Assembly (NCBI GenBank): GCA_026014875.1
Contig: JAOZHO010000050.1
Coordinates: forward strand, 36,090-100,089
From: Candidatus Bathyarchaeota archaeon
Lineage (GTDB): Archaea > Thermoproteota > Bathyarchaeia > TCS64
Reading direction: 5' to 3'
Length of the DNA stretch: 64,000 nt
The notes beneath the pieces were generated by a model. The model saw only the letters and a list, made by a program, of their open reading frames with translations. It was not told the origin of the DNA and ran no database searches. The position numbers and the translations under genes were made by a program. The number at the start of each line of letters is the position of its first letter. The stretch's first letter is position 1. Positions 1 through 64,000 of the stretch are shown here, one piece after another.

Positions 1-1
1 C

Positions 2-73
2 GGGGCCTCCGGCTCATCGGTCCGGGTCGAGGTTGTGGTGAGCAGCGTGAAGATCGAGGGGGTGGCCATCTGA
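2..73 (+). CDS. 3' end of an upstream pilus-locus gene (partial, runs off window start)
   Basis: Open frame GASGSSVRVEVVVSSVKIEGVAI* whose TGA (71-73) overlaps the ATG of the next gene (TGATG coupling). Confidence 0.6.
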   Translation, partial: GASGSSVRVEVVVSSVKIEGVAI

Positions 74-528
74 TGCCTTCCCAGGCCACCAGCTATTTCT
101 ACACCATCGTGGCGATGGGAGTCGTCGCCCTTATGGTCACAAACGCGTTCAAGGTTCAGGTCGCGGGCCTCGAAGCCGTCTCCGAGCGCCACGCGCTCCG
201 GGAGCTCCTAGAGGCGGTGGCTACTGAGGCCACGGAACTCATTGCGTTCACGGAGGCGACAAACGCCACCGCGAAGGTGAGCCTCCAGACACCTACGCTG
301 ATCGGCGACAAGGAGTACTGGGTGAGGCTCCACTCCGACGCCTCCGAGGCCTGGGTGGAGGGGGCCTTCGGGGAGCCCTGGGCAGGGAACCCTGAGTACA
401 GAGTTGAGCTCCCCTGGGGCGTCTCAGCAGTGGGAACCTACAGAGGAGGCTTCGGGACGCTGATGATGAACAGCACCATCCAGGGCGGCGATCCTGCAGT
501 CACACTAGGACGATGGGAGAGTGGTTGA
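73..528 (+). CDS. Pilin-like / pilus-associated protein
   Basis: N-terminal hydrophobic helix followed by a beta-rich domain; directly upstream of the pilus ATPase. Confidence 0.6.
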   Translation: MPSQATSYFYTIVAMGVVALMVTNAFKVQVAGLEAVSERHALRELLEAVATEATELIAFTEATNATAKVSLQTPTLIGDKEYWVRLHSDASEAWVEGAFGEPWAGNPEYRVELPWGVSAVGTYRGGFGTLMMNSTIQGGDPAVTLGRWESG

Positions 529-531
529 CCT

Positions 532-2115
532 TTGATGGCTTTCAGGCGGAAGAAGAGCAGGCTCAAGGACATCGAGGACGAGGGGGTGCCTCGGGACACT
601 CTGCTGGGCGCCCTCGGAATAAACCGGTGGAAAGTCCCTGAAGGCTACGTCGAGGTGGAGAACTATCCCCTCCAGGCCCCGTTCTCTTACTGCATCATAG
701 CCAAGAGCGAGCAGACCTCGGAGCACATCTTCATCGTCGACGAACTCCCCATGGACGCCGAGGAGAGAGAAGTCAGCGTGAAGCTCAACGACATTCTGGA
801 GAAGGAACTCGAGGCCCCGAGGGAGGGTCAGAACATCGTCGAGGCCTTCAACGAGCAGGTGCCCCTTATCTTGGGGGAGAACAAGAAGCTGGTCTCGGGC
901 CTCACCCCCATCGGCGTCAAGAAGGTCCTCTACTATCTGGAGAGGGACATAGCGGGCTTCGGCAAGGTGGACCCCCTGATGCACGACCCCGGGATAGAGG
1001 ACATCAGCTGCACTGGGTTCGGGAGGCCTTTGTTCCTTTGGCATAGGAACTTCGAGAACATCCGGACCACCATCCAGTTCGGGGAGGAGGAGCTCAACGA
1101 CTTCATCATCAAGCTGGTCCACAAGGCCAGGAAGCACGTCAGCTTGGCCTACCCCATCGTCGACGCGACCCTCCCGGGGAAGCACAGGCTCGCAGTCACA
1201 TACGGGAAGGAGGTGACACCCTCCGGTACAAGCTTCACTATCCGGAAGTTCAGAACCGACCCCATCACCATCGTGGACCTCATCAAAATGGAGACCCTCA
1301 GCGAGGCCTCCGCTGCATACCTCTGGCTGCTCATGGAGAACAAATACTCGACGATGATCGTGGGCTCTACAGGAGCCGGCAAGACCACAGCCCTCAACGC
1401 TGTGGCGTGCCTCACCCACCCGAGCTACAAGATCATCACCATCGAGGAGGTCGCCGAGGTCAATCTCCCCCACGAGAACTGGGTCTCCATGATCTCCCGC
1501 CCGGGCTTCGGCATAGAGCGTAGCGGGGAGATATCCCTCTTCGACCTCATCAAGTCGGCCGTACGCCACCGGCCCGATCTCATCATCGTGGGCGAGATCA
1601 GGGGCGACGAGTCCTACGTCCTGTTCCAGAGCCTCGCGACGGGCCACGGAGGCCTATGCACGATGCACGCGGACAGCGTCGATATCGCCCTGAAGAGGCT
1701 CACCCAGCCTCCGATGGATATCCCCGCGGACATTCTTCCCTTGATGAAATGCGTAATCGTGGTGAAGCACGTCAAGAGCCCCATGTTCATCAGCGGGGAG
1801 CGGCGGAGCTCTACCCGTAAGTTCGTGAACATAGCGGAGGTCACCCGGGCCGGGGGGACCGTGGAGGTCTCCAAGTGGAACCCTGGGACGGACACCTTCG
1901 ACGACGATTATGCTGAGAGCTACCTCCTGAAGCAGATGGCCCTGGATCTCGACCTCTCCGTCGATTATCTCGTGGAGGAGTTGGATCGGAGGAAGGAGAT
2001 CCTCCTCTGGATGGCTAACATGAACATCAGGGACTACCGGAGCGTCAACGAGGTCCTCAACACGTACTACAACGATCCAGCGGAGATGTACCAGAAGGTG
2101 AGCGAGGACACATAG
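532..2115 (+). CDS. Type II/IV secretion system ATPase (VirB11/CpaF/FlaI family)
   Basis: Walker A GSTGAGKT, Asp box TIEEVAE, RHRPDLIIVGEIRG Walker B region, His box TGHGGLCTMHA. Confidence 0.95.
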   Translation: MMAFRRKKSRLKDIEDEGVPRDTLLGALGINRWKVPEGYVEVENYPLQAPFSYCIIAKSEQTSEHIFIVDELPMDAEEREVSVKLNDILEKELEAPREGQNIVEAFNEQVPLILGENKKLVSGLTPIGVKKVLYYLERDIAGFGKVDPLMHDPGIEDISCTGFGRPLFLWHRNFENIRTTIQFGEEELNDFIIKLVHKARKHVSLAYPIVDATLPGKHRLAVTYGKEVTPSGTSFTIRKFRTDPITIVDLIKMETLSEASAAYLWLLMENKYSTMIVGSTGAGKTTALNAVACLTHPSYKIITIEEVAEVNLPHENWVSMISRPGFGIERSGEISLFDLIKSAVRHRPDLIIVGEIRGDESYVLFQSLATGHGGLCTMHADSVDIALKRLTQPPMDIPADILPLMKCVIVVKHVKSPMFISGERRSSTRKFVNIAEVTRAGGTVEVSKWNPGTDTFDDDYAESYLLKQMALDLDLSVDYLVEELDRRKEILLWMANMNIRDYRSVNEVLNTYYNDPAEMYQKVSEDT

Positions 2116-2123
2116 GAGGAGGG

Positions 2124-3611
2124 GTGTTGGAGGAGACTGGGTGGCGCAGCAGGATCAAACGAGTCCTCGAGGGGGACTCGGACCCGAAGCTCGAGGCCGA
2201 GCTCCCCTACGCCACGATGATGATCACCCTGATGGCCGCCAGCGGCGTCACTCCCTACGAGAGCTTCAAGAGGCTCCGGAAGGTGGACATCCTCCACAAG
2301 TTCAAGGAGGAGGGGGACGAGATCGTTCGTCTCGTCGAGGTCCTGGGGAACGATCCCCTCACGGCGATGGGGAAGCGGGCAGAGAAAACTATCTCGAGGC
2401 AGTACGCCGACTTCTTGGAAGGGTACATCTCCTCGGTGCGGAGCGGTGGCAGCGTCATCAACTACCTCAAGAGCAAGCTCAGGAGCATCTTCGATGTCCA
2501 CGCCTCGAACGCCCGGAACGCCGTGGAGCGCCTCGAGACCCTCGTCGAAGCCTACATGGTGCTCCTCATCGTCATCTTCTGCTTCTACATCCTATCCACG
2601 GTGACCTCCCCCGCCACCGAGATGCTGGGAGACGTGGGCCTCCCCGACACATCGGCTCTAATATATCCCCTAGTCCTGTACGTGATACCCATCTTCTCGT
2701 TCTTCTTCATGTATCTCGCCCACCTCGCGAGGCCGGGCACCCTGAGGGGGATGAGGGAGCCCTACATCGCCGGGGCGATCCCGTTGATCCTCTTCGCGGC
2801 TATCCTTGCGGCGACCCAGCTCCTGCCCGAGCTATCCTGGGTGACGGAAACTGTGGGGTTGGCCTCCATCGTCACCGCTGGGCTGGTGGCGGCCAGCATT
2901 CCTCCCATCCTCGTCTACAGTAGAATCTCCAGGAGGAACTTCTCGGCTGAGAATGCGATACCCAGCTTCATTAGGGACGTGACCGAGGCGAGGAGGACGG
3001 GGATCTCCCCGGAGAAGAGCATCTCCCACGCCGCCAAGAGGAAGGGCTACGGCCCCTTCACGGCGGATCTCAGCCGGATCAACAGTCAGATCGAGTGGGG
3101 GGTCTCCCTGAGGAAGATTTACACGGATCTCACGGAGTGGATCAAGAGTTGGCCCGTCATTGTGGACTTCTTCATCCTCGTGGAGACCATCGAGATCGGT
3201 GGCGGGGACGCGGACACCCTGGGGCTCCTCGCGGAGTACACCGAGAAGATCCATAGCATCGAGAAGAGCCAGAGGGACATGCTCCGACCCTACGTGATCC
3301 TCCCCTTCATCTGGACCATACTGATGGCGTTCACCATCACGTTCACCATGGAGACCCTCAGCCAGATCCCGGCCCTCGCGGCGGGCTCCATCGCGGCCCC
3401 TCAGATCAACGTCGACATGAGCGGGGGAGGGGGCATCATCCGGGCGGGGATCGTCTTCCACAGCTGGCTCTCCGGTTTCTTCATCGGGAAAGTCAGCGAA
3501 GGGAACTTCGCGTCGGGCTTCAAGTACGCCGCCCTCCTCGCTCTCACCTCCTATACCACGCTCATCCTCTCCGTGCGACTCGTGATGGGGTTCTTCGGGG
3601 GGATGATCTAG
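2124..3611 (+). CDS. Type II secretion system F / TadC-FlaJ family platform membrane protein
   Basis: Two T2SSF-like cytoplasmic domains each followed by TM helices; follows the ATPase. Confidence 0.9.
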   Translation: MLEETGWRSRIKRVLEGDSDPKLEAELPYATMMITLMAASGVTPYESFKRLRKVDILHKFKEEGDEIVRLVEVLGNDPLTAMGKRAEKTISRQYADFLEGYISSVRSGGSVINYLKSKLRSIFDVHASNARNAVERLETLVEAYMVLLIVIFCFYILSTVTSPATEMLGDVGLPDTSALIYPLVLYVIPIFSFFFMYLAHLARPGTLRGMREPYIAGAIPLILFAAILAATQLLPELSWVTETVGLASIVTAGLVAASIPPILVYSRISRRNFSAENAIPSFIRDVTEARRTGISPEKSISHAAKRKGYGPFTADLSRINSQIEWGVSLRKIYTDLTEWIKSWPVIVDFFILVETIEIGGGDADTLGLLAEYTEKIHSIEKSQRDMLRPYVILPFIWTILMAFTITFTMETLSQIPALAAGSIAAPQINVDMSGGGGIIRAGIVFHSWLSGFFIGKVSEGNFASGFKYAALLALTSYTTLILSVRLVMGFFGGMI

Positions 3612-4646
3612 ATGCCCACCGCCTCCCTCGACTTCACACTGGCCACCATCGCGATGATCGTGGTCGCCCTCGGGGCGGTCTTCGGCGTGAACATGGTGGT
3701 GGCACCCCATCTGGATGGGGGCGTTCACGGCGTCGAGCGCTACCAGCAGATAGGGCGATACATCCTCCTGTCGAGGGGTGAGCCGGCAGGCTGGGGAACG
3801 GGAGGCACCCCCACAGAGCTGGGATTGGCCGCCGGTAGCGCCCCCTATGAGCTAGACATCGACAAGGTGACCCGTCTCAACCCGGATCACCCCCAAGCCC
3901 TGAACTACTCCACGCTCTGGCAGACCCTGGGCATCGACGATGTCTCGTTCCGGATCTCAGTCGAGCCCCTGTTTAACCTCACATTGACAATGGCCTCGTC
4001 TCAGGTTCAGGGGAGCGACACGGTATACAACTTCTCAGCCACGACGGTGAGGGACGGGTTTCCCCTGCCGTGTCAAGTGAGCTATTACGTAGCCGTGGGG
4101 AACTCGACGCACTCATCCTCGGGGCCTACGACCCTCGAAGGCTCCGGGACCGTCCAGTTCACCCTCCCCAACTCCCTGAACGGCACCGCAATATTGATCG
4201 GGATAGCTCGCGCAGAGAGTTCAATCACGAGCTTCGACGTTCTACCTTTCGCCCACAACGTCAGCCAACCGAGCCAGCCGGGGGCCTTCGCCTCTCTGAG
4301 TCCCCTTGACTACACGCTCGGGGTCTCCCTGAGCGGTGGGGCCTCCGCCTGGAACGCTGCGGTGTTCTCGTATGAATATTCCTTCAACCTAACCGCCTCA
4401 GGATCCGACTATACCATTCCTAGGCTCCTCGCCGGGGGCCCCATGGTCATCACCCTCACCGGCATCAACGGCACGGACCACTGGGCGGAGTGGGTCGCAT
4501 ACCCTCAGGTCCCGCTTGAGGTAGGGGGGGACATGGACGACGACTATGTCGTCTCGGATGTCAGGAGCGTGGAGTACATCGTGGAGATCGAAGGAGGCCT
4601 ATACAGGTGCGGGATGATGTTCAGGAGCCCTGCCGAGTATGACTAG
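3612..4646 (+). CDS. Membrane-anchored pilus-associated (minor pilin/adhesin-like) protein
   Basis: N-terminal hydrophobic segment, S/T-rich extracellular domain with several N-x-S/T sequons, operon position. Confidence 0.6.
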   Translation: MPTASLDFTLATIAMIVVALGAVFGVNMVVAPHLDGGVHGVERYQQIGRYILLSRGEPAGWGTGGTPTELGLAAGSAPYELDIDKVTRLNPDHPQALNYSTLWQTLGIDDVSFRISVEPLFNLTLTMASSQVQGSDTVYNFSATTVRDGFPLPCQVSYYVAVGNSTHSSSGPTTLEGSGTVQFTLPNSLNGTAILIGIARAESSITSFDVLPFAHNVSQPSQPGAFASLSPLDYTLGVSLSGGASAWNAAVFSYEYSFNLTASGSDYTIPRLLAGGPMVITLTGINGTDHWAEWVAYPQVPLEVGGDMDDDYVVSDVRSVEYIVEIEGGLYRCGMMFRSPAEYD

Positions 4647-5052
4647 GAGGGGTGTCGTCCACACCCTGGATGTGTTCCTCGCCGCGGTGATCATAGTGAC
4701 CACCCTCCTCTTCGCATCTCAGATGCCGAGGGAGAGGGATTACCTCGAGGATACGGGCATCGACTCCATGGGGATGCAGGCGCTGCTGATGCTCGACACC
4801 AACGGGACCCTGGGACGCCTAGTGGATTCTGGTGACTGGGATGGCCTTGAGCTGGCTCTCCGGGCCGTCCTGCCGACCCGGGTATCCTTCAACCTGACGG
4901 TGATCGACGAGCAGGGTACCGTTGTAAACACGAGGGCGATATCCAACGGCGGTGTCACGGGGCGGAAAATCGAGAGCGTTGATTATCTCCTCGCCGTCGA
5001 GTCGAGCACCTGCCCCATATACAGGTTACGGCTGCAGCTAGGAGGCCAATAG
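4639..5052 (+). CDS. Pilin-like protein with class III signal peptide
   Basis: MTRRG|VVHTLDVFLAAVII: basic residues, Gly, then hydrophobic stretch. Confidence 0.75.
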   Translation: MTRRGVVHTLDVFLAAVIIVTTLLFASQMPRERDYLEDTGIDSMGMQALLMLDTNGTLGRLVDSGDWDGLELALRAVLPTRVSFNLTVIDEQGTVVNTRAISNGGVTGRKIESVDYLLAVESSTCPIYRLRLQLGGQ

Positions 5053-5808
5053 ATGAGAGCCAGTTCCAGGCGTGGGCAGGTCCTCACTGTGGCCGCTTTC
5101 GCAATCTCCATCCTGCTCCTGTCCGCCAACGTGTATATCTACAGGAACAGCAGGATCGATGCATCCCCGGCGTACAGCACACTGATCGACTATGCCCAGC
5201 ACATCCGGCTGGGCTCGATCCACGCCGTCACTGCTTCCCTAGTTAACGTCAGCAATGGGGGGGCCTCATCGAATCTGGGTGACAACATCGACCGGTGGGA
5301 GGCGTTCACGAGGGGTGATTACAGGTTCGGTATTTGCGACCTCAATGCGACCCTTGGGTCTCAAGTGCCTTATTCCGACGGGATCTGGCTCGACTGGGGG
5401 GTTTCGGGCGGGGGGGTCTCCAGCGCCTACATCGACTTCACCCTCGAGATCAGCGGCCGGGGAGCGGAGGTCGACTGGGCTTTCCCTGTGAACAGGACAA
5501 CGGAGATGCGAGTCTCAGGGAGTTACACAGTGATCGTGGGTGACCAGAAGGCCGTCACAGTCACAATGAGCATGTTGAACGAGGGCTCCCCAGCTCTGGC
5601 GCAATCTAGCACCCTTGAATACTGGGATACCGGGCTGTGGAACGATGCCTCCCTGGAGGGGGACTACACGGCGATGGACTACGGGAACGGGACATATAGA
5701 TTCACATTCAGTGCAGAAGTCCCGGGGAACCAAATCAACATCCGCATGCGAGTCAATGACGTGAGAGGGGTCTTCGTCGAAGCCCAGGAGACCCTCGTTG
5801 AAGGTTGA
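5053..5808 (+). CDS. Pilin-like protein with class III signal peptide
   Basis: MRASSRRG|QVLTVAAFAISILLL. Confidence 0.75.
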   Translation: MRASSRRGQVLTVAAFAISILLLSANVYIYRNSRIDASPAYSTLIDYAQHIRLGSIHAVTASLVNVSNGGASSNLGDNIDRWEAFTRGDYRFGICDLNATLGSQVPYSDGIWLDWGVSGGGVSSAYIDFTLEISGRGAEVDWAFPVNRTTEMRVSGSYTVIVGDQKAVTVTMSMLNEGSPALAQSSTLEYWDTGLWNDASLEGDYTAMDYGNGTYRFTFSAEVPGNQINIRMRVNDVRGVFVEAQETLVEG

Positions 5809-5868
5809 CGACAACTCCTTAAAAGCGACTTGAAACGGTAATCTGTTCGAGAATAGAGGTGCACCATT

Positions 5869-6642
5869 CTGAACACCCTGGACGCCCTGAGGGTCCTCCT
5901 CAGCCTCACCATGCTGGGCTACACGTCCTGGGTCGACCTGAAGACCCGGGAGATCTACGACATGGTCTGGCTGGTGTTCGGGGGCCTCGGGCTGATAATC
6001 GCCCTCTACGAGGTCTACACGGGCAGCCTCGCCCTGGTCTGGTTCGTGGTCGTGGTTCTGATCTCCTCGGCCATATCAATCGGCTTGGGATACCTTGGCC
6101 TGTTCGGGGGCGCAGACGTGCTTGCGTTCATCGCCCTCGCAGTTCTTCATCCCATTCACCCACGAGGGCTGGAACCTTTCCTCGGGATAGTGTCTCCTCT
6201 TTTCCCTCTCACTCTGTTCTCCAACTCAGCCCTAGCTGGGGCATCTTACTCCCTCGTTCTCCTAGTCAGGAACCTAGCGTCGACCCTTCAAGGCAGGAAC
6301 CTATTCAGCGGGCTCGAGGACGAGTCCACCTGGAGGAAGCTCGTGGTCATGTTCACCGGGGTTAAGATGGAGTTTGGGTCCGTGAGGGGCCCCCCGTTCC
6401 AGTATCCCCTCGAGGTTCCCGGAACCGAGGAGATGCCGGGTAGAAGGCTGGTCCTCATGCCCGACATCCAGGACGACGACTCGGCGGTGGAGGCCTTCAA
6501 AACATTGGAGGCCTCGGGCGTGGAGGAGGTCTGGGTCTCCAACACCCTGCCCTTCCTGGTCTACATCGCCATCGGATATGTATTGGCGCTGGCGCTGGGT
6601 GATATCGCCCTCGCCACTCTGAAGCCTTTCTTCATCGGCTAG
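5869..6642 (+). CDS. pibD: Prepilin/preflagellin peptidase (A24, PibD/FlaK family)
   Basis: SWVDLKTREI and LFGGADVLAF catalytic Asp motifs, multiple TM helices. Start extended from ATG 5911 to CTG 5869, 7 nt after a GAGGTG SD (start is an inference). Confidence 0.85.
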   Translation: MNTLDALRVLLSLTMLGYTSWVDLKTREIYDMVWLVFGGLGLIIALYEVYTGSLALVWFVVVVLISSAISIGLGYLGLFGGADVLAFIALAVLHPIHPRGLEPFLGIVSPLFPLTLFSNSALAGASYSLVLLVRNLASTLQGRNLFSGLEDESTWRKLVVMFTGVKMEFGSVRGPPFQYPLEVPGTEEMPGRRLVLMPDIQDDDSAVEAFKTLEASGVEEVWVSNTLPFLVYIAIGYVLALALGDIALATLKPFFIG

Positions 6643-6756
6643 ACCTAGCTGAGTGTGTAGTGCCGTAAAACTCACAAATCCTCATTAAAACTCAGGGTCC
6701 ATTCTGGTCTGAGGCTGAGGCAAGGGCCGAACAATAGCTGATAAGGGTGGATATGC

Positions 6757-7275
6757 TTGAACGGGAGGCTCGTCACAGAGATCGTCACCATCCGCTCGCT
6801 CCAAGAGCTCCAGACTCGTCTCGAAGCTGAGAGCGAGTCGTACCTGTCCCAAAAGGAGGAGATCAGCGAGCGCCTCGGAAATTTCCTGCGGGAGGCCGAG
6901 GAGAAACACGGCGACGAGGACTGGTTCAAGCAGCTCGACCTCGAGAAGCTCGGCAGCAAGAAGAAGGACAAGAAGAGGAAAGGCTCCGACTGGATCCAGT
7001 TCCAGGGAATAGAGCTCAGCTCAAGCCTCCAGGGAGAGGCCGAGGTGATGTTCGAGGCCATCTCGAAGATCTCGGAGAAGCTGGAGGCTCTGAGCAGGGG
7101 GATTGAGTCCCTCGAGGAGCTCAGGAAGGTCGGGCTCGGCAACGACATCAGCTACATCTGCTATCTAGAGGAAGGCGTCCTGAGGAAGATCGTCGTCAAT
7201 CCCGTGGACGACGACGCCCTGGCGAAGTTCACCTTCAACAGGGGGTTCACCGTTCTCCAGGCCGTCCAACGATAG
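6757..7275 (+). CDS. Hypothetical coiled-coil protein
   Basis: 172-aa ORF, host-like codon usage, heptad-like helices and a Lys-rich linker. Confidence 0.7.
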   Translation: MNGRLVTEIVTIRSLQELQTRLEAESESYLSQKEEISERLGNFLREAEEKHGDEDWFKQLDLEKLGSKKKDKKRKGSDWIQFQGIELSSSLQGEAEVMFEAISKISEKLEALSRGIESLEELRKVGLGNDISYICYLEEGVLRKIVVNPVDDDALAKFTFNRGFTVLQAVQR

Positions 7276-7553
7276 GGCCCATGCCCGCCTCCGTTTCTTT
7301 GAAACGCCTCCAATAATGCAACTTTCCCGCCTCGTGGCATGCACGCTCTCTTCGTGGGTGCCGTGTTGGTCTTTTTACTCACAGACAGGCGTTTATGAAG
7401 AATCTCTCCGAGTTTTGACCGAAACAACCGAGATGTTTGAGAGACTAGAGGGCCTGGCTGAGAGACTCCGATTCAACGTCCCATGCTATTTCGGAATAGG
7501 CGAGCTCTCATGATCCACCTTCGGAGAGGATACTACGATCAGCGAGGCGGGGA

Positions 7554-9260
7554 TTGATGGGGTTCGATGAGTATGCCAGGTCTCTTTCTTTCGAGAAGGA
7601 TCCGCTGAAACTCAAGTTCATCATGTCTTCTGATCTGGAGTATCCCGATTTCGATGAGGACGAGCAAGGATTCATCGTTAGGCTCCCTTTACCCAGAATC
7701 GGGGAGGGCACGCTTGCATTCCTTGGATACACTTTCCCAGACGACGTGGATGGCAGGAAAAAGATCGTCCGGCTCTTCAGGGCCTCGGTTTATCATCTCA
7801 GCGGCCACGCTTTGTCCTGGAAGGATTTCGCCTACGACGGGTGGAGGGAGGGGAAGAACGATGTCCTGTCGAATTTCGTGGTCTCCTTGGTGGAGGATAT
7901 CTGGGTCAATCAATGCGTCGCCACCTGGTATCCCGACAAACTGTTGGATCTGGGGTTCGCGGGGGCGATGATGCTTGCGAGGCTCAGGGCCATCGATAAT
8001 ATACGGGTCCAGGCGACCCGCCTCATGGTGTCCCTGATGGTCTATGCCAACACCGGTCTCACTGGTTATGTCTCCGATTCTGATCTGGGCATCGTTGAGC
8101 CCCTCTACAAATTATTAAAGAGATTCAAGGAAGCTGTCGGCAGGTCCCTGCGCGATGAGGGGATGGACCTCCTACCCCAGAAGCTGGAAGCGGCTGAATC
8201 CGCCTATAGAGCCCTGTCGGAGTATGGGCCCATAATCGAGGCTCCCTCGCCGCCTTTTTCCGAGAATTTGGGTGCAAGCAGCCTCTTTCCGCCCATGAAG
8301 GTGGGCACTCAGGAGTGGTTTGAGGGGCTTCTGGCCGAGTGCGTCGAGGGTCTCAGCGGAGGTCAATCTATCGTAGGGCAGTCTCAGCCTGACAGGGTGT
8401 CGGAGGCGGAAACGCTCCAAGTCTTCGAATCCCACTTCCTCGAGAAGGCGAAAGAGGCGAAGATTCTCTCTAGATACGAGGGGCCTGCGCAATCCACCAG
8501 GTTCAACTCCCTGGGGTTCCCGAACAAGGATTACTCGGAATATCTTCGGGCCAAGGCGAGGTGTAAGCGGAGCACCAGCAAGATGACTGAGGTCTTGATG
8601 GGTGCTATGAACGAGTTCATGGAGGACATCAGGAAGAAATTCGGGGTTCTCGACCTCGCGGACGCCGTTCAGGTCGTCGCGAGCAAGAGCGAGAGGACCG
8701 ACATCTTCCTCAAGGATGAGAAGATCAAGCAGAGCTTCGCCTGGGCCATCGTCGTCGACGCGAGCACCAGCATGAGGAACGTCAGAGACTACGCGCTGGA
8801 GACGGCAATCATCCTGGCGGAGTCCGCGGGCAAGGTCCTGCTGGACATGACCTCTTGGAGCATCTTCGCCTTCAACGACGGGTTCGAGATCGTCAAGGAC
8901 TTTTCCGAGCAGTATAACTCCCGGGTCAAGGCCAGGCTCGGGGGGCTCTCCTTCAGGGGGCTCTCCTACATGCCTGACGCAATTGAGCTCGCGGGGAGGG
9001 CTTTGGCTGCGAGGAGGGAGGAGCTCAAGGTGATGATGGTCCTCTCTGATGGCTGGCCCTACGGGTACACAGACATCGACTCTGCTGCCTCGGAGGTCAT
9101 CAATAATTTCGTGAAAGCGGGTATGGCGGTGATCGGCGTAGGAGTTCAGAGCGGGAGGATGGAGTACCTCTTCGACTCTCATTGCACATCGTATACCCTG
9201 AAACAGTTCGTAGACAGGTTCAGCACGAGATTTTATGAGGCCTGTGACAACGCGGTTTAG
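7554..9260 (+). CDS. von Willebrand factor A domain protein (CobT/NorD/CbbO-like)
   Basis: C-terminal MIDAS VVDASTSM ... VLSDGWP; N-terminal YHLSGH...ED motif as in CobT/NorD-like proteins. Confidence 0.85.
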   Translation: MMGFDEYARSLSFEKDPLKLKFIMSSDLEYPDFDEDEQGFIVRLPLPRIGEGTLAFLGYTFPDDVDGRKKIVRLFRASVYHLSGHALSWKDFAYDGWREGKNDVLSNFVVSLVEDIWVNQCVATWYPDKLLDLGFAGAMMLARLRAIDNIRVQATRLMVSLMVYANTGLTGYVSDSDLGIVEPLYKLLKRFKEAVGRSLRDEGMDLLPQKLEAAESAYRALSEYGPIIEAPSPPFSENLGASSLFPPMKVGTQEWFEGLLAECVEGLSGGQSIVGQSQPDRVSEAETLQVFESHFLEKAKEAKILSRYEGPAQSTRFNSLGFPNKDYSEYLRAKARCKRSTSKMTEVLMGAMNEFMEDIRKKFGVLDLADAVQVVASKSERTDIFLKDEKIKQSFAWAIVVDASTSMRNVRDYALETAIILAESAGKVLLDMTSWSIFAFNDGFEIVKDFSEQYNSRVKARLGGLSFRGLSYMPDAIELAGRALAARREELKVMMVLSDGWPYGYTDIDSAASEVINNFVKAGMAVIGVGVQSGRMEYLFDSHCTSYTLKQFVDRFSTRFYEACDNAV

Positions 9261-9281
9261 CCGACGTTTCCCCGATGATTT

Positions 9282-10316
9282 TCAGCGGAAGACGCTCTCG
9301 ATGATCCGCCTGACGTCTTCCTGGACCTCGTGATTGTCGCTGGTGAGGGCGATGATGGTCTCCTCGGCAGCCTTCTTCGGGTCGACGCCGTCGCGGCAGA
9401 GGACCGCCCAGTTGATGATGTCGCCCGGGCTCGGACCGTATGGGAGGTCCCCGTCGAGGTACTGCTTTCGCATCTCGGCCCCCACCCTGAGGAGCTTGTA
9501 AGCCGTGTCCTCGTCTATTTTGGACCGTTTGATGACGAGCTCAGCCTCCCTCGCCGCAATCTTCTCGCCGATGCTCTGATACTTGAAGTTGATCCAGACC
9601 GCCATCCTCCTCCTGAACGCGGCGTTCAGCTTCTTGGCCCCTGCGAACTCGGCCGTGGCGGGGTTCATGGCGATGATGCAGTAGGCGAACTTGTGGCGGG
9701 GGACGATCTCGTTGTCCTTCTCGGTGAGGACGAGGTGGCCCCGGGTGTCCAAGACCGGGTTGAGGCGGGTCGCGACGTCCTGCTTCATCATGTTCGCTTC
9801 GTCGAGGTATAGGATGCCTCCGTGCCTGAGCCAGAGGGTGACCTGGCCGTCGATCCAGTTCTCCTTCCCGAGCCCCACGAAGCGGCCGATGAGGTCGTAG
9901 CTGCTCGTCTGGAGGCCGCAGTTCACCTCCCAGACCGGGAGGCCCGTGAGCTCGGCGACGAGGTAGATGATGTGGGTCTTCCCTGTGCCGCTGGGGCCTA
10001 TGAGGGCGCACTGTTTGAAGTGGTACATCGCCCTGATGATGCGCTCCACGTACTGGTTGCCCGCATCGATGTACTCGGGGACGCCGCTGGGGATCAGGTG
10101 GGCGACCTTGTCGAAGTAGTAGTTGGGGTGGAGGTCGTATTTCTGAATGTCATATTTGTAGTAGAGGGGGCTCGTTGTGATGGCACGCTGCTTCTGCATG
10201 CGGACGGTGATCCTCCCGTTCCTGCCCTGGGACGATTTGATCTCCTCTACTTTGCCGATGTCGTGCTCTTTGAGCCCCTGATGGCTGTATCCTAGAGATT
10301 TGCTTTCATTCGTCAA
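9282..10316 (-). CDS. MoxR-class AAA+ ATPase (CbbQ/NirQ/NorQ family)
   Basis: Walker A GPSGTGKT, Walker B LYLDEAN, AMNP sensor; convergent with the VWA gene. Confidence 0.9.
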   Translation of the reverse strand: MTNESKSLGYSHQGLKEHDIGKVEEIKSSQGRNGRITVRMQKQRAITTSPLYYKYDIQKYDLHPNYYFDKVAHLIPSGVPEYIDAGNQYVERIIRAMYHFKQCALIGPSGTGKTHIIYLVAELTGLPVWEVNCGLQTSSYDLIGRFVGLGKENWIDGQVTLWLRHGGILYLDEANMMKQDVATRLNPVLDTRGHLVLTEKDNEIVPRHKFAYCIIAMNPATAEFAGAKKLNAAFRRRMAVWINFKYQSIGEKIAAREAELVIKRSKIDEDTAYKLLRVGAEMRKQYLDGDLPYGPSPGDIINWAVLCRDGVDPKKAAEETIIALTSDNHEVQEDVRRIIESVFR

Positions 10317-10631
10317 GACGTTGACACCTGGATTATCCTTCGCTTTGCTCCCCGATTGCCTCGATTAACGGCGTTCCCGTTGAGGATTTTATCAACCCTT
10401 CAAGGCGGGAATAAATAGATTCTTCACCGGCGATACGGTCTCCCGGTAGTGAAAACTGAACAGTATCAGTGTAACCCGTCCTTTGATTGTCGGCAATTCA
10501 ATCAATAAACTGGGGAGGGTTTCTGGGGGCGCAACCTTTTATCGTTCTCAGCTTGGTGTGGGGGATTTCTACACACAAAGTCTTACCTGATACTTGGTTT
10601 CGGGGTATCTGTCCGTGGAGAAGGGCGTTTC

Positions 10632-11261
10632 ATGTCGCAGGATGATTCCCAGGGCTCACAAGAGGAGGAAGACACTCAAATGGTCGATGTGAGCGGCTCC
10701 GATGAAGGCGAAGGCCTCGAGCCTATAACGGATGCTCAGCCCGAGCCTGAAGATGGGGTGGATGAGGCTCCGCATGAGATGCCCGGGCCTGCTGTCCAGC
10801 CATCGGTTCCCAGGGTGGCCGTGCCCGCGTCTCCCGATGCGGTGGTCGAGACCCTGAGGCGGCTCAGGGAGGATGTTGGGCAGATCAGCGAGCTCAGCTC
10901 GGAGGAGGGGAGCATCGTGGCGGCGTTCTCCCTAGCGTTCCTGAAGCTCATGGAGCCCCTCACCAAGGCTCTGCCCGTGGATGCCCGGGTCCTCCCCCCC
11001 GAGCTCGGGGCCGTCGAGAAAGCCAACGTTCTGCCCAAGGGGGACTTGGTCGTCCTTCATCGGGACGGGAGGATGGAATCAGTGGACCTCACAGACGCCG
11101 AGAACCGTGATCTGCTGGTCACGGTGGTGAGCGACGCGATGCCCCGGTTCAATGCGCTGGTCGCTCAGAGGAGGAGCAAGATCGAGAACAGGATTAATTT
11201 CCTCTCGAGCGTCACCAAGGAGCTCCAGTCCATCGCCGACTCCCTGGCAGATGTGGGCTAG
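10632..11261 (+). CDS. Hypothetical protein (acidic disordered N-terminus, helical C-terminus)
   Basis: 209-aa ORF with host-like codon usage. Confidence 0.7.
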   Translation: MSQDDSQGSQEEEDTQMVDVSGSDEGEGLEPITDAQPEPEDGVDEAPHEMPGPAVQPSVPRVAVPASPDAVVETLRRLREDVGQISELSSEEGSIVAAFSLAFLKLMEPLTKALPVDARVLPPELGAVEKANVLPKGDLVVLHRDGRMESVDLTDAENRDLLVTVVSDAMPRFNALVAQRRSKIENRINFLSSVTKELQSIADSLADVG

Positions 11262-11416
11262 GTACCCCGCTTTGGCTCCGGGGTTTGATCCGCTGGGTCC
11301 GTTGAATGTGGTAGAGGCTACACACATATTTACAAAACCCTCCCCGGCTCTTTGACTTTCGAAGATCTGACCATGTTCGGGTGAGTTGCGAGTCTAGGCG
11401 TTAGTGGGGACATTAA

Positions 11417-11869
11417 TTGGAGTCTATTGTTGGTGTGGCGCCCATCAGGGTGAAGCTGGGCAAGGTGGAGGGCACGAGGATCGACACCGGGGCCACGCCG
11501 GACTCTGTCGCCTTCGACGTGGATGTTAACTTGGACGAGGAGAACAGGACCAACAGGGAGCTCACCCTCACATTCAACCTCACCATACGCACGAAGCCCA
11601 CCCTCGTGAAGTTCGAGGTTGGGGGAACCGCGGTGATCTCAGGGGGGCGGGAGGCCTTCGACGCCGCCCTCGAGATGGACGAGGAGTCGAGCGTCCCCAA
11701 GGTCCTCCACTTCGTCTACCAGCGAGTGTTCACGTCGCTCTACCTACTCGCAGCCCAGCTCGAGGTCCCCTATCCCCCGCCGGATCTCCTCCACGCCCCC
11801 TCTGAGACCCGAGACATTGGCATCGAGAGCCCCCCTGAGGAACAGGTGGCGCCTCAGCAGAGTACCTAA
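11417..11869 (+). CDS. Hypothetical protein, possible SecB-like fold
   Basis: Alternating beta-strand pattern, then a helix and a PYPPP motif reminiscent of SecB-type proteins. Confidence 0.55.
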   Translation: MESIVGVAPIRVKLGKVEGTRIDTGATPDSVAFDVDVNLDEENRTNRELTLTFNLTIRTKPTLVKFEVGGTAVISGGREAFDAALEMDEESSVPKVLHFVYQRVFTSLYLLAAQLEVPYPPPDLLHAPSETRDIGIESPPEEQVAPQQST

Positions 11870-11886
11870 GCTAAAAAACGGGGAGG

Positions 11887-13224
11887 TCAGGCCTTCTTGA
11901 GGGCCTTCTCCAGGATGTCGAGGCCCTTCTCGAGGAGATCGTCCTCGATGGTGAGGGGCGGGTGGAGCCGTATGCAGTTGTTGTAGAGTCCCGCCTTCAG
12001 GGTCAGCAGCCCCGAGGCGAGGGCGGCCTTCATCACCTTGGATGATGCCTCCGGGTTAGGCTTCCTTGAGCCCCGGTCCTTCACCATCTCCATGGCGAGC
12101 ATGGGGCCCTTGCCCCTGACCTCGCCGATGACCTCGAAACTGTCGTAGAACTCGTCGAGCCTCTTCCTGAGCTTCACACCGAGGGCTGCGGCCTTATCCA
12201 CGATCTTTTCCCTCTCGATCATCTCTAGGACCTTGAGGGCGGTGGCGCAGGCGATGGGGTTGCCCCCGTAGGTGCCCCCGAGGCTCCCCGGGTAGATATC
12301 CTTCATGAGCTCATCCCGGGCGACCACGGCGCTCAGGGGCAGGCCGCTGGCGATGGCCTTCGCGATGGTCATGACATCGGGCTCGACGCCCCAGTGCTCG
12401 ACGGCCCACATTTTGCCGGTGCGGGCGTAGCCGGTCTGGATCTCGTCGACGATGAGTTGGATGCCGTGCTCCTCGCAGAGCCCTTTGAGGTCGGGTAGGA
12501 AGCTGTCAGGGGGGACGATGAAGCCTCCCTCGCCCTGGATGGGCTCCGTGATGATGGCGCCCACGGTGGAGGGGTCCACCTGGGTTTTGAAGACGTTCTT
12601 CTCTATGTGGTGGATGGCTGCTTTGCCGCACTCTTCGGGGTCGTCGGTGCCCCAGGGGCATCGGTACGAGTAGGGGAACGGCGTGAAGTAGACGCCGGGG
12701 ACGAAGGGGCCGAGCCCCACCTTGTAGGGGTCCCACTTCCCGGTGAGGGTCAGCGCCATGTAGGTTCGGCCGTGGAAGCTGTTCTCGAAGCTGAGGATGT
12801 TGGGGCGCCCCGTGCTCTGGCGGACCACCTTGATCGCGTTCTCCACCGCTTCGGAGCCGCTGTTGAGAAGGATCGCCCTCTTCTTGAAATCGCCGGGGGT
12901 GACCTCGATGAGCTTCTGGGCGAGGTCGAGGTAGGGCTCGTAGTTGACGACGTGGATGCATGTGTGGATGATCTTGGAGGCCTGCTCGCTGATGGTCTCC
13001 ACGATCTCGTCGGCGCAGTGGCCCAGGCTGGTGACGCCGATCCCCGATGTGAAGTCGATGTACGAGTTGCCGTCCACGTCCTTCATCACCGCCCCCTTGG
13101 ACTCTGCGATGGTCACCGGCTGGACCAGATAGACCCCGGGGGGGATGAGGTCGTTACGCTTCTCCACCAGGGCCTTCGACTTGGGGCCCGGGGGAGGGGT
13201 GACTATGTTAGGGATTTTACCCAT
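11887..13224 (-). CDS. gabT: Class III PLP aminotransferase, 4-aminobutyrate aminotransferase-like
   Basis: NSGSEAVENAIK, FHGRT, EPIQGEGG, DEIQTGYARTG, AKAIASGLPL, GGTYGGNP. Confidence 0.85.
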   Translation of the reverse strand: MGKIPNIVTPPPGPKSKALVEKRNDLIPPGVYLVQPVTIAESKGAVMKDVDGNSYIDFTSGIGVTSLGHCADEIVETISEQASKIIHTCIHVVNYEPYLDLAQKLIEVTPGDFKKRAILLNSGSEAVENAIKVVRQSTGRPNILSFENSFHGRTYMALTLTGKWDPYKVGLGPFVPGVYFTPFPYSYRCPWGTDDPEECGKAAIHHIEKNVFKTQVDPSTVGAIITEPIQGEGGFIVPPDSFLPDLKGLCEEHGIQLIVDEIQTGYARTGKMWAVEHWGVEPDVMTIAKAIASGLPLSAVVARDELMKDIYPGSLGGTYGGNPIACATALKVLEMIEREKIVDKAAALGVKLRKRLDEFYDSFEVIGEVRGKGPMLAMEMVKDRGSRKPNPEASSKVMKAALASGLLTLKAGLYNNCIRLHPPLTIEDDLLEKGLDILEKALKKA

Positions 13225-13289
13225 GCTTATCGCCTAAACTTCTCCCCAAGCATAATAATGCTTTACTGTTGAGCACGGGTAGGGGGAAA

Positions 13290-13929
13290 CTAGTCCTCGG
13301 GTTCTCCTTTGTGTTCCCTGACGAAGAGGAGGATCAATGGTATAGCTAGGGCCTCAAGCCCGGCACCCACGGCTAACAGCATATTGGGGTCTCTGTCGTA
13401 CATGACCCCGCCCATGTACGATCCGGAGAGGCCTATGATACCGACACCGTCCCCATCAGCCCCATCACTTTCCCCCTGTCCCTCTGGGGGACGATGTCAG
13501 CATCCTGTAGGCTCCGAAGGCCGCCCCCCTATTCTCTTGGGGGAGGGACTCGGCGATGATCGCGTTGAAGGCGGGGACGTAGATGGAGGCGATAGAATTG
13601 AGCATCATCCCCGGGACCACCCAGTGCCACGACTTGGCGGTGAGGAGGAACAGCGGGGCGATGATCCTCATCCCCGTCCCGAATACTATCACCTTCTTAC
13701 GCCCGATCCTGTCCGCGATGATGCCCCCGGGGAGCTGGAAGAGGATACTGCTGGTGTTCTGGATTGTGGCGAGAAATCCCACTATGGTTATCGGCGTCTT
13801 GAGCTCCTCGATGAGGTAGAGGGTCCACCACAGCTCCCAGAGGCTGTTGAAGATGTGGTAGAGCATATTCGTCGATGAGATGGTGAGGACGTTCCTGTTC
13901 GAGAAGACCTGTCTGAGGATCGAGGCCAC
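13290..13929 (-). pseudogene. MFS transporter pseudogene (internal deletion plus frameshifts)
   Basis: TM1-5 with the GIIADRIGRKK motif, then out of frame DIVPQRDRGKVMG and GIIG...MYDRDP...LILLFVRE* (last helices); the middle helices are absent. Confidence 0.8.
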
Positions 13930-14013
13930 TTAGTATCTACCTTGAGAGTTAGTCTTTTCCACCACTTACCTAGATTCTCCCTAAATGCCTTTCGATTGAA
14001 AAAAGGGAGGTGG

Positions 14014-14952
14014 TCAGGCCACCACCAGGGAGAGGACAGCCTTCTCGGTGTGCATCCTGTTCTCCCCCTCGTCGAAGACGACGCTCTGAGGCCCCTCGAT
14101 GACGCTGTCCGTCATCTCCTCGCCCCTGTAGCCGGGGAGGCAGTGCATGAAGATCGCGTCGGGCTTCGCCCAGCCCAGGGTCTCGTCGTTGATCTGGTAC
14201 TTGGCGAAGGCCTTCTTCCGCTCCTCGATGTCCTTGTGCCCCATGCTGTGGAACGTGTTCGCATATACCACGTCCGCCCCCGTCAGGGCCTCCTTGAGGT
14301 CGTCGGTGACCACCATCTCGGTGCCCCTCTTCTTCGCGTTATCCTCGGCAAAATCGACGATCAACTTGGCGGGAGCCCAGCCCTTGGGCACGGCGACGTT
14401 GCAGTCCATCCCCATGAGGCTGCTCACCACCATCAGTGTCTGGCAGACGTTGTAGGGATCCCCCACGTAGGTTAGCTTGTTCCCCTTGATCTTGCCCTTG
14501 TGCTCCCGGATTGTGAGGAGGTCGGCGAGCCCCTGGCAGGGGTGGGTGAGGTTGGTGAGGGCGTTCACGACGGGGTTGATCATGTACTCGGCGTACTCCT
14601 CAGCGACCTCCTGGCCGTAGGTCCTCAGGACCAGGGCGTCGCAGTACCTGTCCAGTATCCGCGCGGTGTCCTTGATGGGCTCACCCCGGGCCAGCTGCAT
14701 CGTCTCGGGGGTGGAGTAGAAGCTCTGCATCCCCAGGTGGGCGATCCCGGCCTGGAAGCTGAACCGTGTGCGGGTGCTGTGCTTTTCGAAGACCATCGCG
14801 ATGGTGCGGCCCTGGAGGTAGGCGTGGGGCTCCTTCATCATTCTCATCCGCTTGAACTCCTGGGAGACGTCGAGCATGTAGCTGATCTCGACGGGGGTGT
14901 AGTCCATGAGGGTGAGGAAGTCCTTCCCCCTGAATCGGTCCTTCATACTCAT
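14014..14952 (-). CDS. argF: Ornithine carbamoyltransferase
   Basis: STRTRFSF, HPCQ, SMG loop, MHCLP. Confidence 0.85.
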   Translation of the reverse strand: MSMKDRFRGKDFLTLMDYTPVEISYMLDVSQEFKRMRMMKEPHAYLQGRTIAMVFEKHSTRTRFSFQAGIAHLGMQSFYSTPETMQLARGEPIKDTARILDRYCDALVLRTYGQEVAEEYAEYMINPVVNALTNLTHPCQGLADLLTIREHKGKIKGNKLTYVGDPYNVCQTLMVVSSLMGMDCNVAVPKGWAPAKLIVDFAEDNAKKRGTEMVVTDDLKEALTGADVVYANTFHSMGHKDIEERKKAFAKYQINDETLGWAKPDAIFMHCLPGYRGEEMTDSVIEGPQSVVFDEGENRMHTEKAVLSLVVA

Positions 14953-15222
14953 TATGAAATCGGTTGATATTGGGGTGAAAAGCGTCTTAACGTTTACGCA
15001 TAGACCCCGTCAGATAGTGGCGAGCTCCCTGTGGTAGTTGCCGAAGGGGACTCCCCCCCCCTCCTCCGTGACCATCACGAAATCGCGCGCACATCCCAAG
15101 AGTGTTCAGGGGGTTGGAGTTCAGGGATAGTGATCGCCCCTGTTTCTGGAGGGAGGGTGGCTACCACAACGAGGCCGGCCTCTGGAAGGAGCAGAGGTAC
15201 AGCAAGCTATTCTGGCACACAT

Positions 15223-16323
15223 CTAAGCGCCTAGGAAGGCGAGGACCCGGGGAGCATAGGTGAGGATCGCGCTCCCCGCGACGACCGATGCGATCTGCCC
15301 CCCCATGTTCGTCGCGAGGGCGTGGGGCAGCAGCCAGTTCTCCGGGTCCTCCTGGCGACCGATGATGTGGGCGGTTCTCGCGGCCATCGGGAAAGCCGAG
15401 ACTCCGCAGGCCCCGATGAGGGGATTGATCTTACCTCCCGTGGCTGCGCTGGCGATCTTGGCGAAGACGAGACCCGACGCTATCGCGATGATGAAGGCCA
15501 CGAGGCCGAGGCCGAAGATGTATAGGGTCGAGACGTTGAGGAAAGCCTCGGCGGTCATGGTTCCCCCGATGGTGAGCCCGAGGAGGAGGGTGACCAGATT
15601 GGAGAGCTCGTTCTCCGCCGCGTCGGTGAGCCTCTTCACGACGCCGCTCTCCCTCATGAAATTCCCCAGCATCAACGTGCCTATGAGCAGGGTGCCCTGG
15701 GGGGCGATGAGGGCCACCACGAGGAAAACCGCAACTGGGAAGACCATCCTGACGGCCCAGGGGAGCTCCCCGGGCGCGTACTCCATGGCGATCCTCCTCT
15801 CCTTCTCCGAGGTGAGGAGCCTGGAGAGGGGAATCTGGAGGAGGGGCACCAGGGCCATATACGAGTAAGCGCAGACCGTGATGGGCCCCAGGAGGTGGGG
15901 GGCGAACCTCTGGGCCACGAAGATCGCGGTGGGGCCGTCCATGGCCCCGATGACCCCGACGCTGCTCGCCTCCAGGGGAGTAAACCCCAGGGAGAGGGCG
16001 AGGTTGAGAGCCGCGAAGATACCCAGCTGACCGGCGGCCGCGAAGACGAGGAGCATGGGCCTCCTGATGAGGCTGGAAAAGTCGCTCATGGCCCCGATCC
16101 CGATGAAAAGGAGGGCGGGGAGGAGCTCGTTCTCGATCCCGTAGACCCGCAGCGTGTGGAGCATCCCCCCGGGGTCCCCAAGGTTGGCGTACGGAACGTT
16201 CGCGAGGATGGCCCCGAACCCGATGGGCAGGAGCAGGAGGGGCTCATACTTCTTCGCCACGGCGAGGTATAGGAGTGCGAGCCCGACCCCCATCATCAAG
16301 GCGTTCCCGAGGATCTCCCACAT
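15223..16323 (-). CDS. oadB: Na+-translocating biotin decarboxylase beta subunit (OadB/MmdB/GcdB family)
   Basis: YEPLLLLPIGFG, GAMDGPTAIF, AYSYMALVP, GVSAFPMAAR. Confidence 0.92.
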   Translation of the reverse strand: MWEILGNALMMGVGLALLYLAVAKKYEPLLLLPIGFGAILANVPYANLGDPGGMLHTLRVYGIENELLPALLFIGIGAMSDFSSLIRRPMLLVFAAAGQLGIFAALNLALSLGFTPLEASSVGVIGAMDGPTAIFVAQRFAPHLLGPITVCAYSYMALVPLLQIPLSRLLTSEKERRIAMEYAPGELPWAVRMVFPVAVFLVVALIAPQGTLLIGTLMLGNFMRESGVVKRLTDAAENELSNLVTLLLGLTIGGTMTAEAFLNVSTLYIFGLGLVAFIIAIASGLVFAKIASAATGGKINPLIGACGVSAFPMAARTAHIIGRQEDPENWLLPHALATNMGGQIASVVAGSAILTYAPRVLAFLGA

Positions 16324-16338
16324 GCCCCATCCGACCCG

Positions 16339-16707
16339 CTACGAGACCTTCACCAATGGGGCTCCCCGCCCCACCTGCTCCCCGACCCCGACGTAGACCT
16401 CCTCCACGACGCCACCGGAGGGGGCGTGTATCTCGTTCTCCATCTTCATCGCCTCCAGGGCCAGGAGCACATCCCCGGCATCCACCGAGTCGCCCCTGCT
16501 GACCCGCAGATCGGAGACGACGCCCGGGAGGGGAGCGGATATCACGCCACCCTCCACGGGAGCCCGGGGGCTCACGGATCTCTCCCGCACCGTCACCCGA
16601 GCCTTTGGAGGGCTGACAGGACTAGGGGCCTCCCCTCTCCCGGTTACCTCCTCCACCTCGACGGCGTAGGTCTTACCGTCCACGGTCACATTGAACTTCC
16701 GCTTCAT
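16339..16707 (-). CDS. Biotin carboxyl carrier subunit (MmdC/GcdC-like)
   Basis: EAMKM biotinylation motif; N-terminal KFNVTVDGKTYAVEVEE and a Pro/Ala linker. Confidence 0.92.
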   Translation of the reverse strand: MKRKFNVTVDGKTYAVEVEEVTGRGEAPSPVSPPKARVTVRERSVSPRAPVEGGVISAPLPGVVSDLRVSRGDSVDAGDVLLALEAMKMENEIHAPSGGVVEEVYVGVGEQVGRGAPLVKVS

Positions 16708-16988
16708 CTCTCATCTCCCCTCTCCATGTCCTCCATTCTGGCGGCCGCCTCCCATCTGCTACTGCCCTCCCTCATGGTTCCGCGTCCATATTCGGGATGC
16801 TCACCCATCGAGGCGATGACTGCTGCAACCGCCGCAACCTTCCTCTCGTCCCCGTCCTCCGCGACGGGCTCCCCTTCCTCCTTGAAGAATCCGGTGAGGA
16901 CCTTGCTCAGTATCGCCACTGCGAGGAGGGCGGCGAAGACGAGGCCCACACCGATCGCGGTAACGTAGAGGCCGAACTCCATGGACAT
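16704..16988 (-). CDS. Decarboxylase membrane anchor subunit (OadG/MmdD-like)
   Basis: Single N-terminal TM helix and KVAAVAAVIA; coupled to the biotin carrier gene. Confidence 0.8.
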   Translation of the reverse strand: MSMEFGLYVTAIGVGLVFAALLAVAILSKVLTGFFKEEGEPVAEDGDERKVAAVAAVIASMGEHPEYGRGTMREGSSRWEAAARMEDMERGDER

Positions 16989-17356
16989 CCTGAGCAGCCG
17001 ATCCTTTAACGGCCAAGTCGATATAAGACTGTTCGGCTCACAGGGTTCTCCGATCCGTTTTTAGTCTCCATAATCGGGTTATATCCGAAAGGGCATAGTT
17101 GTTTCCAATAAACCCCGTGTTGAAATCTGGTTTTCATGCGGGAGAGTACTTTCTTCTGATCAATATCTGGGCCTCATAATTCCTTTATATAAAATTGGCT
17201 CCATGACTACCCAATTGATCTCGTGATCGATATGCCTTTTTTCCTCATTCCCGTTCTCCGATCGTACGCTTTTGGTCGAGGAAAGCCCCGAGCAAGGCAT
17301 CTATCTGGGCTTGAAAACCCTTTTTTCGCAGCCACACGTCTTCTCTCCTGAACGCT

Positions 17357-18067
17357 ATGCCATGGGAGATCCTGCGCGTGGGCCGTGTAACCTCGACACA
17401 GGACGCCGCCCGCGCCCATGCGGAATCTGGCGCCGGAGTTAGAACGGTGATCGTCGCGGAAACCCAGTCTGAGGGCCGGGGTCGCCAGGGCAGGGGCTGG
17501 GATTCACCCCCCGGGGGGCTCTACATGACGGCGCTGCTGGAGGCAGGCCCTCACGCCAACCTGATGCCCCTGGTGGCGGGCGTGGCGGTCGCAGAGACCA
17601 TGCGTGATGGCTTCGGCGTCGAGGCGATTCTCAAGTGGCCCAACGACGTCCTCATCGGAGGCAGGAAGGTGGGCGGTGTCCTGGTGGACGCCGATTGGTC
17701 GGGGGATGAGCGAGGGGTCATCCTACTGGGAGTCGGCGTAAACCTGAACAACGACATCCCCGCGTCCCTCGACGAGGCGACCTCCCTCTCGGAGGAAGCG
17801 GGTGAGGAGATCGACGTCGACGCCTTCCTCGAGAGCCTCCTTGAACGCCTCGCCGGCATCCTGACCACGTTGGAGGCTGATCCGGGGGAGGCGTTAGCCC
17901 GATGGGAGGGGCTCTCGGAGACCCTGGGGAGGAGGATCGTGATCAAGGATTCATCCGGCAACATCCTCGAGGGTGTAGCCGAATCCATCGACGGCGACGG
18001 GGCCCTCGTACTGGACTGCGAAGGCCGCTCGGTTCGGGTTCTCTCCGGCACCGTGTTGGGGCGCTAG
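17357..18067 (+). CDS. birA: Biotin-protein ligase (no HTH domain)
   Basis: STQD, QSEGRGRQGRGW, KWPNDV, KVGGVL, GVGVN. Confidence 0.92.
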   Translation: MPWEILRVGRVTSTQDAARAHAESGAGVRTVIVAETQSEGRGRQGRGWDSPPGGLYMTALLEAGPHANLMPLVAGVAVAETMRDGFGVEAILKWPNDVLIGGRKVGGVLVDADWSGDERGVILLGVGVNLNNDIPASLDEATSLSEEAGEEIDVDAFLESLLERLAGILTTLEADPGEALARWEGLSETLGRRIVIKDSSGNILEGVAESIDGDGALVLDCEGRSVRVLSGTVLGR

Positions 18068-18106
18068 TGTTAAGTCCAAGATGGACCCGGCTTCTCTCTG
18101 ATCGTT

Positions 18107-19444
18107 ATGTCCTCACCCGGCGCCACAGACTCGTCGTATCTCTTCTCCCGGGCCACGGGGAAGCTCCTCACCATCACCCGGGGCGAGGGGGTCTACATGT
18201 GGGACGACGAGGGGAACAGGTACATCGACGGGAGCGCTGGCCCCGTCTGCGTCAACATCGGCCACGGGGTCAAGGAGATCGCCGACGCGGTGGCCCGCCA
18301 GATGGCGGAGATCAGCTACGCCCACAGCTCCCACTTCACCACGGGCACGGTCCTCGAGTTCGCCGAGAGACTCGCCAAGTTCGCCCCCCCGAGCCTCAAC
18401 AGGGTCTACGTCTGCTCCGGGGGCTCCGAGGCCACGGAGGCCGCGGCGAAGCTGGCGAGGCAGTACCACCTGGAGAGGGGGGAGCCCCGCCGGTACAAGG
18501 TGATCGCCCGGTGGCAGAGCTATCATGGGAACACCCTGGGGGCCCTCTCGATGTCGGGGAACATCGCTAGGCGTAGGAGGTACATCCCGCTTCTCCTCGA
18601 CTTTCCCCACATCCCGCCGGCCTACTGCTACAGGTGCCCCTACGGGAAGACCCGGGACGCCTGCGACCTGGAGTGCGCCAGGGCCCTGGACTGGGAGATC
18701 AAGGCGAACGGCAAGTCCGAGGTCTCCGCATTCATCGCGGAGCCCTTCGTGGGGGCCACACTGGGCTCCCTCCCCGCCCCCGATGGGTACTTCCAGCTTA
18801 TACGGGAGACCTGCGACGACCACGGGATCCTTTTCATCGCAGACGAGGTGATGACCGGGGTCGGGAGGACGGGGAAGAACTGGGGCATCGACCACTGGGG
18901 AGTCGAGCCCGACATCATCACCGCCGCCAAGGGGCTCTCCGGGGGATACATGCCCCTCGGGGCGTGCATAGTGAGCGACGGGGTCGCCGAGGCCTTCAAG
19001 GGACCCTTCGCCCATGGCCACACCTACGGGAGCCACCCCGTCTCCTGCGCGGTGGGAGCCGCCGTCCTGGAGTACACCGTGAAGCACAAGCTGGTGGAGA
19101 GATCCGCAAAGCTGGGTGAGCACCTCCACAAGAGGCTCGGGGTTCTCCACGACCACCCCTCGGTGGGGGACATCAGGGGCAAGGGCATCTTCGCGGGGAT
19201 CGAGTTCGTCAAGGACAAGGCCACCAAGGAGCCCTTCCCGGCGGACGTCGCCTTCTACGGTAGGGTCGTGGAGCGCTGCTTCGAGAAGAGACTCCTGGTC
19301 TACCCCGGGGTCGCCACCGTGGACGGCTACGTCGGGGACCACATACAGGTGGCGCCGCCCCTCGTGGTTACCCGGGAGCAGATAGACGAGATAGTCTCCC
19401 TCCTCGACGAGGCCATCGGCGAGGCCGAAGGGGAGGTCCTCTAG
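18107..19444 (+). CDS. Class III PLP aminotransferase (omega-amine/BioA-like, substrate unknown)
   Basis: SGGSEATE, SYHGNT, DEVMTGVGRTG, AKGLSGGY, HGHTYGSHP. Confidence 0.88.
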   Translation: MSSPGATDSSYLFSRATGKLLTITRGEGVYMWDDEGNRYIDGSAGPVCVNIGHGVKEIADAVARQMAEISYAHSSHFTTGTVLEFAERLAKFAPPSLNRVYVCSGGSEATEAAAKLARQYHLERGEPRRYKVIARWQSYHGNTLGALSMSGNIARRRRYIPLLLDFPHIPPAYCYRCPYGKTRDACDLECARALDWEIKANGKSEVSAFIAEPFVGATLGSLPAPDGYFQLIRETCDDHGILFIADEVMTGVGRTGKNWGIDHWGVEPDIITAAKGLSGGYMPLGACIVSDGVAEAFKGPFAHGHTYGSHPVSCAVGAAVLEYTVKHKLVERSAKLGEHLHKRLGVLHDHPSVGDIRGKGIFAGIEFVKDKATKEPFPADVAFYGRVVERCFEKRLLVYPGVATVDGYVGDHIQVAPPLVVTREQIDEIVSLLDEAIGEAEGEVL

Positions 19445-19506
19445 CTCTGTCCCGCCCGAGAAGGGAGCCCCCTGTCAAGATTTCATACAAGCCCCTCGAG
19501 GAGCTC

Positions 19507-19824
19507 GTGATCTTGGAGATTGTGGAGTACGAACTCGGGAAGCTAGCGCAGACATGCGCGCTCCTACTCGACTCGGGGAGGCCCATTATTCTGAGCTGGG
19601 CCGAGGGCATCGCGTTCCATCACCAGCCCCTCCCCATAAACACCAAGGAACTCCTTAGAGAACGGATGAAGGGGAGGATCTACTGGGCAAGCGTCATCTA
19701 CGCAGCGATGCCTGACTACCGGACGAGCCTCAAGGTGGGCCCCCGGGACATCCCGGTGCTGATGAACCCCAATCCGGTCCTCGGGAACGTCGCGGCATGG
19801 CTCAAGACCCGGCTCACGGCATGA
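19507..19824 (+). CDS. Hypothetical protein
   Basis: 105-aa ORF, host-like codon usage, co-directional with neighbours. Confidence 0.65.
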   Translation: MILEIVEYELGKLAQTCALLLDSGRPIILSWAEGIAFHHQPLPINTKELLRERMKGRIYWASVIYAAMPDYRTSLKVGPRDIPVLMNPNPVLGNVAAWLKTRLTA

Positions 19825-19899
19825 TACCCTCTCCTGGGGTCATACCATCCTTTTAAAATCCCGAGTTAATCAGTAATGGATTCGATTCAGAGGTAACTG

Positions 19900-20601
19900 A
19901 TGATGAGAGACGAAGCGGTCAACGAGATTTTCAGCACCGCCGAGGCCGAGGGCAGGGACTTCCTCTTCGAGCACGAGGCCAAGAACCTCTGCGCCCTGTA
20001 TGGCCTCCCGGTCACCAAGGTCACAGTCGAGGAGACCGAGGACGACGCCGTCGAGGCCGCGAAGAGACTCGGCTTCCCCGTCGTCCTCAAGATAGTCTCC
20101 CCCCAGGTCCTCCACAAATCGGATGCCGGCGGCGTCCTCATCGACATCAAGGACGAGGCGGGGGTCCGGGAGGGCTACAAGACCATCATGGAAAACGTCA
20201 AGACCCACGCCCCCGACGCCGAGATCACGGGCATCCTGATTGAGGAGATGGCCCCCGGGGGGACCGAGGTCATCGTGGGATCCACCAAGGACCCCACTTT
20301 CGGCGCCACGTTGATGTTCGGGCTCGGGGGGATATTCGTCGAGATACTGAAGGACGTCAGCTTCAGGCTAGCCCCGATAAACAGGTCCGACGCCGAGGAG
20401 ATGGTGAAGGAGATCAAGGCCTACAGGATACTTGAAGGGGCCCGGGGGAAGCCCCCCGCCGACAGGGAGGCCATAGTAGATATCCTGCTGAAGACCTCGG
20501 ATATGCTTGTAGAGTGCCCCGAGATATCCGAACTGGATATGAACCCGGTGCTTGTCTACGAGGAGGGCGCCAAGGTCGTGGACGCCCGGATCATCCTCTG
20601 A
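19900..20601 (+). CDS. acdB: ADP-forming acetate/acyl-CoA ligase beta subunit (ATP-grasp)
   Basis: FPVVLKIVSPQVLHKSDAGGV, DPTFGATLMFGLGGIFVE, ELDMNPV. Confidence 0.88.
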   Translation: MMRDEAVNEIFSTAEAEGRDFLFEHEAKNLCALYGLPVTKVTVEETEDDAVEAAKRLGFPVVLKIVSPQVLHKSDAGGVLIDIKDEAGVREGYKTIMENVKTHAPDAEITGILIEEMAPGGTEVIVGSTKDPTFGATLMFGLGGIFVEILKDVSFRLAPINRSDAEEMVKEIKAYRILEGARGKPPADREAIVDILLKTSDMLVECPEISELDMNPVLVYEEGAKVVDARIIL

Positions 20602-20763
20602 CGCAGGGTAAAATTCAATCAGGCGCCCCGATTTTCCTCATTCATCTAGAAGCCTACTCAGTCCTGATTAGAATGGTTTCAGTGTGAGAAGGTGAGGTGA
20701 GGGATGGGCCCGCGGAAGGATAGGAGAGGATCAGCGGGCTCCGAGACTGGAACGTCTGCTTCG

Positions 20764-21027
20764 CTAGTCGATGCCGGTGGGTCCCAGGGGGATCGTCAGC
20801 CGTGCGTACTGTTCTAAGAATTCGGATCCTTTACCGGTGGTGACGTAGATGCCGCTCTTGGAGCCGTCGTTGAGGAGGCCGTTATCGATGAGTCTGCTGA
20901 GGTATTTTTTGACTATCTTGAAGTTCAGGTTGGCCCTGTAGACTATGTGGGTCTTCTTCGCGCCGGCCTTGGAGACCTTGAGGATGTCTGCGCAGATGTC
21001 GAGGTCGTTCCTTCTCATTCCATACAC
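20764..21027 (-). CDS. Winged-helix transcription regulator (archaeal HTH_45/DUF4364-like)
   Basis: RRNDLDICADIL...KKTHIVYRANLNF...YVTTGKG pattern. Confidence 0.8.
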   Translation of the reverse strand: MYGMRRNDLDICADILKVSKAGAKKTHIVYRANLNFKIVKKYLSRLIDNGLLNDGSKSGIYVTTGKGSEFLEQYARLTIPLGPTGID

Positions 21028-21123
21028 CTCTTTCCTTGGTTATTTCTGTGAAATATTAAGATATAAAGCTTCTCACCCGAATTCAGTAACATTATTACCC
21101 CTAATGGCAGAATAAAGCCCTTT

Positions 21124-21180
21124 TTTCCCATTTTTAGAATCATTTCCCATTTATGGAAGAACCTTTTTACCATTTCAGAA
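21124..21180 (-). promoter_or_regulatory. Three phased direct repeats TTT(C/A)CCATTT upstream of the wHTH gene
   Basis: Copies at 21124, 21143 and 21166, each followed within a few nt by (A/G)GAA. Confidence 0.4.
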
Positions 21181-21240
21181 AATAATTATGGATTACCCAA
21201 AACCCCTTGGGGGGCGAAAAATAGGGCTGCGGAGACGGCT

Positions 21241-23640
21241 CTACCGGCCGCCGAGCCATTTCCTCAGGTTCATGAACTCGAGGAGGGCGAACACAAGCAC
21301 CACAACGGAGACTGCACCGAGTCCCAGGGTGCTCCCGCTGCCCCCGACCACTTCATCCAGCAGGTTCGACGCCGCCTCCCCCGTGGAGATCAATGAGCCC
21401 ACCCCGAGGGCCAGGGCCGAGGGCCTAGTTACCCTAGTCTCGAGCCATCGGGAGGCGTCGGAGAACTCCACCGCCTCATGGAGATATTCGATCTGGGCCG
21501 GGGCGAGGCTGTAGACTCCCCCGTCGCCGATCTCGATGCTGTAGCTTATGGACCTGGACTCCCCGGAGTCTATCTCGCTCCACTGCCCTGAGGTGGAGCC
21601 TCCGACCAGCCGAGAGCTGGACGGGTATAGGGCGATGGTCGCCGAGTCGTCGAGGGCCACGTCCCTCATGGGGGCTGAGTCGTGGTTGGTGACGGTCACT
21701 GTCACCTCGACGACGCTGTTGGGCTGCGGGTTGCTGGGGGAGGTCGTCTTGGTGACCTCGATGTTCAGCGGCAGTATCGCCCCTGAGACCCCGATCTCGA
21801 AGGCCGACTCGTCGAGGTTCAGCGACAGTATCACCCCTGAGACCCCGATCTCGAAGGCCGACTCGTCGAGGTCCACCTCGGGGGTCGCGAGGTCGATGAG
21901 CCCCAGCATCTCCAGGACCCTGAAGAGTGCCGCGAGTCTGTTGTCGTCCTCCGGCATGTTGGTGGTTATCTTGAGGTTGGGGAAGTCCTCCCCGCCGATG
22001 TCTGTGCCTTTGGGCGCTGCGAGGAGCACCAGGGAGAGCTCGGAGTCGTCGGAAAAGCTCGGGGCATCATCGGCTCCCATCAGGTCCAGGAGGTCGAGTC
22101 CCTGCCCTTCACCCACCGAGTCCACCCCGTGGTCCCAGAACGAGACGCTCCCCGAGAACACCATCTGCTCCCACTCGTCGACGGGGAAGTACTCGGATAC
22201 TTGCAGCAGGTACTCCGCGGGCACGTACTCCTTGAGGAGCCCCACGTTGACGAAGCCCGAGAACAAGGCCCCCCCGTCAGCCGAGTCGGGGGTGGACTGG
22301 GGCACGATCCGCCCGTTCGAAGACGCCTCGGAGATGAGTTCCACGAGCCCCCCCTTATCCAGGAACTCATCGAGGAAAGTCGAGGCGAGGTCTCCTACCT
22401 CGGCGCTCGACTGGTAAAGTACGATGGAGATCTGGGGGCTGTCCGGACCCTCCCCCAGGGCGAAGGGGGCGCTGAGGGCCATGAGCTGAGTAAGGTCCAC
22501 CTGATACGCCTCGGAGAAAGCGTCCGCAATCCCCTCCGACTGTGGGCCCGCGGTCTCGGGGGGGACGTCGATGTAGACTGCGACCATGAGGGTCTCGGGG
22601 ATGACGTTGGCGAAGGACCCGAGGCTCTCCTCGGAGCCCACGAGCTCCGCGAGGATCTCCTTCACCCCCTCGTGGGAGGCGATCACGCTCACCAGCAGGC
22701 CCTCGGACCCGCTGATGCCCCCGAAGGGTGTTTCGGAGGAGGCGAACAGGTTCCCCACGTATGCCCTGCCGCTGGGGTCGGCGAAGCCCAGTATAGTCTC
22801 CATGTAGAACTCCTCTCCAGCAGCCCCCATGACGATTGGGTTGGTGAATAGGGCGGGTCCAAGGATGAGTGCGATGGTTAGGAGGGACATCGCCTCCTTG
22901 AGGGTGGGGATGTCCACTGCCCCCCTGGGCTTCCCCCCGAGCCCCCTCCTGATGGACTCGCTGAAGGGCATCACAGCGGGCTCCAAGAGCTTCCCCACCT
23001 CGACTCCTGCGAGGGCCCCCCCGATCATCGCCGCTATCTTGATGAAGACGCCCACCGCGAGGCTCGAGGCGACCTCCAGCACGATGCTCATCGGGTTCTC
23101 TGGCCCCCCCGACTGCATCGTCCCGAGGACCCTCTCGGCGATCTCCCCGACTATGGGGGCCTCATATAGGTCGACGAAGGTGAGCCCTTCCGGAAGGGGC
23201 GGGAGGGCCTCGAGAGGGTTGGAGCCCTGGAAGTTCTCGAATATCTGGGAGGCCGTGAACCCGACGTCGATCAGGTTTATCCCCAGTATTGCGATGAGCG
23301 AGACGAGGACGAGGAGGATCGTGGCGATGGAGCCCACCCTCCGCCGGATCAGCACCCCGGCGAGGAACGCGGCTCCCCCCCAGAGGGCGAGGAGCGCCGT
23401 GAACTGCAGGGGGTCCCCCAGGAGGATGTAGACGATGGTGAGGGCGTTGAGCAGGCTCGACCCCAGGGTGGGCACAAGCCAGTCCGCCAAGAACAGGAAC
23501 GTCGGGTGGACCACTGCGAACCCAACGGTGAGCACAGTAAGGGTGCATAGTATGAATGCGACGATCTTCCTCAGAACCTTCTCCTCCCTAGTGAGAACCC
23601 ACCTCGACGCCATAAATGGATTGTGGCGGCCCCTCATCAA
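21241..23640 (-). CDS. Large membrane protein with C-terminal Ig-like (DUF11/BatD-type) domain; start uncertain
   Basis: N-terminal TM bundle, acidic extracellular region, VTKTT...VEVTVTVTN Ig-like strands, C-terminal TM. Confidence 0.75.
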   Translation of the reverse strand: MMRGRHNPFMASRWVLTREEKVLRKIVAFILCTLTVLTVGFAVVHPTFLFLADWLVPTLGSSLLNALTIVYILLGDPLQFTALLALWGGAAFLAGVLIRRRVGSIATILLVLVSLIAILGINLIDVGFTASQIFENFQGSNPLEALPPLPEGLTFVDLYEAPIVGEIAERVLGTMQSGGPENPMSIVLEVASSLAVGVFIKIAAMIGGALAGVEVGKLLEPAVMPFSESIRRGLGGKPRGAVDIPTLKEAMSLLTIALILGPALFTNPIVMGAAGEEFYMETILGFADPSGRAYVGNLFASSETPFGGISGSEGLLVSVIASHEGVKEILAELVGSEESLGSFANVIPETLMVAVYIDVPPETAGPQSEGIADAFSEAYQVDLTQLMALSAPFALGEGPDSPQISIVLYQSSAEVGDLASTFLDEFLDKGGLVELISEASSNGRIVPQSTPDSADGGALFSGFVNVGLLKEYVPAEYLLQVSEYFPVDEWEQMVFSGSVSFWDHGVDSVGEGQGLDLLDLMGADDAPSFSDDSELSLVLLAAPKGTDIGGEDFPNLKITTNMPEDDNRLAALFRVLEMLGLIDLATPEVDLDESAFEIGVSGVILSLNLDESAFEIGVSGAILPLNIEVTKTTSPSNPQPNSVVEVTVTVTNHDSAPMRDVALDDSATIALYPSSSRLVGGSTSGQWSEIDSGESRSISYSIEIGDGGVYSLAPAQIEYLHEAVEFSDASRWLETRVTRPSALALGVGSLISTGEAASNLLDEVVGGSGSTLGLGAVSVVVLVFALLEFMNLRKWLGGR
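21763..21872. repeat. In-frame 54-nt tandem duplication (2 copies, 2 mismatches)
   Basis: Encodes LDESAFEIGVSGVILSLN / LDESAFEIGVSGAILPLN on the minus strand. Confidence 0.95.
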
Positions 23641-23678
23641 TAATATAAATGAAATACAGACTATGCACGATGAGAGGT

Positions 23679-24629
23679 ATGCTAAGCATAAACAAGCTGG
23701 CCTACGAACTCGTCAAGAAGCTTCTGGCCAAGCCCGAGTACTACCGGGTAGGCGTCGAGAAGCTTCCCTCCGGGGCGACGGTCATAGACACGGGACTCGA
23801 GGCCCACGGGGGCTACGAGGCCGGTCTCATGACGACCCGGATCGCGATGGGGGGAGCGGGGACCGCAGAACTCGGCTACGCCGACTTTGGGGGGCTCAAG
23901 CTGTCCACCGTCGTCGTGGCGACCGATCACCCCGCTGTAGCCCTGTTCGGGGCCCAGCTCGCGGGATGGAGGATCAAGCCGGAGGGCTACACCGCAGACG
24001 GTTCCGGTCCCGCCCGGGCACTGGCCTTGAAGCCGAAGAAGGTGTTCAGTAAGATCGAGTATAAGGACGAGGCGGATGTCGCCGTGCTCCTCCTGGAGAC
24101 GGATAAGAAGCCGCCTGACTCGGCGGCCCACTTCATTGCCGAGGCGTGCAACGTGAAGCCGGAGAACGTCTACATGCTCCTAACGACGGGGACATCGATG
24201 GCGGGGATGGTCCAGATCTCGGGTAGGATCGTGGAGACGGGGCTCTTCAGGCTAGACATCCTGGGTCTCGACCCCAAGAAGGTGCAGTACGGGGCGGGGT
24301 ACGCTCCCATCATGCCGGTGCACCCCGACGGGGGGAAGGCGATGGGGCGGGCCGAGGACGCCCTCACCTACGGGGGGGTGACCGCATATGTCGTGGACGA
24401 GGAGGAGGATGTCCTCAAGGAGATCGCATTGAAGGCTCCCTCCACCAACTGCAGCGACTACGGGAAGACGAGCTACGAGATCTACAACGCAGTGGGCTTC
24501 GACTTCACCCAGGTCGACCCGGCCCTCTTCGCACCCGCTGTGATAACCCTGACCTGCGCCAAGACCGGGGCATCCTTCACCTACGGCGAGGTCAACAACG
24601 AGATCATCAAGAGCTCCGTGGAGAGCTAG
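23679..24629 (+). CDS. mch: Methenyl-tetrahydromethanopterin cyclohydrolase
   Basis: MLSINKLA start, GSGPARALALKPK, GTSMAGMVQISGRIVETG, YGGVT, IDP-like VDPALFAPA. Confidence 0.92.
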   Translation: MLSINKLAYELVKKLLAKPEYYRVGVEKLPSGATVIDTGLEAHGGYEAGLMTTRIAMGGAGTAELGYADFGGLKLSTVVVATDHPAVALFGAQLAGWRIKPEGYTADGSGPARALALKPKKVFSKIEYKDEADVAVLLLETDKKPPDSAAHFIAEACNVKPENVYMLLTTGTSMAGMVQISGRIVETGLFRLDILGLDPKKVQYGAGYAPIMPVHPDGGKAMGRAEDALTYGGVTAYVVDEEEDVLKEIALKAPSTNCSDYGKTSYEIYNAVGFDFTQVDPALFAPAVITLTCAKTGASFTYGEVNNEIIKSSVES

Positions 24630-26158
24630 ATCTCCCCCATTTTTTCGAATATTTTTCTATTCGCTTCCAAGCTGGACTTGTACAGATCATAGTAGGCGTC
24701 GTAGAGGCCGATCAGCTTCGGGTTGGGCTCGGTCTTCACCTTCTCCCCCAGCCATTCCTCGATGACCCTGTGGTCGGTGATGACCCCCGTGCCTAGGCCC
24801 GCGAGGATCGCATCCCCCAGTGGGGCGCCCTTGGCGTCTGGGATGTAGTCCATGGCGAGTCCGGTGACATCAGCGATGATCTGCCTCCAGAGGGGAGAGC
24901 GGGCGCCCCCGTCAACGAGGGTGGTCCTTTTGATGGGTTGCCCTGCCTCCCAGGCGGCCTCGATGCTGTAGCGCATGGCGTAGGCGACCCCTTCGAGGAC
25001 GGCTCGGAATATGTGGGCTCGGGTGTGGTAGACCCCGAGGCCGAGGATCCCTCCCCGGAGGTGCTCGTCCCAGTAGGGGGCCCTCTCTCCCACCATGAGG
25101 TGGGGGAGGAAGACGAGGCCGTCGGAGCCCGGGGGGACCTTTTCGGCCTCCCCGTCGAGGAGAGCGTACGCGTTGACCCCCGTCTCGTCAGACCTCATCT
25201 TCTCAGCTTCCCCCAGCTCGTCCCTGAACCAGCGGACGCAGTAGCCCGCAGTGACGACCCCCGTGAAGCCGTAGGTGATCCTGGTGCCGTCGACGACGTA
25301 GGGCATGTTGATGAGGCGGGGGGAGAGACGGGGGGTGTGGCTGATGAACCCGTTGCACATTGATGTGCCCAGCATCGATGCGAGGTCCCCGTCCCGTATG
25401 GCCCCCCCTGCAAGGGCGCTCACGGGGGCGTCGATGCCCCCGGCGCAGACAGGGGTGCCCTTCGCGAGGCCGGTGAATTTGGCGCCCTCCCCGGTGACCT
25501 CCCCCACGATCTCCTCGGAGGAGACGATCTTCTCGGGGAAGAGGCTGCGGGGGATCCCGAGTTCCTCCATCATCTCCTCGGACCAGACCCTCCTGTGAAT
25601 GTCGAAGATGCCCCCGTAGTTCCCCGCGCTGGAGAGGTCGACGCTCTCCTCCCCGGTGATGAGCCGGGAGACGTAAGAGTTGGGAGCCTCGAATCTGTGG
25701 ATCCTGCCCCAGTTCCCGGGCTCATGGTCCCTGATCCAGAGCATCTTGGTGTAGCCGTAGTAGGGGTCGATGACGTTCCCCGTGACCTTGAAGAGTTCGT
25801 CGGCGCCGATCCTCTCCTCGACTCTCCGGCATTGCTGTGTGGCCCGGCGGTCGGCCCATATGATGCAGGGGCGTATCGCCCGGTAGTCGCGGTCCACGGG
25901 GATGCCGCTTCCGCCGTAGAGGCTGCTGATGCAGGTTCCGGCGATGTCCCGGGGGTCGACCTTGGAGGAGTGGACCACCTCTTTCATGGTCTCTGAGACG
26001 GCCTGGGACCAGACGTGGGGCCACTGCTCCGCCCAGCCCTGCTGGGGGTTTATGACCCCGTACTCCCTGAACGCGGAGGCCAGGACGGTTCCCTCGGCGT
26101 CGACGAGGACGGATTTGGTGCCCATGGTGCCTATATCGGTTCCGACTAGGTATGTCAT
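24626..26158 (-). CDS. FGGY-family carbohydrate kinase (xylulokinase-like)
   Basis: GTDIGTMGTK, WADRRA, GGIDAP, GERAPYWD, EGVAY, GGARSPLWRQI. Confidence 0.9.
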   Translation of the reverse strand: MTYLVGTDIGTMGTKSVLVDAEGTVLASAFREYGVINPQQGWAEQWPHVWSQAVSETMKEVVHSSKVDPRDIAGTCISSLYGGSGIPVDRDYRAIRPCIIWADRRATQQCRRVEERIGADELFKVTGNVIDPYYGYTKMLWIRDHEPGNWGRIHRFEAPNSYVSRLITGEESVDLSSAGNYGGIFDIHRRVWSEEMMEELGIPRSLFPEKIVSSEEIVGEVTGEGAKFTGLAKGTPVCAGGIDAPVSALAGGAIRDGDLASMLGTSMCNGFISHTPRLSPRLINMPYVVDGTRITYGFTGVVTAGYCVRWFRDELGEAEKMRSDETGVNAYALLDGEAEKVPPGSDGLVFLPHLMVGERAPYWDEHLRGGILGLGVYHTRAHIFRAVLEGVAYAMRYSIEAAWEAGQPIKRTTLVDGGARSPLWRQIIADVTGLAMDYIPDAKGAPLGDAILAGLGTGVITDHRVIEEWLGEKVKTEPNPKLIGLYDAYYDLYKSSLEANRKIFEKMGEI

Positions 26159-26306
26159 GGTTCAGGTTTGGCTGTGGTTGGGTTAAGCGTTTTCGGGCTA
26201 CGATTTTCAGTCATCGACGGGGGCTTCCAGTGGATTGGCCGGGTTAGATGTTATATTGGGAGTGGAGTCTCTACATGCTGGAACCCTTTTTGGGAATGGA
26301 TGGTAG

Positions 26307-27449
26307 ATGTGTTTGCTAGAGAACGTTGATGAGTTGAGGGCTGAGTTTCCGGTCATGGAACGGCTCACCTATCTGGATATGGCCTTTGGGAACCCCTTGG
26401 CAAATTGCGTGAGGGTCGCGATGGAGGAGTACATGGAGGCCTTCCAGAGGGACGGTGTATCCGTGGCCCGGGACAGAGCCTACGGGGTCCTGGAAGAGGT
26501 GAGGGCGAAGTTTGCAGCCCTGGTGGGGGCCGAGGCTTCCGAGATCGCCTTCGTGAAGAACACCTCGGAGGGGCTCAACATTACCGCCGCCGGGCTCCGT
26601 ATGGAGGCGGGGGACAATGTGATCCTCAACGAGCTGGAGCACCCCAACAACACCCACTGCTGGAACCTGCTCAAGGAGAAGGGGGTGGAGATCCGCACCG
26701 TCCCCCAAAGGGAGGGCCGAGTCGATGTCGGCGATATAAACGCGGCGATAGACGCGAAGACCCGGGCGGTGACTGTCGCCTCCACCACCAACATGGGGTT
26801 CAGGTTCGACCTGGAAAGGATCGGGAAGGCCTGCCACGAAGAGTCCGCCCTCCTCGTCGTGGACGCAGTGCAGAGCCTCGGCATCGAGCCCCTGGATGCT
26901 AGGAAGGCCGGAGTCGACGTATTCTCGGCATCGGCCCACAAGGGGCTTCTGGGCCCCCACGGCATAGGCTTCCTCTACTGCAGCGAAGAGGCCCTCAGGG
27001 AGATTACGCCCCCCTACGTAGCGGGGATAAGCTACGAGAAGGCGCCCGGGACGGGGGAATCGATGCTGAAGGAGACCGCAGCCAGGTTCGAGTACGGGAA
27101 CTACAACTATCTGGGGGGGCACGCGATGGTGCCGGCGCTGGGCATCCTCGAGAAGGTGGGCGTCGAGAACATCCACAGCCACTGCTTGGAGTTGGCCAAC
27201 GTGTTCAGGGAGGGCGTCGGGGATATCGGCGTCGGGGTGCTCGACTCCCCGGTAGAGTCAGAGCGCACAAACATCGTCGCGTTCAGGGTCAAGGGGAGGG
27301 AAAGTGGTGAGGTGAGACAGCGACTGCTGGAGAGGAATGTGATGCTGAGTGCTCACTACGGGGACCTCAGGGCATCCTTCGCCCTGTTCAACGATCGTTC
27401 CGATGTTGAGACCGCCCTAGACGCCCTCGGCAACATAGTTGGCCGATGA
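26307..27449 (+). CDS. Class V PLP aminotransferase / cysteine desulfurase-like protein
   Basis: TYLD, NTSEGL, LEHPNN, DAVQSLG, SAHKGLLGPHGIG. Confidence 0.85.
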   Translation: MCLLENVDELRAEFPVMERLTYLDMAFGNPLANCVRVAMEEYMEAFQRDGVSVARDRAYGVLEEVRAKFAALVGAEASEIAFVKNTSEGLNITAAGLRMEAGDNVILNELEHPNNTHCWNLLKEKGVEIRTVPQREGRVDVGDINAAIDAKTRAVTVASTTNMGFRFDLERIGKACHEESALLVVDAVQSLGIEPLDARKAGVDVFSASAHKGLLGPHGIGFLYCSEEALREITPPYVAGISYEKAPGTGESMLKETAARFEYGNYNYLGGHAMVPALGILEKVGVENIHSHCLELANVFREGVGDIGVGVLDSPVESERTNIVAFRVKGRESGEVRQRLLERNVMLSAHYGDLRASFALFNDRSDVETALDALGNIVGR

Positions 27450-27667
27450 TCCGGGAGAGTACTCTTCGGGGGTCAAGGCGGCCGAGTTTTTCAACTCGAA
27501 TTTTAGTTAAACCCGAATGCAATCGGGCGCGTTGATGTCGGTGACCGTTAAATCCTATCAGTCCAGATTCTGGAGCCACGGGATACTATCTCTCACCCCC
27601 GGGCGGGGGTTCTCATAAATTTTTAAGTCCACTTCGCGTGAAATTACATAGAGTTGGGGTGTAGTTT

Positions 27668-28060
27668 GTGGAGAAGATCACTGTCACACTCATCAGCGGC
27701 AGGACCTCTCGCCAGGGCGTGGGCCTCGAGGTGGGGAAGACCTCGGAGGAGTACTTCGAGAGCGTCTCCTACATCGAGCTGAGCGCCGGGGACGCCGAGT
27801 CCCTGGGGGTCGGGGACGGCGACCACGTCAAGGTCGAGACGGCCCACGGCTCCGTCGTGGTCTCGGTCAAGCTCTCGGACAAACTGGAGCCTGGCACCTC
27901 CTTCTTCCCCTACGGGATCTGGGCGAACCAGGTCTTCGGGTCTGAGACGGGAGGAACGGGGATGCCTCAGTTCAAGGGGGTCGAGGCGGAGGTCACCCCA
28001 TCCGGGGCGGGGGTCCCGTCGCTGGCGGACCTCGTCGCGACGCTGAAGGGGGGTTCCTGA
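27668..28060 (+). CDS. fwdD: Formylmethanofuran dehydrogenase subunit D
   Basis: LISGRT, molybdopterin dinucleotide-binding fold, PYGIWAN, GMPQFKG. Confidence 0.9.
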   Translation: MEKITVTLISGRTSRQGVGLEVGKTSEEYFESVSYIELSAGDAESLGVGDGDHVKVETAHGSVVVSVKLSDKLEPGTSFFPYGIWANQVFGSETGGTGMPQFKGVEAEVTPSGAGVPSLADLVATLKGGS

Positions 28061-29349
28061 TGGCGGTATTCACCGACGTCGTCTGCCCCTTCTGCGGCTG
28101 CCTCTGCGACGACCTGGAGATAACAGTGAAGGGGAACGAGATCAAGGGGGCCAAGAATGCCTGCGCGATCTCCCGCTCCAAGTTCATGAGCCACCGCGAG
28201 AACCGGATAATGACCCCCACCGTCAAGGGCAAGGAGGCCTCCCTGGAGGAGGCGGTCGAGGCCGCCGCTAAGGCCCTAGCCTCCGCGAAGAGGCCCCTCG
28301 TGTATGGCCTCAGCTCCACGGAGTGCGGCGCCATCGCCCGGTGCGTCGAGCTCGCAGAGATCACCGGCGGCGTGGTGGACAACACCAGCTCAGTCTGCCA
28401 CGGCCCCACGATCCTCGCGCTCCAGCAGGTGGGGGAGTCCAAGGCGAGCCTCGGGGAGGTGAAGAACCGGGCCGACCTCGTCGCCTTCTGGGGCTCCAAC
28501 CCCCCCGCCGCCCACATCCGCCACTTCGCCCGGTACTCTGTGACCCCCAAGGGGCTCTACGTCCCGGAGGGGCGGAAGGGCAGATACGTGGTCAACGTGG
28601 ATGTCCGGGAGACCCCGACCTCGAGGGTCGCGGACCAGTTCATCAAGGTGGACCACGGGGGCGACTTCGAGCTCCTCCTCGCCCTCAGGGCCGCGGTGAG
28701 GGGCACCGAGATCACTGAGGATGTCTCCGGGGTCCCCGCCGAGGAGATCAACGCCCTAGCGAAGAGGATGAAGGAGGCCAAGATGGGCATCGTCTTCTTC
28801 GGGCTTGGGCTCACCCAGAGCGACGGGCGGCACATGAACATAGACGCCGCCGTGGGCCTCGTGGCCGAGCTCAACCACCACACCAAGTTCGTCCTCACAC
28901 CTATGCGGGGACACTACAACGTCGCCGGGGCCAACACAGTCACCACCTGGCAGTCCGGCTACCCCTACGCCGTCGACTTCGCGCGGGGCTACCCCCGCTA
29001 CAACCCGGGGGAGTACTCCGCCGTGGACATGCTCGCAAAGGGGGAGCCCGACGCCGCGATCATCGTCGCCTCGGACCCCGCGGCGACCTTCCCCGCTGAT
29101 GCGGCTAAGCATCTCGCCCGGATACCGACGATCACGCTGGAGCAGAAAGTCACACCCACGACGATGCTGAGTGAGGTGGTGATACCGGTTGCCACCGCCG
29201 GAATAGAGGTCGAGGGCACCGCATACCGGATGGACGGGTTCAGCCTGAGGCTGAGCAAGGTCGTGGAGCCCCACGGCGGGGTCAAGTCTGACAGGGAGGT
29301 CCTGGATATGATAGTCGAGAGGGTGAAGGCCCTCAAGGAGGATGCGTGA
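28060..29349 (+). CDS. fwdB: Formylmethanofuran dehydrogenase subunit B (Mo/W catalytic, Cys ligand)
   Basis: VCPFCGCLCDD cluster motif; DNTSSVCHGP with TGC Cys at 28396; MRGHYNV. Confidence 0.93.
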   Translation: MAVFTDVVCPFCGCLCDDLEITVKGNEIKGAKNACAISRSKFMSHRENRIMTPTVKGKEASLEEAVEAAAKALASAKRPLVYGLSSTECGAIARCVELAEITGGVVDNTSSVCHGPTILALQQVGESKASLGEVKNRADLVAFWGSNPPAAHIRHFARYSVTPKGLYVPEGRKGRYVVNVDVRETPTSRVADQFIKVDHGGDFELLLALRAAVRGTEITEDVSGVPAEEINALAKRMKEAKMGIVFFGLGLTQSDGRHMNIDAAVGLVAELNHHTKFVLTPMRGHYNVAGANTVTTWQSGYPYAVDFARGYPRYNPGEYSAVDMLAKGEPDAAIIVASDPAATFPADAAKHLARIPTITLEQKVTPTTMLSEVVIPVATAGIEVEGTAYRMDGFSLRLSKVVEPHGGVKSDREVLDMIVERVKALKEDA

Positions 29350-31057
29350 GATGGGAGACCTGAGGATCAAAGGCGGATACGTCTACGACCCCCTGAACGG
29401 CGTCGACGGGGACGCGATGGACGTCCTCATCAGCGGCGGGAAGGTGGTGGAGAATGTGGGCAGGGACGCGAAGGTCATCGACGCCAAGGGGAAGCTCGTG
29501 ATGGCCGGGGGGGTCGACGTCCACAGCCACATCGCAGGCTCCAAGATCAACATCGGGCGCCTCATGCGCCCCGAGGACCACAGGAAGGACGTGGTCCCCA
29601 GGACCCGGGTGACCCGGGCCGGAGTGGGCTACAGCTGCCCCAGCACATTCGTGGCCGGCTACAGGTACGCCCAGATGGGGTACACGGCGGTTATGGAGGC
29701 CGCGATGCCCCCCCTGGGGGCCCGCCACGTCCACGAGGAGCTCAACGACACACCGATAATCGACAAGACAGCGTTCACCCTCTTCGGTAACAATCACTTC
29801 ACCCTCAAGTACGTCAAGGAGGGCGACCTGGAGAAGCTCAAGGCCTTCATCTCCTGGCTCCTCAGGGCCACGAGGGGCTACGCCGTGAAGATCGTGAACC
29901 CTGGGGGCGTCGAGAACTGGAAGTGGGGCAAGAACGTCGGGGGCCTCGACGACCTGGTCTACAACTACGAGGTCTCCCCGAGGCAGATCGTGACGAGCCT
30001 CGCCCAGGCCAACGAGGAGCTGGGGCTCCCCCACACCATCCACCTCCACTGCAACAACCTGGGGGTCCCCGGGAACTATGAGACCACCATCGACACCATG
30101 GAGGCCGTGAAGGGGATAAAGCCCGCGGACGGCCGGAAGGCGACGGTCCACGTGGCCCACTGCCAGTTCAACTCCCTGGACGGGGACAACTGGATGAACG
30201 TAAAGTCCGGGGCCTCCAAGGTCGCCAAGTACGTCAACGCCAACGAGCACGTCACCATCGATCTGGGTCAGGTCATATTCACGGACACCACGACGATGAC
30301 CGGGGACGGTCCGTGGCAGTTCAGGCTCTGGAACATCACCGGGAACAAGTGGGTGAACAGCGACGTGGAGATGGAGGCCGGCGCCGGCGTCGTCCCCTAC
30401 ACTTTCAGGAAGGACAACCCGGCCAACGCGATCCAGTGGGGCATCGGTTTGGAGCTTGCTCTCCTCATCGAGGACCCGTGGAGGGTCTACATGACCACCG
30501 ACCACCCCAACGGGGGGCCCTTCACATACTACCCGACGGTGATCGCCTGGCTCATGAGCCGCCAGGCCCGCACGGACATCATGAGGGAGATGAACAAGTC
30601 CGTGCTCAGGCGCACCACCCTCCCCAACATCTACAGGGAGTACACCTTCGGCGAGATCGCCACGGTCACCCGGGCGGCCACCGCCAAGGCCCTCGGGCTC
30701 AAGGACAAGGGCCACCTGGGCATAGGCGCCGACGGGGACGTCTCCGTCTACCATCTCGACCCCACGGCCTGGAGGCCCTCCATGTACAGGGACCTCGAGA
30801 AATCATTGGCGAGGGCGGCCTACACCGTCAAGGGGGGCGAGATCGTGGTTAAGGACGGCGAGGTTACTGCCACGCCCCTGGGCTCCACTTTCTGGGTGGA
30901 CTCTAAGGTCCCGGAGAAGCTGGAGGCCGAGATGATGAAGGAGGTCGAGGCGGATTTCGACAAGTACTACACCGTGGGATTCAGGAACTACCCCGTGGAG
31001 GACGCATACCTACCCACGGGGATCCGCGTGGAGGCCAGGGGGAGGTGGGCCCGATGA
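29342..31057 (+). CDS. fwdA: Formylmethanofuran dehydrogenase subunit A (amidohydrolase)
   Basis: DVHSHIAG, KIVNPGG, HLHCNNLG, TTDHPNGGPF. Confidence 0.95.
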   Translation: MREMGDLRIKGGYVYDPLNGVDGDAMDVLISGGKVVENVGRDAKVIDAKGKLVMAGGVDVHSHIAGSKINIGRLMRPEDHRKDVVPRTRVTRAGVGYSCPSTFVAGYRYAQMGYTAVMEAAMPPLGARHVHEELNDTPIIDKTAFTLFGNNHFTLKYVKEGDLEKLKAFISWLLRATRGYAVKIVNPGGVENWKWGKNVGGLDDLVYNYEVSPRQIVTSLAQANEELGLPHTIHLHCNNLGVPGNYETTIDTMEAVKGIKPADGRKATVHVAHCQFNSLDGDNWMNVKSGASKVAKYVNANEHVTIDLGQVIFTDTTTMTGDGPWQFRLWNITGNKWVNSDVEMEAGAGVVPYTFRKDNPANAIQWGIGLELALLIEDPWRVYMTTDHPNGGPFTYYPTVIAWLMSRQARTDIMREMNKSVLRRTTLPNIYREYTFGEIATVTRAATAKALGLKDKGHLGIGADGDVSVYHLDPTAWRPSMYRDLEKSLARAAYTVKGGEIVVKDGEVTATPLGSTFWVDSKVPEKLEAEMMKEVEADFDKYYTVGFRNYPVEDAYLPTGIRVEARGRWAR

Positions 31058-31980
31058 GCTTCATGCTGAACGGCGTAGGCATCGAGGACACATTCGCCGA
31101 GGGCTTCGGGATGTGGGGCGCTAGGATCATCATCACCGCGAAGAACCGGAAATGGGCGAACATCGCCGCGAGGGAGATGACGGGCTTCGCGACCAGCGTC
31201 ATCGCGTGCGACTGCGAGGCCGGGATAGAGCGGGAGGTCCCCCCCGAGGAGACGCCTGACGGGCGCCCCGGGGTCTCTGTGATGGTCTTCGGGTTCTCCA
31301 AGAAGAGGCTCTCGGCGTCGATGCTCAGCAGGATAGGGCAGTGCGTTCTCACCTGTCCCACCACCGCGATATTCAACGGTATCCTCGAGGAGGAGGCCGA
31401 TGACATGCTGGACGTGGGGGCGAGCCTCAGGTTCTTCGGGGACGGCTACCAGGTGAAGATGCGGATGGGGGACGGCTGGGGGGAGCGCCAACGGTTCTGG
31501 AGGATACCCGTGATGGAGGGGGAGTTCCTGGCGGAGGCCAAGTTCGGGGCCGTGAGGGCCGTGGCCGGGGGCAACTTCCTGGTGATGGGGGAGAGCGAGG
31601 ACGCGACCCTCGAGGCATCGGAGAGGGCCGTTGAGGCGATCCGTGAGGTTCCCGGGGTTATTGCACCGTTCCCCGGGGGGATATGCAGGAGCGGTAGCAA
31701 GGTAGGGAGCACTTACGCGTTCCTGAAGGCCTCGACGAACACTCCCTTTTGCCCCTCGATCAAGCACACTTCACCCGACTCCCAGGTCCCCGCCGGGTGC
31801 AACTCGGTCCTCGAGGTGATCCTCAACGGCCTCGACGAGCCCTCGGTTATGAAGGCGATGGCTTCAGGCATCAAGGCTGCAACGGAGGTGGAGGGCGTGA
31901 AATGGGTCACCGCCGTCAACTTCGGCGGGAAGCTCGGCAAGTTCCGGATGGGGCTCAAGGACGCCCTGGGGGTGAAGTAG
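31054..31980 (+). CDS. ftr: Formylmethanofuran:H4MPT formyltransferase
   Basis: IEDTFAEGF, TPDGRPG, RIGQCVLTCPTT, GSKVGS, NFGGKLG; ATG 31054 overlaps the fwdA stop. Confidence 0.95.
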   Translation: MSFMLNGVGIEDTFAEGFGMWGARIIITAKNRKWANIAAREMTGFATSVIACDCEAGIEREVPPEETPDGRPGVSVMVFGFSKKRLSASMLSRIGQCVLTCPTTAIFNGILEEEADDMLDVGASLRFFGDGYQVKMRMGDGWGERQRFWRIPVMEGEFLAEAKFGAVRAVAGGNFLVMGESEDATLEASERAVEAIREVPGVIAPFPGGICRSGSKVGSTYAFLKASTNTPFCPSIKHTSPDSQVPAGCNSVLEVILNGLDEPSVMKAMASGIKAATEVEGVKWVTAVNFGGKLGKFRMGLKDALGVK

Positions 31981-32820
31981 ATGAAGGAGCTGATGCTCAC
32001 GCCGAAGAAGCTCCCGGACCTGCCCCTGGAAGCCGAGGCCATCACTCCCGACTCAGTGGCCGGGAAGACCCTCAAGGAGGTCAAGTCCCTCCCCGTCTAC
32101 GTCGGCAACACGGTGCAAAAGCTCGGGGACTATTTCGATGTGAAGGGCGAGACCGCCGAAACCCCGTCCGACCAGCTCGTCGCCATCCAGGGAGAGTGCG
32201 GGAACGTCAAGTACATCGGGGCGGGCATGACCGCCGGCCGCCTCATCGTGGAGGGCTGCGTCGGGATGCACGCCGGGGCCGAGATGGAGGGTGGAGAGCT
32301 CAGCATCACGGGTTCCGCATCCAACTGGGCCGGGGCCGAGATGAAGGGAGGCCTCCTGCGCATCCAAGGAGATGCAGGCCACCAGCTCGGCGCCGCCTAC
32401 CGGGGGAGCCCCGAGGGGATGACAGGGGGAGTCATCGTGGTCGGAGGAGACGTAGGTCTCGAGGCCGGGGCCTTCATGCGCCGAGGGATGCTCATCATCC
32501 AGGGGGACGCGGATTCCTTCCTGGGAGTTCACATGAACGGGGGCGAGATATTCGTCTTCGGGAATGTCGCGAGGAGGCTCGGGGCCGAGGCGAAGGGGAA
32601 CGGGGGATTCATCGCCTGCTTCGGAGGGGTCGAGTCCATCCTGCCCACCTACGTCTACGACACCACCTTCCGCCCCGACTTTTTGAAGCTCTACCTCCGG
32701 CAGCTCCGGGACCAGCTCGGTGTCGAGGCCGCAGGGGAGTACCTCGATGCCTCCTTCAGGAGGTACCGGGGGGACATCGCCGTGGGCGGGACCGCGGAGA
32801 TATTGATAGCCGAACCATGA
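31981..32820 (+). CDS. fwdC: Formylmethanofuran dehydrogenase subunit C
   Basis: GXGXG beta-helix repeats (GAGMTAG, GAEMEGG, GAFMRRG). Confidence 0.93.
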   Translation: MKELMLTPKKLPDLPLEAEAITPDSVAGKTLKEVKSLPVYVGNTVQKLGDYFDVKGETAETPSDQLVAIQGECGNVKYIGAGMTAGRLIVEGCVGMHAGAEMEGGELSITGSASNWAGAEMKGGLLRIQGDAGHQLGAAYRGSPEGMTGGVIVVGGDVGLEAGAFMRRGMLIIQGDADSFLGVHMNGGEIFVFGNVARRLGAEAKGNGGFIACFGGVESILPTYVYDTTFRPDFLKLYLRQLRDQLGVEAAGEYLDASFRRYRGDIAVGGTAEILIAEP

Positions 32821-32832
32821 GCGGATGATAGA

Positions 32833-33711
32833 TTGAAGGTAGGAATAGTCGCGTCGGACCGCAAGGAGTGGCACGTCGAGAGGCTCAACGCAGAGTTCAA
32901 AGCTAGGGGCGCCGAGGTCTACGTCCTCCCCGCCACCCGGTTCCGCTCCGGGGTCGGGCTGGAGCCGAGGCTCTCGGTGCGGGGCTACCCTATCGACGAC
33001 TATGACGCAGTTATTGTAAGGAAGATCCCCGGGGGCACCGCGGAGAGGGTCTTCTACAGGATGGACGCCCTCCACCGCCTCAAAGACCTCGGGGTCTACG
33101 TCCTCAACCCCCCCGACTCCATCGAGGTCGCCGTGGACAAGTACTACACCTCTGCCCGCCTCGAGGACGCAGGCATCAATACCCCCCGTACCGTGGTGAC
33201 CGAGAGGTTCGACGAGGCCATGAAGGCCTACGAGGAACTGGGGGGAGACGTCGTGGTGAAGCCCCTCTTCGGGAGCCTCGGAATGGGGATGAGCCGGATC
33301 AGCGACGATGACATCGCCTACCGCATCTTCAGGGCCCTCGAGATGACCCAGGGGGTCTACTACATTCAGGAGTACATCCCCCACGGGAACAGGGACCTCA
33401 GGGCCTTCGTCATCGGGGATGAGGTGGTGGCCTCCATGATGAGGACCGCCGACGACTGGAAGACCAACCTCTCCGCGGGAGGGAAGGCTGAACCCTACGA
33501 CCTCGAGGAGGAGCTGGCGGAGCTCAGCATCGAGGCGACCGCCGCGATAGGCCTCGAGTACTCGGGCGTCGACATCCTCCGCTCCGAGGACGACGGCGAA
33601 GCCTACGTCATCGAGCTCAACAGCACACCGGGGTGGCAGGGGCTTCAATCCGTCACGGAGAAGGACATCACCGCACTGGTCGTGGATTTCCTTCTGTCTA
33701 AAATAGGGTAG
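32833..33711 (+). CDS. RimK-family ATP-grasp ligase, probably H4MPT:alpha-L-glutamate ligase (MptN/Orf5-like)
   Basis: DKY, VVKPLFGSLGMG, QEYIP, WKTNLSAGG, GVDIL, ELNSTPG; coupled to the fwd operon. Confidence 0.85.
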   Translation: MKVGIVASDRKEWHVERLNAEFKARGAEVYVLPATRFRSGVGLEPRLSVRGYPIDDYDAVIVRKIPGGTAERVFYRMDALHRLKDLGVYVLNPPDSIEVAVDKYYTSARLEDAGINTPRTVVTERFDEAMKAYEELGGDVVVKPLFGSLGMGMSRISDDDIAYRIFRALEMTQGVYYIQEYIPHGNRDLRAFVIGDEVVASMMRTADDWKTNLSAGGKAEPYDLEEELAELSIEATAAIGLEYSGVDILRSEDDGEAYVIELNSTPGWQGLQSVTEKDITALVVDFLLSKIG

Positions 33712-33754
33712 GAAGCCCGTCAGGCTCCGGAAACCGCCTCTGAGCGCTTATCGA

Positions 33755-34564
33755 CTATTTCCTGACGAACTTCTGGATCCGCTGACCCTCGAGAACCTCC
33801 CCCACGTAGAGGCTGCCCTCGGAGTCGGTCCAGGTGCAGTGGGGGGCGTAGAAGAGACCCGGCTCCTTGCTCCTCTCATCCCCGATGCGGGCGAGGACCT
33901 CCCCGTCGAGGTTGAGGATGCTCACCCTCCCCTGGAGCTCGGGGACGTAGACGATGCCCGCCTCGTCGATGGATAGGTCGCATGGCTGCTTGAAGCCCCC
34001 CCACTCATCGATGTACTCCCCGTCGGGGGTGAATATCTGGATCCTGTGGTTCTGCCGGTCGGCGACGTAGACCTTCCCCCCTCTGACCCAGATGCCGTGG
34101 GGGAGGTTGAACTGGCCGGGGCCCTCCCCGGGCTCCCCCCAGGAGAAGAGGAGCTCCCCTTCGGGGGAGAACCTGTGGACCCGGTTGTTCCCGTAGCCGT
34201 CGGAGACGTAGATGCCCCCGTCGGGGGCGAGGGCGACGTCGGTGGGGAGGTTGAAGGGCTCCCCGTCGGCGGCCTGGTCCACGTTCCCGATGGTCATGAG
34301 GAGCTCCCCGTCGGCGGTGAACTTCCAGAGGACGTGGCGGTCCCTGTCGACGCAGTAGATGTGGTCCTTCTCGTCGATGTAGGCCCCGTGGGCGTTCCGG
34401 AACATCCCCTCACCCCAGGACCCGATGAAGGACCCGTCCTTCTCGTAGACGATGATGGGGTGCTCCCCCCTGTTGAGGACGTAGACCCTGTCCCTGGAGT
34501 CGACGGTCACCCCGGCGACCTGGGTGTAGACCCATCCCTCGGGGAGTTTGTCCCAGCCCTTCAC
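33755..34564 (-). CDS. NHL-repeat beta-propeller protein (peptidyl-hydroxyglycine amidating lyase-like)
   Basis: Repeated FNLPTDVAL / FNLPHGI / YVADRQNHRIQIF motifs. Confidence 0.88.
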   Translation of the reverse strand: MKGWDKLPEGWVYTQVAGVTVDSRDRVYVLNRGEHPIIVYEKDGSFIGSWGEGMFRNAHGAYIDEKDHIYCVDRDRHVLWKFTADGELLMTIGNVDQAADGEPFNLPTDVALAPDGGIYVSDGYGNNRVHRFSPEGELLFSWGEPGEGPGQFNLPHGIWVRGGKVYVADRQNHRIQIFTPDGEYIDEWGGFKQPCDLSIDEAGIVYVPELQGRVSILNLDGEVLARIGDERSKEPGLFYAPHCTWTDSEGSLYVGEVLEGQRIQKFVRK

Positions 34565-34689
34565 GACCTCGTACTCGATTTGATCCTTTAAAACTGAAAC
34601 CTCACATCCTCGTATTCCCTTTGATACTTAGAATTATCGAGTCGCCTAGGACCAGTGGGCTTAATCGTCCCTGAGGGTAGCTTTTTAGC

Positions 34690-34872
34690 ATGTATCTCTC
34701 GTTCCGGGGGTTCCTCATCTTCTGCTTCGGCGTCTTCCTGTTCACCCTCCTCGTGGTCTACTGGGACGTCCTCCAGCGGGGAAATTACGCCAGATCCCTG
34801 GGATCTCAGGGCTTCGCCTTCCTGGCGATGATCGCAGTGGGGGCCGCCGCAGTCTGGAAGTTCAGGAAATAA
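34690..34872 (+). CDS. Small two-TM membrane protein
   Basis: 60 aa, two hydrophobic helices, host-like codons. Confidence 0.55.
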   Translation: MYLSFRGFLIFCFGVFLFTLLVVYWDVLQRGNYARSLGSQGFAFLAMIAVGAAAVWKFRK

Positions 34873-35122
34873 TGAGATTTGCGCGCGAGGTGTCGCCTTC
34901 AAGAGGTGGGTCCGGCGGACAACGTTTAACTCGCGCGCATCGGGTCTCGGTGGACCCGCTATTTATCTTCCATGAAGGTTTGAGACCTGTCATAGATACG
35001 TATCGTAAATACCCCAAATCAATACCGGGAGTATAGATTTTCCACCCATGATGGCTTCGCCTCGACAAAATGAATAAAGGCTTACAAACTCGGCGAGGCT
35101 AGATCGGTAACGAGGGACCATC

Positions 35123-36112
35123 GTGAAGCGCGTCGAGATGCTCTATCTCTCCCAGGAGGAGATCCTGGACCTGGGGATCGGCCTCGGGGAGGTCATCACT
35201 CTAATCGAGAAGGGGCTGTATGAGCACGGGAAGGGGCGGGTGGAGAACCCCCCGAAGCCGGGGATCCACTCCAGGTCGGATGCTTTCATCCACGCTATGC
35301 CCGCCTACTTCGAAGGGCTCGGGATAGGGGGGCTGAAGTGGGTGAGCGGATACCCGTCGAACAGGGCGCGGGGCCTCCCCCAGATCCTCGGGGTGATGAT
35401 CGTCAACGACATGGAGACCGGGGTGCCCCTCGCCGTGATGGACTGCAGATGGATCACCGCCGTCCGCACCGCCGCCGTAACGGCTGTGACCGCCAAATTC
35501 TGCGCCAGGGACGACTCGGAGATCCTGGGGGTGGTGGGCTGCGGCGTCCAGGGGAGGATGAATCTCCTCGCCCTCAAGGAGACGGTGCCCGGCCTCAGCC
35601 GCGTCAAGGTCTTCGACATCAACAGGGCTGCGATGGAACGCTACAGGGACGACCTCTCCGAGAAGGCAGGCGTGGATATCGAGATCTGCGGGAGCGTCCG
35701 GGAGGTGGCCCGGGGCTCGGACATCCTCCTCACCGCGACCCAGAGGCTCGAGGAGCCCCTCGTCAGGGACGAGTGGTTCGAGCCCGGGTGCCTCGGCTTC
35801 GGGATAGAGGCGAGTCGGGCTTGGTACGGGGACGCCATCCTGGGGGCCGACAAGTTCATCACGGACAGCTGGGACCAGACAGTCCATTACACCGAGCAGG
35901 GAGCGTTCCCGGACGGGTTGCCCGAGCTCCACGCCGAGCTGGGGGAGGTGGTCAGCGGCTCGAAGCCCGGGAGGGAGAACCCCCGGGAGAGGATCCTCGC
36001 CATCAACATCGGCCTCGCCCTCGAGGACGTGATCCTCGCAAACAGGATCTACGAGATCGCCTCCGAGGGGAGCGGCTACCAGAAGTTGACGCTTATGGAG
36101 AGGGACTTTTAA
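35123..36112 (+). CDS. Ornithine cyclodeaminase / mu-crystallin / alanine dehydrogenase family
   Basis: HAMPA, GLKWV, ITAVRTAA, GCGVQG Rossmann motif, GLALED. Confidence 0.88.
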   Translation: MKRVEMLYLSQEEILDLGIGLGEVITLIEKGLYEHGKGRVENPPKPGIHSRSDAFIHAMPAYFEGLGIGGLKWVSGYPSNRARGLPQILGVMIVNDMETGVPLAVMDCRWITAVRTAAVTAVTAKFCARDDSEILGVVGCGVQGRMNLLALKETVPGLSRVKVFDINRAAMERYRDDLSEKAGVDIEICGSVREVARGSDILLTATQRLEEPLVRDEWFEPGCLGFGIEASRAWYGDAILGADKFITDSWDQTVHYTEQGAFPDGLPELHAELGEVVSGSKPGRENPRERILAINIGLALEDVILANRIYEIASEGSGYQKLTLMERDF

Positions 36113-36270
36113 CCCTCAATATTCCATAGTGTTCAGTCTTTCCTTCGCGCCTCGCGCGCGAGGCCACCGAGATCGCCTCCATGATCGGAATGTACAGGGA
36201 CATCACCGAGCCCGGGGAGTACATCGACTGGGGATAAAGGCGTGCACCCCGTGATATTTGAGATCGGGGG

Positions 36271-37440
36271 CTACGTGTGGAACTGGACGACGTCGCCGTC
36301 CTGGAGGACGTGGTCGATGCCCACCCTCCCGCTCTCGAAAATCGCGCTGGGCCCCCTGATGCGGGCGTACTTGAACCTCTCGTAGAAGTCGCTGTGGATG
36401 ATCTTCGCGAGGTCCCCCACGTTCATTCCTTGGTGCCCCACGATGGGCGCCACCGCCGCCGGCTTACCCGGCTGCTTGGTGTAAACCCGGATGATTCCGA
36501 GGAGCTCGAAGAGTTTGGCGCCTAATTTCTCTCTGAGGTGCCCCGGGTTCTCGGCCGAGATCACCATTATCTCCAGGGGGGCGGCGGAGGCCCTCACGCT
36601 CTCGATGACGGCGGGGTCTGATGAGATGTCCGCTTTGTTGGCGATGACCAGTGTGGGCCTGTAGACGGCGTTCCCGAACATGGCGTCTTCCACGATGTCC
36701 ATGGTCACCCTGCCCCTTATCCTGACCAACGCGGAGCGGATCTTGTATTCCCTCAGGAGGCCGGCTATGTCGTCGGTGGTGCAGCCGTCGAGCTCCCCCT
36801 CCCAGATGAACTGGAGGTTGGAGCCGTGCCCCCTCCGGATCACCTCCACCTCCCCCTGGGGCTCCGCCGTGAGGACCCGGGAGTTCTCGAGTTCCCTGGT
36901 CACCGTGAGGAGGTTGCCCCCGGGGTCGTCCGTGAGGTCGACGAGGATGATGAGGCCGTCGGAGTTCCTGGCGGCGCTGAGGACCTGGAACCCGTCGGAT
37001 CTGCCCTCCGAGCTCCCCTCCACGATGGGGGGCACCTCCACGAGCTGGAACTGGATGTCCTTGTAGGGGAGCATCCCCGGGGTGGGGACCCGGGTCGAGA
37101 AGGGCCACGGGGCGGGCTCCACCGAGGAGTTGGTCACCGCCTTGAGGAGGCTGCTCCTGCCAGCGTTGGTGGGTCCCACGACGGCGACCTGGGCGGCCCC
37201 CGCCTTCTCTATGAAGTAGGAGGGCCCGCTCCGCCTCTTCGCCGCCTTCTTCTTCTCCTCGATCTCGTCCCGGAGCTGGGCCATCTGGCGTTTGACCTGG
37301 GAGCACATCTTGTCCGTGCCCTTGTGCTTGGGCACCAGGGACATGAACTCCCCCATGAGCTTGAGGCGGGTCTCGGGGTTCCGGGTCTGGGTCACCTCGT
37401 CCCACTTCGACTTGGCGTCGGGGGGCAAGTTGGTGACCAT
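36271..37440 (-). CDS. drg: DRG/OBG-family GTPase with TGS domain
   Basis: TNLPP N-terminus, PKHKGT, GPTNAGRSS, ANKAD, C-terminal TGS (DHVLQDGDVV). Confidence 0.88.
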   Translation of the reverse strand: MVTNLPPDAKSKWDEVTQTRNPETRLKLMGEFMSLVPKHKGTDKMCSQVKRQMAQLRDEIEEKKKAAKRRSGPSYFIEKAGAAQVAVVGPTNAGRSSLLKAVTNSSVEPAPWPFSTRVPTPGMLPYKDIQFQLVEVPPIVEGSSEGRSDGFQVLSAARNSDGLIILVDLTDDPGGNLLTVTRELENSRVLTAEPQGEVEVIRRGHGSNLQFIWEGELDGCTTDDIAGLLREYKIRSALVRIRGRVTMDIVEDAMFGNAVYRPTLVIANKADISSDPAVIESVRASAAPLEIMVISAENPGHLREKLGAKLFELLGIIRVYTKQPGKPAAVAPIVGHQGMNVGDLAKIIHSDFYERFKYARIRGPSAIFESGRVGIDHVLQDGDVVQFHT

Positions 37441-37536
37441 CTAGATACCCGTGATTATCTGTTAGCTGGATAATAAAATCGCTTTGGGTCCCCCGGCGCT
37501 AAGCTTATCGGGAGGTAGGGGAAACCGGATCTGAGC

Positions 37537-38559
37537 ATGGAGAGGCCTAAGGACAGGGACTTCGTGGAGACCGTGGAGGGTCTCCTCTTCTGCGTGGTGG
37601 GATACCTCCATCCCCCCGACCGGGTCACCGCTTATCTGAAGTATGTCCCGGACGCCGAGGGCAAGTGGAGGCGGGGAGAGGTCTCCTACGCCAGGGTGAT
37701 ACCCTACTACCACGTGTCCCAGGTCGAGAACACATATGGATTCCTCGGGGAGAGGCACCCGGAGTACCTCTATGACTGCCCCGTCCGGAACATCACGGTC
37801 TCCTCCGTGCCGAGAGACCGCGTCAAAGCATATTACCGGCCCAGGGAACGCCTTGAATCCATCATGAAAGACCCAGGTGACGAGCTCGAGTCCAAGCTCC
37901 GGGACCTCGTCGCCCTCCTTTCGGGCTTGGCGGGTCTCGACATGAAGGACTTTGGGGTGACGGGCTCCATCCTCACGGCTAGCCACAGCCTCGACTTCTC
38001 GGACATCGATCTCACCGTGTATGGCCGGGAGGCTTCCAAGGCTCTCAGGGAGGCCCTCAGGGAGACGAGGAGGAGCGACGGGGTGATCCAGCCCTTCACC
38101 GCCTCGAAGCGGGAGGCGTGGAGCCGCAGCAGGCAGGGGAGGTTCCCCCTGGGATTCGGGGAGCTGATGGAGTTCGCCGAGAGGAGGTGGAACTACGGGG
38201 TGTACATGGACACATACTTCTCCGTCCACCCCGTCAGGACGGACCCCGAGATCATCGAGGAGTACGGGGAGAGCAGCTACAAATCCATCGGGAGCGTGAG
38301 GGGTAGCGCCACGGTCGCCGACGCCTCGGAGGCCATCTACCTCCCCGCCGTCTATGGGTTGGAGGATGTTGAGACGGATTCCGGGCATGATGTCATTGAG
38401 GTTGCCTCCTATGAGGGATTGTACTCTGATATGTTCGATGTGGGGGAGAGGATTGAGTTCAGCGGCATCCTGGAGCGGGTCGAGGGGAGGAGGGGCATTC
38501 ACCGTGTCGTGGTGGGGGGGGCGGGCTCTGAGCCCAGCTACATCAAGCGTTTTGTCTGA
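37537..38559 (+). CDS. Predicted nucleotidyltransferase (COG1665-like)
   Basis: GVTGSIL...SDIDLTVYG pol-beta motif; HPPDRVTAYLKY. Confidence 0.8.
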   Translation: MERPKDRDFVETVEGLLFCVVGYLHPPDRVTAYLKYVPDAEGKWRRGEVSYARVIPYYHVSQVENTYGFLGERHPEYLYDCPVRNITVSSVPRDRVKAYYRPRERLESIMKDPGDELESKLRDLVALLSGLAGLDMKDFGVTGSILTASHSLDFSDIDLTVYGREASKALREALRETRRSDGVIQPFTASKREAWSRSRQGRFPLGFGELMEFAERRWNYGVYMDTYFSVHPVRTDPEIIEEYGESSYKSIGSVRGSATVADASEAIYLPAVYGLEDVETDSGHDVIEVASYEGLYSDMFDVGERIEFSGILERVEGRRGIHRVVVGGAGSEPSYIKRFV

Positions 38560-38604
38560 TCGTCAGCTATAGTTTTTAACGTCGCCGTCGAGTACCCTAC
38601 GAAG

Positions 38605-39609
38605 GTGGCGGATTTGGGGGTGGAGACCTGTCTGGGCATCGAGTCGACTGCCGACAACCTCGGGATGGGGGTGGCTAGGTCAGACGGGGCCATCCTCGCC
38701 AATGTGATCACCACCCACGTCCCCGAGGAGGGGGGGATTCATCCCCGGGAGGCTGCCCGCCACCACGCCAGGGTGATGGGGGAGACCCTCTCCGAGGCGC
38801 TGGATACCGCGGGCATCACTGCCTGGGACCTCGACTACATCGCTTTCAGCCAGGGCCCGGGGATGGGGCCATCCCTCCGCACCGGGGCCACTGCGGCCAG
38901 GGCTCTCGCGGTCCGTTTGGGCGTCCCCCTCGTGGGGGTGAACCATTGCGTGGCCCATATCGAGATCGGTCGCCTCGCGACGGGTGCCGAGGACCCTCTC
39001 GCTCTATATGTCTCCGGGGGGAACACCATTGTCACTGGGTTTGAGGCGGGGCGTTACAGGATTTTCGGTGAGACCCTGGACATCGCCATCGGGAATTGCC
39101 TCGACACTTTCTCCCGGGAGGCGGGGCTCCCCTATCCGGGGGGGCCTGCGGTGGAGCGGCTTGCCCTCGAGGGGAGCACCCTCATACCTCTTCCCTACGT
39201 GGTGAAGGGGATGGATCTGAGCTACAGCGGCCTTCTCACCGCGGTTACCAAGGAGTTCAGGTCGGGGAAGTGGAGCCTCGAGGACCTGTGCTTCAGCCTC
39301 CAGGAGGTGGCTTATAGCATGCTGGGGGAGGTCACGGAGAGGGCTCTCGCTCACACGGGGAAGCGGGAGCTTCTTCTCACCGGGGGGGTGGGGGCGAACA
39401 AGAGGCTGCGGGCGATGATCGGTTCCATCGCCGAGGAGCACGGGGCCACCCCCTGTTATGTCCCCATCGGTTACGCCACCGACAACGGGGCCATGATCGC
39501 CTGGACGGGGGTGATTGCGTACGGGAGCGGGATCAGGACGCCCATCGAGAGGAGCCACATCGATCCGAGGTGGAGGCTCGACAGGGTGGAGGTGCCATGG
39601 CGGAGCTGA
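38605..39609 (+). CDS. kae1: KEOPS t6A threonylcarbamoyltransferase Kae1
   Basis: GIESTA, GGIHPREAARHH, VNHCVAHIEIG, YVSGGNT, DNGAMIAW. Confidence 0.96.
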   Translation: MADLGVETCLGIESTADNLGMGVARSDGAILANVITTHVPEEGGIHPREAARHHARVMGETLSEALDTAGITAWDLDYIAFSQGPGMGPSLRTGATAARALAVRLGVPLVGVNHCVAHIEIGRLATGAEDPLALYVSGGNTIVTGFEAGRYRIFGETLDIAIGNCLDTFSREAGLPYPGGPAVERLALEGSTLIPLPYVVKGMDLSYSGLLTAVTKEFRSGKWSLEDLCFSLQEVAYSMLGEVTERALAHTGKRELLLTGGVGANKRLRAMIGSIAEEHGATPCYVPIGYATDNGAMIAWTGVIAYGSGIRTPIERSHIDPRWRLDRVEVPWRS

Positions 39610-40235
39610 CTCTCATTGCGAAGGGGGCGGAGGCCGACATCCTCCTGGACCCCGACTGGAACGGCGTCAAGGCCATCATCAAGAGGAGGGGGGAGAAGAG
39701 CTACCGGTTGCCTGAGCTCGACGCGGCGATCCGGCGCTCCCGGACCATCAGGGAGTCATCGATCATCCATCGCGCCAAGGAGGCGGGCGTCCCCACCCCG
39801 TTGATCTACAGTGTCGACCCCGACGGCGCCCAGATAGTCATGGAGTACATCGAAGGGGATAAGGTCAGAGACATAGTCGGCAGGATAGGCCCCGAGGAGA
39901 GGACCCGGCTCTTCAGGGAGATAGGTCGGAAAACCGGGCTGCTCCACGGGGCCGGGATTGCCCACGGCGACCTCACCACATCGAACCTCATAAGCAGCGG
40001 GGGCAGGGGCGTCTTCATCGACTTTGGCTTGGCGGAGATGTCGGATGAGGTGGAGAGCAGGGGGGTCGACCTAAACCTCATGTACAGGATGCTCATCAGC
40101 ACCCACTACGAGCACACCGAGGAACTCTTCACGGCCTTCAAGGCCGGCTACGAGGAGACCCTGGACGAGGCCCAGGAAGCCCTGGACAGGATGAACGAGA
40201 TATCGAAGAGGGGAAGATACGTTGAAAGAGAATAA
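39597..40235 (+). CDS. bud32: KEOPS kinase Bud32
   Basis: KGAEA, HGDLTTSN, IDFGL, RGRY C-terminus. Confidence 0.95.
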   Translation: MAELTLIAKGAEADILLDPDWNGVKAIIKRRGEKSYRLPELDAAIRRSRTIRESSIIHRAKEAGVPTPLIYSVDPDGAQIVMEYIEGDKVRDIVGRIGPEERTRLFREIGRKTGLLHGAGIAHGDLTTSNLISSGGRGVFIDFGLAEMSDEVESRGVDLNLMYRMLISTHYEHTEELFTAFKAGYEETLDEAQEALDRMNEISKRGRYVERE

Positions 40236-40785
40236 AATATGGCTCGCAACGGGCAACAGCCACAAGATCAAGGAAGCCAGGGTCGTTCTGGCGGAGTACG
40301 GGATCGAGCTCGGGCACATCGAGGTGGACAGGATCGAGATCCAGTCCGACGACCCGGGGGAGATCGCCGTTTACAGCCTCACGCAGCTCCCGGATGACGG
40401 GCGACCCGTCGCCATCGAGGACGCCGGCCTCTTCATCGATCACTACGGGGGGTTCCCTGGCCCGTACTCCTCCTACGCCCTCGACAAGCTGGACAACCCT
40501 GGGATACTGAAGCTGATGGAGGGGGTCGAGGACAGGGGGGCCGCGTACCACTCCTACGTGGCATTCAGATTCGGGGACGAGACCCACGTCTTCCAGGGCA
40601 CGGTGAGGGGCACAATCACAGACAGCATGAGGGGAATCAACGGCTTCGGATACGACCCCATCTTCATCCCCGACGAGGGAGACGGGAGAACCTTCGGCGA
40701 GATGACGGACGACGAGAAGAACGCCCTCTCCCACAGGGCGAGAGCCTTCAGAGCCCTCGGAGAATGGCTCCAAGCCTTGAGATAG
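40222..40785 (+). CDS. rdgB: Non-canonical purine NTP pyrophosphatase (RdgB/HAM1)
   Basis: ATGNSHK, EDAGL, GFPGPYS, GFGYDPIF, SHRARA. Confidence 0.95.
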   Translation: MKENKIWLATGNSHKIKEARVVLAEYGIELGHIEVDRIEIQSDDPGEIAVYSLTQLPDDGRPVAIEDAGLFIDHYGGFPGPYSSYALDKLDNPGILKLMEGVEDRGAAYHSYVAFRFGDETHVFQGTVRGTITDSMRGINGFGYDPIFIPDEGDGRTFGEMTDDEKNALSHRARAFRALGEWLQALR

Positions 40786-40804
40786 TTCGCGCGCTCGTAA
40801 GTAT

Positions 40805-40873
40805 TAAGCGGTGATACGCTCTCCCGGAAAATCGGTGAACCGAGCTTTAGTTTGCTGATATGATAAATCTTAA
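40805..40873 (+). repeat. Imperfect ~70-bp direct repeat, copy A (copy B at 42019-42091; partial copy at 43344-43373)
   Basis: AGCGGTGATA...CCGG.AAAAT...GAAC...TTAG...GATA...TAAATCTTAA shared; TTAAGCGGTGATACG also recurs exactly at 40804 and 40870. Confidence 0.7.
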
Positions 40874-40901
40874 GCGGTGATACGTCTCATTCCATGGTGA
40901 A

Positions 40902-41998
40902 GTGTCATCCCACATTGATTATAAAGGGTTTATAATTGCTATCTTTCTCTCCGTTGTCCTGTCAATTGGTATCATAAAGACGGTTCCTCAGGTGCAAGAT
41001 GTCTTACGTGGTCCTCAAGGAGATCACGGCCTTCAGGGAGCGCAAGGACTTCAAGGAATGCGGGGTGAGTCTGGATTAGAAGGAATTCAAGGATCACAAG
41101 GACTCCAAGGCCCAGCTGGTGAGCCTGGTGAACAAGGACTCCAAGGCCTTAGGGGACCAGTCGGATTATACATGACCTACAATCCTGTCGGCGAGTACGT
41201 TGAGGTTCCAGGCATAATTAATGGCGATTTAAATGACGGAGGGGAAGGCTGGTATTATCAGGGAAAGGGCGGATTTGGTAGCTGGGATATGGCCATTCTG
41301 TATCAACATCTTACTATCTCTTTTATCATGCAGTCAATCGAGATTAACCAGAACTACGGATTGGCTTTCATGGTTGAGCCACAAGGAGCCAGACTAGAAA
41401 TTCATTGCGAAGGAGAAGTGCTATTCTACGGTGACTTCAGAGAAGAGGCTTCCGATTGGATTGAGGTGGTTATTTCCTTCGGCAATATGGTTGGGCGTCA
41501 TGACTTGTACTTCTATGTTTTGCCTGGGAAAGATGACGGCTCCCGCATAGCCATCGATAATATTACGATGGTGAAGTTTACTGGTCCAAGCGCGAGCTAT
41601 GATAATTTCCTGGATGATCGGAATATGACAATAATTCAGGATTTCACTCAAAGCACAGAATTCAACATATCAGCTGGAACCGAAAGAACCTGGGAGTTTC
41701 TGATATCCGAATATGGTATAATTTGGGAAGCCAAGATCAGCTTTAGTGGCACCTATGTAAGTATGTCTCATGCTTGGCATCGAGACGAAGAGTCTTCGTC
41801 GGTAGTTCAGGCATCTCGTTGATATACACAGGTTCAACTGACATCGTATATTACGGTAGACCGGAGTATCTCTGGGGCACTATAACTGTCGATTATTACC
41901 TAGACGATAGCGACCCCAACAAAATATGGGTTATGGGTAGCATCATGACAAATCTTCCAACGATAAATAGAGGAGGCTCGGCATACATAGATATCTAA
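40902..41998 (+). pseudogene. Membrane-anchored collagen-like (Gly-X-Y) surface protein, frameshifted near 41795
   Basis: N-terminal TM, ~17-18 GXY triplets; frame 40902-41822 continues in the frame of 41774-41998 if one T is restored in GAGTCT(T)TCGTC. Confidence 0.7.
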
Positions 41999-42148
41999 TA
42001 TTTTTTCTAGAACGTTTTTTAGCGGTGATATGTCCCACCCCGGGAAAATTAGCGAACAGGACTCTTAGCTGTCGATACGTGTAAATCTTAAATGGGGAAA
42101 AGCACCAGTAAAACAGACGGCAAACCAACCCTAAGGAAGACTTGAATT

Positions 42149-43159
42149 ATGCCCCAACAATCTAACTATGATATTTTCATACATATTATTCACCAAATGT
42201 ACTTAGGTTGTGATTTCCGATATGACCATCGAACAATCAGTCTTAATCCTCAAATATTTTCTCCATATTTTATATTACGAGAAATCAAAACACCAATAAC
42301 ACCCTTGGAAAAATATGTAAAGCATCTACCATCCGACTTCCTTGCCAATGCTAGGTCTGAAATGTATCGAAAAGATAGGGGGTGGATAAATAGGGGTGTC
42401 AATGAAGGCATAATTATAAGATTTATTGAAGAAGGTGAAACAAAATTAATTCCAGTATTACAGTCAGGAAGAACTGTGGGCATAGATTCATCAAGAAATA
42501 CATTTGTTGTATGTTGCTTGGACAACGTTTTAACAGGTATAAGATATGTAGAAAAATATTTGAAGATTAAAAGGGATATTAGGAAGAACGAATTTAGATG
42601 GAATAATTTAAATAGTGTTGATAAAACATATTTAATCACTAAAATTAATACCTTATTAAATATATCTTGTAAAGCATTGTTTGCCATCGATACGAATTTA
42701 ATAAACAGTACAAATCGACTCACTCATAATCAAATAATAGGTTTGATACAAGGTTGTTTTACAGGTTATGAAAATAATTCAACTCAAAACGCCGAATATA
42801 GGCAAAGTCTAAGACGGTTTTTTTTCGATCTCTGTAATAATATTTCCATTCACTGCGATCCAGATTTCGGTAGGATAAAACCAAACGATATTGTACGATT
42901 ACTGGTTCGAAATCTTTCAAGAATTGGAGGGAGAATTCAACCGTGTACTCCTTCTCACGCAACGTTATCGTCTCATGAATCTTCATCCATACAGTTAGCG
43001 GATCTAATAGCAGGAACCTTCAGTACTCAAATACAATTTCCAATAATTCCGCCTCATCCAACCAAACATCTACTTTTTAACGATAAATGGATTAGCAGAA
43101 AGGACAAAAGGAAAAAAAGATGGGCCAAGGCGTACTATTGGTTAAGAGAAGATGGTTAG
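42149..43159 (+). CDS. DUF3800-like RNase H-fold protein with N-terminal extension
   Basis: VGIDSS first-strand Asp, CDPDF, and the C-terminal SHESSSIQLADLIAG motif typical of DUF3800. Confidence 0.7.
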   Translation: MPQQSNYDIFIHIIHQMYLGCDFRYDHRTISLNPQIFSPYFILREIKTPITPLEKYVKHLPSDFLANARSEMYRKDRGWINRGVNEGIIIRFIEEGETKLIPVLQSGRTVGIDSSRNTFVVCCLDNVLTGIRYVEKYLKIKRDIRKNEFRWNNLNSVDKTYLITKINTLLNISCKALFAIDTNLINSTNRLTHNQIIGLIQGCFTGYENNSTQNAEYRQSLRRFFFDLCNNISIHCDPDFGRIKPNDIVRLLVRNLSRIGGRIQPCTPSHATLSSHESSSIQLADLIAGTFSTQIQFPIIPPHPTKHLLFNDKWISRKDKRKKRWAKAYYWLREDG

Positions 43160-43231
43160 GTGCGTACGTCTTTATATCGCGGACGTTTTCGCATCGCTTC
43201 CGTTAGAAAGCGATAATGGCGACCCCGCACC
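43159..43231 (+). ncRNA. Candidate structured RNA (three-way junction) abutting the DUF3800-like gene
   Basis: P1 GGTGCG 43159-64/CGCACC 43226-31; P2 ACGTC 43166-70/GACGT 43182-86; P3 ATCGCTT 43193-99/AAGCGAT 43208-14; GC-rich inside an AT-rich island. Confidence 0.55.
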
Positions 43232-43565
43232 CCGCTTGACTATACAGCTTTTGTACCTAACCAGTGAGTATACTCATTTTATCACATATAAACTAGTATC
43301 TGGAAACCTTTTACAGAGCCCATAACTGCACATCGCGCAGGCGAGCGGTGTTGCGCCCCCCGGTGAATCAGCGCGCGTTAAAAACAGGTAACTAATGAGT
43401 ATCAAACAAAGAAATATTCAAAACTTGCATGCAAGACACTGGAGTTTAAGTAGCATAAATTGTGCTTCCGCGCACGATATCTCTCAAGGAGTGGCTCCAA
43501 TCCTAAAAATAGACATCCCAGACCCTATCAGAGAAGGGCTACACAAAGAAAACAACCTTGAACAC

Positions 43566-43596
43566 CGAAAGGAGCCTAAAAACACCCGGAAACCAC
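43566..43596 (+). repeat. 32-bp direct repeat flanking the nuclease gene (partner at 45232-45263)
   Basis: CGAAAGGA-GCCTAAAAACACCCGGAAACCAC vs CGAAAGGAACCCTGAAAACGCCCGGAAACCAC, 28/32 identical. Confidence 0.8.
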
Positions 43597-43626
43597 CCCC
43601 AACCCACCCCAAACAAAGCTTGCTTA

Positions 43627-44895
43627 TTACCCGATATTATTGTGAGAAAGAATCTGAAATGATGCATTCCTTATTGGCATATTTACTAAGATCAATAATG
43701 ACTTTAAGCCAAACTTGTTCATGTGTTCCATAGTGTCTAGTTGTCTGATGGGTTTTCTTTGGGCACTGTTCGTTTTCACTTCAACGAGGAAATGTTCTCC
43801 ATTTTTATGCGCAAGGAAATCCATTGAATGAAATGGCTTAGGGGCATTATCCTCGCTTTTCAGAGATACTAAACAGAAATATTCATGAATAAAACAAGAT
43901 TCTTTTTCAGCACAGCCTTCACAGACATGGGGGAATTGATAGGTGCAAGGACAACTCGATGAAATATCTGAACTTTCTGTAGAAAGAGAACAGAGATGTG
44001 GTTGATTATGCCTAGGACAAAGCAGATCCATTTCATCACTGGTTCTACTGCAGGATAGGTGTGGACATAATGCGAGTTCTAGTTCTTGTCTATAACCTTG
44101 GATTCTTGTGGAAAAGTTAGGAAGTCTACAGACTGAATATCCTTGCCTCTCGAGATATTGACCCGCCAATTCCTCACCAAGTTTACCTGTATAATTAGCT
44201 ACTTTTCCTGGCGAATAATTGAAAAATTCAGCAGGTAATACTTGAACCACCCTTTGTAACGATGGAGCAATCCATTTATCCTGATCTAAAAAGATCCCAA
44301 GTTGATGTTGAACCTCCTTTGATTGTGTCACACGCTCATAGAGTTCATCAACACTAGAAACCTGAAAATCTTGAAAATAACTATGTAATTGAGGATTGAG
44401 ATAATATTCCCATGTCTGAGGAGTTTGTACAACCAGCTTTGATTCAAGTAGACTCTTTCTGGCGTTGGCGATTATACTTTCAGCTAACTCTGCTTTCTGT
44501 TCAGGATTATCCGTGACAACCTCAAGAAATTCCTTGAACTTAATTGAAGATATTATCTCAGATTTTCTCCTCGAGCCGTCGAGTAAAGAAGAAATAATTA
44601 ACTGCTCGGATATGTTCAATGGCGCGATAGTTAATATTTCATTTATTTCTCTAGTACCAATTTCCTTTCCTAATATAACGAGTTCAGAATCTACTTTTAA
44701 TAAACCAGATAACCGTAAATCCTCTGTGAAATCCAATATCTCTTGAAATGAATACGATGCAATGATGTTTTCAACAATTCGTGATTTGTTTCCACTGGAG
44801 CTAATATTTTTGTGTTTACATAAAATTCTGAGTTCTCGGTTGAGTATTTTACTGAGTAAATATTTTGATAAGCGTATCTCTAATTCGTCATCCAA
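43627..44895 (-). CDS. PD-(D/E)xK nuclease with SAP-like and winged-helix N-terminus and a Cys-rich insertion
   Basis: LRILCKHKNISSSGNKSRIV (SAP-like); GKLGEELAGQYLERQGY ... MDFLAHKNGEHFLVEVK (YraN/Hjc/Mrr-type core); ~11 Cys between these. Confidence 0.75.
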   Translation of the reverse strand: MDDELEIRLSKYLLSKILNRELRILCKHKNISSSGNKSRIVENIIASYSFQEILDFTEDLRLSGLLKVDSELVILGKEIGTREINEILTIAPLNISEQLIISSLLDGSRRKSEIISSIKFKEFLEVVTDNPEQKAELAESIIANARKSLLESKLVVQTPQTWEYYLNPQLHSYFQDFQVSSVDELYERVTQSKEVQHQLGIFLDQDKWIAPSLQRVVQVLPAEFFNYSPGKVANYTGKLGEELAGQYLERQGYSVCRLPNFSTRIQGYRQELELALCPHLSCSRTSDEMDLLCPRHNQPHLCSLSTESSDISSSCPCTYQFPHVCEGCAEKESCFIHEYFCLVSLKSEDNAPKPFHSMDFLAHKNGEHFLVEVKTNSAQRKPIRQLDTMEHMNKFGLKSLLILVNMPIRNASFQILSHNNIG

Positions 44896-45515
44896 TGGTT
44901 CTCCTACAATAATCCCTCTTGAAAATTTTAAGTGCTCGGAATACTCGACGCGTGGCTATATGTTCTATCCATGAACATCAGGAGAATAATGGAATCCAAC
45001 GTGAATAAAACGGAAATTATTGGATTCTATAATTCATGATTCACTATGGAATCTGCTCCACTATATCCAGGGGCTCATCAAACAGAGCATTCAAAGAGCA
45101 GAAATAATAAAGAAAATACAAAAAAACGTCTATTCAGACAATCCATACCTCCTTCCACGAAAATCACTGAAAAACATTCCCTTCAAACGAGGGGGAGTCA
45201 GGCATCCACACCTGAAAACTCCGCCAATCCACGAAAGGAACCCTGAAAACGCCCGGAAACCACTCTCCGAGCAATTCAGTAGCAGAACAACACCAAAACA
45301 AACCACAAAAACCCCCCAAACAACAAAAGGACCCGCAAAACAACCCCAAACAGACACCCTCCCACAAAAACAAAAAAACCAGTCACCCCCCCCGCCCGGG
45401 AACCCTTATCCTAAGCCACACGCACGAACCCCCCACCCAATAAAGCAATGTTTAAAAACAAACGACCCATTTCACATAGAGCAATCAGCGAAACACTCAA
45501 CAACAGATGATAACC

Positions 45516-45962
45516 ATGGTCGGCAAAAAGGCGTACATGAAAGGAAGATCCCGCTCCACAAGACCAGTCTCCAAGAGACCCCCCAACTGGGTCATCTACC
45601 AACCAGACGAAGTCAAAGCACTCATCATCAACCTCGCCCGAGAAGGCAAACCCCAAAGCCTCATAGGCAACATCCTAAGAGACCAACACGGCATCCCCCT
45701 AGTCAAACCAATCGTAGGCTACGGAATCCAACGCGTCCTCCAAGAAGCAGACCTCGCCCCCAGAATACCCGAAGACCTCTACAACCTCATGGTCAACTCC
45801 ACCAAACTCAGAAGACACCTAGAAAGAAACCGCAAAGACTTACACAACAAAAGAAGCCTCCAACTCTCCGAGGCCAAGATCTACGCCCTCACACGCTACT
45901 ACAAGAAACGAGGAATGCTACCCCAAGACTGGCGCCACAGAGACGAAATCGTCACCATCTGA
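45516..45962 (+). CDS. rps15: 30S ribosomal protein S15 (S13e type)
   Basis: GRSRSTRP, IGNILRDQHGIP, PEDLYNL, KDLHNKRSLQLSEAKIYALTRYYK. Confidence 0.96.
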   Translation: MVGKKAYMKGRSRSTRPVSKRPPNWVIYQPDEVKALIINLAREGKPQSLIGNILRDQHGIPLVKPIVGYGIQRVLQEADLAPRIPEDLYNLMVNSTKLRRHLERNRKDLHNKRSLQLSEAKIYALTRYYKKRGMLPQDWRHRDEIVTI

Positions 45963-47398
45963 GGGAGCAATCTATAGCCTCCCAGACCACATTTCTCAAC
46001 TCCTATAAACCCGCGGTAGAGGCCCTCAAAGACCACATCCAACGAGACAACCCCCTCCGCATCATCACCCACAACGACGCCGACGGCGTCGCCGCAGGAG
46101 GAATACTAAGCCAACTCGCCAGACGCCTCGACGCCAGATTCAAAACCACCTGCGAGAAACGCGTCGACGACAAGATGGTCCAATCCATCGCAGCCGAGAA
46201 CCCCCCGCTGGTCCTATTCTCCGACATGGGAGCCGGCTACCTAGACATGTTCGAGGAGCACCTCAAAGAGTCCCAGATCATCGTCCTCGACCACCACCTC
46301 CCCGTGAAGTCCGAAGCCCCCAACATCATCCACATCAACCCCCTCCTCCACGGCCTCGACGGAGCCCGGGGAATAAGCGGGGCCGGAGTCTCCTACTTCC
46401 TCGCCAAATCCGTCGACGAACAGAACGCCGACCTGAGCCCCCTCGGCATCGTCGGAGCCCTAGGCGACCGCCAGGACAAGGGAGAGAAGAAGACCCTCAT
46501 CGGCATGAACACCATCATCGAGGCCGACGCCAAACGCCTAGGCCTCCTCGAGACCCACCACGACCTCATATTCTACGGCTACGAGACGAGGCCCCTGGCC
46601 CGGGCCTGCGCCTACACCACGAGCCCATTCATACCCGGCCTCAGCGGACGCGAGGACAAGTGCCTCGCCCTCCTCAAGGAGGCCGGCATAGAACTCAAGA
46701 ACGAGGGGAAATGGAGGGCCCTCAGGGACCTCACCGAGGAGGAGAAACGCACACTATTCTCCGCCCTCACCAAACACATGATCTACGAGGGCTGCGACGC
46801 AGAGGCCGTCCACGACCTCGTGGGCACCATATACACCCTCAAAGGCGAGGAGCCCTGGACCCCCATCAGGGACGGCCGCGAATACGCCTCCCTCCTCAAC
46901 GCCTGCGCCCGCATGGGCCGCCCCAGCATAGGCCTCAGCATCAGCATGGGGGACCGCAACGAGGCCCTCAAAGAGGCCGCAGACACCCTCAACGGATACC
47001 GCCGCAAGATCGGCGAGTACCTCGACTGGGTCCGCAAGGCCGACCGCATCGAAGAGAGGTCGCACATCTACACCCTGGTCGTCAACGACGACATCGACGA
47101 GCGCATCATCGGGGTAGTCTCCTCCATCCTCATCTCCACAGGCATCCTCAAGAAATACAAACCCATCATCGCCTCCGCCAAAGCCGACGGAGAACTCATA
47201 AAGATCTCCGCCCGAGCCACCGAAGACATGGCCAAACAAGGCCTAGACCTCGGAGACGTCATGATGAAAGCCGCCGAACCCCACGAAGGACGAGGCGGAG
47301 GCCATGACATCGCCGCCGGGGCATTCCTCCCCGAGGCGAACCAGGAGGAATTCCTCCAAAGGGTGAACGCACTTGTCGGAGAACAACTCAAAACCTGA
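45959..47398 (+). CDS. DHH/RecJ-Cdc45 family nuclease (GAN-like); start non-canonical or uncertain
   Basis: ITHNDADG, FSDMG, LDHH, GALGDRQD, GGGHDIAAG; rps15-DHH-pcc1-rps3Ae order is the known context of Thermococcus GAN. Confidence 0.9.
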   Translation: MREQSIASQTTFLNSYKPAVEALKDHIQRDNPLRIITHNDADGVAAGGILSQLARRLDARFKTTCEKRVDDKMVQSIAAENPPLVLFSDMGAGYLDMFEEHLKESQIIVLDHHLPVKSEAPNIIHINPLLHGLDGARGISGAGVSYFLAKSVDEQNADLSPLGIVGALGDRQDKGEKKTLIGMNTIIEADAKRLGLLETHHDLIFYGYETRPLARACAYTTSPFIPGLSGREDKCLALLKEAGIELKNEGKWRALRDLTEEEKRTLFSALTKHMIYEGCDAEAVHDLVGTIYTLKGEEPWTPIRDGREYASLLNACARMGRPSIGLSISMGDRNEALKEAADTLNGYRRKIGEYLDWVRKADRIEERSHIYTLVVNDDIDERIIGVVSSILISTGILKKYKPIIASAKADGELIKISARATEDMAKQGLDLGDVMMKAAEPHEGRGGGHDIAAGAFLPEANQEEFLQRVNALVGEQLKT

Positions 47399-47636
47399 GA
47401 CCCGGGTCCAGATAACCCTCCCCTACAAGGACCCCGAGACCGCAGCATCCATCCGAGACGCCACGACACCCGACAACCAGGAGGCCCCCCCAGGCGTCAC
47501 AATCCACACCACAACCGAAGACGCCACGCTCCACATCACAGTCACAGCCACCGGAATAGCAACCCTCATCGCCACCGTCGACGACCTCCTCTTCTGCATC
47601 CAAGCCGCAGAGAAAGCACTCCAAGAAATAGAATGA
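47373..47636 (+). CDS. pcc1: KEOPS subunit Pcc1
   Basis: PDN motif, TLIATVDDLLFCIQAAE C-terminal helix, conserved position. Confidence 0.88.
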   Translation: MSENNSKPETRVQITLPYKDPETAASIRDATTPDNQEAPPGVTIHTTTEDATLHITVTATGIATLIATVDDLLFCIQAAEKALQEIE

Positions 47637-47668
47637 CAACGCCCCCCAAAGAGTTCATTTTTAGAAGG

Positions 47669-47894
47669 TGTAGCACGGAACTCCGGCCTTTCTCCAAGCG
47701 TCCCTGGCGGCGGCACTCGTCGATCAACCACGGCCGCTAGCCCGTGTACCTCGGTTCTCTCGGCCGTCAGCACCTGTGCCTTCGCACATATCCGGATGGT
47801 CCCAGGCTAACCCGAGCCTCGCCCTCCGCTTCCCGCCCCCTTGCGAGGGTTTTCCGCTTCGCGCTTTTCCGTCTATGCTTTTATCCGTGCTACA
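47669..47894 (-). ncRNA. Candidate ~226-nt structured non-coding RNA of unknown class
   Basis: 11-bp perfect end-closing helix TGTAGCACGGA/TCCGTGCTACA; minus-strand hairpins CCCUC-GCAA-GGGGG, UGUGC-GAAG-GCACA, AGGCU/AGCCU and ACGGCCG/CGGCCGU; TATA-like TTATGAAA 19-26 nt upstream. Confidence 0.55.
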
Positions 47895-48192
47895 GAACTA
47901 TACCCGACATGATTTCATAATATCCTTACGTTTCTCCAAAACCCCAAAACACATACCTGAACAACGTAATAATGACCAATTATTGCCCCATGTCTGTTAA
48001 GAATGTCCCCTAATGATGAGACCAAATAATATTGAGGTGTGAGGCTCAATACAACCCCCCTTATCGAGGGATCTTTCCATGTATGATTTCAGGGATTAAA
48101 TTATGAATAAACCTACCTGAGCCCCCTCGGAGAAACATATAAATTACCGGGCGCTCCTTTCAGGACATTGACCCAAGGAGAGAATTTGAAAC

Positions 48193-48783
48193 TTGTCGAG
48201 GGCAGTCAGGGACAAGTGGAGGAGGAAGGAATGGTACGACATCTACCTCCCCCGCTACTTCGGAGAGACCAAGGTGGGCGAGACCCCCTCCGGAGACCCC
48301 TCGAAGATCATGGGCAGGGTGTACAACACGACCCTCGCCGCGATCACCGGGGACTTTTCCCAGGAGTACCTAAAGATGTACTTCCAGATCATCGGGATCG
48401 AGGAGAACACGGCCCAGACCGTCTTCAAGGGTCACGAGTACCTCAGGGACTACCTCCGAAGCTTAGTTAGGCGGAGGAGCACCAAGGTCGACGGGTTCTT
48501 CAGGATCGACACCATCGACGGATACAAACTCAAAATAGTCGTGACCGCGCTCACGAACAGCCGGATCCAGACCTCCAAGGAGAAGGCGATCCGGGACATC
48601 ATGCGGGACGTGGTGGAGGAGAAGGCCAAAACCCTGGATTTCGGCCAGATAGTCCACGAGATGGTGCTAGGGAAGCTCGCCTCCGACGTCTACAACGAGG
48701 CCCGGAAGATAACCAGTCTCAGGCACGTCGGGGTCCGAAAGTCAGAGCTCCTCGGGATGCCCGCCTTAGTCCCCCGAGTTTAA
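48193..48783 (+). CDS. rps3ae: 30S ribosomal protein S3Ae
   Basis: RDKWRRKEWY, FKGHEYLRDYLRSLVRRRSTKVD, RKSELL. Confidence 0.96.
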   Translation: MSRAVRDKWRRKEWYDIYLPRYFGETKVGETPSGDPSKIMGRVYNTTLAAITGDFSQEYLKMYFQIIGIEENTAQTVFKGHEYLRDYLRSLVRRRSTKVDGFFRIDTIDGYKLKIVVTALTNSRIQTSKEKAIRDIMRDVVEEKAKTLDFGQIVHEMVLGKLASDVYNEARKITSLRHVGVRKSELLGMPALVPRV

Positions 48784-48817
48784 ATTCTAAGAGCTGCTTC
48801 TATCCATAGGCTGATCC

Positions 48818-49432
48818 ATGGATCCAAGACGCGATGTAGCCCGGGAGGCCGCCCGCCTCCTCTACACGGAAGCCTCAGAGGAGTACTTACACGCTAAGGA
48901 GCGGGCAGCCCGGAGCCTGGGAGTCCAAACAATGCCAAGCAACCACGAGGTGGCCGTCGAACTCGACCTCCTGACAGACGAGATCGAGGGAAAAACCCGA
49001 GCTGAACTCATCCTCAAGATGAGGGATCTCGCCCTCGGGCTGATGAGGATCCTCTCGGATGTTAGACCTGTTCTGAGGGGAAGCGTCTGGAGGGGGACGG
49101 CCCGCAAGGGGAGCGACATCGACATCGACGTCTACTCGAACGAGCCCATTGAAGTCAAGAACCTCTTGGAAGACTCGGGGTACCGCGTGACCGGATTCCA
49201 AGAGAAAGTAGCCGTGAGCGGGAGGATGATGTCGAGATCGATTCATATTCAGGTCCGTCTGGAAGATGAGATCGAGGGGGAGGTCGTCGTGAGGCCCGTC
49301 GAGGAGCATGGTCTCGAGGTGCGGTGCGAAGTATATGGCGACGCGAAAAAGGGGCTACGCCTCCCCGAGCTGGAAAAGCTTATGAACACGGACCCCCTCC
49401 GAAAGTTCGTCCCCAGAAGGCGTTATCGATGA
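48818..49432 (+). CDS. Nucleotidyltransferase-domain protein with N-terminal helical domain
   Basis: LRGSVWRG...SDIDIDVY pol-beta motif. Confidence 0.8.
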   Translation: MDPRRDVAREAARLLYTEASEEYLHAKERAARSLGVQTMPSNHEVAVELDLLTDEIEGKTRAELILKMRDLALGLMRILSDVRPVLRGSVWRGTARKGSDIDIDVYSNEPIEVKNLLEDSGYRVTGFQEKVAVSGRMMSRSIHIQVRLEDEIEGEVVVRPVEEHGLEVRCEVYGDAKKGLRLPELEKLMNTDPLRKFVPRRRYR

Positions 49433-50778
49433 GACTATTTGGCTCTTCAGGAATAAGGGGAATTGCCAACGTAGATATCACTCCATTATTGGCCCAGAAA
49501 GTTGGCGCCGCCATCGCATCGATGTTCGAGGGCGGCGCCGTCCTCGTCGGGAGAGACCCAAGGCTATCCGGGGAGATGATCGAGCTAGCCTTATCCTCGG
49601 GTCTCGTATCCTGTGGATTCGTCGTGGGAACCCTGGGGGTCGTACCCACTCCCGTGGTGGCATGGCTCACGAGGGAGATGCAGGCTGAGGCCGGAGTAGC
49701 CATCAGCGCCAGCCATAACCCACCTCAATACAACGGGCTCAAGATATTCGACTCCACCGGGATGGCCTACACGATGGAGCAACAGGAAAGCCTCGAGGAG
49801 CGCATCCACAAGGGGGAGAATGCGGCTTCTGATTGGAACCGCGCGGGGCATGTTGAGGCGATGGACCTGAAGAGGCTCTACATCGATGCGATCTCCGAGC
49901 TTGTCGAGGCCCCCCTAGAGCAGCGGCTCGTATGCGACCTGTTCAACGGGGCCACCATATCCATCGCAAAAGATCTATTCGAAGAACTCGGTAGCCAGAC
50001 AATCCTGATCAACGCCCAGCCCGACGGGCATTTCCCAGCTGGCAACCCCGAGCCGAACAAGGAATCCCTCCAAAGGCTCGGAAAAATGGTTAAAGCCTCG
50101 GGGGCTGAGATCGGCTTCGGATTCGACGGTGACGGGGACAGGATGATGCCCGTCGACGAGAATGGAGAAACCCCGAGCCCCGACAGGGTCATGGCTGCGT
50201 ACGCTGGATACGTCGTGAGGGCCAACGGCGGAGGGACAGTGGTTACCCACGTGGGGGCCTCCATGTCCGTCGAGGAGGCGGTTGAGGCAGCCGGGGGCAG
50301 CGTCGTCAGAACGAAAGTAGGGGACGTCCATATCACAGAAGCCATGCTGGAAACGGGGGCAATCTTCGGAGGCGAACCTGTGGGGGCGTGGATCCACCCC
50401 GATATCCATCTTTGCCCAGACGGCCTTCTATCGGCAGTGAGGCTGATGCAGGCATTGGACTCCGACGGGAAGACTCTCTCCCAGTTCGTTTCAAGCATCC
50501 CCGAGTACCCCACCCTCAGGGCGAAGGTCTCGTGCCCCAACTCGGAGAAGGATGCAGCGATGGGCTCGATATCCGATATTGGAGAGGAGTTCGGGGAGGT
50601 CACGGACATCTCCACAGTGGACGGAGTCCGCCTTCAACTCGAGGACGGCTGGGTGCTGATTAGACCCTCTGGTACCGAGCCCATCATAAGGATCACCGTC
50701 GAGGCCCATGACGCGGAGCGAGCGAGAGGACTCTTAGAGACCAGCAAGTACTTTGTTCAATCAGTTTTAGGTGGATGA
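49429..50778 (+). CDS. glmM: Phosphoglucosamine mutase / phosphohexomutase
   Basis: LFGSSGIRG, ISASHNPPQYNG, FDGDGDR, IRPSGTEP; ATG 49429 overlaps the upstream stop. Confidence 0.9.
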   Translation: MRLFGSSGIRGIANVDITPLLAQKVGAAIASMFEGGAVLVGRDPRLSGEMIELALSSGLVSCGFVVGTLGVVPTPVVAWLTREMQAEAGVAISASHNPPQYNGLKIFDSTGMAYTMEQQESLEERIHKGENAASDWNRAGHVEAMDLKRLYIDAISELVEAPLEQRLVCDLFNGATISIAKDLFEELGSQTILINAQPDGHFPAGNPEPNKESLQRLGKMVKASGAEIGFGFDGDGDRMMPVDENGETPSPDRVMAAYAGYVVRANGGGTVVTHVGASMSVEEAVEAAGGSVVRTKVGDVHITEAMLETGAIFGGEPVGAWIHPDIHLCPDGLLSAVRLMQALDSDGKTLSQFVSSIPEYPTLRAKVSCPNSEKDAAMGSISDIGEEFGEVTDISTVDGVRLQLEDGWVLIRPSGTEPIIRITVEAHDAERARGLLETSKYFVQSVLGG

Positions 50779-52055
50779 AAATGAAAGCTGTCATTCTAGC
50801 GGCGGGGAAGGGGGAACGGCTGAGACCCCTCACCGACACCAAGCCTAAACACATACTCCCTGTCGGTGGCGCGCCCCTTCTTGAATGGCCCCTCCGAGGC
50901 CTCGCCGAGGTGGGGATCAGCGAGGCGCTCATCGTGACCCACTACATGGAGGATCAGATCAAAGCTCAGTTGGGGGACGGCTCGAGCCTCGGGATCTCGA
51001 TAAGCTACGCCCGTCAGGATGAGATGAAGGGGACAGCCGACGCCTTCGCCGTGGGCGAGGCCTTCGTTGGCGACGATGAGTTCATCGGGTTCTATGGCGA
51101 CGGATTCATCACCGTCGAGAGTTTCAAGGCGGTCCTGGATGCCCACTGGACGGGAGAAACGACTCTGGGAGTCATCCGTGTAGACGACCCGTCAATGCTG
51201 GCGGCCGTGGAGCTGGATGGAGACCGTGTCACCCGACTTGTGGAGAAGCCCCCGAAGGGTGAGGCGCCCAGCAACCTCGCGAATACCGGGATTTATGTGT
51301 TCACTCCCGAGATATTCGACCGTATCAGAGATACCGGCCTCTCCTCCCGGGGAGAGTACGAAGTGACGGACTCGATAGTGTCACTGATCGAATCCGGGGC
51401 GAGGGTAAAGGCCGCTATACTCCCCCAAGAGGGCTGGATGGACGTGGGGCAGCCTTGGGACCTCCTGGAAGCCAACGCTAGGGCGCTCAGCGGATTAGCC
51501 TCCTCTAGGAGTGGGGATGTGGAGGACGGTGTCAGCATAAGTGGCCCAGTCCACATTGAGAAAGGCGCGAGGATCAGATCTGGAACGTACATCGAAGGGC
51601 CAGTATATATCGGCCCGGATAGCGACATTGGCCCCAACTGCTACATTCGACCTTGCACGAGCATAGGCGCGGGCGTTAGGATAGGGAACGCGTGTGAAGT
51701 AAAGAACAGCATCGTCATGGATAGCAGCCATATCGCTCATCTCTCGTATGTCGGGGATAGCGTGATTGGGGAGGGCTGTAACTTCGGGGCTGGAACGATT
51801 ACCGCAAACATCAGGTTCGACAAGAAGAACGTCAAGATGAACATCAAAGGAAGAAGCGTCGACTCGGGATGCCGCAAGCTCGGAGCCGTGGTGGGTGACA
51901 ACGCTCAGACGGGGATCAATGTGAGCCTCCTCCCGGGGATCAAGATAGGATCAGAAGCCTGGGTCGCACCCGGCCTTGTTGCGGACGAGGATGTGCCTTC
52001 AGGGTATTTTCTGAAAAAAGATGAATGTGTCCCCCGGAAAGACATGGACGACTAG
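50775..52055 (+). CDS. glmU: Bifunctional sugar-1-phosphate nucleotidyltransferase/acetyltransferase (archaeal GlmU type)
   Basis: LAAGKGERLRPLT...PK, hexapeptide beta-helix, HLSYVGDS. Confidence 0.9.
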   Translation: MKMKAVILAAGKGERLRPLTDTKPKHILPVGGAPLLEWPLRGLAEVGISEALIVTHYMEDQIKAQLGDGSSLGISISYARQDEMKGTADAFAVGEAFVGDDEFIGFYGDGFITVESFKAVLDAHWTGETTLGVIRVDDPSMLAAVELDGDRVTRLVEKPPKGEAPSNLANTGIYVFTPEIFDRIRDTGLSSRGEYEVTDSIVSLIESGARVKAAILPQEGWMDVGQPWDLLEANARALSGLASSRSGDVEDGVSISGPVHIEKGARIRSGTYIEGPVYIGPDSDIGPNCYIRPCTSIGAGVRIGNACEVKNSIVMDSSHIAHLSYVGDSVIGEGCNFGAGTITANIRFDKKNVKMNIKGRSVDSGCRKLGAVVGDNAQTGINVSLLPGIKIGSEAWVAPGLVADEDVPSGYFLKKDECVPRKDMDD

Positions 52056-52091
52056 TGAATCAGATTTATATTTCATCATTTCCCTTTCTCA

Positions 52092-52433
52092 GTGGAACCG
52101 ATGGAAAAGAAGAAATTCAGGGAACTCTTCCCCCACCTAGCCGATGAGCTCGTGAACGGAAAGAGCGTCGCGGATCTCGAGGGCGAGACGATCAGACAGA
52201 AAAGATCCCTCAACGCGAATCGGAGATGGAACGGGTACGACCCTGATATCATCGACTTCATTCGCCGCTGCGAGACACATGAACAGGCGGCGAAGATCAT
52301 TGATTACATGTCGAACGAGGGGGAGATCTCCTCTGAGATGGCGGAGAAACTAAGAAGACAACTCGAGGAGGGAGGCGTCAGGAGCTTTGGCAAGCTTAAA
52401 GAGAAGGGATATTATCACAGGAACGCACGCTAA
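52092..52433 (+). CDS. Conserved archaeal protein (DUF2095-like)
   Basis: KKKFRELFPHLA...GYDPDIIDFIRRC...RSFG..K..GYY pattern. Confidence 0.75.
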   Translation: MEPMEKKKFRELFPHLADELVNGKSVADLEGETIRQKRSLNANRRWNGYDPDIIDFIRRCETHEQAAKIIDYMSNEGEISSEMAEKLRRQLEEGGVRSFGKLKEKGYYHRNAR

Positions 52434-52540
52434 AACTGTTTTCTCAGGTTCCATAGACGGTAATTTCTAAACTGGTTCACGATTCAGTAGGGTTGAAATC
52501 TCGGGACAAGAGGTTTAAGCCCAGGGCATCAGTTATTTAG

Positions 52541-53761
52541 TTGATTCAGTTGGCTCGTATTGTTGGGCTCGTGGGTAAGGCGAATGTCGGCAAGAGCACG
52601 TTTTTCGCAGCCGCCACCATGAAGGCTGTAGACATAGCAGGCTTCCCCTTCACTACCATCAAGGCCAACAAGGGAGTCGCATACCTCCGATCACCCTGTG
52701 TATGTCAGGAACTCGGGATCAAGGATGATCCTGTCAACTCCGCTTGCGTCGATGGGGTCCGCCTCGTCCCAGTCGACTTCATCGACTGTCCGGGTCTCAT
52801 CCGGGGAGCCCACCAGGGCAAGGGGCTGGGGAACCAGTTCCTCGACGAGGTGAGGAGGGCCGACGCCCTTATCGTGGTTGTTGATGTGGCTGGAGCGACG
52901 GACGATAACGGCCAACCTGTCCCCCCGGGGAGCCACGACCCCGTCGAGGATGTGCGGATGCTTGAGGAGGAGTTCGATCTCTGGCTCACGGGGATCCTCA
53001 GGAAGGACTGGGAAAAGACTGCTAGGACCGCCCAAGCTGCCCGGGAGGAGATTGGGCGCCACCTAGAGGAGAAACTCACAGGTCTGGGGATGAACAGGTT
53101 TCACATCGCGGAGGCCGTGGAGAAACGGGGGCTGAATCCCCATGCTGCTTTAAGCTGGAGCCCCGACGATATCCTTGGATTTGCTACGGAACTCAGGAAG
53201 GCCTCGAAGCCCCTCATCGTGGCGGCGAACAAGGCTGACAAGGGGCCCGCTGAGGAAAATATGCGCATCCTCAAGGAGGTAGGCTATCAGGTCGTCCCCA
53301 CCTGTGCGGAGGCTGAGCTGTCCCTCAGGAGGGCGACCGCCGCCGGCCTCATCCAATACACCCCTGGGGACAGCGATTTCGAGATCCCTGAGCCGGAGAA
53401 ACTTTCGGGAGGCCAGACTAAGGGCCTGCAGCTTATCCGCGAGAGGGTTCTCGATAATTGGGGCTCCACGGGTGTCCAGGAGGTTATCAACTCCGCCTTT
53501 TTCCAGCTCCTAGATACTATACCCGTCTACCCCGTCGAGGACGCCGAGAAGCTCACCGACCACCAGGGGAGGGTTCTACCGGACTGCTACCTCGTCCCCC
53601 GGGGGACCACGGCGAAGCAGTTCGCCTCCCTCATCCACACGGAGCTCGGGGAGAGCTTCATATTTGCCATTGATGCGAGGACCAAGAAGAGGCTGGGCGA
53701 AGGCCACACCCTGAACAAGGACGATATCATCCAGATCGTTGCAGCGAAATCCCGGAGGTAG
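52541..53761 (+). CDS. ychF: YchF/Obg-family P-loop NTPase with TGS domain
   Basis: GKANVGKST, FPFTTI, DCPGL, GLGNQFL, ANKAD, C-terminal TGS. Confidence 0.9.
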   Translation: MIQLARIVGLVGKANVGKSTFFAAATMKAVDIAGFPFTTIKANKGVAYLRSPCVCQELGIKDDPVNSACVDGVRLVPVDFIDCPGLIRGAHQGKGLGNQFLDEVRRADALIVVVDVAGATDDNGQPVPPGSHDPVEDVRMLEEEFDLWLTGILRKDWEKTARTAQAAREEIGRHLEEKLTGLGMNRFHIAEAVEKRGLNPHAALSWSPDDILGFATELRKASKPLIVAANKADKGPAEENMRILKEVGYQVVPTCAEAELSLRRATAAGLIQYTPGDSDFEIPEPEKLSGGQTKGLQLIRERVLDNWGSTGVQEVINSAFFQLLDTIPVYPVEDAEKLTDHQGRVLPDCYLVPRGTTAKQFASLIHTELGESFIFAIDARTKKRLGEGHTLNKDDIIQIVAAKSRR

Positions 53762-53771
53762 GCCAGGACCC

Positions 53772-54677
53772 ATGGACGGACCCCGGGTTCTGGTCTGCGA
53801 TCACATACACGACGACGGCGTCAACATTCTTAGGGAAGCCGGCTACATCGTTGACCTCAGGACCTCGATCACAGCCTCTGAGTTGGTTGAAGCTGTCGGA
53901 GACTTCGATGCTATCGTCGTCAGGAGCCGGACCAAGGTGACCGAGCAAGTCTTGGAGGCGGGGAAGAGGCTTAAGGCCGTAGCTAGGGCTGGAGTGGGCC
54001 TCGACAACATCGACTTGAAGGCCGTCAAGCGGCTCGGGATCATCGTGGTTAACTCCCCGGAGGCCCCAAGCAACGCTGTGGCCGAGCTCGTGCTGGGGCT
54101 CATGCTCAGCCTCGCCAGGAGGATTCCCGAAGCCGACGACAGCATGAAGAAGGGGAAGTGGATCAAGAAACAGCTCACGGGGATAGAGCTGAAAGGCAAG
54201 ACCCTCGGGATCATAGGCTTCGGGCGAATAGGGTACCAGCTCGCGAAGAAAGCGGGGGCCTTGGAGATGCGGGTGCTGACCGCGCGCCGCGCGCGCGGGG
54301 AGGAAGCCGGGGTGGATGCTGTGGACTTGAATGAACTCCTCAGGTCATCGGACTTTGTCACTGTCCATGTCCCCCTGCTCCCCCAGACGAAACATATGAT
54401 TGGGACCGAGGAGATAAGCGCAATGAAGGACGGCGCCTACCTGATCAACGTTGCTAGGGGAGGAGTTATCGACGAGGAGGCTCTGAGGAAGGCGCTGGTG
54501 AGTGGTAAGCTGGCGGGAGCAGCCTTGGACGTCTATGAGGAGGAGCCCCCCCAGGACCTTTCACTCACAGGGTTACAAAACGTGGTGAGCTTGCCCCATA
54601 TCGGAGCGGCGACGGTCGAGGCTCAGAGAGCCAACAGCACCGTCGTGGCGGAGAAATTGATCAAGATACTGGGCTGA
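53772..54677 (+). CDS. serA: D-2-hydroxyacid dehydrogenase (D-3-phosphoglycerate dehydrogenase-like)
   Basis: RAGVGLDNID, GFGRIG, HVPL, NVARG, LDVYEEEP, PHIGA; abnormal CG tract after the Rossmann beta-2 strand. Confidence 0.82.
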   Translation: MDGPRVLVCDHIHDDGVNILREAGYIVDLRTSITASELVEAVGDFDAIVVRSRTKVTEQVLEAGKRLKAVARAGVGLDNIDLKAVKRLGIIVVNSPEAPSNAVAELVLGLMLSLARRIPEADDSMKKGKWIKKQLTGIELKGKTLGIIGFGRIGYQLAKKAGALEMRVLTARRARGEEAGVDAVDLNELLRSSDFVTVHVPLLPQTKHMIGTEEISAMKDGAYLINVARGGVIDEEALRKALVSGKLAGAALDVYEEEPPQDLSLTGLQNVVSLPHIGAATVEAQRANSTVVAEKLIKILG

Positions 54678-54734
54678 GCCCGGATGCCTGGTTTTATAGA
54701 TTAAGATAATGCGATAATGGGAATTTTTTTCAGG

Positions 54735-55202
54735 TTAATGCTGGTTCCCGCTGATCCAGCCAACGTCCTTGTCCGACTTTATTGACGGGCTGCTGGGATC
54801 GACTAGAATTACTTCGAACCACTTGGAAACCCCGTCCTCCCAGACCCAGTACGAGTTGAGGACCTCGAGGTTGGGATACTTCCTGGCCACCCTCTCTTCG
54901 CCTATCAGCTTGATGCTCTTCGCAGGAGTGTACTTCTTGACGCCCATCCTCTTCTGGCGCCTCCCCATTTTGGGTCTTGGCTTGCGCCGTCCCCCTCGCC
55001 GCACCCTCACCCGGACCATGACGAAACCCTTCTTGGCCTTGTAACCAAGGCGCCTAGCCCGGTCTATCCTTGTGGGCTTATCGATCCTCACGATGACCGG
55101 CTGACGGCGCCAGATTATGACTCGCTGCCGCATCAGGCCTCTGATGTAGCTCTGGCTAGGCTTTTTCCATGCCTTCTGGAGGTGGCGGTACATTCTGTTC
55201 AT
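54735..55202 (-). CDS. rpl15e: 50S ribosomal protein L15e (short C-terminus)
   Basis: [40 protein letters not shown]. Confidence 0.95.
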
Positions 55203-55325
55203 CCTCGCTGAGCGAAACTATCGAACAAAACAGTCTTCGTTAATATAAACGTTGAGGGCTTGCTCTAATCGCAACGGATGTCCCTGCACTCTGAATAGAT
55301 AGGGAAAATGGGTAGGAGTTGGCTT

Positions 55326-57335
55326 CTACCGTATTAGCGCGTAGGCTATGATGAGGGGTGCAAAGAGAGACGCGATCTGGCTCATCACGGTGACAAGGGT
55401 ATTCAGCGATGGCCCCGCGGTGTCCTTGAAGGGATCCCCTACGGTGTCCCCGATGACGGCAGCCTTGTGAGCGTCTGAGCCTTTGCCCCCGAAGTGGCCA
55501 GACTCCACGTATTTCTTGGCGTTGTCCCAGAGACCCCCTGAGTTGGCCATGAGGATGGCCAGGAAGAAACCGCTGAAGATGGCGCCGCTGAGGTATCCTC
55601 CGAGGGCGTGAATCCCTCCGATGAAACCGAGGACCAACGTGCTGACGATGCTAAAGACGATGAGAGGCATGAGCTCCTTGAGGGCCCCCACGGTGGCGAT
55701 ATTGATGCATGCATTATAGTCGGGCTTCCCGGTGCCCTCCATGAGCCCCGGGATCTCCCTGAACTGGCGACGTATCTCCTCGATCATTCTGAAGGCGTTC
55801 TTGGAGACTCCTAGGATGATCATTGCGGAGAATATGATTGGAATCGACATTCCGATGAATATACCCATCATCACGAGGGGATTCATCAGGTTGAAGACGA
55901 TGGGCTCTCCCGTTATGCTCATCACGATCTCCTGGAATGAAGCAAGTAGAGCTAGTGCCGTGAGTCCTGCGGCCCCTATCGCGAAGCCCTTTGTGATGGC
56001 CTTGGTTGTATTCCCTGCGGCGTCGATCTCATCAGTTATATCCACGACGTCTTCCCCGAGCTCAGCCATCTCAGCGATGCCCTTGGCGTTGTCTCCAATA
56101 GGGCCATAGGCGTCTCCGGCGATGATGATCCCCGCTATAGAGAGCATCCCAACGGCGGCGATGCCGATCCCGTAGACCCCGTAGAGGGAGAAGGAGATGG
56201 CGGCACCGATGCCTATCCCCAAGAGAGCGGGGAAGCAGCTGATGAGGCCATAGGAGAAGCCTGTGAGTATGCTGATGGCGGCCCCGGTCTGGGCTGCCTC
56301 GGCCGTCTTGATGGCTGGGGACCTGTTGATGGAGGTGTAGTAGTCGGAGGTCATCCCGATGACTATGCCTGCTAGGAGGCCTGCGATGTTGGCGTACCAT
56401 ATTTTGATGTCGTATCCTAGGTACCATGTGGCCGCATAGGTGAAAACTCCGAAGGCGAGTGTCGTGGTATACGTTCCCAGGTTCAGGGACTTCCCGGGGT
56501 CTCCATTTTTTCCCACCCTGACCAAGGCTATTCCGATAATTGATGCGATGATCCCGAGCCCTGCGAAGACGAGGGGCAGGGTCACGAGGTACGGGATCTG
56601 AGATGAAGCTCCCAGGATCATTGCGGCCATGATCGCCGCAATGTATGAGTCGAACAGGTCGGCGCCGGAGCCTGCGCAGTCCCCGACGTTGTCCCCCACG
56701 TTGTCCGCGATGACTGCGGGGTTCCTCGGGTCATCCTCGGGGATGCCGAGCTCGATCTTGCCCACGAGGTCGGCCGCGATGTCCGCCGTCTTGGTGAATA
56801 TGCCTCCCCCCGCCTTCATGAAGAGGGTGAGGGTGCTGGCCCCTATGCTCATCCCGAGGAGGAGGTCAGGGTCCCCGGTGATCCAGTAGACGATGCTGAT
56901 GCCCGCGAGGGCGAGCCCGACCACCATGAGGCCCATGACCGCTCCGCCCCGGAACGCGATGGGGAATGCCTCCGTGAGACCCCCCTTCCGGGCTGCGTTG
57001 GCGGTCCTGACGTTGGCCCTCACCGCGACCTCCAAACCGATGACCCCAGCCAAGGCGGACAAGACCGTACCGAAGACATACGTGATGCCGATCTTCACGC
57101 CCAGAAACGCTGAGAGCGCAACGGCCATGACGGCCACGAACATCCCCAGGTACTTGTACTCCGTCTTGATGAATGCCCTCGATCCCTCCTGGATCCATCC
57201 CGCGATCTCCTTCATCCTGTCCGTCCCAGCATCCTTGCGGATGACGTACTGGAAAAGGAAGAGCCCAAGCCCGATTGAGATCACCGATGCGACGGGCGCG
57301 ATTAACCATGGATCGAACGAAACCAACATTATCAC
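55326..57335 (-). CDS. hppA: Membrane-bound pyrophosphatase, K+-independent H+-pumping type
   Basis: [15 protein letters not shown] (Lys variant marks the K+-independent subfamily), [17 protein letters not shown]. Confidence 0.93.
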
Positions 57336-57374
57336 CGTTATTCCTGAATTAAATCTTTCAAGTGTTCGCCGAGA

Positions 57375-58690
57375 TCATATAAAAGGTTGGTGGGAGGGGT
57401 AGTCTCTCAAACTCTCCGGTGGGAGACATATCTGCATCTCGGTATCCCGTCTGCCGGGCATAATCAGGAACGCTGTGAGGGACCCCAGGAAGCAGACGAA
57501 GCGCTGGAACGGCGTCAACGGAACGACCTTGAAGATCGGGTTGAGCGCTGTTATGTACAGAATCGCCAACGGCATTGCTACGGAGAGCATGATCGAGATG
57601 AAGCGCATCTTGTTCTCGGCCCATCCCTTCCATCCAAGGCTGAAGATGTGGTGTGTCTCGGACAGGCACTGGTAGGAGAGGAAGAACTCAAAGAAGACGA
57701 TGCTGGTGAACGCGAAAGTCCTGGCGGTCGTGGCTGCTAACTCGTAATCGCCAGTCGCCATCCACGTCGTGCTGAACATCTATATATTAACGGAATGAAG
57801 CCCACGAGCGCCGCGAAGATGATGAATCACCAGAACCTCGTGAGCAGCCCCTCCTTCGGGCCCCGAGCGGATACTTCATCAGGGGGGTCCTGAGAATCGA
57901 TGCTCAACGCAACGGCGGGTAGACCATCGGTGACTAGGTTGACCCAGAGGATGTGAATCGGTAAGAACTGCCGAGGCAGGCCCAGGAGGGTCACAATTGT
58001 GATCTCGATGAACTCGTCGAAGCTAGTCGCAAGCATCAATCGGAGGTACTTGTTGACGTTGTCGTAGATGTGGCACCCTCCTTGGATGGCCCTCACGATG
58101 GTGGCGAAGTTGTCATCCTCGAGGATCATGTCAAATGCCTCTCTGGTGATCTCGGTCCCTTTGATTCCCATTGCGATTTCGATATCCACCGCCTTCAATG
58201 CAGGAGCGTCGTTGACGCCGTCTCTTGTCATGGCCCCAATATGACCGTTCCTCTTCAGGGACAATGCTATACGCATCTTGTGCTCGGAGGAGATCCTGAC
58301 GAAGACTCTGACATCGTCGATCTCCTCCACCTTCTCTTCCGACATCACGGAGCCGGGGACCTTCTCTTTCAGCACCCAAATCTCTATAGCGATGGCGACG
58401 GCAGTCAGCCTGTGGTCCCCCGTCACCATCACTGTTTTTCTCCCTGTATGCTGGGTGACTTTGATGGCCTCGGGAACCTCCGCCCTCGCGGGATCGATCA
58501 TCCCGGTGAGGTCGACAAAGGCAAGACCACTCAATCTTCTCCATCCCATCCTCTTCAGCTACAGGGACCTCCTTATAGGACACGGCTAGCACCCTCAAAG
58601 CGTTGCTCGCCTATCCCTGCAAGGTGAACAGAACCTGTTCCCGGTTCTGCTCGTTGAGGGTCGAAAGATGTCCTCTGTCAGGCATGGGGA
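57375..58690 (-). pseudogene. Degraded P-type (Ca2+/PacL-like, type IIA) ATPase, C-terminal half
   Basis: Fragments ALRVLAVSYK, MIDP, MVTGDH, TRDGVNDAPALK (mutated TGDGVND), WVNLVTDGLPA in several frames, with an in-frame stop and frameshifts. Confidence 0.88.
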
Positions 58691-58727
58691 GGACTAAGTG
58701 GTGGTCTCTCCTTGTCCGTCTGTTTCA

Positions 58728-58889
58728 TCAAGAAAACGCGGAGACCGCCGGTTCATCGATCTCCTTCTGGCGCTGCTCCCGGAGGCGTCTCTGGAGACTC
58801 CGGTAGGTGCTGTAATCCATGACGACGCAGCATCCGAAGAGGATCGCGGCTGTAAGTACTATGGCCATCAGTAAATAGTGCCAGACCAT
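58728..58889 (-). CDS. Small single-pass membrane protein (53 aa, below the ORF-track cut-off)
   Basis: MVWHYLLMAIVLTAAILFGCCVVMDYSTYRSLQRRLREQRQKEIDEPAVSAFS*; AT-rich promoter-like region upstream. Confidence 0.5.
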   Translation of the reverse strand: MVWHYLLMAIVLTAAILFGCCVVMDYSTYRSLQRRLREQRQKEIDEPAVSAFS

Positions 58890-59048
58890 GGCTGCCGTTT
58901 ATGTCGATAAATCGTGTATTTATAATATTTATGATATATATGATAAATAAGGTAATTAAGGATAAAATAAAGGATTATTTTATAGTAATTATTTAAAATT
59001 GAATAATGGGCGTCCTTAATTCTCATCGATGAAATTCAATTCTATAGT

Positions 59049-59459
59049 TCAGCGAATAACCCCATCGACCTCGAGGAAAGCCCTCTGACGGAGAAAAACA
59101 ACGGACACACCCTCTTTCTTCAGAGCCTTCCTGAGTTCAGCGTCATTAGTCGCGACACTGAATCCCTGCTCGATCGCAACCCTCACCAGAGATTGATCCA
59201 CAGCCTCCCCGGCTCTCAAGGAGTTCTCGAATACATCGCATATCTCCGCCATCTTTCTCGCGAAGCTGATCTCCTTGAGGAAACCCGGTTTAGCCCCTAG
59301 CCTCAGAAGGTCGAGTTCTTTGAGGACTGGGCGGGTCACAAGGCATTTGATATTTTCACCCAGGAGGCGTCTTAGCTCCGCGAAAATGTCCACGCCAAAT
59401 TTTAACGGTATAAATAGGAAGTTGGAGTCGAGGAGCACCGCGACTTGGTGCCTATCCAA
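59049..59459 (-). CDS. PIN-domain protein (Fcf1/Utp24-like), aIF2-gamma neighbour
   Basis: VLLDSNFLFIP, V...EL, VATNDAELRK; TTG start just after the eif2g stop. Confidence 0.88.
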   Translation of the reverse strand: MDRHQVAVLLDSNFLFIPLKFGVDIFAELRRLLGENIKCLVTRPVLKELDLLRLGAKPGFLKEISFARKMAEICDVFENSLRAGEAVDQSLVRVAIEQGFSVATNDAELRKALKKEGVSVVFLRQRAFLEVDGVIR

Positions 59460-59461
59460 GT

Positions 59462-60700
59462 CTAGCCCTTCAGCGTGCCGACGCCTATCAGCCGCCACCT
59501 GCTCCCGATCCTCCGGCTTAGGGCCACCCGATCCCCGGCCTCCCCGCAGACGGGGATGGTCAGCGTGGCCTCGAGGTAGTCTTTGGCTACCTTGGTGACG
59601 GCCCCCATGGTCTTGGCGGTCCCCACGTTGAGGAGGAGCCGCTCTCCCTTGGCGACCGAGGCCACCTTCCCCATATCTCGGCTCCCTATGACGTTCTCGA
59701 ATAGCCGTATGTCGAGACTGATCTCCCCGAGGACGGGGGGAAGTGTTCCTGGCTTGCCTATGAGGCTGCCTACGAGGCCGTCGGACTTTGTGAGGGATGG
59801 GTCGAGGAGGGTGCCTACTCCTACGAGTCCCCCCGGCATGGCCTGCTTCACCGTGGTGTTCCCGGAGTGGAGGCTCGTGATCTCGGTGAAGAGCCCCTTC
59901 ATCTTGACTTTGTTCTTCTCCCGGACGGGGAGGCCCGGCCTGATCTCGACCTCCTCCCCCGCCTCGAAGCTCCCTTGGATTATGGAGCCTCCCACGACGC
60001 CTCCCTTCAGATTATCGATGGAAGTGCCGGGGACGTTGACGTCAAAGCTCCTCACGATGTACATCCTGGAGGACTCCGTAGTCGCCCTCTCTGGGGTCTT
60101 GAGATACTCCTCCATAGCCTGGAGAAGGAGGTCCGTATTGACCTCGTGCTGGGCTGAGACTGGGATTATCGGGGCGTCCTCTGCCACTGAGCCCTCCACG
60201 AACTTTTGGATATCATTATAGTGGCGGATCGCGTCCTCCCGGGTCACGATGTCAATCTTGTTCTGGACGATGAGAACATTCTCGAGGCCAACGATATCGA
60301 TGGCCGCGAGGTGCTCTCGGGTCTGAGGCTGGGGGCAGCGCTCATCGGCGGCGATTACCAGGATGGCGCCGTCCATGACGGCTGCGCCGCTGAGCATCGT
60401 TGCCATGAGAATCTCGTGGCCCGGGGCGTCCACGAAACTGACGGCCCTCTGGAACTCCGCCTCGGTTCCGCATTGAGGGCATGATGTGGACGTGCAGTAG
60501 CATTGGGGCTCGTCGCAGTTGGGGCACTTGTAGATAGCGGCGTCAGCATACCCCAGCTTGATAGTGATCCCCCTCTTCAGCTCCTCGCTGTGGCGGGAGG
60601 CCCATACGCCGGTGAGCGCCTGGACCAAGGTTGTCTTCCCGTGGTCGACGTGACCTATGGTGCCGATGTTGATCTCGGGTTGGCTCGGAAATTTAGGAAT
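59462..60700 (-). CDS. eif2g: Translation initiation factor aIF2 gamma subunit; probable ATT start
   Basis: QPEINIGTIGHVDHGKTTLVQALTG, EELKRGITIKLGY, zinc knuckle, DAPGHE, QTREH, NKID; in-frame TAA at 60718-60716. Confidence 0.95.
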   Translation of the reverse strand: MPKFPSQPEINIGTIGHVDHGKTTLVQALTGVWASRHSEELKRGITIKLGYADAAIYKCPNCDEPQCYCTSTSCPQCGTEAEFQRAVSFVDAPGHEILMATMLSGAAVMDGAILVIAADERCPQPQTREHLAAIDIVGLENVLIVQNKIDIVTREDAIRHYNDIQKFVEGSVAEDAPIIPVSAQHEVNTDLLLQAMEEYLKTPERATTESSRMYIVRSFDVNVPGTSIDNLKGGVVGGSIIQGSFEAGEEVEIRPGLPVREKNKVKMKGLFTEITSLHSGNTTVKQAMPGGLVGVGTLLDPSLTKSDGLVGSLIGKPGTLPPVLGEISLDIRLFENVIGSRDMGKVASVAKGERLLLNVGTAKTMGAVTKVAKDYLEATLTIPVCGEAGDRVALSRRIGSRWRLIGVGTLKG

Positions 60701-60746
60701 CTTGATTCTCCCCTTTTAACGGTCACAGTAGTTGGGGGGGTTGGTC

Positions 60747-61655
60747 CTATAAACGTTTATGAATTGATGCATGAGGTTGCTTGGAGGCTCCCGAGGCCCT
60801 AGATCTCCCAATTCCTTCGCCCTGAATCGCTCTATCCGGCTCGAAGAGGATCATCGAAAGCAAAGCGAGGAGCTCCTCCTCCCCTGAGAAGATCGAGTCC
60901 TCGAAGAGGATAGCCCCCTCCCGGGAGGCGATCCGGGCCAGCAGGAACCGCTCATCGTCCGAGTTGATGAAAATGACGGGGGCTGTGAAGTCCACCTTGT
61001 TGATCTGGACCACGTAGGAGAGTTCCCTCGCGAGGGAGCTGGTCTTCGGGTCCAGAGGGGAGTGAAGGATGACTCGTATCCCCCGGTTGTTATTCTCATC
61101 GAGGAGTCGGTGAGCGGAGTTGAAGAGGAGGCCCAGCCCGTCCTCGTTCGTCAGTATTGTGAGGCTCCTCTGAGATTTCCCGATCATCTCGAGACACTTC
61201 CGCATCGTCTCTCCCTCCTCCTCGATATACCACACGATCTTCTTCCTCGGGCGGGCATCGTCCCGCTTTTTCTCATGGGTCCTCGTCAAAGCTTGGAGGA
61301 CCGCGTCGAAGTCTAGGGCCCTTCTCCTGAAATCGTCTAGGAGGGCCTCGAAGGCCTCGGCCGGATTGGAGGGCATGAAGACCTTGGGGGATCCCGGGAT
61401 CTCCACGACGAGGCCGTTGTCGATCAGCTTCCTCAGGGTCCCATAAACCTTCGTCCTGGGGACCCTGCAGTGGAGGCTCAGCCTCCTCGCTCCCGACGAG
61501 CCCAGGATGAGGAGACTCAGATACACCTTTGACTCGTACTCCGAGAGGCCCGTGTAGTCAACGATCTTGGGCCATGTTGCGAGGAGGTTATCGATGTCTC
61601 GGGTGCGGGCTCTTCTCGTGGGTTTATGCTCCTTGACGAAGGCGTATCTACTCAT
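60747..61655 (-). CDS. TrmB-family transcriptional regulator
   Basis: GLSEYESKVYLSLL...VPRTKVYGTLRKL...GLV wHTH followed by an effector-binding domain. Confidence 0.88.
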   Translation of the reverse strand: MSRYAFVKEHKPTRRARTRDIDNLLATWPKIVDYTGLSEYESKVYLSLLILGSSGARRLSLHCRVPRTKVYGTLRKLIDNGLVVEIPGSPKVFMPSNPAEAFEALLDDFRRRALDFDAVLQALTRTHEKKRDDARPRKKIVWYIEEEGETMRKCLEMIGKSQRSLTILTNEDGLGLLFNSAHRLLDENNNRGIRVILHSPLDPKTSSLARELSYVVQINKVDFTAPVIFINSDDERFLLARIASREGAILFEDSIFSGEEELLALLSMILFEPDRAIQGEGIGRSRASGASKQPHASIHKRL

Positions 61656-61871
61656 AGAATCCCTTTACGTTGTTGAGATTCCGATCTAACTCCTTTTTTT
61701 AATGCTGTCACTATCGTGATCGAAGTATAGTTACAAATTTCAATAAATCTTAAGATTATGATGCACGCTTGAGAGGTGCCTTGGCCTTATTTTCAATTGT
61801 ATAATGTTTTTCCTTTAGGCTAAACAGTTTTATAACTACGCTCTTGTATGTTTTTGATTCAGGTGGATCAG

Positions 61872-62078
61872 ATGGTCAATGATACAAATGTCCCCGTAAA
61901 AATCCCTAAGGAGCTCTACGAGAAGATCGAGGAGAAGATCTCAGGTACAAGCTTCGCGTCCGTTGAGGCGTACATCGTGAGTAAGCTCGAGAACGAGTTC
62001 CCCGCTGAACCTGTCTACACCAAGGAGGAGGAGGATCTCATCAGGGAGCGCCTCCGCCGTCTGGGATACATCGAGTGA
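61872..62078 (+). CDS. CopG/ribbon-helix-helix small protein
   Basis: VKIPKELYEKI RHH pattern; C-terminal EEEDLIRERLRRLGYIE; AGGTGG SD. Confidence 0.8.
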   Translation: MVNDTNVPVKIPKELYEKIEEKISGTSFASVEAYIVSKLENEFPAEPVYTKEEEDLIRERLRRLGYIE

Positions 62079-62088
62079 GGGTCACTGT

Positions 62089-63234
62089 ATGCTCCCTCCC
62101 CACGGCGGCAAGCTCGTAGACAGACTCGTCCCAGAAGTAGATCAGGCGAGATACAGGGAAGAGGCTGCTGAACTTTTCGAGGTATCCGTCTCCCTAGAGA
62201 CAAGGAAAGATTACGAGAGCATTTCCTATGGGCTCTTCAGCCCATTAGAGGGACCCCTGATGTCGAATGACTACTCGTCGGTCTTGGTCAACGGGCGGCT
62301 CGAGAATGGCATCCCATGGACCTTCCCGATTGTTCTCGACGTATCCGAGAAGGTGGCAGCTGAGATTAGTGAAGGAGATGACGTGATGCTCTCCCAATCG
62401 GGGGAGCCGTTCTCGGTTCTCCACGTGGAGGACAAGTACTCTATCGATAAGCGAGTTCACGCGGAGAAGATATTCAACACGGTGGAGGGTGCCCACCCCG
62501 GGGTCGCGCGCACCATGGAGATGGGCGAGGTGCTGCTCGGGGGGAGGATAGACCTCTTCGAGGACTCCCCGGGGAAATTCCCGAGGTACCGGCTTAAGCC
62601 CAAGGAGACCCGGTTTCTCTTCAACGAGATGGGGTGGAGGAGCATCGCGGGCTTCCAGACACGTAACGCCCCCCACATAGGTCATGAATACATTCAGAAG
62701 ACGTCCCTCGCCTTCGTGGACGGATTGTTCATCAACCCTTTGATCGGGAGGAAGAAAGCGGGAGACTTTAAGGATGAGGTTATCATCGACTCCTACGAGG
62801 CCCTCATACAGCATTATTATCTCAAGAACTCGGCGGTCATGATAACCCTCGAGATGGAGATGAGGTATGCGGGGCCAAGGGAAGCCATATTCCACGCCAT
62901 CGTCAGGAAGAACTACGGTTGCACCCACTTCGTGGTGGGTCGAGACCACGCCGGCGTCGGAAACTACTACGGCCCGTATGAGGCCCAGGACAAGTTCGAT
63001 GAGTACCCTGATCTGGGGATCGCCCCCATCTTCTTCCGGAGCTTCTTCTACTGTAAAAAGTGCGGTAGTGTGGAGAACGACAAGATCTGCCCCCACGGGG
63101 CAGAGCACCATATCAACTTCAGCGGGACCAAGATGCGAGAGCTCCTGAAGAACGGGGAGAGGCCAACAAGCGAGATGATGCGCCCCGAAGTGGTGGACGC
63201 CATATTAAAGCATCCTGAACCGTTCGTGGGATAA
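62089..63234 (+). CDS. sat: Sulfate adenylyltransferase (ATP sulfurylase)
   Basis: PPHGGKL, FQTRNAPHIGHE, YAGPREA, GRDHAGVG, SGTKMR. Confidence 0.95.
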   Translation: MLPPHGGKLVDRLVPEVDQARYREEAAELFEVSVSLETRKDYESISYGLFSPLEGPLMSNDYSSVLVNGRLENGIPWTFPIVLDVSEKVAAEISEGDDVMLSQSGEPFSVLHVEDKYSIDKRVHAEKIFNTVEGAHPGVARTMEMGEVLLGGRIDLFEDSPGKFPRYRLKPKETRFLFNEMGWRSIAGFQTRNAPHIGHEYIQKTSLAFVDGLFINPLIGRKKAGDFKDEVIIDSYEALIQHYYLKNSAVMITLEMEMRYAGPREAIFHAIVRKNYGCTHFVVGRDHAGVGNYYGPYEAQDKFDEYPDLGIAPIFFRSFFYCKKCGSVENDKICPHGAEHHINFSGTKMRELLKNGERPTSEMMRPEVVDAILKHPEPFVG

Positions 63235-64000
63235 TGACGATGCGGAAGGCTATCCTCGTCGGGCTTGACTGCGCGGCACCCGCGCTCCTCTTCGAGAGGT
63301 TCATCGACAGGCTCCCCAACTTCCGCAGGCTCATGGAGAAGGGGGTCTATGGTAGGCTCGAGAGCAGCGATCCGCCGATCACTATACCCGCCTGGACCGT
63401 GATGGCCTCGAGCAGGTCCCCTGGTTCTCTGGGGCTCTACGGATTCCGTCACAGGAGGAACAACTCCTACAAGGATATCTGGATCGCATCCTCGAGGAGG
63501 GTGCAAGCCAAGAGGATCTGGGACTACGTCTCGGAGGCGGGGGGAAAGTCTTGTCTGGTTGGCATTCCGCCGAGTTATCCCCCGTATCCCGTTGACGGTT
63601 GGCTGGTCGGGGGCTTCATCACCCCTGACACGAACAGGGAGTACACCTATCCACCTGAACTCGGCGAGGAGATCAAGGGAGTAGTCAAAGATTACACGGT
63701 GGACGTCGAGTTCCGCATCGAGGACAAGGCCGGCCTCGTCAGGGAGCTCTTCCAGATGACTGAGAATCATTTCGAGGCTCTCAAGCATCTGGCGAGGACG
63801 AAGGATTGGAGCTTTTTCATGTTCGTGGAGATCGGCCTCGACCGGATCCACCACGCCTTCTGGAAGTACTTCGACGAGGAGCATTATCTTTACGAGCCCG
63901 GGAGCGAGTTCGAGGACGTAGTGGGGGACTATTACGAGCTCCTCGACAGGAAGCTGGGGGAGCTCCTGGAGATTGTGGACGACGACACAGTGGTCTTCGT
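63234..64000 (+). CDS. AlkP-superfamily type I phosphodiesterase/nucleotide pyrophosphatase (partial, runs off window end)
   Basis: Hand translation: MTMRKAILVGLDCA...LESSDPPITIPAW...GLDRIHHAFW; ATG overlaps the sat stop. Confidence 0.88.
   Translation, partial: MTMRKAILVGLDCAAPALLFERFIDRLPNFRRLMEKGVYGRLESSDPPITIPAWTVMASSRSPGSLGLYGFRHRRNNSYKDIWIASSRRVQAKRIWDYVSEAGGKSCLVGIPPSYPPYPVDGWLVGGFITPDTNREYTYPPELGEEIKGVVKDYTVDVEFRIEDKAGLVRELFQMTENHFEALKHLARTKDWSFFMFVEIGLDRIHHAFWKYFDEEHYLYEPGSEFEDVVGDYYELLDRKLGELLEIVDDDTVVF

Follow-up and report, generated by a model that had tools for sequence, protein, structure and literature searches.

A foreign low-GC island between rdgB and rps15 of a Bathyarchaeota archaeon, with promoter-like repeats of a dispersed family at its gene junctions

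The gene cassettes of integrons generally lack a promoter and terminate in attC, an imperfect hairpin of single-stranded DNA that is recognised by IntI (PMC9668308). The integrated elements of archaea are found at tRNA genes or in the 3'-distal region of protein-coding genes; they usually span 5-100 kb with a tyrosine integrase of their own, and they include cryptic integrated elements and tandem arrays in which one att site is reused (Krupovic et al. 2019, PMC6563490). Tycheposons and cargo-only satellites are described from islands of Prochlorococcus (bioRxiv 10.1101/2020.12.28.424599). Here we compare with these systems a locus in a window of 64,000 nucleotides, the whole stretch of DNA analysed, from a Candidatus Bathyarchaeota genome. 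Tycheposons are reportedly bacterial, target tRNA genes and have no common promoter module at their junctions. Archaeal core promoters consist of BRE/TATA and a short Shine-Dalgarno leader, and operators lie between TATA and the start site.

The locus is an island of about 4.7 kb (40786-45506) with a GC content of 0.40 versus 0.60; values along it run from 0.28 to 0.51, and the flanks are at about 0.60-0.65. It is foreign DNA, inserted between the housekeeping genes rdgB and rps15. The native target gene, rdgB/Ham1 (40222..40785, plus strand), was matched by PF01725 (E=1.9e-46), and the synteny bud32-rdgB-rps15-recJ is conserved in relatives. On the other side, rps15 with its native promoter, ATAAAGcaatgTTTAAAAA...CATAGAGCAATC (45438..45962, plus strand), was recognised by Pfam and by the homology of the promoter to the 62-75-nt rdgB-rps15 spacer of insertion-free relatives. 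In 19 of 29 relatives the two genes are about 62-85 nt apart or less, and that short spacer is the rps15 promoter, whose ancestral form is gTAAAGgTTTTTAAAT. The initial annotation had described an island interrupting the rdgB-rps15 block, and the low-GC insert and the short spacer in relatives bear this out. It had also suggested looking in relatives for variable cargo with retained repeats at this site. The cargo does vary: unrelated, differing DNA of 0.37 to >10 kb lies between rdgB and rps15 in 8 of the 29. The repeats are not retained, as none of the repeats A, B and C described below was found in the cargo at the rdgB site in G003, G002, G017, G018, G022, G012, G029 and G009.

On the left, the foreign DNA begins at a (CG)3 tract (40788..40794), 2 nt past the rdgB stop codon. 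In this genome (CG) 8-mers were observed 210 times versus 58 expected, and among (CG) tracts of at least 8 nt 79% are intergenic and 50% lie in DNA of GC<0.5. The last ~27 nt of rdgB itself (40759-40785, GGAGAATGGCTCCAAGCCTTGAGATAG) form an attL-like repeat. Its attR-like counterpart is an orphan second rdgB 3' end at 43488..43534 on the plus strand, complete with stop codon and native downstream spacer (47-nt alignment). Aligned with the native rdgB end and spacer of the closest relative, G003, the orphan copy scored 46, which none of 500 shuffles reached (maximum 32). Within this genome alone the direct repeat (40759-40785 versus 43488-43512) is short and weak, with 19/24 identities and a score matched by 5/500 shuffles. 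The collagen-like/DUF3800 unit is flanked by the functional and the orphan rdgB 3' ends in the manner of attL and attR, and the order rdgB-A-collagen-B-DUF3800-C is identical in five independent sister assemblies. Two marks of an element integrated at a gene 3' end, target-derived direct repeats and empty sites, are present, and the third, an integrase of its own, is absent: the ORFs of the island are a collagen-like, a DUF3800 and a nuclease-like gene, with no integrase gene among them and no PF00589 hit in this stretch of contig C12.

The first cargo gene is a membrane-anchored collagen-like gene (40902..41998, plus strand; PF01391, E=2.7e-10) in two overlapping frames, 40902-41822 and 41774-41998. 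It is intact, at 384 aa, in contigs of a sister population, and its C-terminal part here (41588 to about 42030) is non-homologous to that intact version. A paralogue at C12:118652 is headed by the same upstream element. The second gene, of the DUF3800 family (42149..43159, plus strand; PF12686, E=1.1e-4), has homologues of 84-41% identity in at least four different genomic contexts; the contigs that carry a 60%-identical homologue are collinear, without structural variation. The ORF calls of the initial annotation all held up, in that PF01391, PF12686, Ham1/RdgB and rps15 were each matched.

The right part of the island holds a second, separate cargo, orf422 (43627..44895, minus strand). Before it lies a truncated 5' module of a CA-rich dispersed element (43548..43617, plus strand), recognised by blastn matches to many genomic copies, and a full copy of that element (45074..45436, plus strand) forms the right edge of the island. 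We aligned 27 full or near-full copies of the CA-rich element in the genome and obtained about 46 core hits; in G003 it likewise stands in front of rps15. The truncated module is identical to 45232-45263 at 28/32 positions, a score reached by 0/1000 shuffles. It is, however, no closer to the neighbouring copy (88%) than to distant copies (83-90%), which makes a second insertion less secure. The gene orf422 probably encodes a nuclease: the N-terminus is weakly SAP-like, the C-terminus weakly YraN/PD-(D/E)xK-like (PF18953, E=0.0045; NF009152, E=0.0013; both below cut-offs), and the part between them is rich in Cys. It has no paralogue in the genome. PADLOC returned sub-threshold hits only for the island cargo. 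A scan of 38000-48500 against Rfam gave nothing at E<=1, and the window contains no tRNA; neither a covariance model nor a tRNA assigns the locus to a known RNA family.

Imperfect direct repeats bracket the collagen-like gene. Local alignment of the spacers 40786-40901 and 41999-42148 paired 40804-40880 with 42018-42098 at 57/76 identities (75%). The score of 54 compares with a mean of 17.4 (sd 3.1, maximum 39) in 1000 shuffles, none of which reached it. These are the ~70-bp repeats of the initial annotation, and two further observations made there were also borne out: the 15-mer TTAAGCGGTGATACG recurs without mismatch 66 bp apart, at 40804-40818 and 40870-40884, and the TATA-like TAAATCTTAA is present within both long copies, at 40864-40873 and 42082-42091. 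Repeat A (40794..40885, plus strand) is a double promoter-like element. Alignment with five other copies and the family consensus divides it into a distal module (40794-40843), with a TATA-like ATTAAG and the box GCGGTGATACG, and a proximal module (40837-40885, reaching to about 40900), with the near-canonical copy TAAATCTTAAGCGGTGATACGTCTCATTCCATGGTGAAG. Repeat B (42013..42106, plus strand) aligns as a double element of the same kind, distal 42013-60 and proximal 42054-42106. T-tracts at 42001-42020 precede it and would be the terminator of the collagen-like gene. In nhmmer searches repeat A gave E=1e-11 for its left half and 5.6e-8 for its right half, and repeat B gave E=9.1e-9 and 1.3e-12, matches that arise by construction because both profiles include these copies.

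Repeat C (43343..43377, plus strand) is a TATA-less box remnant, AGCGGTGTTGCGCCCCCCGGTGAATCA, that ends in a (CG)3 tract (43371-43377). Alone it is of weak significance, 11-15/1000 shuffles matching the score of 43343-43376, and its nhmmer value with the left-half profile (E=6.6e-7) is by construction, since that profile was built partly from repeat C. Independent support comes from a 90%-identical 60-nt twin (G000:C46:22641-22699). Repeat C is the shorter third copy of the initial annotation.

Of the genome's 986 other intergenic regions, only two matched the A-B score of 54 when aligned with the second spacer, and each is another copy of the repeat (C12:118390-118651 and C24:60314-60439). 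Repeats A, B and C belong to a dispersed family with the consensus CTCG-TAACCTTTAAG-CGGTGATGCGCCCC-CATnCAATGGTG, so that the junction repeats of the island are real but not confined to it. A genome-wide search for further copies, as had been suggested, found 26 matches to a 16-mer at <=2 mismatches versus 1 for the reversed control pattern. The 16-mer copies lie mostly in low-GC accessory DNA, and family copies are spread over at least 12 contigs. The relatives G003, G004, G009, G010, G017 and G022 have 4-7 copies each versus 0-1 for the control, and the range over several relatives is 3-7 copies. An exact 21-mer was found in 5 Bathyarchaeota MAGs, in at least 120 sediment metagenome contigs and in 3 bacteria-binned contigs with shared extended context. 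No viral contig in IMG/VR carries it, and we rejected a viral origin of the module on this ground. Dozens of genes with no relation to one another have the module in front of them, and they frequently form arrays that run in one direction. Of 14 metagenome contigs with more than one copy, 13 have all of theirs in a single orientation.

The sequence of elements in the module is that of an archaeal promoter: BRE/TATA, conserved box, GGTG ribosome site, start codon. Its layout would run from an upstream T-tract or (CG)n through CTCG-TAAnnTTTAAG (BRE/TATA), CGGTGATGCGCCCC and CATnCAATGGTG to the start codon, and CATnCAATGGTG would hold the start site and the ribosome-binding GGTG. The spacing is likewise that of a promoter (cGTAAnnTTTAAG, 19 nt, ATGGTG, 5-12 nt, start codon). 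Across 40 metagenome copies, whose flanks are unrelated, CTCG, CCC and CAT..AA.GGTG are conserved beyond the searched pattern, and the start codon commonly follows 5-12 nt further on. In 5/5 genomic copies a co-oriented ORF lies 17-192 nt past the proximal half. In three metagenome arrays that we read gene by gene, 8/8 modules were co-oriented with the genes and 4 stood 10-39 nt ahead of a start codon. Element order, spacing and co-orientation all agree with an archaeal BRE/TATA promoter. Judged by these sequence features, the modules would act as promoters, and a regulator presumably binds the conserved box. An invariant stretch of 14 nt separates TATA from the start site, which is unusual for a plain promoter. 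A candidate identity as a C/D box sRNA (GTGATGC...CTGA) was rejected by eye because the D-box position differs between A and B.

The module is not simply a genome-wide promoter consensus, the possibility that the initial annotation had set against its own reading. Only the BRE/TATA part is generic: the general upstream signal of this genome consists of TTTAAA/TTAAAT/TAAATA words, which are enriched upstream of genes, and the 16-mer as a whole recurs just the 26 times given above. The other suggestion made at the outset, duplication of a promoter block, was right about the block, which places BRE/TATA, GGTG and start codon on 40 unrelated genes, and wrong about local duplication, as the module is lineage-wide. 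Promoter function need not extend to every copy. In a crude set of ORFs of at least 100 aa in this genome, the ORF after the box was co-oriented in 9 cases and convergent in 10, and the distal half often lies 0-40 nt past the stop of the gene before it and is itself followed by nothing in its own direction (C24, repeat C and the C46 copy). From these counts and positions, part of the family may be a 3'-end or junction element and not a promoter.

We think it probable that this foreign DNA contains, in its left part, an integrase-less integrated mini-element of promoter-headed cassettes at a hotspot. Foreign DNA would have entered a repeatedly used site between the rdgB stop codon and the rps15 promoter. 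The left 2.7 kb (40786 to about 43487) would be a mini-element bounded by the functional and the displaced rdgB 3' ends, the latter being the scar of a circular DNA with a target copy that recombined with the target. Its cargo would be two genes, the collagen-like and the DUF3800 gene. The nuclease-like gene between the truncated and full CA-rich elements would be a second piece. A recombinase supplied in trans would have carried out the integration. Repeats A, B and C would be copies of a lineage-wide portable expression module and not attachment sites; the module in the island would be a tandem pair, of which the proximal one drives the gene and the other is distal. Because a module heads every cargo gene, each would travel with its own standard promoter. 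The module would also be a short common homology at gene junctions, where swaps of modules and genes occur. A standard portable promoter heading unrelated accessory genes hints that this lineage may package and move genes in a manner not described so far. The serial capture at a hotspot by a recombinase acting in trans, as first proposed, is compatible with the variable cargo, the rdgB-end flanks and the lack of an integrase. A, B and C would not be its recombination sites; the att-like repeats derive from the target, and the cargo of relatives is free of A, B and C.

A single-gene islet on contig C24 has the same build as the rdgB island. A proximal half-element precedes its gene and a distal one follows it, each edge bears (CG)3-4, and the flanks are formed by a duplicate, ~115 nt long, of the 3' end of argF; its site has different neighbours in relatives. 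We considered the split C24 element as the attL and attR of an intact element and dropped this idea, as the argF 3' duplication explains the flanks. The ends of low-GC islets coincide exactly with (CG)3-4 tracts.

Comparison with the sister population placed several breakpoints at the boxes. Homology between the two stops at box C (43374), the junction 43374/43375 being seen in this assembly alone. The replaced C-terminus of the collagen-like gene ends at box B, and promoter and N-terminus differ at A. In addition, a ~125-nt unit in six copies has common sequence only between two box modules and then continues into five different sequences. Might the boxes then be site-specific recombination sites of an integron-like capture, their promoter look secondary or added, with cassettes cut out and inserted at the box or the adjacent (CG)n by a recombinase encoded elsewhere? 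Modules at every junction of same-direction arrays would fit, as would the breaks at box C/(CG)3 and box B, unit copies bounded by modules on both sides and joined to different neighbours, distal halves 0-40 nt past upstream stop codons in the position of attC, and islets that finish exactly at (CG)3-4. One metagenome array even ends in a 410-aa tyrosine recombinase, of which this genome encodes a 26%-identical homologue of 427 aa at C13:134956. However, breakpoints at modules are no proof of cutting there, since unrelated genes with only a promoter in common necessarily lose homology at that point. No box was found near the 427-aa homologue, and we rejected a link between the two for this reason. 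Folded on both strands as DNA, A, B and C did no better than shuffled sequence (z +0.05 to +2.03; 106-199 of 200 shuffles folded at least as well), and attC-like hairpins were rejected accordingly. The integron integrase that the initial annotation proposed to look for did not emerge from the genome: the best TIGR02249 hit scored 20.3 bits versus a cut-off of 265, and the three PF00589 genes all lie outside the island, on other contigs. The att-like duplications derive from the rdgB and argF targets and not from the box. Co-oriented units with related repeats are present, but integrase, hairpin and promoterless cassettes are missing, and the system is not an integron. We regard recombination at the boxes as unlikely.

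Still less likely is a host regulon, in which one transcription factor would use the box as its operator, or one TFB paralogue would have it as a signature, to co-regulate accessory genes, and the identity of the repeats would be kept by selection for binding and not by mobility. The best-conserved part of the module lies where repressors of archaea usually bind, downstream of TATA and ahead of the start site; conservation across a whole family of Bathyarchaeia and the great diversity of the genes served also speak for a regulon. Selection on a binding site, however, covers about 14-16 nt and not a near-identity of 45-115 nt that includes the spacer, and it leaves unexplained why copies are arranged in tandem and why they concentrate in foreign DNA of low GC and in small contigs broken at repeats. 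A regulon is compatible with the mini-element of promoter-headed cassettes and not opposed to it. Finally, a purely local duplication of a promoter block in an ordinary ancestral spacer, suggested by the two modules of A that lie 66 bp apart with an exact 15-mer in common, is very improbable and already contradicted by the dispersed family (at least 12 genome contigs, relatives, more than 120 metagenome contigs), by the greater similarity of B to the C12:118.5 kb copy and the sister population's A than to the island's own A, and by the empty sites, with their 62-85-nt spacer, in relatives.

Tentatively, Bathyarchaeia may have an expression-ready cassette system that has not been described so far. 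Single genes with a standard 45-115-nt promoter/leader, often edged by a T-tract as terminator and by (CG)n, would be arrayed in one direction at housekeeping 3' ends, box or (CG)n junctions serving as crossover points for a recombinase in trans. Such a system would be a functional archaeal counterpart of integrons that uses another site, another enzyme and self-expressed cassettes. If the junctions were recombination sites, gene capture, for which bacteria have integrons, would have been solved independently a second time. In sediments, Bathyarchaeia belong to the most abundant archaea, and to our knowledge nobody has so far been able to manipulate them genetically. The near-identical promoter/leader would give a ready-made expression signal for this lineage, and the module would serve as a marker of its accessory gene pool in metagenomes. 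Box, (CG)n tracts and target-derived repeats would together be a handle on integrase-less gene movement between archaeal genomes.

How, then, does the locus compare with the described systems? Like integron arrays and CALINs, archaeal ones included (Ghaly et al. 2022, PMC9668308), it is made up of small units, for the most part of one gene each, whose functions are unrelated and which share an orientation; every junction carries a related repeat, and such arrays often have no recombinase gene nearby. Unlike those of integrons, the junction repeat here is a BRE/TATA-GGTG-ATG module without a fold better than shuffles, the genome has no IntI, and the flanking duplications derive from target genes. 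Like archaeal integrated elements, the locus is inserted at the 3' end of a gene between direct repeats of the target, and the element restores the gene end; the composition is foreign, relatives have empty sites, and several elements are stacked at one site. It differs from them in that its units are 1.3-2.7 kb long with one or two cargo genes, have neither integrase nor replication gene, and are built of standard promoter modules and (CG)n tracts. Tycheposons too reportedly form hotspot islands of serial integrations, many without a recombinase, with partial target copies as flanks; here, by contrast, the host is an archaeon, the targets are protein-gene 3' ends and a common promoter module marks the junctions. 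Archaeal core promoters match the module in element order and spacing, and the generic TATA words are overrepresented upstream of genes in this genome, but ordinary promoters do not display what sets this family apart, a near-identity of 45-115 nt among unrelated genes.

The window lies on contig C12 (C12:36090-100089) of a 2.5-Mb Bathyarchaeia genome (G000) in 51 contigs. Its gene order places bud32 upstream of rdgB/Ham1 (40222-40785) and a RecJ-like gene after rps15 (45507-45962). Between rdgB/Ham1 and rps15, from 40786 to about 45500, GC content drops from ~0.60-0.65 to 0.28-0.51. Is this low-GC island an insertion? We examined the rdgB-rps15 loci of 29 relatives. The gap measured about 62-85 nt or less in 19 of the 29, where the spacer is the rps15 promoter, and ~140-150 nt in three relatives. 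Other DNA occupies the interval in eight: 365 nt in G009, 0.87 kb in G029, 1.06 kb in G012, 1.85 kb with two paralogous membrane proteins in the closest relative (G003), 2.5 kb in both G018 and G022, at least 2.6 kb in G017 and at least 10 kb in G002. We conclude that this cassette-like island was inserted at a hotspot, as the initial annotation had proposed. The varied cargo expected there was found, but not the retained repeats: none of these eight relatives carries the repeat module described below in its rdgB-rps15 cargo. A sister population at 87-89% nucleotide identity shows, in five independent assemblies, the shared order bud32, rdgB, repeat A, collagen-like gene, repeat B, DUF3800 gene, repeat C. 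Hence, the part of the island from repeat A to repeat C is real and older than the population split.

The collagen-like gene (40902-41998, plus strand) is split into two overlapping frames of 306 and 74 aa, while in the sister population it is either intact (384 aa) or split 49+295 aa, with an entirely different C-terminal domain. Past the stop codon of the DUF3800 gene (42149-43159, plus strand), ~110 nt (43160-43266) are conserved at the nucleotide level with C26:79610-79730 (67% over 141 nt), even though the DUF3800 paralogue on C26 is just 40% identical in protein. The same ~110 nt are conserved in the sister population, and both paralogues have a (CG)n tract ~170-175 nt past the stop codon.

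We compared the repeats at the gene junctions, A (40794-40885), B (42013-42106) and C (43343-43377). Aligned across 40804-40880 and 42018-42098, A and B agree at 57 of 76 positions and reach a score of 54, which none of 1,000 shuffles reached (mean, 17.4; maximum, 39). Among 986 other intergenic regions in the genome, only 2 match equally well, each of them another copy of the repeat. The island does contain the exact 15-mer pair at a distance of 66 bp, and TAAATCTTAA is common to both long repeats; these features stand as first described. The shorter third copy stands less firmly. By alignment alone repeat C is weak, its score being reached in 11-15 of 1,000 shuffles, but a 60-nt twin on contig C46 (90% identity) supports it independently. 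A profile also matched repeat C (E=6.6e-7), though that profile had included repeat C itself.

Could the repeats have arisen by duplication of a promoter block within the island? Their distribution argues otherwise. Allowing up to three mismatches, TTTAAGCGGTGATGCG occurs at 43 sites in the genome, compared to 14-22 in shuffled genomes; with up to two mismatches there are 26 sites, compared to 1 for the reversed control. Stacked copies give the consensus c.cGTAAnnTTTAAGCGGTGATGCGCCCC, which GCGCGC frequently precedes by a few bases. Most copies sit on small contigs (C1, C3, C4, C5, C41, C43 and C49) and in low-GC stretches of large ones, and several relatives of the same family, among them G004 of the same genus, have 3-7 copies each (control, 0-1). 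The exact 21-mer TAAYCTTTAAGCGGTGATGCR, for which we estimate ~1 chance match in the genome collection, occurs in five Bathyarchaeota MAGs, in three contigs binned as bacteria with shared extended context, and in at least 120 metagenome contigs; a search of viral contigs gave no matches. Repeats A, B and C are members of a dispersed family and not a local duplication. The promoter half of that earlier proposal fared better.

In a metagenome alignment of 40 module copies with 120 nt per side, the flanks are unrelated, and conservation reaches past the searched pattern, with CTCG upstream and CCC-CAT.CAA.GGTG downstream. ATG or GTG commonly follows 5-12 nt past GGTG; GGTGA corresponds to the Shine-Dalgarno word typical of archaea. 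Upstream of genes in this genome, the generic words are TAAATA, TTAAAT, TTTATA and TTTAAA, with TTTAAG also enriched 5.4-fold, and the ancestral rps15 promoter seen in relatives reads gTAAAGgTTTTTAAAT. Because of the conserved blocks, the start codon position, the TATA words and the rps15 promoter, the module matches, in the order and distances of its parts, an archaeal BRE/TATA promoter followed by a short leader. The 14 nt between TATA and start site are unusually invariant. Gene by gene, each of the eight modules in three metagenome arrays points the same way as both neighboring genes; four of the eight lie 10-39 nt ahead of a start codon, and most lie 0-40 nt (up to 73 nt) past the preceding stop codon.

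A, B, the copy ahead of a second collagen-like gene (C12:118.5 kb) and the sister-population copies align as a ~115-nt double element, in which ~25 nt of spacer separate a distal module (TATA and box) from a proximal one (GTAAAnnTTAAATGGGGAAAAnCACC...). In the best-preserved examples the proximal module is followed by GGTGAAAG-N-ATG. A proximal-half profile matched five genomic sites, each with a co-oriented ORF 17-192 nt downstream. The distal half also stands alone directly behind genes (repeat C, C24:60334, C46:22664 and C13:88766); T-tracts often precede the distal half, which thus also sits at a terminator position. In our preferred reading, each repeat is a copy of a portable promoter/leader module found together with accessory genes of this lineage. 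A literature search for such modules found no description.

Some evidence suggests that the modules are also recombination junctions. Homology between G000 and the sister population ends at 43374, inside the (CG)3 tract that closes box C; the collagen-like gene has had its C-terminal domain exchanged as far as box B; and its promoter and N-terminus differ at repeat A. A ~125-nt unit in six copies (C3, C4 and C41) is common sequence only between two box modules, beyond which five different sequences follow. Alternating (CG) tracts of at least 8 nt lie on both sides of the C26 DUF3800 paralogue and of a homologue (60% identity) in other contigs. Of the 121 such tracts in the genome, 79% are intergenic and 50% fall in DNA with GC below 0.5, compartments that make up 14% and 13% of the genome, respectively; (CG) 8-mers number 210, compared to 58 expected. 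However, breakpoints at the box are not proof of cutting, because unrelated genes that share a promoter alone must end their homology there. The metagenome locus L107 (74-1306, Ga0307377_10007259) is a same-direction array of three box modules with racemases, ECF S-components and small ORFs, terminating in a 410-aa tyrosine recombinase. This type of enzyme is a candidate helper; its distant G000 homologue is a 427-aa ORF (C13:134956-136077, 26% identity) with no box close by. Two results speak against an integron-type site: the repeats do not fold, and G000 has no IntI.

The ~125-nt unit (e.g. C4:2482-2630 and C3:3515-3665; also in metagenome loci L121 and L126) is predicted to form a three-way junction, closed by the stem TGCGTGAGG/CCTCACGCA and containing CGCGTCG...CGACGCG as its inner hairpin. 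There is one compensatory A-U to G-C change, thin covariation because only six sequences were folded. The unit may act as a DNA site or as a structured RNA.

Toward the right end of the island, orf422 (43627-44895, minus strand) lies between a truncated (43548-43617) and a full (45074-45436) copy of a CA-rich dispersed element, and its flanking 32-mers are identical at 28/32 positions (0/1,000 shuffles reach the score). The truncated copy is no nearer in sequence to its neighbor than to distant copies; hence, a target duplication is possible but not secure. G003 also has the element ahead of rps15, so the element predates the G000-G003 split. The element is ~200 nt long, with 27 aligned copies in G000, and its core is sharply conserved (...CACCCGGAAACCAC...CAAGCAAAACAGTAGCTATTCAGTAGCTAAACAGTACCAAAACAACACC...); one strand is always CA-rich, copies are often at contig ends, and the element has no match in Rfam. 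A CA-rich, strand-asymmetric composition extends over rps15 and the RecJ-like gene (45100-47700; A+C 0.62-0.69; genome mean 0.50, sd 0.05), compared to 0.52-0.56 in relatives without the element. About 51 such domains of 0.6-2.2 kb occur genome-wide, many coinciding with element copies, and mean A+C is 0.635 in the 1 kb downstream of the 27 elements and 0.531 upstream. Of 58 lineage-specific changes in rps15, sense-strand G>A accounts for 34 and C>T for only 1. This bias could stem from selection for G-poor mRNA or from deamination of C on the template strand. The absence of stop codons from the CA-rich DNA is also the only reason that an ORF of 792 aa was called at 45020-47398: some ~330 N-terminal residues of it are no real protein, the genuine RecJ-like gene beginning near 46010.

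How might the island have entered? An orphan second rdgB 3' end lies at 43488-43534, comprising the gene end, stop codon and spacer found behind rdgB in G003 (47-nt alignment, score 46; maximum of 500 shuffles, 32). The collagen/DUF3800 unit (40786 to ~43487) therefore lies between the functional and the displaced rdgB ends, and no integrase was found within it. A scar of this kind is known from archaeal elements whose integration site is the 3'-distal region of a protein-coding gene (PMC6563490). The island would have entered through recombination with the 3' end of rdgB, lacking its own integrase. The duplicated rdgB end and the missing integrase fit the earlier suggestion of gene capture by a recombinase acting in trans. 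A second islet (C24:59067-60554; L093 3068-4554) has the same build more clearly. It is a single low-GC gene downstream of argF, encoding a 355-aa membrane-anchored protein. The gene is accompanied on its flank by a duplicated argF 3' end of ~115 nt (34 residues at 74% identity, E=2e-9), with (CG)3 and (CG)4 tracts at the two edges of the foreign DNA, a proximal half-element ahead of the gene and a distal one behind it.

What the first reader, a model, noticed from the sequence alone, without database searches (positions are those of the whole stretch)
47669..47894. Unassigned ~226-nt highly structured RNA candidate between pcc1 and rps3Ae
Seen: a perfect 11-bp inverted repeat (47669-79/47884-94) closes a GC-rich interior with several hairpins. 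CCCUC-GCAA-GGGGG needs a G-U pair, which works only on the minus strand and so suggests strand polarity. A TATA-like TTATGAAA lies 19-26 nt upstream on that strand. I see no target-site duplication and no RNase P (GAGGAAAGUCC) or SRP (CAGG..GGAA..AGCA) signature. Inference: a separately transcribed RNA of unknown class, antisense to a ribosomal/KEOPS gene block, or a MITE-like remnant.
Basis: partly seen in the sequence, partly recalled or inferred. Interest (0 to 1): 0.75.

Follow-up and report, generated by a model that had tools for sequence, protein, structure and literature searches.

The report
New structured RNA gene in archaea
The flagged stretch is a real gene for a roughly 231-base, elaborately folded non-coding RNA that matches no catalogued RNA family, is kept in one family of sediment archaea, and has an unknown function.

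Summary

The interval is a gene for a ~231-nt RNA on the minus strand (47893 to 47663). A BRE/TATA promoter places the transcription start at the first base of the terminal helix.

- **Copy number and position:** it is single-copy in its genome. In 18 relatives and 38 metagenome contigs it lies at the same site, between pcc1 and rps3Ae and opposite to both.
- **Structure:** a fold of about 12 helices is supported. 91-92% of cells are paired, against 31-42% when partners are slid, and 30-38 pairs show double compensatory changes.
- **Strand:** G-U pairs outnumber A-C by 89 to 17, which fixes the sense strand.
- **Known families:** nothing in Rfam 15 matches, even at E<=10. RNase P RNA is encoded elsewhere, and SRP RNA co-occurs with this RNA in relatives.
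- **Origin:** a MITE is excluded. Close relatives have an empty pcc1-rps3Ae spacer. An older paralogue lies upstream of a Myb/zinc-ribbon gene, so this copy arose by duplication.

Function is not shown. My best guess is a trans-acting, protein-bound structural RNA. This is a new, lineage-restricted RNA family.

The parts
47663..47893 (-). Whole RNA gene (231 nt): 5' G at 47893, 3' pyrimidine tail ACCUUCU at 47669-47663
   Evidence: Covariance model R1 hits C12:83752-83982, which is window 47663-47893, at 207 bits. Helices are mapped.
47913..47920 (-). TATA box (TTATGAAA; extended ATATTATGAAAT at 47912-47923), centred about 24 nt upstream of the first base of P1
   Evidence: Homologues carry ATATAAA, AAATAAA or ATATAGA at the same spacing.
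47924..47934 (-). BRE-like upstream element (GAAACGTAAGG; GTAACAGAAGG in other genera), shared with the paralogous RNA gene
47884..47893 (-). P1 5' strand, GUAGCACGGA. It pairs with 47670-47679. The helix is nearly invariant in sequence across the family.
   Evidence: 99% of cells paired. Rare double changes occur: A-U to G-C at pair 6, and U-A to C-G at pair 2 in genus g11.
47670..47679 (-). P1 3' strand, UCCGUGCUAC
47786..47878 (-). 5' domain: P2a/P2b enclosing P3 and P4. P3 (47856-64 / 47821-29) has a GNRA-capped tip P3b (47846-49 / 47836-39, loop GCAA). P4 (47811-16 / 47801-06) has the loop UUAG and the invariant sequence CGGGUUAGCC.
47680..47785 (-). 3' domain: P5 (47778-85 / 47680-87) enclosing P6 and P9. 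P6 (47769-73 / 47713-17) encloses P7 and P8. P7 (47762-67 / 47730-35) has the apical CCG-AGGUACA-CGG. P8 is 47726-28 / 47719-21. P9 (47703-07 / 47693-98) has the invariant G-GACG-C tetraloop.
   Evidence: I refined P5 by hand from the G008 and G011 sequences.
47373..47636 (+). pcc1 (KEOPS subunit), convergent with the RNA gene; a context marker
   Evidence: Pfam Pcc1, E = 4.6e-8. Synteny is shown.
48193..48783 (+). rps3Ae, divergent from the RNA gene. Its own promoter, GAAACATATAAATT, is at about 48133-48146.
   Evidence: Pfam Ribosomal_S3Ae, E = 8e-67.

Best explanation
The interval is a gene for a stable RNA of about 231 nt that does not code for protein. The RNA is made from the minus strand.

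An archaeal BRE/TATA promoter starts transcription at the first base of a 10-bp terminal helix. A pyrimidine tract right after that helix (ACCUUCU) ends the transcript. The RNA folds into two multi-helix domains, P2-P4 and P5-P9, joined at a three-way junction with the terminal helix P1.

It belongs to an uncatalogued RNA family confined to one archaeal family. The older gene copy lies between a PAC2 gene and a Myb/zinc-ribbon gene. The copy in this window arose by duplication into the pcc1-rps3Ae spacer.

I think it acts in trans as a folded RNA. Most likely it is the RNA part of a ribonucleoprotein, or a protein-sequestering RNA. One or more proteins would read three sequence-invariant features: the terminal helix (GUAGCG.../...CGCUAC), the P4 hairpin (CGGG-UUAG-CCUG) and the P9 hairpin (G-GACG-C). 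The freely covarying helices would serve only as scaffold.

Shown: the gene, its strand, promoter conservation, secondary structure, synteny, the duplication, and the lineage restriction.

Inferred:
- the transcription start and end, from spacing rules;
- action in trans, because the RNA at the older locus is no longer recognisable in most lineages that carry this copy, and this copy has no downstream gene;
- protein binding, from the pattern of invariance.

My odds: real RNA gene of a new family, about 0.95; acts in trans, about 0.7; protein-bound scaffold or decoy, about 0.4.
For: **Copy number and relatives**
- One copy in the own genome.
- Homologues in 19 of 71 genomes of the same family, in 10 of its 12 genera.
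- A further 38 metagenome contigs carry it.

**Position**
- It always lies between pcc1 and rps3Ae, on the strand opposite to both.

**Structure on a MAFFT alignment (A1)**
- 67 pairs; 91.3% of cells paired, against 31-42% when partners are slid.
- 30 pairs carry changes on both sides; 0 of 500 shuffles reach the observed values.

**Independent metagenome set (A4)**
- 92% of cells paired; 38 of 64 pairs carry double changes.

**Strand**
- 89 G-U/U-G cells against 17 A-C/C-A cells.

**Promoter**
- A TATA box at a constant distance of about 24 nt, with an upstream AACAGAA element, is conserved in this RNA and in its paralogue.

**Not protein-coding**
- No reading frame is kept open, and lengths vary by non-multiples of 3.

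**Not a known family**
- Rfam gives 0 hits at gathering threshold across the window and 0 hits at E<=10 locally.
- The paralogue loci also give nothing.

**Duplication**
- Genera g4, g9 and g10 and families f2 and f4 have an 80-130 nt pcc1-rps3Ae spacer with no RNA.
- The PAC2 | RNA | Myb-gene locus, with the same promoter, occurs across the family.

**Evidence for action in trans**
- The RNA upstream of the Myb gene is no longer recognisable in g1, g2, g6, g7 and g11, which carry this copy.
- It is well kept in g5, g3, g8 and g10.

**Pattern of invariance**
- Conservation is concentrated in P1, the tip of P4 and the loop of P9.
Against:
- **No partner protein identified.** The flanking genes differ between the two paralogues.
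- **No strong terminator.** There is no oligo-U run, so read-through into the pcc1 antisense strand, or into the Myb gene at the older locus, is possible.
- **Possibly dispensable 3' domain.** One species of the same genus (G002) has lost about 40 nt spanning the P7 tip, P8 and P9, replaced by a short hairpin. That domain may be dispensable, or the gene may be decaying there.
- **Not a core housekeeping RNA.** It is found in only one family out of 108 genera of the class.
- **Invariant helices have other possible causes,** such as alternative pairing or processing signals rather than protein contacts.
Confidence: 0.45

Rival explanations
1. A trans-acting catalytic or ligand-binding RNA (a new ribozyme or free-standing aptamer), whose compact tertiary fold is itself the functional unit.
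For: - It has a multi-junction architecture of about 12 helices in 231 nt.
- P3b carries a conserved GNRA tetraloop.
- The junction is A-rich (J1/2 = UAAAA).
- Invariant nucleotides are interspersed with covarying helices.
Against: - Most invariant positions lie inside helices and hairpin tips, not in junctions or internal loops where active sites or ligand pockets usually sit.
- No self-cleaving ribozyme or riboswitch model matches.
- The 3' domain is deleted in G002.
- The family is not multi-copy and is not linked to repeats or metabolic genes.
Confidence: 0.12
2. A base-pairing regulatory RNA. It would act either as a trans sRNA using conserved loops as seeds, or as a cis-antisense regulator. 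In the antisense case, read-through transcripts run into the 3' end of the convergent pcc1 gene.
For: - The gene is convergent with pcc1, which ends 27 nt from the RNA's 3' end.
- There is no oligo-U terminator.
- The 7-nt P7 loop AGGUACA is conserved in most genera.
Against: - The paralogue sits in a different context yet keeps the same core, so pcc1 cannot be the shared target.
- The sequence downstream of the tail is not conserved.
- Nearly all conserved bases are in structure, with no long single-stranded seed.
- The P7 loop differs in class B and in genera g5 and g8.
Confidence: 0.15
3. A cis-regulatory leader by origin. At the older locus the RNA would be the structured 5' UTR of the Myb/zinc-ribbon gene, as a riboswitch or a protein-binding leader. 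The copy in this window would then be an orphan duplicate.
For: At the older locus the RNA lies on the same strand, 30-40 nt upstream of the Myb-like gene's ATG, in nearly every genome of the family. There is no clear terminator between them.
Against: - The copy in this window has no downstream gene on its strand, yet it is the better-conserved paralogue.
- Many genomes have an A/T-rich TATA-like block at -30 to -22 of the Myb gene's ATG, which suggests a separate leaderless promoter (my reading).
- The motif before the ATG does not covary with P1.
- Family f4 has the Myb gene without any RNA.
Confidence: 0.1
4. A MITE or IS remnant whose terminal inverted repeats happen to close a GC-rich interior.
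For: There is a perfect 11-bp terminal inverted repeat. The element is an insertion relative to related genomes.
Against: - There is one copy in the genome.
- There are no flanking direct repeats.
- The position is identical in more than 50 genomes and contigs.
- The inserted segment includes a promoter outside the repeat.
- Internal helices covary with a G-U strand bias.
- It is absent from viral contigs.
Confidence: 0.02
5. A highly divergent SRP RNA or RNase P RNA that the standard models miss.
For: The Archaea_SRP model finds nothing in this genome. The size and the paired 5'/3' ends loosely recall such RNAs.
Against: - RNase P RNA is found elsewhere in the genome at 206 bits.
- Eight relatives carry both this RNA and a canonical SRP RNA.
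- The SRP gene of this genome falls in an assembly gap: its flanks lie at the ends of contigs C33 and C48.
- There is no GGAA/AGCA helix-8 motif and no CR-I/CR-V motif.
Confidence: 0.01

Closest known systems
Orphan 'ornate' structured ncRNAs found by comparative genomics (for example raiA, OLE, ROOL and GOLLD of bacteria; named from my own knowledge)
   Same: - Intergenic and GC-rich relative to flanking spacer.
- Many covarying helices with a few invariant nucleotides.
- Own promoter.
- No obvious function from sequence.
- Lineage-restricted.
   Different: - None of these Rfam models matches.
- Those classes are bacterial.
- This RNA is archaeal, about 230 nt, has an invariant terminal helix, and occurs in one or two copies.
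6S RNA (ssrS) of bacteria
   Same: - A stable RNA of about 200 nt that evolves fast in sequence.
- Ends paired in a terminal helix.
- The older gene copy is persistently linked to, and perhaps co-transcribed with, an unrelated downstream gene, as ssrS is with ygfA.
- Some genomes have two paralogues.
   Different: - 6S RNA is a rod with a central bubble that mimics an open promoter. This RNA is branched, with two multi-helix domains.
- No 6S model matches.
- No RNA-polymerase link has been shown.
Y RNA / Ro-type and other protein-bound scaffold RNAs
   Same: - A conserved-sequence terminal helix formed by the 5' and 3' ends, with a variable interior.
- A short pyrimidine 3' tail.
- One to a few paralogues.
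   Different: - Y RNAs are about 100 nt and are encoded next to a Ro (TROVE) gene in prokaryotes. No such gene flanks either paralogue.
- I did not search the genome for a TROVE protein.
- The Ro-binding helix sequence is absent.
Archaeal SRP RNA (Rfam RF01857)
   Same: Archaeal, 5' and 3' ends paired, several hundred nucleotides, branched.
   Different: - No helix-8 or helix-6 motifs, and no model match.
- Canonical SRP RNA is present in the same genomes.

Membership tests
Archaeal SRP RNA (RF01857) | Scores with the family covariance model; helix 8 with a GGAA tetraloop and AGCA loop | tested here: not met
   There is no SRP-clan hit at E<=10 on the region. By inspection the motif is absent from the sequence.
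Archaeal SRP RNA (RF01857) | It is the only SRP RNA of the genome (one essential gene) | tested here: not met
   G002, G005, G008, G009, G010, G017, G021 and G029 have both a canonical SRP RNA and this RNA. The SRP gene of the own genome lies in a contig gap.
RNase P RNA (RF00373 / type T) | P4 pseudoknot with CR-I (GAGGAAAGUCC) and CR-V; a model match | tested here: not met
   There is no hit on the region. The genuine RNase P RNA is at C34:74385-74674, 206 bits. The GGAGAAAGGCC near the 3' end is not conserved in homologues.
H/ACA guide sRNA | Lower stem followed directly by an ANA box, a pseudouridylation pocket, and an upper stem with a K-turn or K-loop | tested here: not met
   The triplet after P1 is ACC, ACU, GCC, AAC or GAC across the family. 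P1 opens into a three-way junction, not a pocket. No H/ACA model hits.
C/D box sRNA | C (RUGAUGA) and D (CUGA) boxes forming a K-turn | tested here: not met
   No conserved boxes appear in the alignment and there is no Rfam hit.
MITE / IS end | Many dispersed copies bounded by the inverted repeat, with target-site duplications | tested here: not met
   There is one copy, no flanking direct repeats and a fixed locus in all carriers.
Retron msr-msd or other RT-associated ncRNA | Encoded next to a reverse transcriptase gene | tested here: not met
   The neighbours are a RecJ-like DHH protein, Pcc1, S3Ae and a nucleotidyltransferase. For the paralogue they are PAC2, a Myb/zinc-ribbon protein and a CBS protein.
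Riboswitch / cis-regulatory leader | Lies in the 5' UTR of a gene on the same strand | tested here: not met
   No gene follows on the minus strand, and pcc1 is convergent. For the paralogue upstream of the Myb gene this remains inconclusive.
tRNA / tmRNA-like | Cloverleaf detected by ARAGORN | tested here: not met
   ARAGORN finds 0 genes in 46000-50000.
Protein-bound scaffold RNA (working hypothesis, not a curated family) | Co-purifies with, or co-varies phyletically with, a specific protein | not testable with these tools
A genome-wide phyletic profile across relatives could not be run.

The most novel reading that the evidence does not exclude
This is the RNA subunit of a previously unknown, lineage-specific archaeal ribonucleoprotein, or an archaeal functional analogue of protein-sequestering RNAs such as 6S or Y RNA. 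Archaea have very few known large structured RNAs beyond the universal ones. The two-paralogue history would give a natural experiment on which parts are essential: one copy becomes unrecognisable when the other is present.
Probability: 0.35. Interest if true: 0.8.

Novelty: categorically new. Interest (0 to 1): 0.68.

Why it matters
Apart from rRNA, tRNA, RNase P RNA, SRP RNA and guide sRNAs, very few complex-folded RNAs are known in archaea. None, to my knowledge, comes from this uncultured sediment lineage.

This case has about 12 helices supported by covariation, a defined promoter and a fixed locus. It also has more than 55 sequences and a paralogue that records its evolutionary history. 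That is enough to build an Rfam-grade family and to design probing, pull-down and structural experiments.

If the RNA is protein-bound, it points to an unknown cellular machine. If it is catalytic or ligand-binding, it would be a new ribozyme or aptamer class.

Function is unknown and the RNA is confined to one family, so the immediate impact is moderate rather than broad.

Tried and rejected
1. **Rfam.** The whole window at gathering threshold, the local region at E<=10, and six related loci at E<=1 gave nothing relevant. The one MIR7533 hit is an inverted duplication of rps3Ae in L044.
2. **SRP RNA hypothesis.** It was raised because RF01857 found nothing in the genome. I rejected it because canonical SRP RNA co-occurs with this RNA in relatives, and because the own SRP gene sits in a contig gap.
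4. **Metagenome pattern scan.** Six of the 44 hits were unrelated REP-like palindromes that share the GTAGCGCGGA...CCGCGCTAC ends by construction of the pattern.
5. **Mutual-information scan for pseudoknots.** It was dominated by clade signal and gave no convincing tertiary pair.
6. **Mimic of the 16S rRNA 3' end.** The idea was that P1 plus the ACCUUCU tail resembles helix 45 plus the anti-Shine-Dalgarno sequence. The tail differs in the paralogues, and the assembly holds no 16S 3' end to compare, so I dropped it.
7. **Genome-wide GACG-hairpin regulon.** There is no enrichment over other loops.
8. **Further paralogues in the own genome sharing the P1 ends.** A regex search found none.
9. **Literature.** Four searches found no description of this RNA.
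11. **Earlier findings of this scan.** There were no look-alikes.
12. **CM of both classes at full length.** The shorter model R2 was built with a partly wrong RNAalifold structure, which lowers its sensitivity.

Full report
**1. The observation**

The window holds a perfect 11-bp inverted repeat, 47669-47679 and 47884-47894, with 204 nt between the arms and no flanking direct repeats. On the minus strand the interior contains the hairpin CCCUC-GCAA-GGGGG with a U-G pair. TTATGAAA lies at 47913-47920, which is 20-27 nt upstream of the first G of the terminal helix.

The interior has GC 0.63, and the spacer beside it has 0.39. The fold energy of the single sequence is only about 2 sd better than shuffles on either strand. 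An 11-bp repeat would arise by chance in roughly one of ten 900-bp regions (my estimate). The sequence alone therefore does not prove anything. The comparative evidence does.

**2. It is a conserved, single-copy, syntenic element**

- BLASTN finds one copy in the own genome and single copies in 14 of 61 relatives.
- A covariance model of the whole element (R1) finds it in 19 of 71 genomes of the same taxonomic family, in 10 of 12 genera.
- A strict pattern scan of metagenome contigs added 38 more members scoring 133-215 bits.

In every case where the contig reaches far enough, the order is the same. The element lies between pcc1 and rps3Ae, on the strand opposite to both. RecJ-like DHH and a small nucleotidyltransferase gene lie beyond them. 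This excludes a dispersed repeat.

**3. It is an RNA, read from the minus strand**

On a plain MAFFT alignment of 12 genomes (A1), RNAalifold predicts 64 pairs, 27 of them with compensatory double changes. I extended helix P5 by hand. In G008 and G011 it is a continuous 8-bp helix with a compensatory A-U/U-A swap. In this genome its middle is a GAA/GGA internal loop.

| Measure | A1 (12 genomes) | A4 (36 distinct metagenome sequences) |
|---|---|---|
| Pairs in structure | 67 | 64 |
| Cells forming standard pairs | 91.3% | 92% |
| Same, with 3' partner slid 1-3 columns | 31-42% | 31-42% |
| Pairs with changes on both sides | 30 | 38 |
| Shuffles reaching the observed values | 0 of 500 | 0 of 500 |

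A4 was aligned by the model, so it leans towards the structure.

G-U and U-G cells outnumber A-C and C-A cells by 89 to 17, so the sense strand is the window's minus strand. No reading frame stays open across the family, and lengths differ by non-multiples of three.

**4. Gene model**

Upstream of the first base of P1, all class-A genes carry a TATA box about 24 nt away: ATATAAA, AAATAAA, or ATATTATGAAA in this genus. It is preceded by GTAACAGAAGG, which is GAAACGTAAGG here. By the usual archaeal spacing this puts the transcription start at or next to G47893. That is an inference.

Directly after P1 comes a conserved pyrimidine tract, ACRCCUUCU. Beyond it, conservation stops. I take this tract as the 3' end, although it is a weak terminator. 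The RNA is thus 47893 to 47663, 231 nt.

The fold, in own coordinates, is:
- P1, the terminal helix (10 bp);
- a 5' domain: P2a/P2b enclosing P3 (tip P3b capped by a GNRA loop) and P4 (loop UUAG);
- a 3' domain: P5 enclosing P6 (which holds P7 and P8) and P9 (loop GACG).

Conservation is concentrated in five places: P1 (GUAGC.CGGA / UCCG.GCUAC), the A-rich junction after P1, the tip of P4 (CGGGUUAGCC), two G's in P5/P6, and P9 (GGGACGC).

**5. What it is not**

- **Any Rfam family.** Rfam 15 gives no hit at gathering threshold in the window and none at E<=10 on the locus.
- **RNase P RNA.** It is encoded elsewhere at 206 bits.
- **SRP RNA.** The SRP model finds nothing in this genome, which made a divergent SRP RNA worth testing. 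But eight relatives that carry this RNA also carry a canonical SRP RNA. The flanks of the SRP gene map to the ends of contigs C33 and C48 of this assembly. The SRP gene is therefore simply in an assembly gap.
- **tRNA or tmRNA.** ARAGORN finds none.
- **H/ACA sRNA.** The triplet after P1 is not ANA across the family, and P1 opens into a three-way junction.
- **C/D box sRNA.** No boxes are conserved.
- **RT-associated ncRNA.** No reverse transcriptase, transposase or nuclease gene is adjacent.
- **Viral element.** It is absent from viral contigs.

**6. Evolutionary history**

Three genomes (G008, G006, G011) have a second copy, and G013, whose pcc1-rps3Ae spacer is empty, has a related copy at that second locus. 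I call this class B. It is 225-264 nt and shares P1, P4, P6-P9 and the promoter, but it has a larger 5' domain. It lies between a PAC2 gene (opposite strand) and a 115-aa gene with weak Myb/GcrA and zinc-ribbon matches (same strand, 30-40 nt downstream).

That locus, with the promoter CTGCAACAGAACCATATTATAA, exists in nearly all genomes of the family. The RNA encoded there varies widely:
- about 195 nt in genus g9 (GUAGCGGGG...CCCCGCUAC, with the P4 hairpin kept);
- variable or degenerate in g4;
- unrecognisable to the model in g1, g2, g6, g7 and g11.

In this genome a promoter of the same type at C24:74543 drives a structured RNA of about 125 nt that is unlike the family.

Conversely, genera g4, g9 and g10 and the neighbouring families f2 and f4 have only 80-130 nt between pcc1 and the rps3Ae promoter. 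The simplest reading has three steps. The Myb-linked gene is the older copy. A duplicate, together with its promoter, was inserted into the pcc1-rps3Ae spacer in one sub-lineage. After that, one of the two copies tended to diverge beyond recognition. This argues for a function in trans that does not depend on the neighbouring genes.

A search of 301 genomes from 108 genera of the class found the family only in this taxonomic family. There was one weak relative of about 150 nt in family f3 (G038), which has two or three G-GACG-C hairpins.

**7. How it probably works**

The internal helices covary freely. In contrast, the outermost base pairs of P1 and the P4 hairpin tip keep their sequence across the family, including the diverged Myb-linked versions. 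The P9 hairpin tip is invariant wherever that hairpin is present. That pattern suggests the helices are scaffold and the three invariant features are read by something sequence-specific. Together with the GNRA tetraloop and the A-rich junction, this points to a compact particle.

My best guess is a protein-bound RNA, either a small RNP or a protein decoy. I put about 0.4 on that, 0.7 on action in trans, and 0.95 on a real RNA gene of a new family. Rivals are:
- a ribozyme or aptamer;
- a base-pairing or antisense regulator (read-through into pcc1 is possible);
- a leader RNA by origin at the Myb locus.

Counter-evidence to any essential role:
- G002 has lost the P7-tip-to-P9 part of the 3' domain;
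- the family is narrowly distributed.

**8. Novelty and verdict**

No catalogued family matches, and none of the known archaeal RNA classes fits when tested feature by feature. Four literature searches found no description. I file it as a new RNA family of unknown function.

Its main interpretation is supported and its MITE alternative is rejected. I did not verify the organism's name. The genes are archaeal, and the metagenome contigs that carry the RNA include sets labelled SMTZ, consistent with a sediment archaeon.

Noticed in passing
own genome contig C24:74543-74740 (outside the window); locus L210: Upstream of the Myb/zinc-ribbon gene there is a promoter of the same type (CTGCAACAGAATCATCATAAAC). 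It drives a structured RNA of about 125 nt (GCGGGAG...CUCCCGCC) that the family models no longer recognise. This is probably the diverged older paralogue, or a different RNA.
   Followed up: partly
own genome, ends of contigs C33 (bases 1-117) and C48 (bases 1-58): The SRP RNA gene of this assembly falls in a gap. The flanks of the SRP RNA locus of a genome from the same genus match these two contig ends. Three other genomes of the genus also lack an Rfam SRP hit.
   Followed up: partly
L041 / L004 (G002:C23:143056-143244): In one species of the same genus the RNA has lost about 40 nt spanning the P7 tip, P8 and P9. They are replaced by a short hairpin, CGCGCGCAAGCGCG. The 5' domain, P1 and P5 are intact.
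   Followed up: no
L171 (G038:C48:3439-3562): A genome of a neighbouring family has an RNA of about 150 nt with its own TATA box, a 14-bp terminal helix and two or three G-GACG-C hairpins. It lies between a MazG-like gene and an XPD helicase gene. It may be a distant relative (R2, E = 1e-6).
   Followed up: partly
L235 (metagenome contig Ga0315280_10000727): About 6 kb of extra DNA lies between the RNA gene and rps3Ae, so something has been inserted into the AT-rich spacer.
   Followed up: no
L044 (G015:C53), about 1896-2498: An inverted partial duplicate of the 5' end of rps3Ae lies next to the intact gene. It forms a long inverted repeat that gave a spurious MIR7533 hit in Rfam.
   Followed up: no
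L191-L212, the 10-22 nt before the ATG of the Myb/zinc-ribbon gene: A motif RGGNUAGWGGAKAC is conserved before the start codon of the Myb-like gene, whatever RNA lies upstream. It may be a promoter-proximal element, a ribosome-binding element or a regulator site.
   Followed up: no
L222, L223, L225, L230 (metagenome contigs): Unrelated contigs carry repeated REP-like palindromes, GTAGCGCGGACC...GGTCCGCGCTAC. They share the first 10 bases of P1 only because my search pattern required them.
   Followed up: partly
own genome C13:103368-103456: ARAGORN calls an 89-nt 'tRNA-Pyl' on the minus strand. I did not check whether it is genuine.
   Followed up: no

Follow-up and report, generated by a model that had tools for sequence, protein, structure and literature searches.

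At which codon does translation of the gene for the archaeal initiation factor aIF2-gamma begin when no canonical start codon precedes its GTP-binding motif, and could such a start bear on how much of the protein is made? The question is raised by a gene on the minus strand of the window, by which we mean the whole stretch of DNA that was analysed (64,000 nucleotides), taken from a Bathyarchaeia MAG. The encoded protein matched TIGR03680 for aIF2-gamma with 628.8 bits (cut-off 514.5) and NF003077, also for aIF2-gamma, with 643.8 bits (cut-off 315). It aligned over its full length to solved aIF2-gamma structures, with residues 10-417 matching M. jannaschii 1s0u at E = 1e-160, as well as to the P. 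abyssi and S. solfataricus chains, and it contains the Cys-rich knuckle CPNC...CPQC. aIF2-gamma is an essential gene, and it is present as one copy in this 2.5-Mb genome; a second match, at 29% identity, is an EF1-alpha-type GTPase.

The features needed for what follows all lie on the minus strand and are given here in the coordinates of the window.

60746..60760, minus strand: putative promoter, consisting of ATAAACG (BRE-like) and the TTTATAGG TATA box at 60753-60746, assigned from the archaeal TATA consensus and its spacing
60701..60723, minus strand: predicted 5' untranslated leader of ~23 nt, placed from the TATA position
60716..60718, minus strand: in-frame TAA, which shuts the frame 5 codons ahead of the start codon
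60715..59462, minus strand: stop-to-stop frame encoding aIF2-gamma, 417 codons
60708..60713, minus strand: Shine-Dalgarno (SD) sequence GGGGAG, followed by the 7-nt spacer AATCAAG and then ATT
60698..60700, minus strand: very probable start codon ATT (AUU), a near-cognate codon that mismatches the CAU anticodon at its third position
59462..60700, minus strand: aIF2-gamma CDS as read from ATT, 412 codons plus the TAG stop at 59464-59462
60632..60655, minus strand: P-loop GHVDHGKT, the GTP-binding motif, which would be absent from a protein started at the first canonical codon
60626..60628, minus strand: TTG, the first in-frame canonical codon, taken as the start by ab initio gene callers and evidently not the real start

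The stop codon of an upstream TrmB-like gene (TAG, 60749-60747) sits within the TATA box. The MAG also carries a broken gene close by, the remnant of a P-type ATPase.

The initial annotation had observed that ATG, GTG, TTG and CTG are all missing between the in-frame TAA (60718-60716) and the P-loop, the first of them being the TTG at 60628 beyond that motif, and that an ATT at 60700 lies 7 nt after GGGGAG; from this it proposed that aIF2-gamma starts at ATT. Direct reading of the sequence bore out both observations. The minus-strand codons from TAA to ATT are TAA AAG GGG AGA ATC AAG ATT, and the frame continues from ATT with CCT AAA TTT CCG AGC CAA CCC GAG ATC AAC ATC GGC ACC ATA. The P-loop is encoded by GGT CAC GTC GAC CAC GGG AAG ACA, after which come ACC and the TTG. 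By chance alone, 29 consecutive codons would lack a canonical start with a probability of ~20%, which is not rare; as far as the sequences tell, the weight of the case is in the conserved N-terminus boxed in by the in-frame stop, and in the recurrence of this arrangement in 114 of 121 related sequences.

The position of the start was fixed more closely by comparison with characterised proteins. ATT coincides with Met1 of aIF2-gamma from S. solfataricus (residue 6 of 2pmd corresponds to residue 11 of the open reading frame). In structure-chain alignments the same open-frame residue 11 pairs with residue 7 in aIF2-gamma of P. abyssi and with residue 4 in that of M. jannaschii, and it falls on position 6 of NF003077, of which ATT occupies position 1. 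These alignments put the first residue of the characterised proteins between open-frame residues 5 and 7, with ATT at residue 6. We conclude that translation very probably starts at ATT 60700, as the initial annotation held; the predicted N-terminus after this start reads (M)PKFPSQPEINIGTIGHVDHGK.

To see how the start is kept among relatives, 5' ends of the gene were gathered from 40 genomes of relatives, 80 genomes of named species and 80 metagenome contigs. On a maximum-likelihood tree, 121 distinct sequences formed one clade (SH-aLRT 99%, from an 88-sequence tree). At the start position the clade has ATC in 62 sequences, ATA in 38 and ATT in 14, so that ATH (ATC, ATA or ATT) is found in 114 of 121 (~94%); two of the remaining sequences have ATG, and the other five have TTG or ATG one codon downstream, or ACG there in two genomes of genus g15. 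The proportion is much the same by source, with ATH in 57 of 62 genome sequences and in 57 of 59 further metagenome sequences. Canonical codons are absent across -21 to -12 in 90 of the 121. A second genome of the same genus, G002, whose protein is 90% identical in amino acids, has ATT too, and independent assemblies of this kind, together with the metagenome contigs, exclude a sequencing error at a true ATG. The expectation that an AUU or AUC might be conserved at the 5' ends of the gene across Bathyarchaeia held within the order, where ATT, ATC and ATA are dominant and ATG, GTG and TTG are not.

Outside the clade the start is canonical. ATG stands at exactly the same codon in three sequences, namely in the sister lineage L026 and in L016 and L316, and in the latter two, which are natural ATG variants, the SD is unchanged. 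All 25 outgroups, drawn from other Bathyarchaeia orders, Baldrarchaeia, Thermoplasmatota, an Odinarchaeota MAG and Ignicoccus, have ATG, TTG or GTG no more than three codons away from the homologous position, and ~55 further Thermoproteota genomes from some 30 families have canonical starts throughout. Starts that seemed to be missing in other Thermoproteota families (L211, L218, L228 and L230) proved to be TTG at the second open codon. The change to ATH was thus a single event in the ancestor of an order-level clade that comprises families f1, f2 and f4, not f3, and it has been kept since.

Protein-level constraint sets in at the same codon. In 56 aligned relatives, amino acids are conserved with free synonymous change from the ATH codon onward: Pro +7 is 100% conserved and encoded by four codons, Glu +8 is 100% conserved with two codons, and Leu +3 is 95% conserved with several. 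At the two codons ahead of ATH, 13-14 different residues are encoded in these relatives. An in-frame stop lies no more than 7 codons upstream of ATH in 26 of 56 clade leaders, with a gap of a single codon between stop and ATH in four, and indels among relatives upstream of ATH show that frames are not maintained there.

The region upstream of ATH holds two conserved nucleotide elements only, the SD of the form GGGG[A/C]GA and the TATA box. The TATA box (tatataag or tatttaag in relatives) lies at -53 to -46 from the start in 62 of 62 aligned clade leaders. Archaeal TATA boxes are centred ~26-27 nt ahead of the transcription start, and the position of this one predicts transcription to begin at ~60723 +/- 3, ~23 nt before ATT. 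An mRNA with a leader of this predicted length would not be leaderless, and SD-led initiation would fit into it. Across 56 leaders, conservation from -13 to -7 is G (.96), G (.80), G (.91), G (.96), A/C, G (.75) and A (.93). The 3' end of 16S rRNA, which was taken from the same-genus genome G002 since this MAG is without a 16S gene, ends in ...GGAUCACCUCCU and is complementary to the G-rich motif.

The energy of the SD duplex is -7.6 kcal/mol for this leader, against a clade mean of -10.4. For this genome the value is ordinary, at the 32nd percentile, and we dropped the idea of an unusually strong SD that offsets the weak codon. In a genome this rich in purines, SD duplex energy fails to tell real starts from gene interiors, and the case for the SD is therefore based on its positional conservation. 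The leader and the start of the coding region showed no conserved RNA structure, and alifold gave no consensus fold for them; a riboswitch- or hairpin-type control was rejected for this reason. The leaders are less stably folded than shuffled controls (mean z +0.39), which predicts that the ribosome-binding site is open.

If AUH is read with a third-position mismatch by the initiator tRNA, ATG would be the stronger codon, and the question becomes whether the clade avoids it. The third position of the start codon underwent at least 13 changes on the tree, a rate similar to that of the third positions of Leu +3 (15 changes) and Pro +4 (19 changes). G is found at this position in 2 of 116 tips, as opposed to 30 of 107 (28%) at the fourfold site of Pro +4, four codons after the start. 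Changes between G and H numbered 2 at the start and 10 at the Pro codon, and changes within H numbered 11 at both (Fisher p = 0.075); the 2 and 11 changes at the start, set against a neutral 1:2 expectation, gave a binomial p of ~0.14. The Leu +3 site is equally poor in G, owing to codon bias. These counts suggest selection against ATG at the start codon and fall short of proof. One point is firm: a stronger start lay within a single mutation in every lineage and has not been favoured. The weak start codon is probably a functional feature of the aIF2-gamma gene in this clade, and a stable one, as judged from its distribution among the sequences compared.

We also looked for near-cognate starts elsewhere in the genome by screening for open reading frames in which 20 codons or more precede the first canonical one and a Pfam domain starts upstream of it. 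By this measure a near-cognate start is needed in at least seven further genes of the genome, as follows.

Response regulator (Response_reg): GGAGGT, 8 nt, ACG
Ldh_2 enzyme: GGAGGT, 8 nt, ATC
PIN protein: ATA overlapping the upstream TAA
Ribosomal protein S24e: CTG 9 nt after GGAGG, abutting the stop of the upstream gene
Nitroreductase: Pfam domain begins ahead of the first canonical codon
Epimerase: ATT
M19 dipeptidase: Pfam domain begins ahead of the first canonical codon

Their histories differ. The ATT of the epimerase is a change in a single genome, with ATG in 17 orthologues, and the CTG of S24e is conserved in most of the family, with ATG or TTG in some relatives; the Ldh_2 orthologues are at most 43% identical, too distant for its ATC start to be traced. 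In a crude genome-wide screen of 2067 open reading frames, no enrichment of SD sequences was seen at ATH codons that precede the first canonical one, which indicates that ATH is not a routine start and that such starts are a small minority. By rough extrapolation, near-cognate starts may occur in ~0.5-2% of genes. The lineage thus tolerates near-cognate starts, most of which are apparently short-lived, and the ATH of aIF2-gamma appears unusual among them in the depth of its conservation.

The rest of the initiation machinery looks conventional. aIF1, aIF2-alpha and aIF2-beta have canonical starts in this genome, aIF1 does so in 18 relatives too, and the aIF1 gene of the clade begins with a plain ATG. 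The initiator tRNA is standard, with A1, GGGG/CCCC in the anticodon stem and a CAU anticodon. The loop of aIF1 around the conserved Trp (ETRKWGK) showed no obvious difference between the clade and the outgroups, and neither this loop nor the initiator tRNA revealed a machinery change that explains the tolerance of near-cognate codons.

We propose that the aIF2-gamma mRNA would be transcribed from its own TATA promoter with a short (~23 nt), unstructured leader, that the 30S subunit would be anchored by the GGGGAG SD, and that translation would proceed from AUU 60700. AUU would most likely be read by ordinary initiator Met-tRNA (CAU) with a mismatch at the third position. In vitro with S. solfataricus, the one archaeal system in which this has been tested, 30S subunits supplied with aIF1A, aIF2 and Met-tRNAi accept AUU only when aIF1 is left out (PMC4705826; PMC6237735). 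We infer from the mismatch that AUH is a weak start for Met-tRNAi. Recognition of the start codon, and not recruitment of the ribosome, would then be the limiting step for gamma synthesis, and output would be throttled. The level of output would be set by the occupancy of aIF1 and the supply of ternary complex, falling when aIF1-dependent stringency is high, and the production of gamma would thereby be tied to the balance of initiation factors. The AUH start would have arisen once at the base of the clade and drifted since only among AUU, AUC and AUA. To the statement as a whole, an AUU start together with a throttle coupled to stringency, we give an even chance of being correct. Feedback, if any, may be of either sign, and more aIF2 should help initiation at AUH, not hinder it. 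It would go further to regard AUH as a selected sensor in a homeostatic initiation circuit, in which gamma synthesis is gated by stringency (aIF1 versus ternary complex), the archaeal equivalent of control through the AUU of infC and the poor context of eIF1; this extension we put forward very tentatively and consider rather unlikely to hold.

Other readings of the same codon have to be weighed against this proposal. That the ATT is an artefact or that translation starts elsewhere, owing to a sequencing error, a pseudogene, the downstream TTG or a frameshifted upstream start, draws on the ab initio callers, which use the TTG and produce proteins of 388 aa, and on the MAG having at least one broken gene nearby, the ATPase remnant mentioned above. 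The same ATH is, however, present in more than 110 independent assemblies of a single-copy, essential gene; a start at TTG would lose the P-loop, whereas coding conservation begins at the ATH codon. An upstream out-of-frame GTG (~60726), used with a frameshift or as a leaderless start, was rejected as this GTG is not conserved in relatives. The artefact reading is effectively refuted. A relaxed check of the start codon, by which one slip from ATG to ATH was followed by harmless loss of expression and no regulatory role, is a serious rival, though a somewhat unlikely one. It gains from the other near-cognate starts in the same genome, among them the conserved CTG of S24e, and from simple arithmetic: with three H codons to one G, neutral drift alone predicts ~75% ATH, and the change counts given above (p ~0.14; Fisher p = 0.075) do not significantly reject neutrality. 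Tolerated drift is harder to reconcile with the rarity of ATH genome-wide, since it should be common if it were as good as ATG, and with the epimerase, whose ATT occurs in a single genome, its orthologues having kept ATG. The scarcity of ATG in the clade (2 of 116 sequences, compared with 28% G at the nearby fourfold site) also speaks against it, and all ~80 sequences outside the clade are canonical, which argues that selection normally maintains a proper start on the gene.

Two further readings would place aIF2 itself in the loop. The initial annotation had suggested autoregulation of the type known for IF3, in which high aIF2 would raise stringency and so repress its own gamma AUU. This would find a formal parallel in the AUU of infC, where autocontrol is lost on mutation of AUU to AUG (as cited in PMC4705826), and another in the autoregulation of eIF1 through a poor AUG context (PMC6237735; PMC4705826), and a weak start on an initiation-factor gene is indeed deeply conserved here. 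But aIF2 delivers Met-tRNAi, and the published archaeal discriminator against AUU is aIF1 (PMC4705826; PMC6237735), the true counterpart of IF3, whose gene begins here with an ordinary ATG. The dosage of aIF2-gamma is not known to play such a part, and by mass action, more ternary complex would give more initiation at AUU, a positive feedback. We judge direct negative autoregulation by aIF2 to be improbable. A feedback at the 5' end of the mRNA, in which free aIF2 or gamma would bind the 5'-triphosphate of its own leader and block the SD, with the weak codon making the competition effective, seems quite improbable. S. solfataricus aIF2 does bind 5'-triphosphate ends of mRNA through gamma (PMC3936769), and the SD would lie ~10 nt from the predicted 5' end of the ~23-nt leader. 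Against this, the transcription start is a predicted one, and nothing beyond the SD is conserved at the predicted 5' end. Stringency-coupled throttling at AUU is the reading that we carry forward.

The start is treated unevenly in public annotation. NCBI PGAP already puts M on the ATH codon in several relatives, as in P0061, which is L045 (ATT), P0075, which is L017 (ATA), and P0091, which is L023 (ATC). The database cluster that includes the protein described here has a 388-aa representative beginning LVQALTG, downstream of the P-loop, and Prodigal-type calls (JGI, ENA and Logan) give proteins of 388 or 395 aa without all or part of the P-loop, or of 444 aa that run through the promoter. A full-text literature search returned no description of an AUH start of aIF2-gamma; the start coordinates are, through the PGAP records, implicit in public annotation. 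For annotation, this means that an essential marker gene is mis-annotated by ab initio callers across a large clade that is abundant in sediments, which touches marker-gene phylogenies and completeness estimates, and that gene finding in Bathyarchaeia must provide for near-cognate starts at AUH, CUG and perhaps ACG. Should the weak start prove functional, it would give the first hint that start-codon stringency serves to tune an initiation factor in archaea, as it does in bacteria with infC and in eukaryotes with eIF1. To our knowledge, no stringency circuit is known for the gamma subunit of aIF2. The proposed circuit can be tested directly in the in vitro systems available for P. abyssi and S. 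solfataricus.

The closest known system is bacterial infC, which encodes IF3 and is, like aIF2-gamma here, an initiation-factor gene with a conserved AUU-class start behind an SD. With a near-cognate start in both genes, output would depend on how strictly the machinery rejects such codons. The two differ in who does the rejecting: IF3 itself rejects AUU, which makes for direct negative autoregulation, whereas aIF2-gamma is a tRNA-delivering GTPase and the discriminator in vitro is aIF1, so that any loop through aIF2-gamma would be a cross-regulation or of opposite sign. They also belong to different domains of life, the proteins are unrelated, and in the archaeal clade all three AUH codons are interchangeable. 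Eukaryotic eIF1 (poor AUG context) and eIF5 (uORF) are nearer in machinery, which is homologous (eIF1/aIF1 and eIF2/aIF2), and in those circuits the factor genes have deliberately suboptimal starts, through which their synthesis reports stringency (PMC6237735; PMC4705826). Those genes, however, rely on AUG in a weak Kozak context or on uORFs under scanning, while the start of aIF2-gamma is non-AUG and SD-guided. A third comparison is with E. coli pcnB, which starts at AUU, and with sporadic near-cognate starts in general, which use the same codon classes, lie behind an SD and are missed by ab initio gene finders. The other ATH start that could be traced in this genome, that of the epimerase, is of this sporadic kind and is limited to one genome, whereas the ATH of aIF2-gamma is fixed across an order-level clade.

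Many aIF2-gamma proteins of the Bathyarchaeia clade are mis-called in public protein collections (e.g., the records P0002, P0038 and P0083). The short mis-calls, of 381-395 aa, begin within or past the P-loop, and the long ones, of 440-444 aa, are translated through the promoter. PGAP records have the correct start, with M placed on the ATH codon (ATT, ATC or ATA).

Within the clade, two groups of sequences differ in the codons around the aIF2-gamma start. All four loci of genus g15 in family f4 (L013, L015, L019 and L022) carry an additional in-frame ATG within the conserved PE-M-NIG strand; in L015 and L022 the ATC is gone, replaced by GCC or GAC, and the following codon is ACG. The start in this genus may have shifted to the ACG or to the internal ATG. 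One subclade (L016, L309, L312, L315 and L316) has gained an ATG two codons 5' of its ATA or ATG start, and the GGGGG Shine-Dalgarno motif ends only 3 nt before this gained codon, which is absent from the close relative L087.

Around the gene, the window holds the following features:

60746-60753, minus strand: aIF2-gamma promoter, TATA box TTTATAGG
60747-60749, minus strand: TAG, inside that TATA box, closing the upstream TrmB-like regulator gene (60747..61664)
57375-58610, minus strand: C-terminal part of a P-type ATPase, in pieces across three reading frames (ALRVLAVSYKE..., ...DGVNDAPALK..., ...TARTFAFTSIVFFEFF...)

The ATPase fragment is either a pseudogene remnant or the product of local assembly errors.

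Six more genes of the source genome, G000, have their first canonical codon downstream of the beginning of the Pfam domain; their loci are C39:851, C38:28584(-), C28:71797, C13:2352(-), C28:36978 and C46:88203 (contig:position).

G000 genes whose domain begins before the first canonical codon
Response regulator: GGAGGT, 8 nt, then ACG
Ldh_2: GGAGGT, 8 nt, then ATC
PIN protein: ATA, overlapping a TAA upstream
Nitroreductase
M19 dipeptidase
Epimerase: ATT

The ATT of the epimerase occupies the exact position of the ATG in 17 orthologues. In a TrpB2-like gene (C44:85635) and an isopropylmalate/homocitrate synthase-like gene (C50:316039), the N-terminus is conserved, an in-frame canonical start is absent, and an ATG in another frame opens a short ORF immediately upstream. 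Either a frameshift, or an assembly error of 1 nt, affects these two genes, or their starts too are non-canonical.

The aIF1 genes of the clade (L112-L136; C24:63481-63696 in G000) start with ATG and encode MAEICPVCGLP.... This ATG follows an AAAG(C/T)TTTA box by ~25-30 nt, a spacing from which we infer that the aIF1 mRNAs are probably leaderless. Near the EF1-alpha gene, ARAGORN predicted an 89-nt 'tRNA-Pyl (CTA)' on contig C13 (complement 103368-103456), which may be a false positive within coding sequence.

Ribosomal protein S24e, encoded outside the window on contig C46 of G000, has a Pfam domain with no preceding ATG, GTG or TTG. Across the family (L138 in G000; L139-L161 in relatives), most members carry CTG at a codon that is ATG in L154, L158 and L160 and TTG in L146. 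The CTG is preceded by GGAGG at a distance of 9 nt, and it adjoins or overlaps the codon that ends the preceding gene (...WAEDFLSRMEEH*). S24e looks like a case of a conserved CUG start combined with translational coupling.
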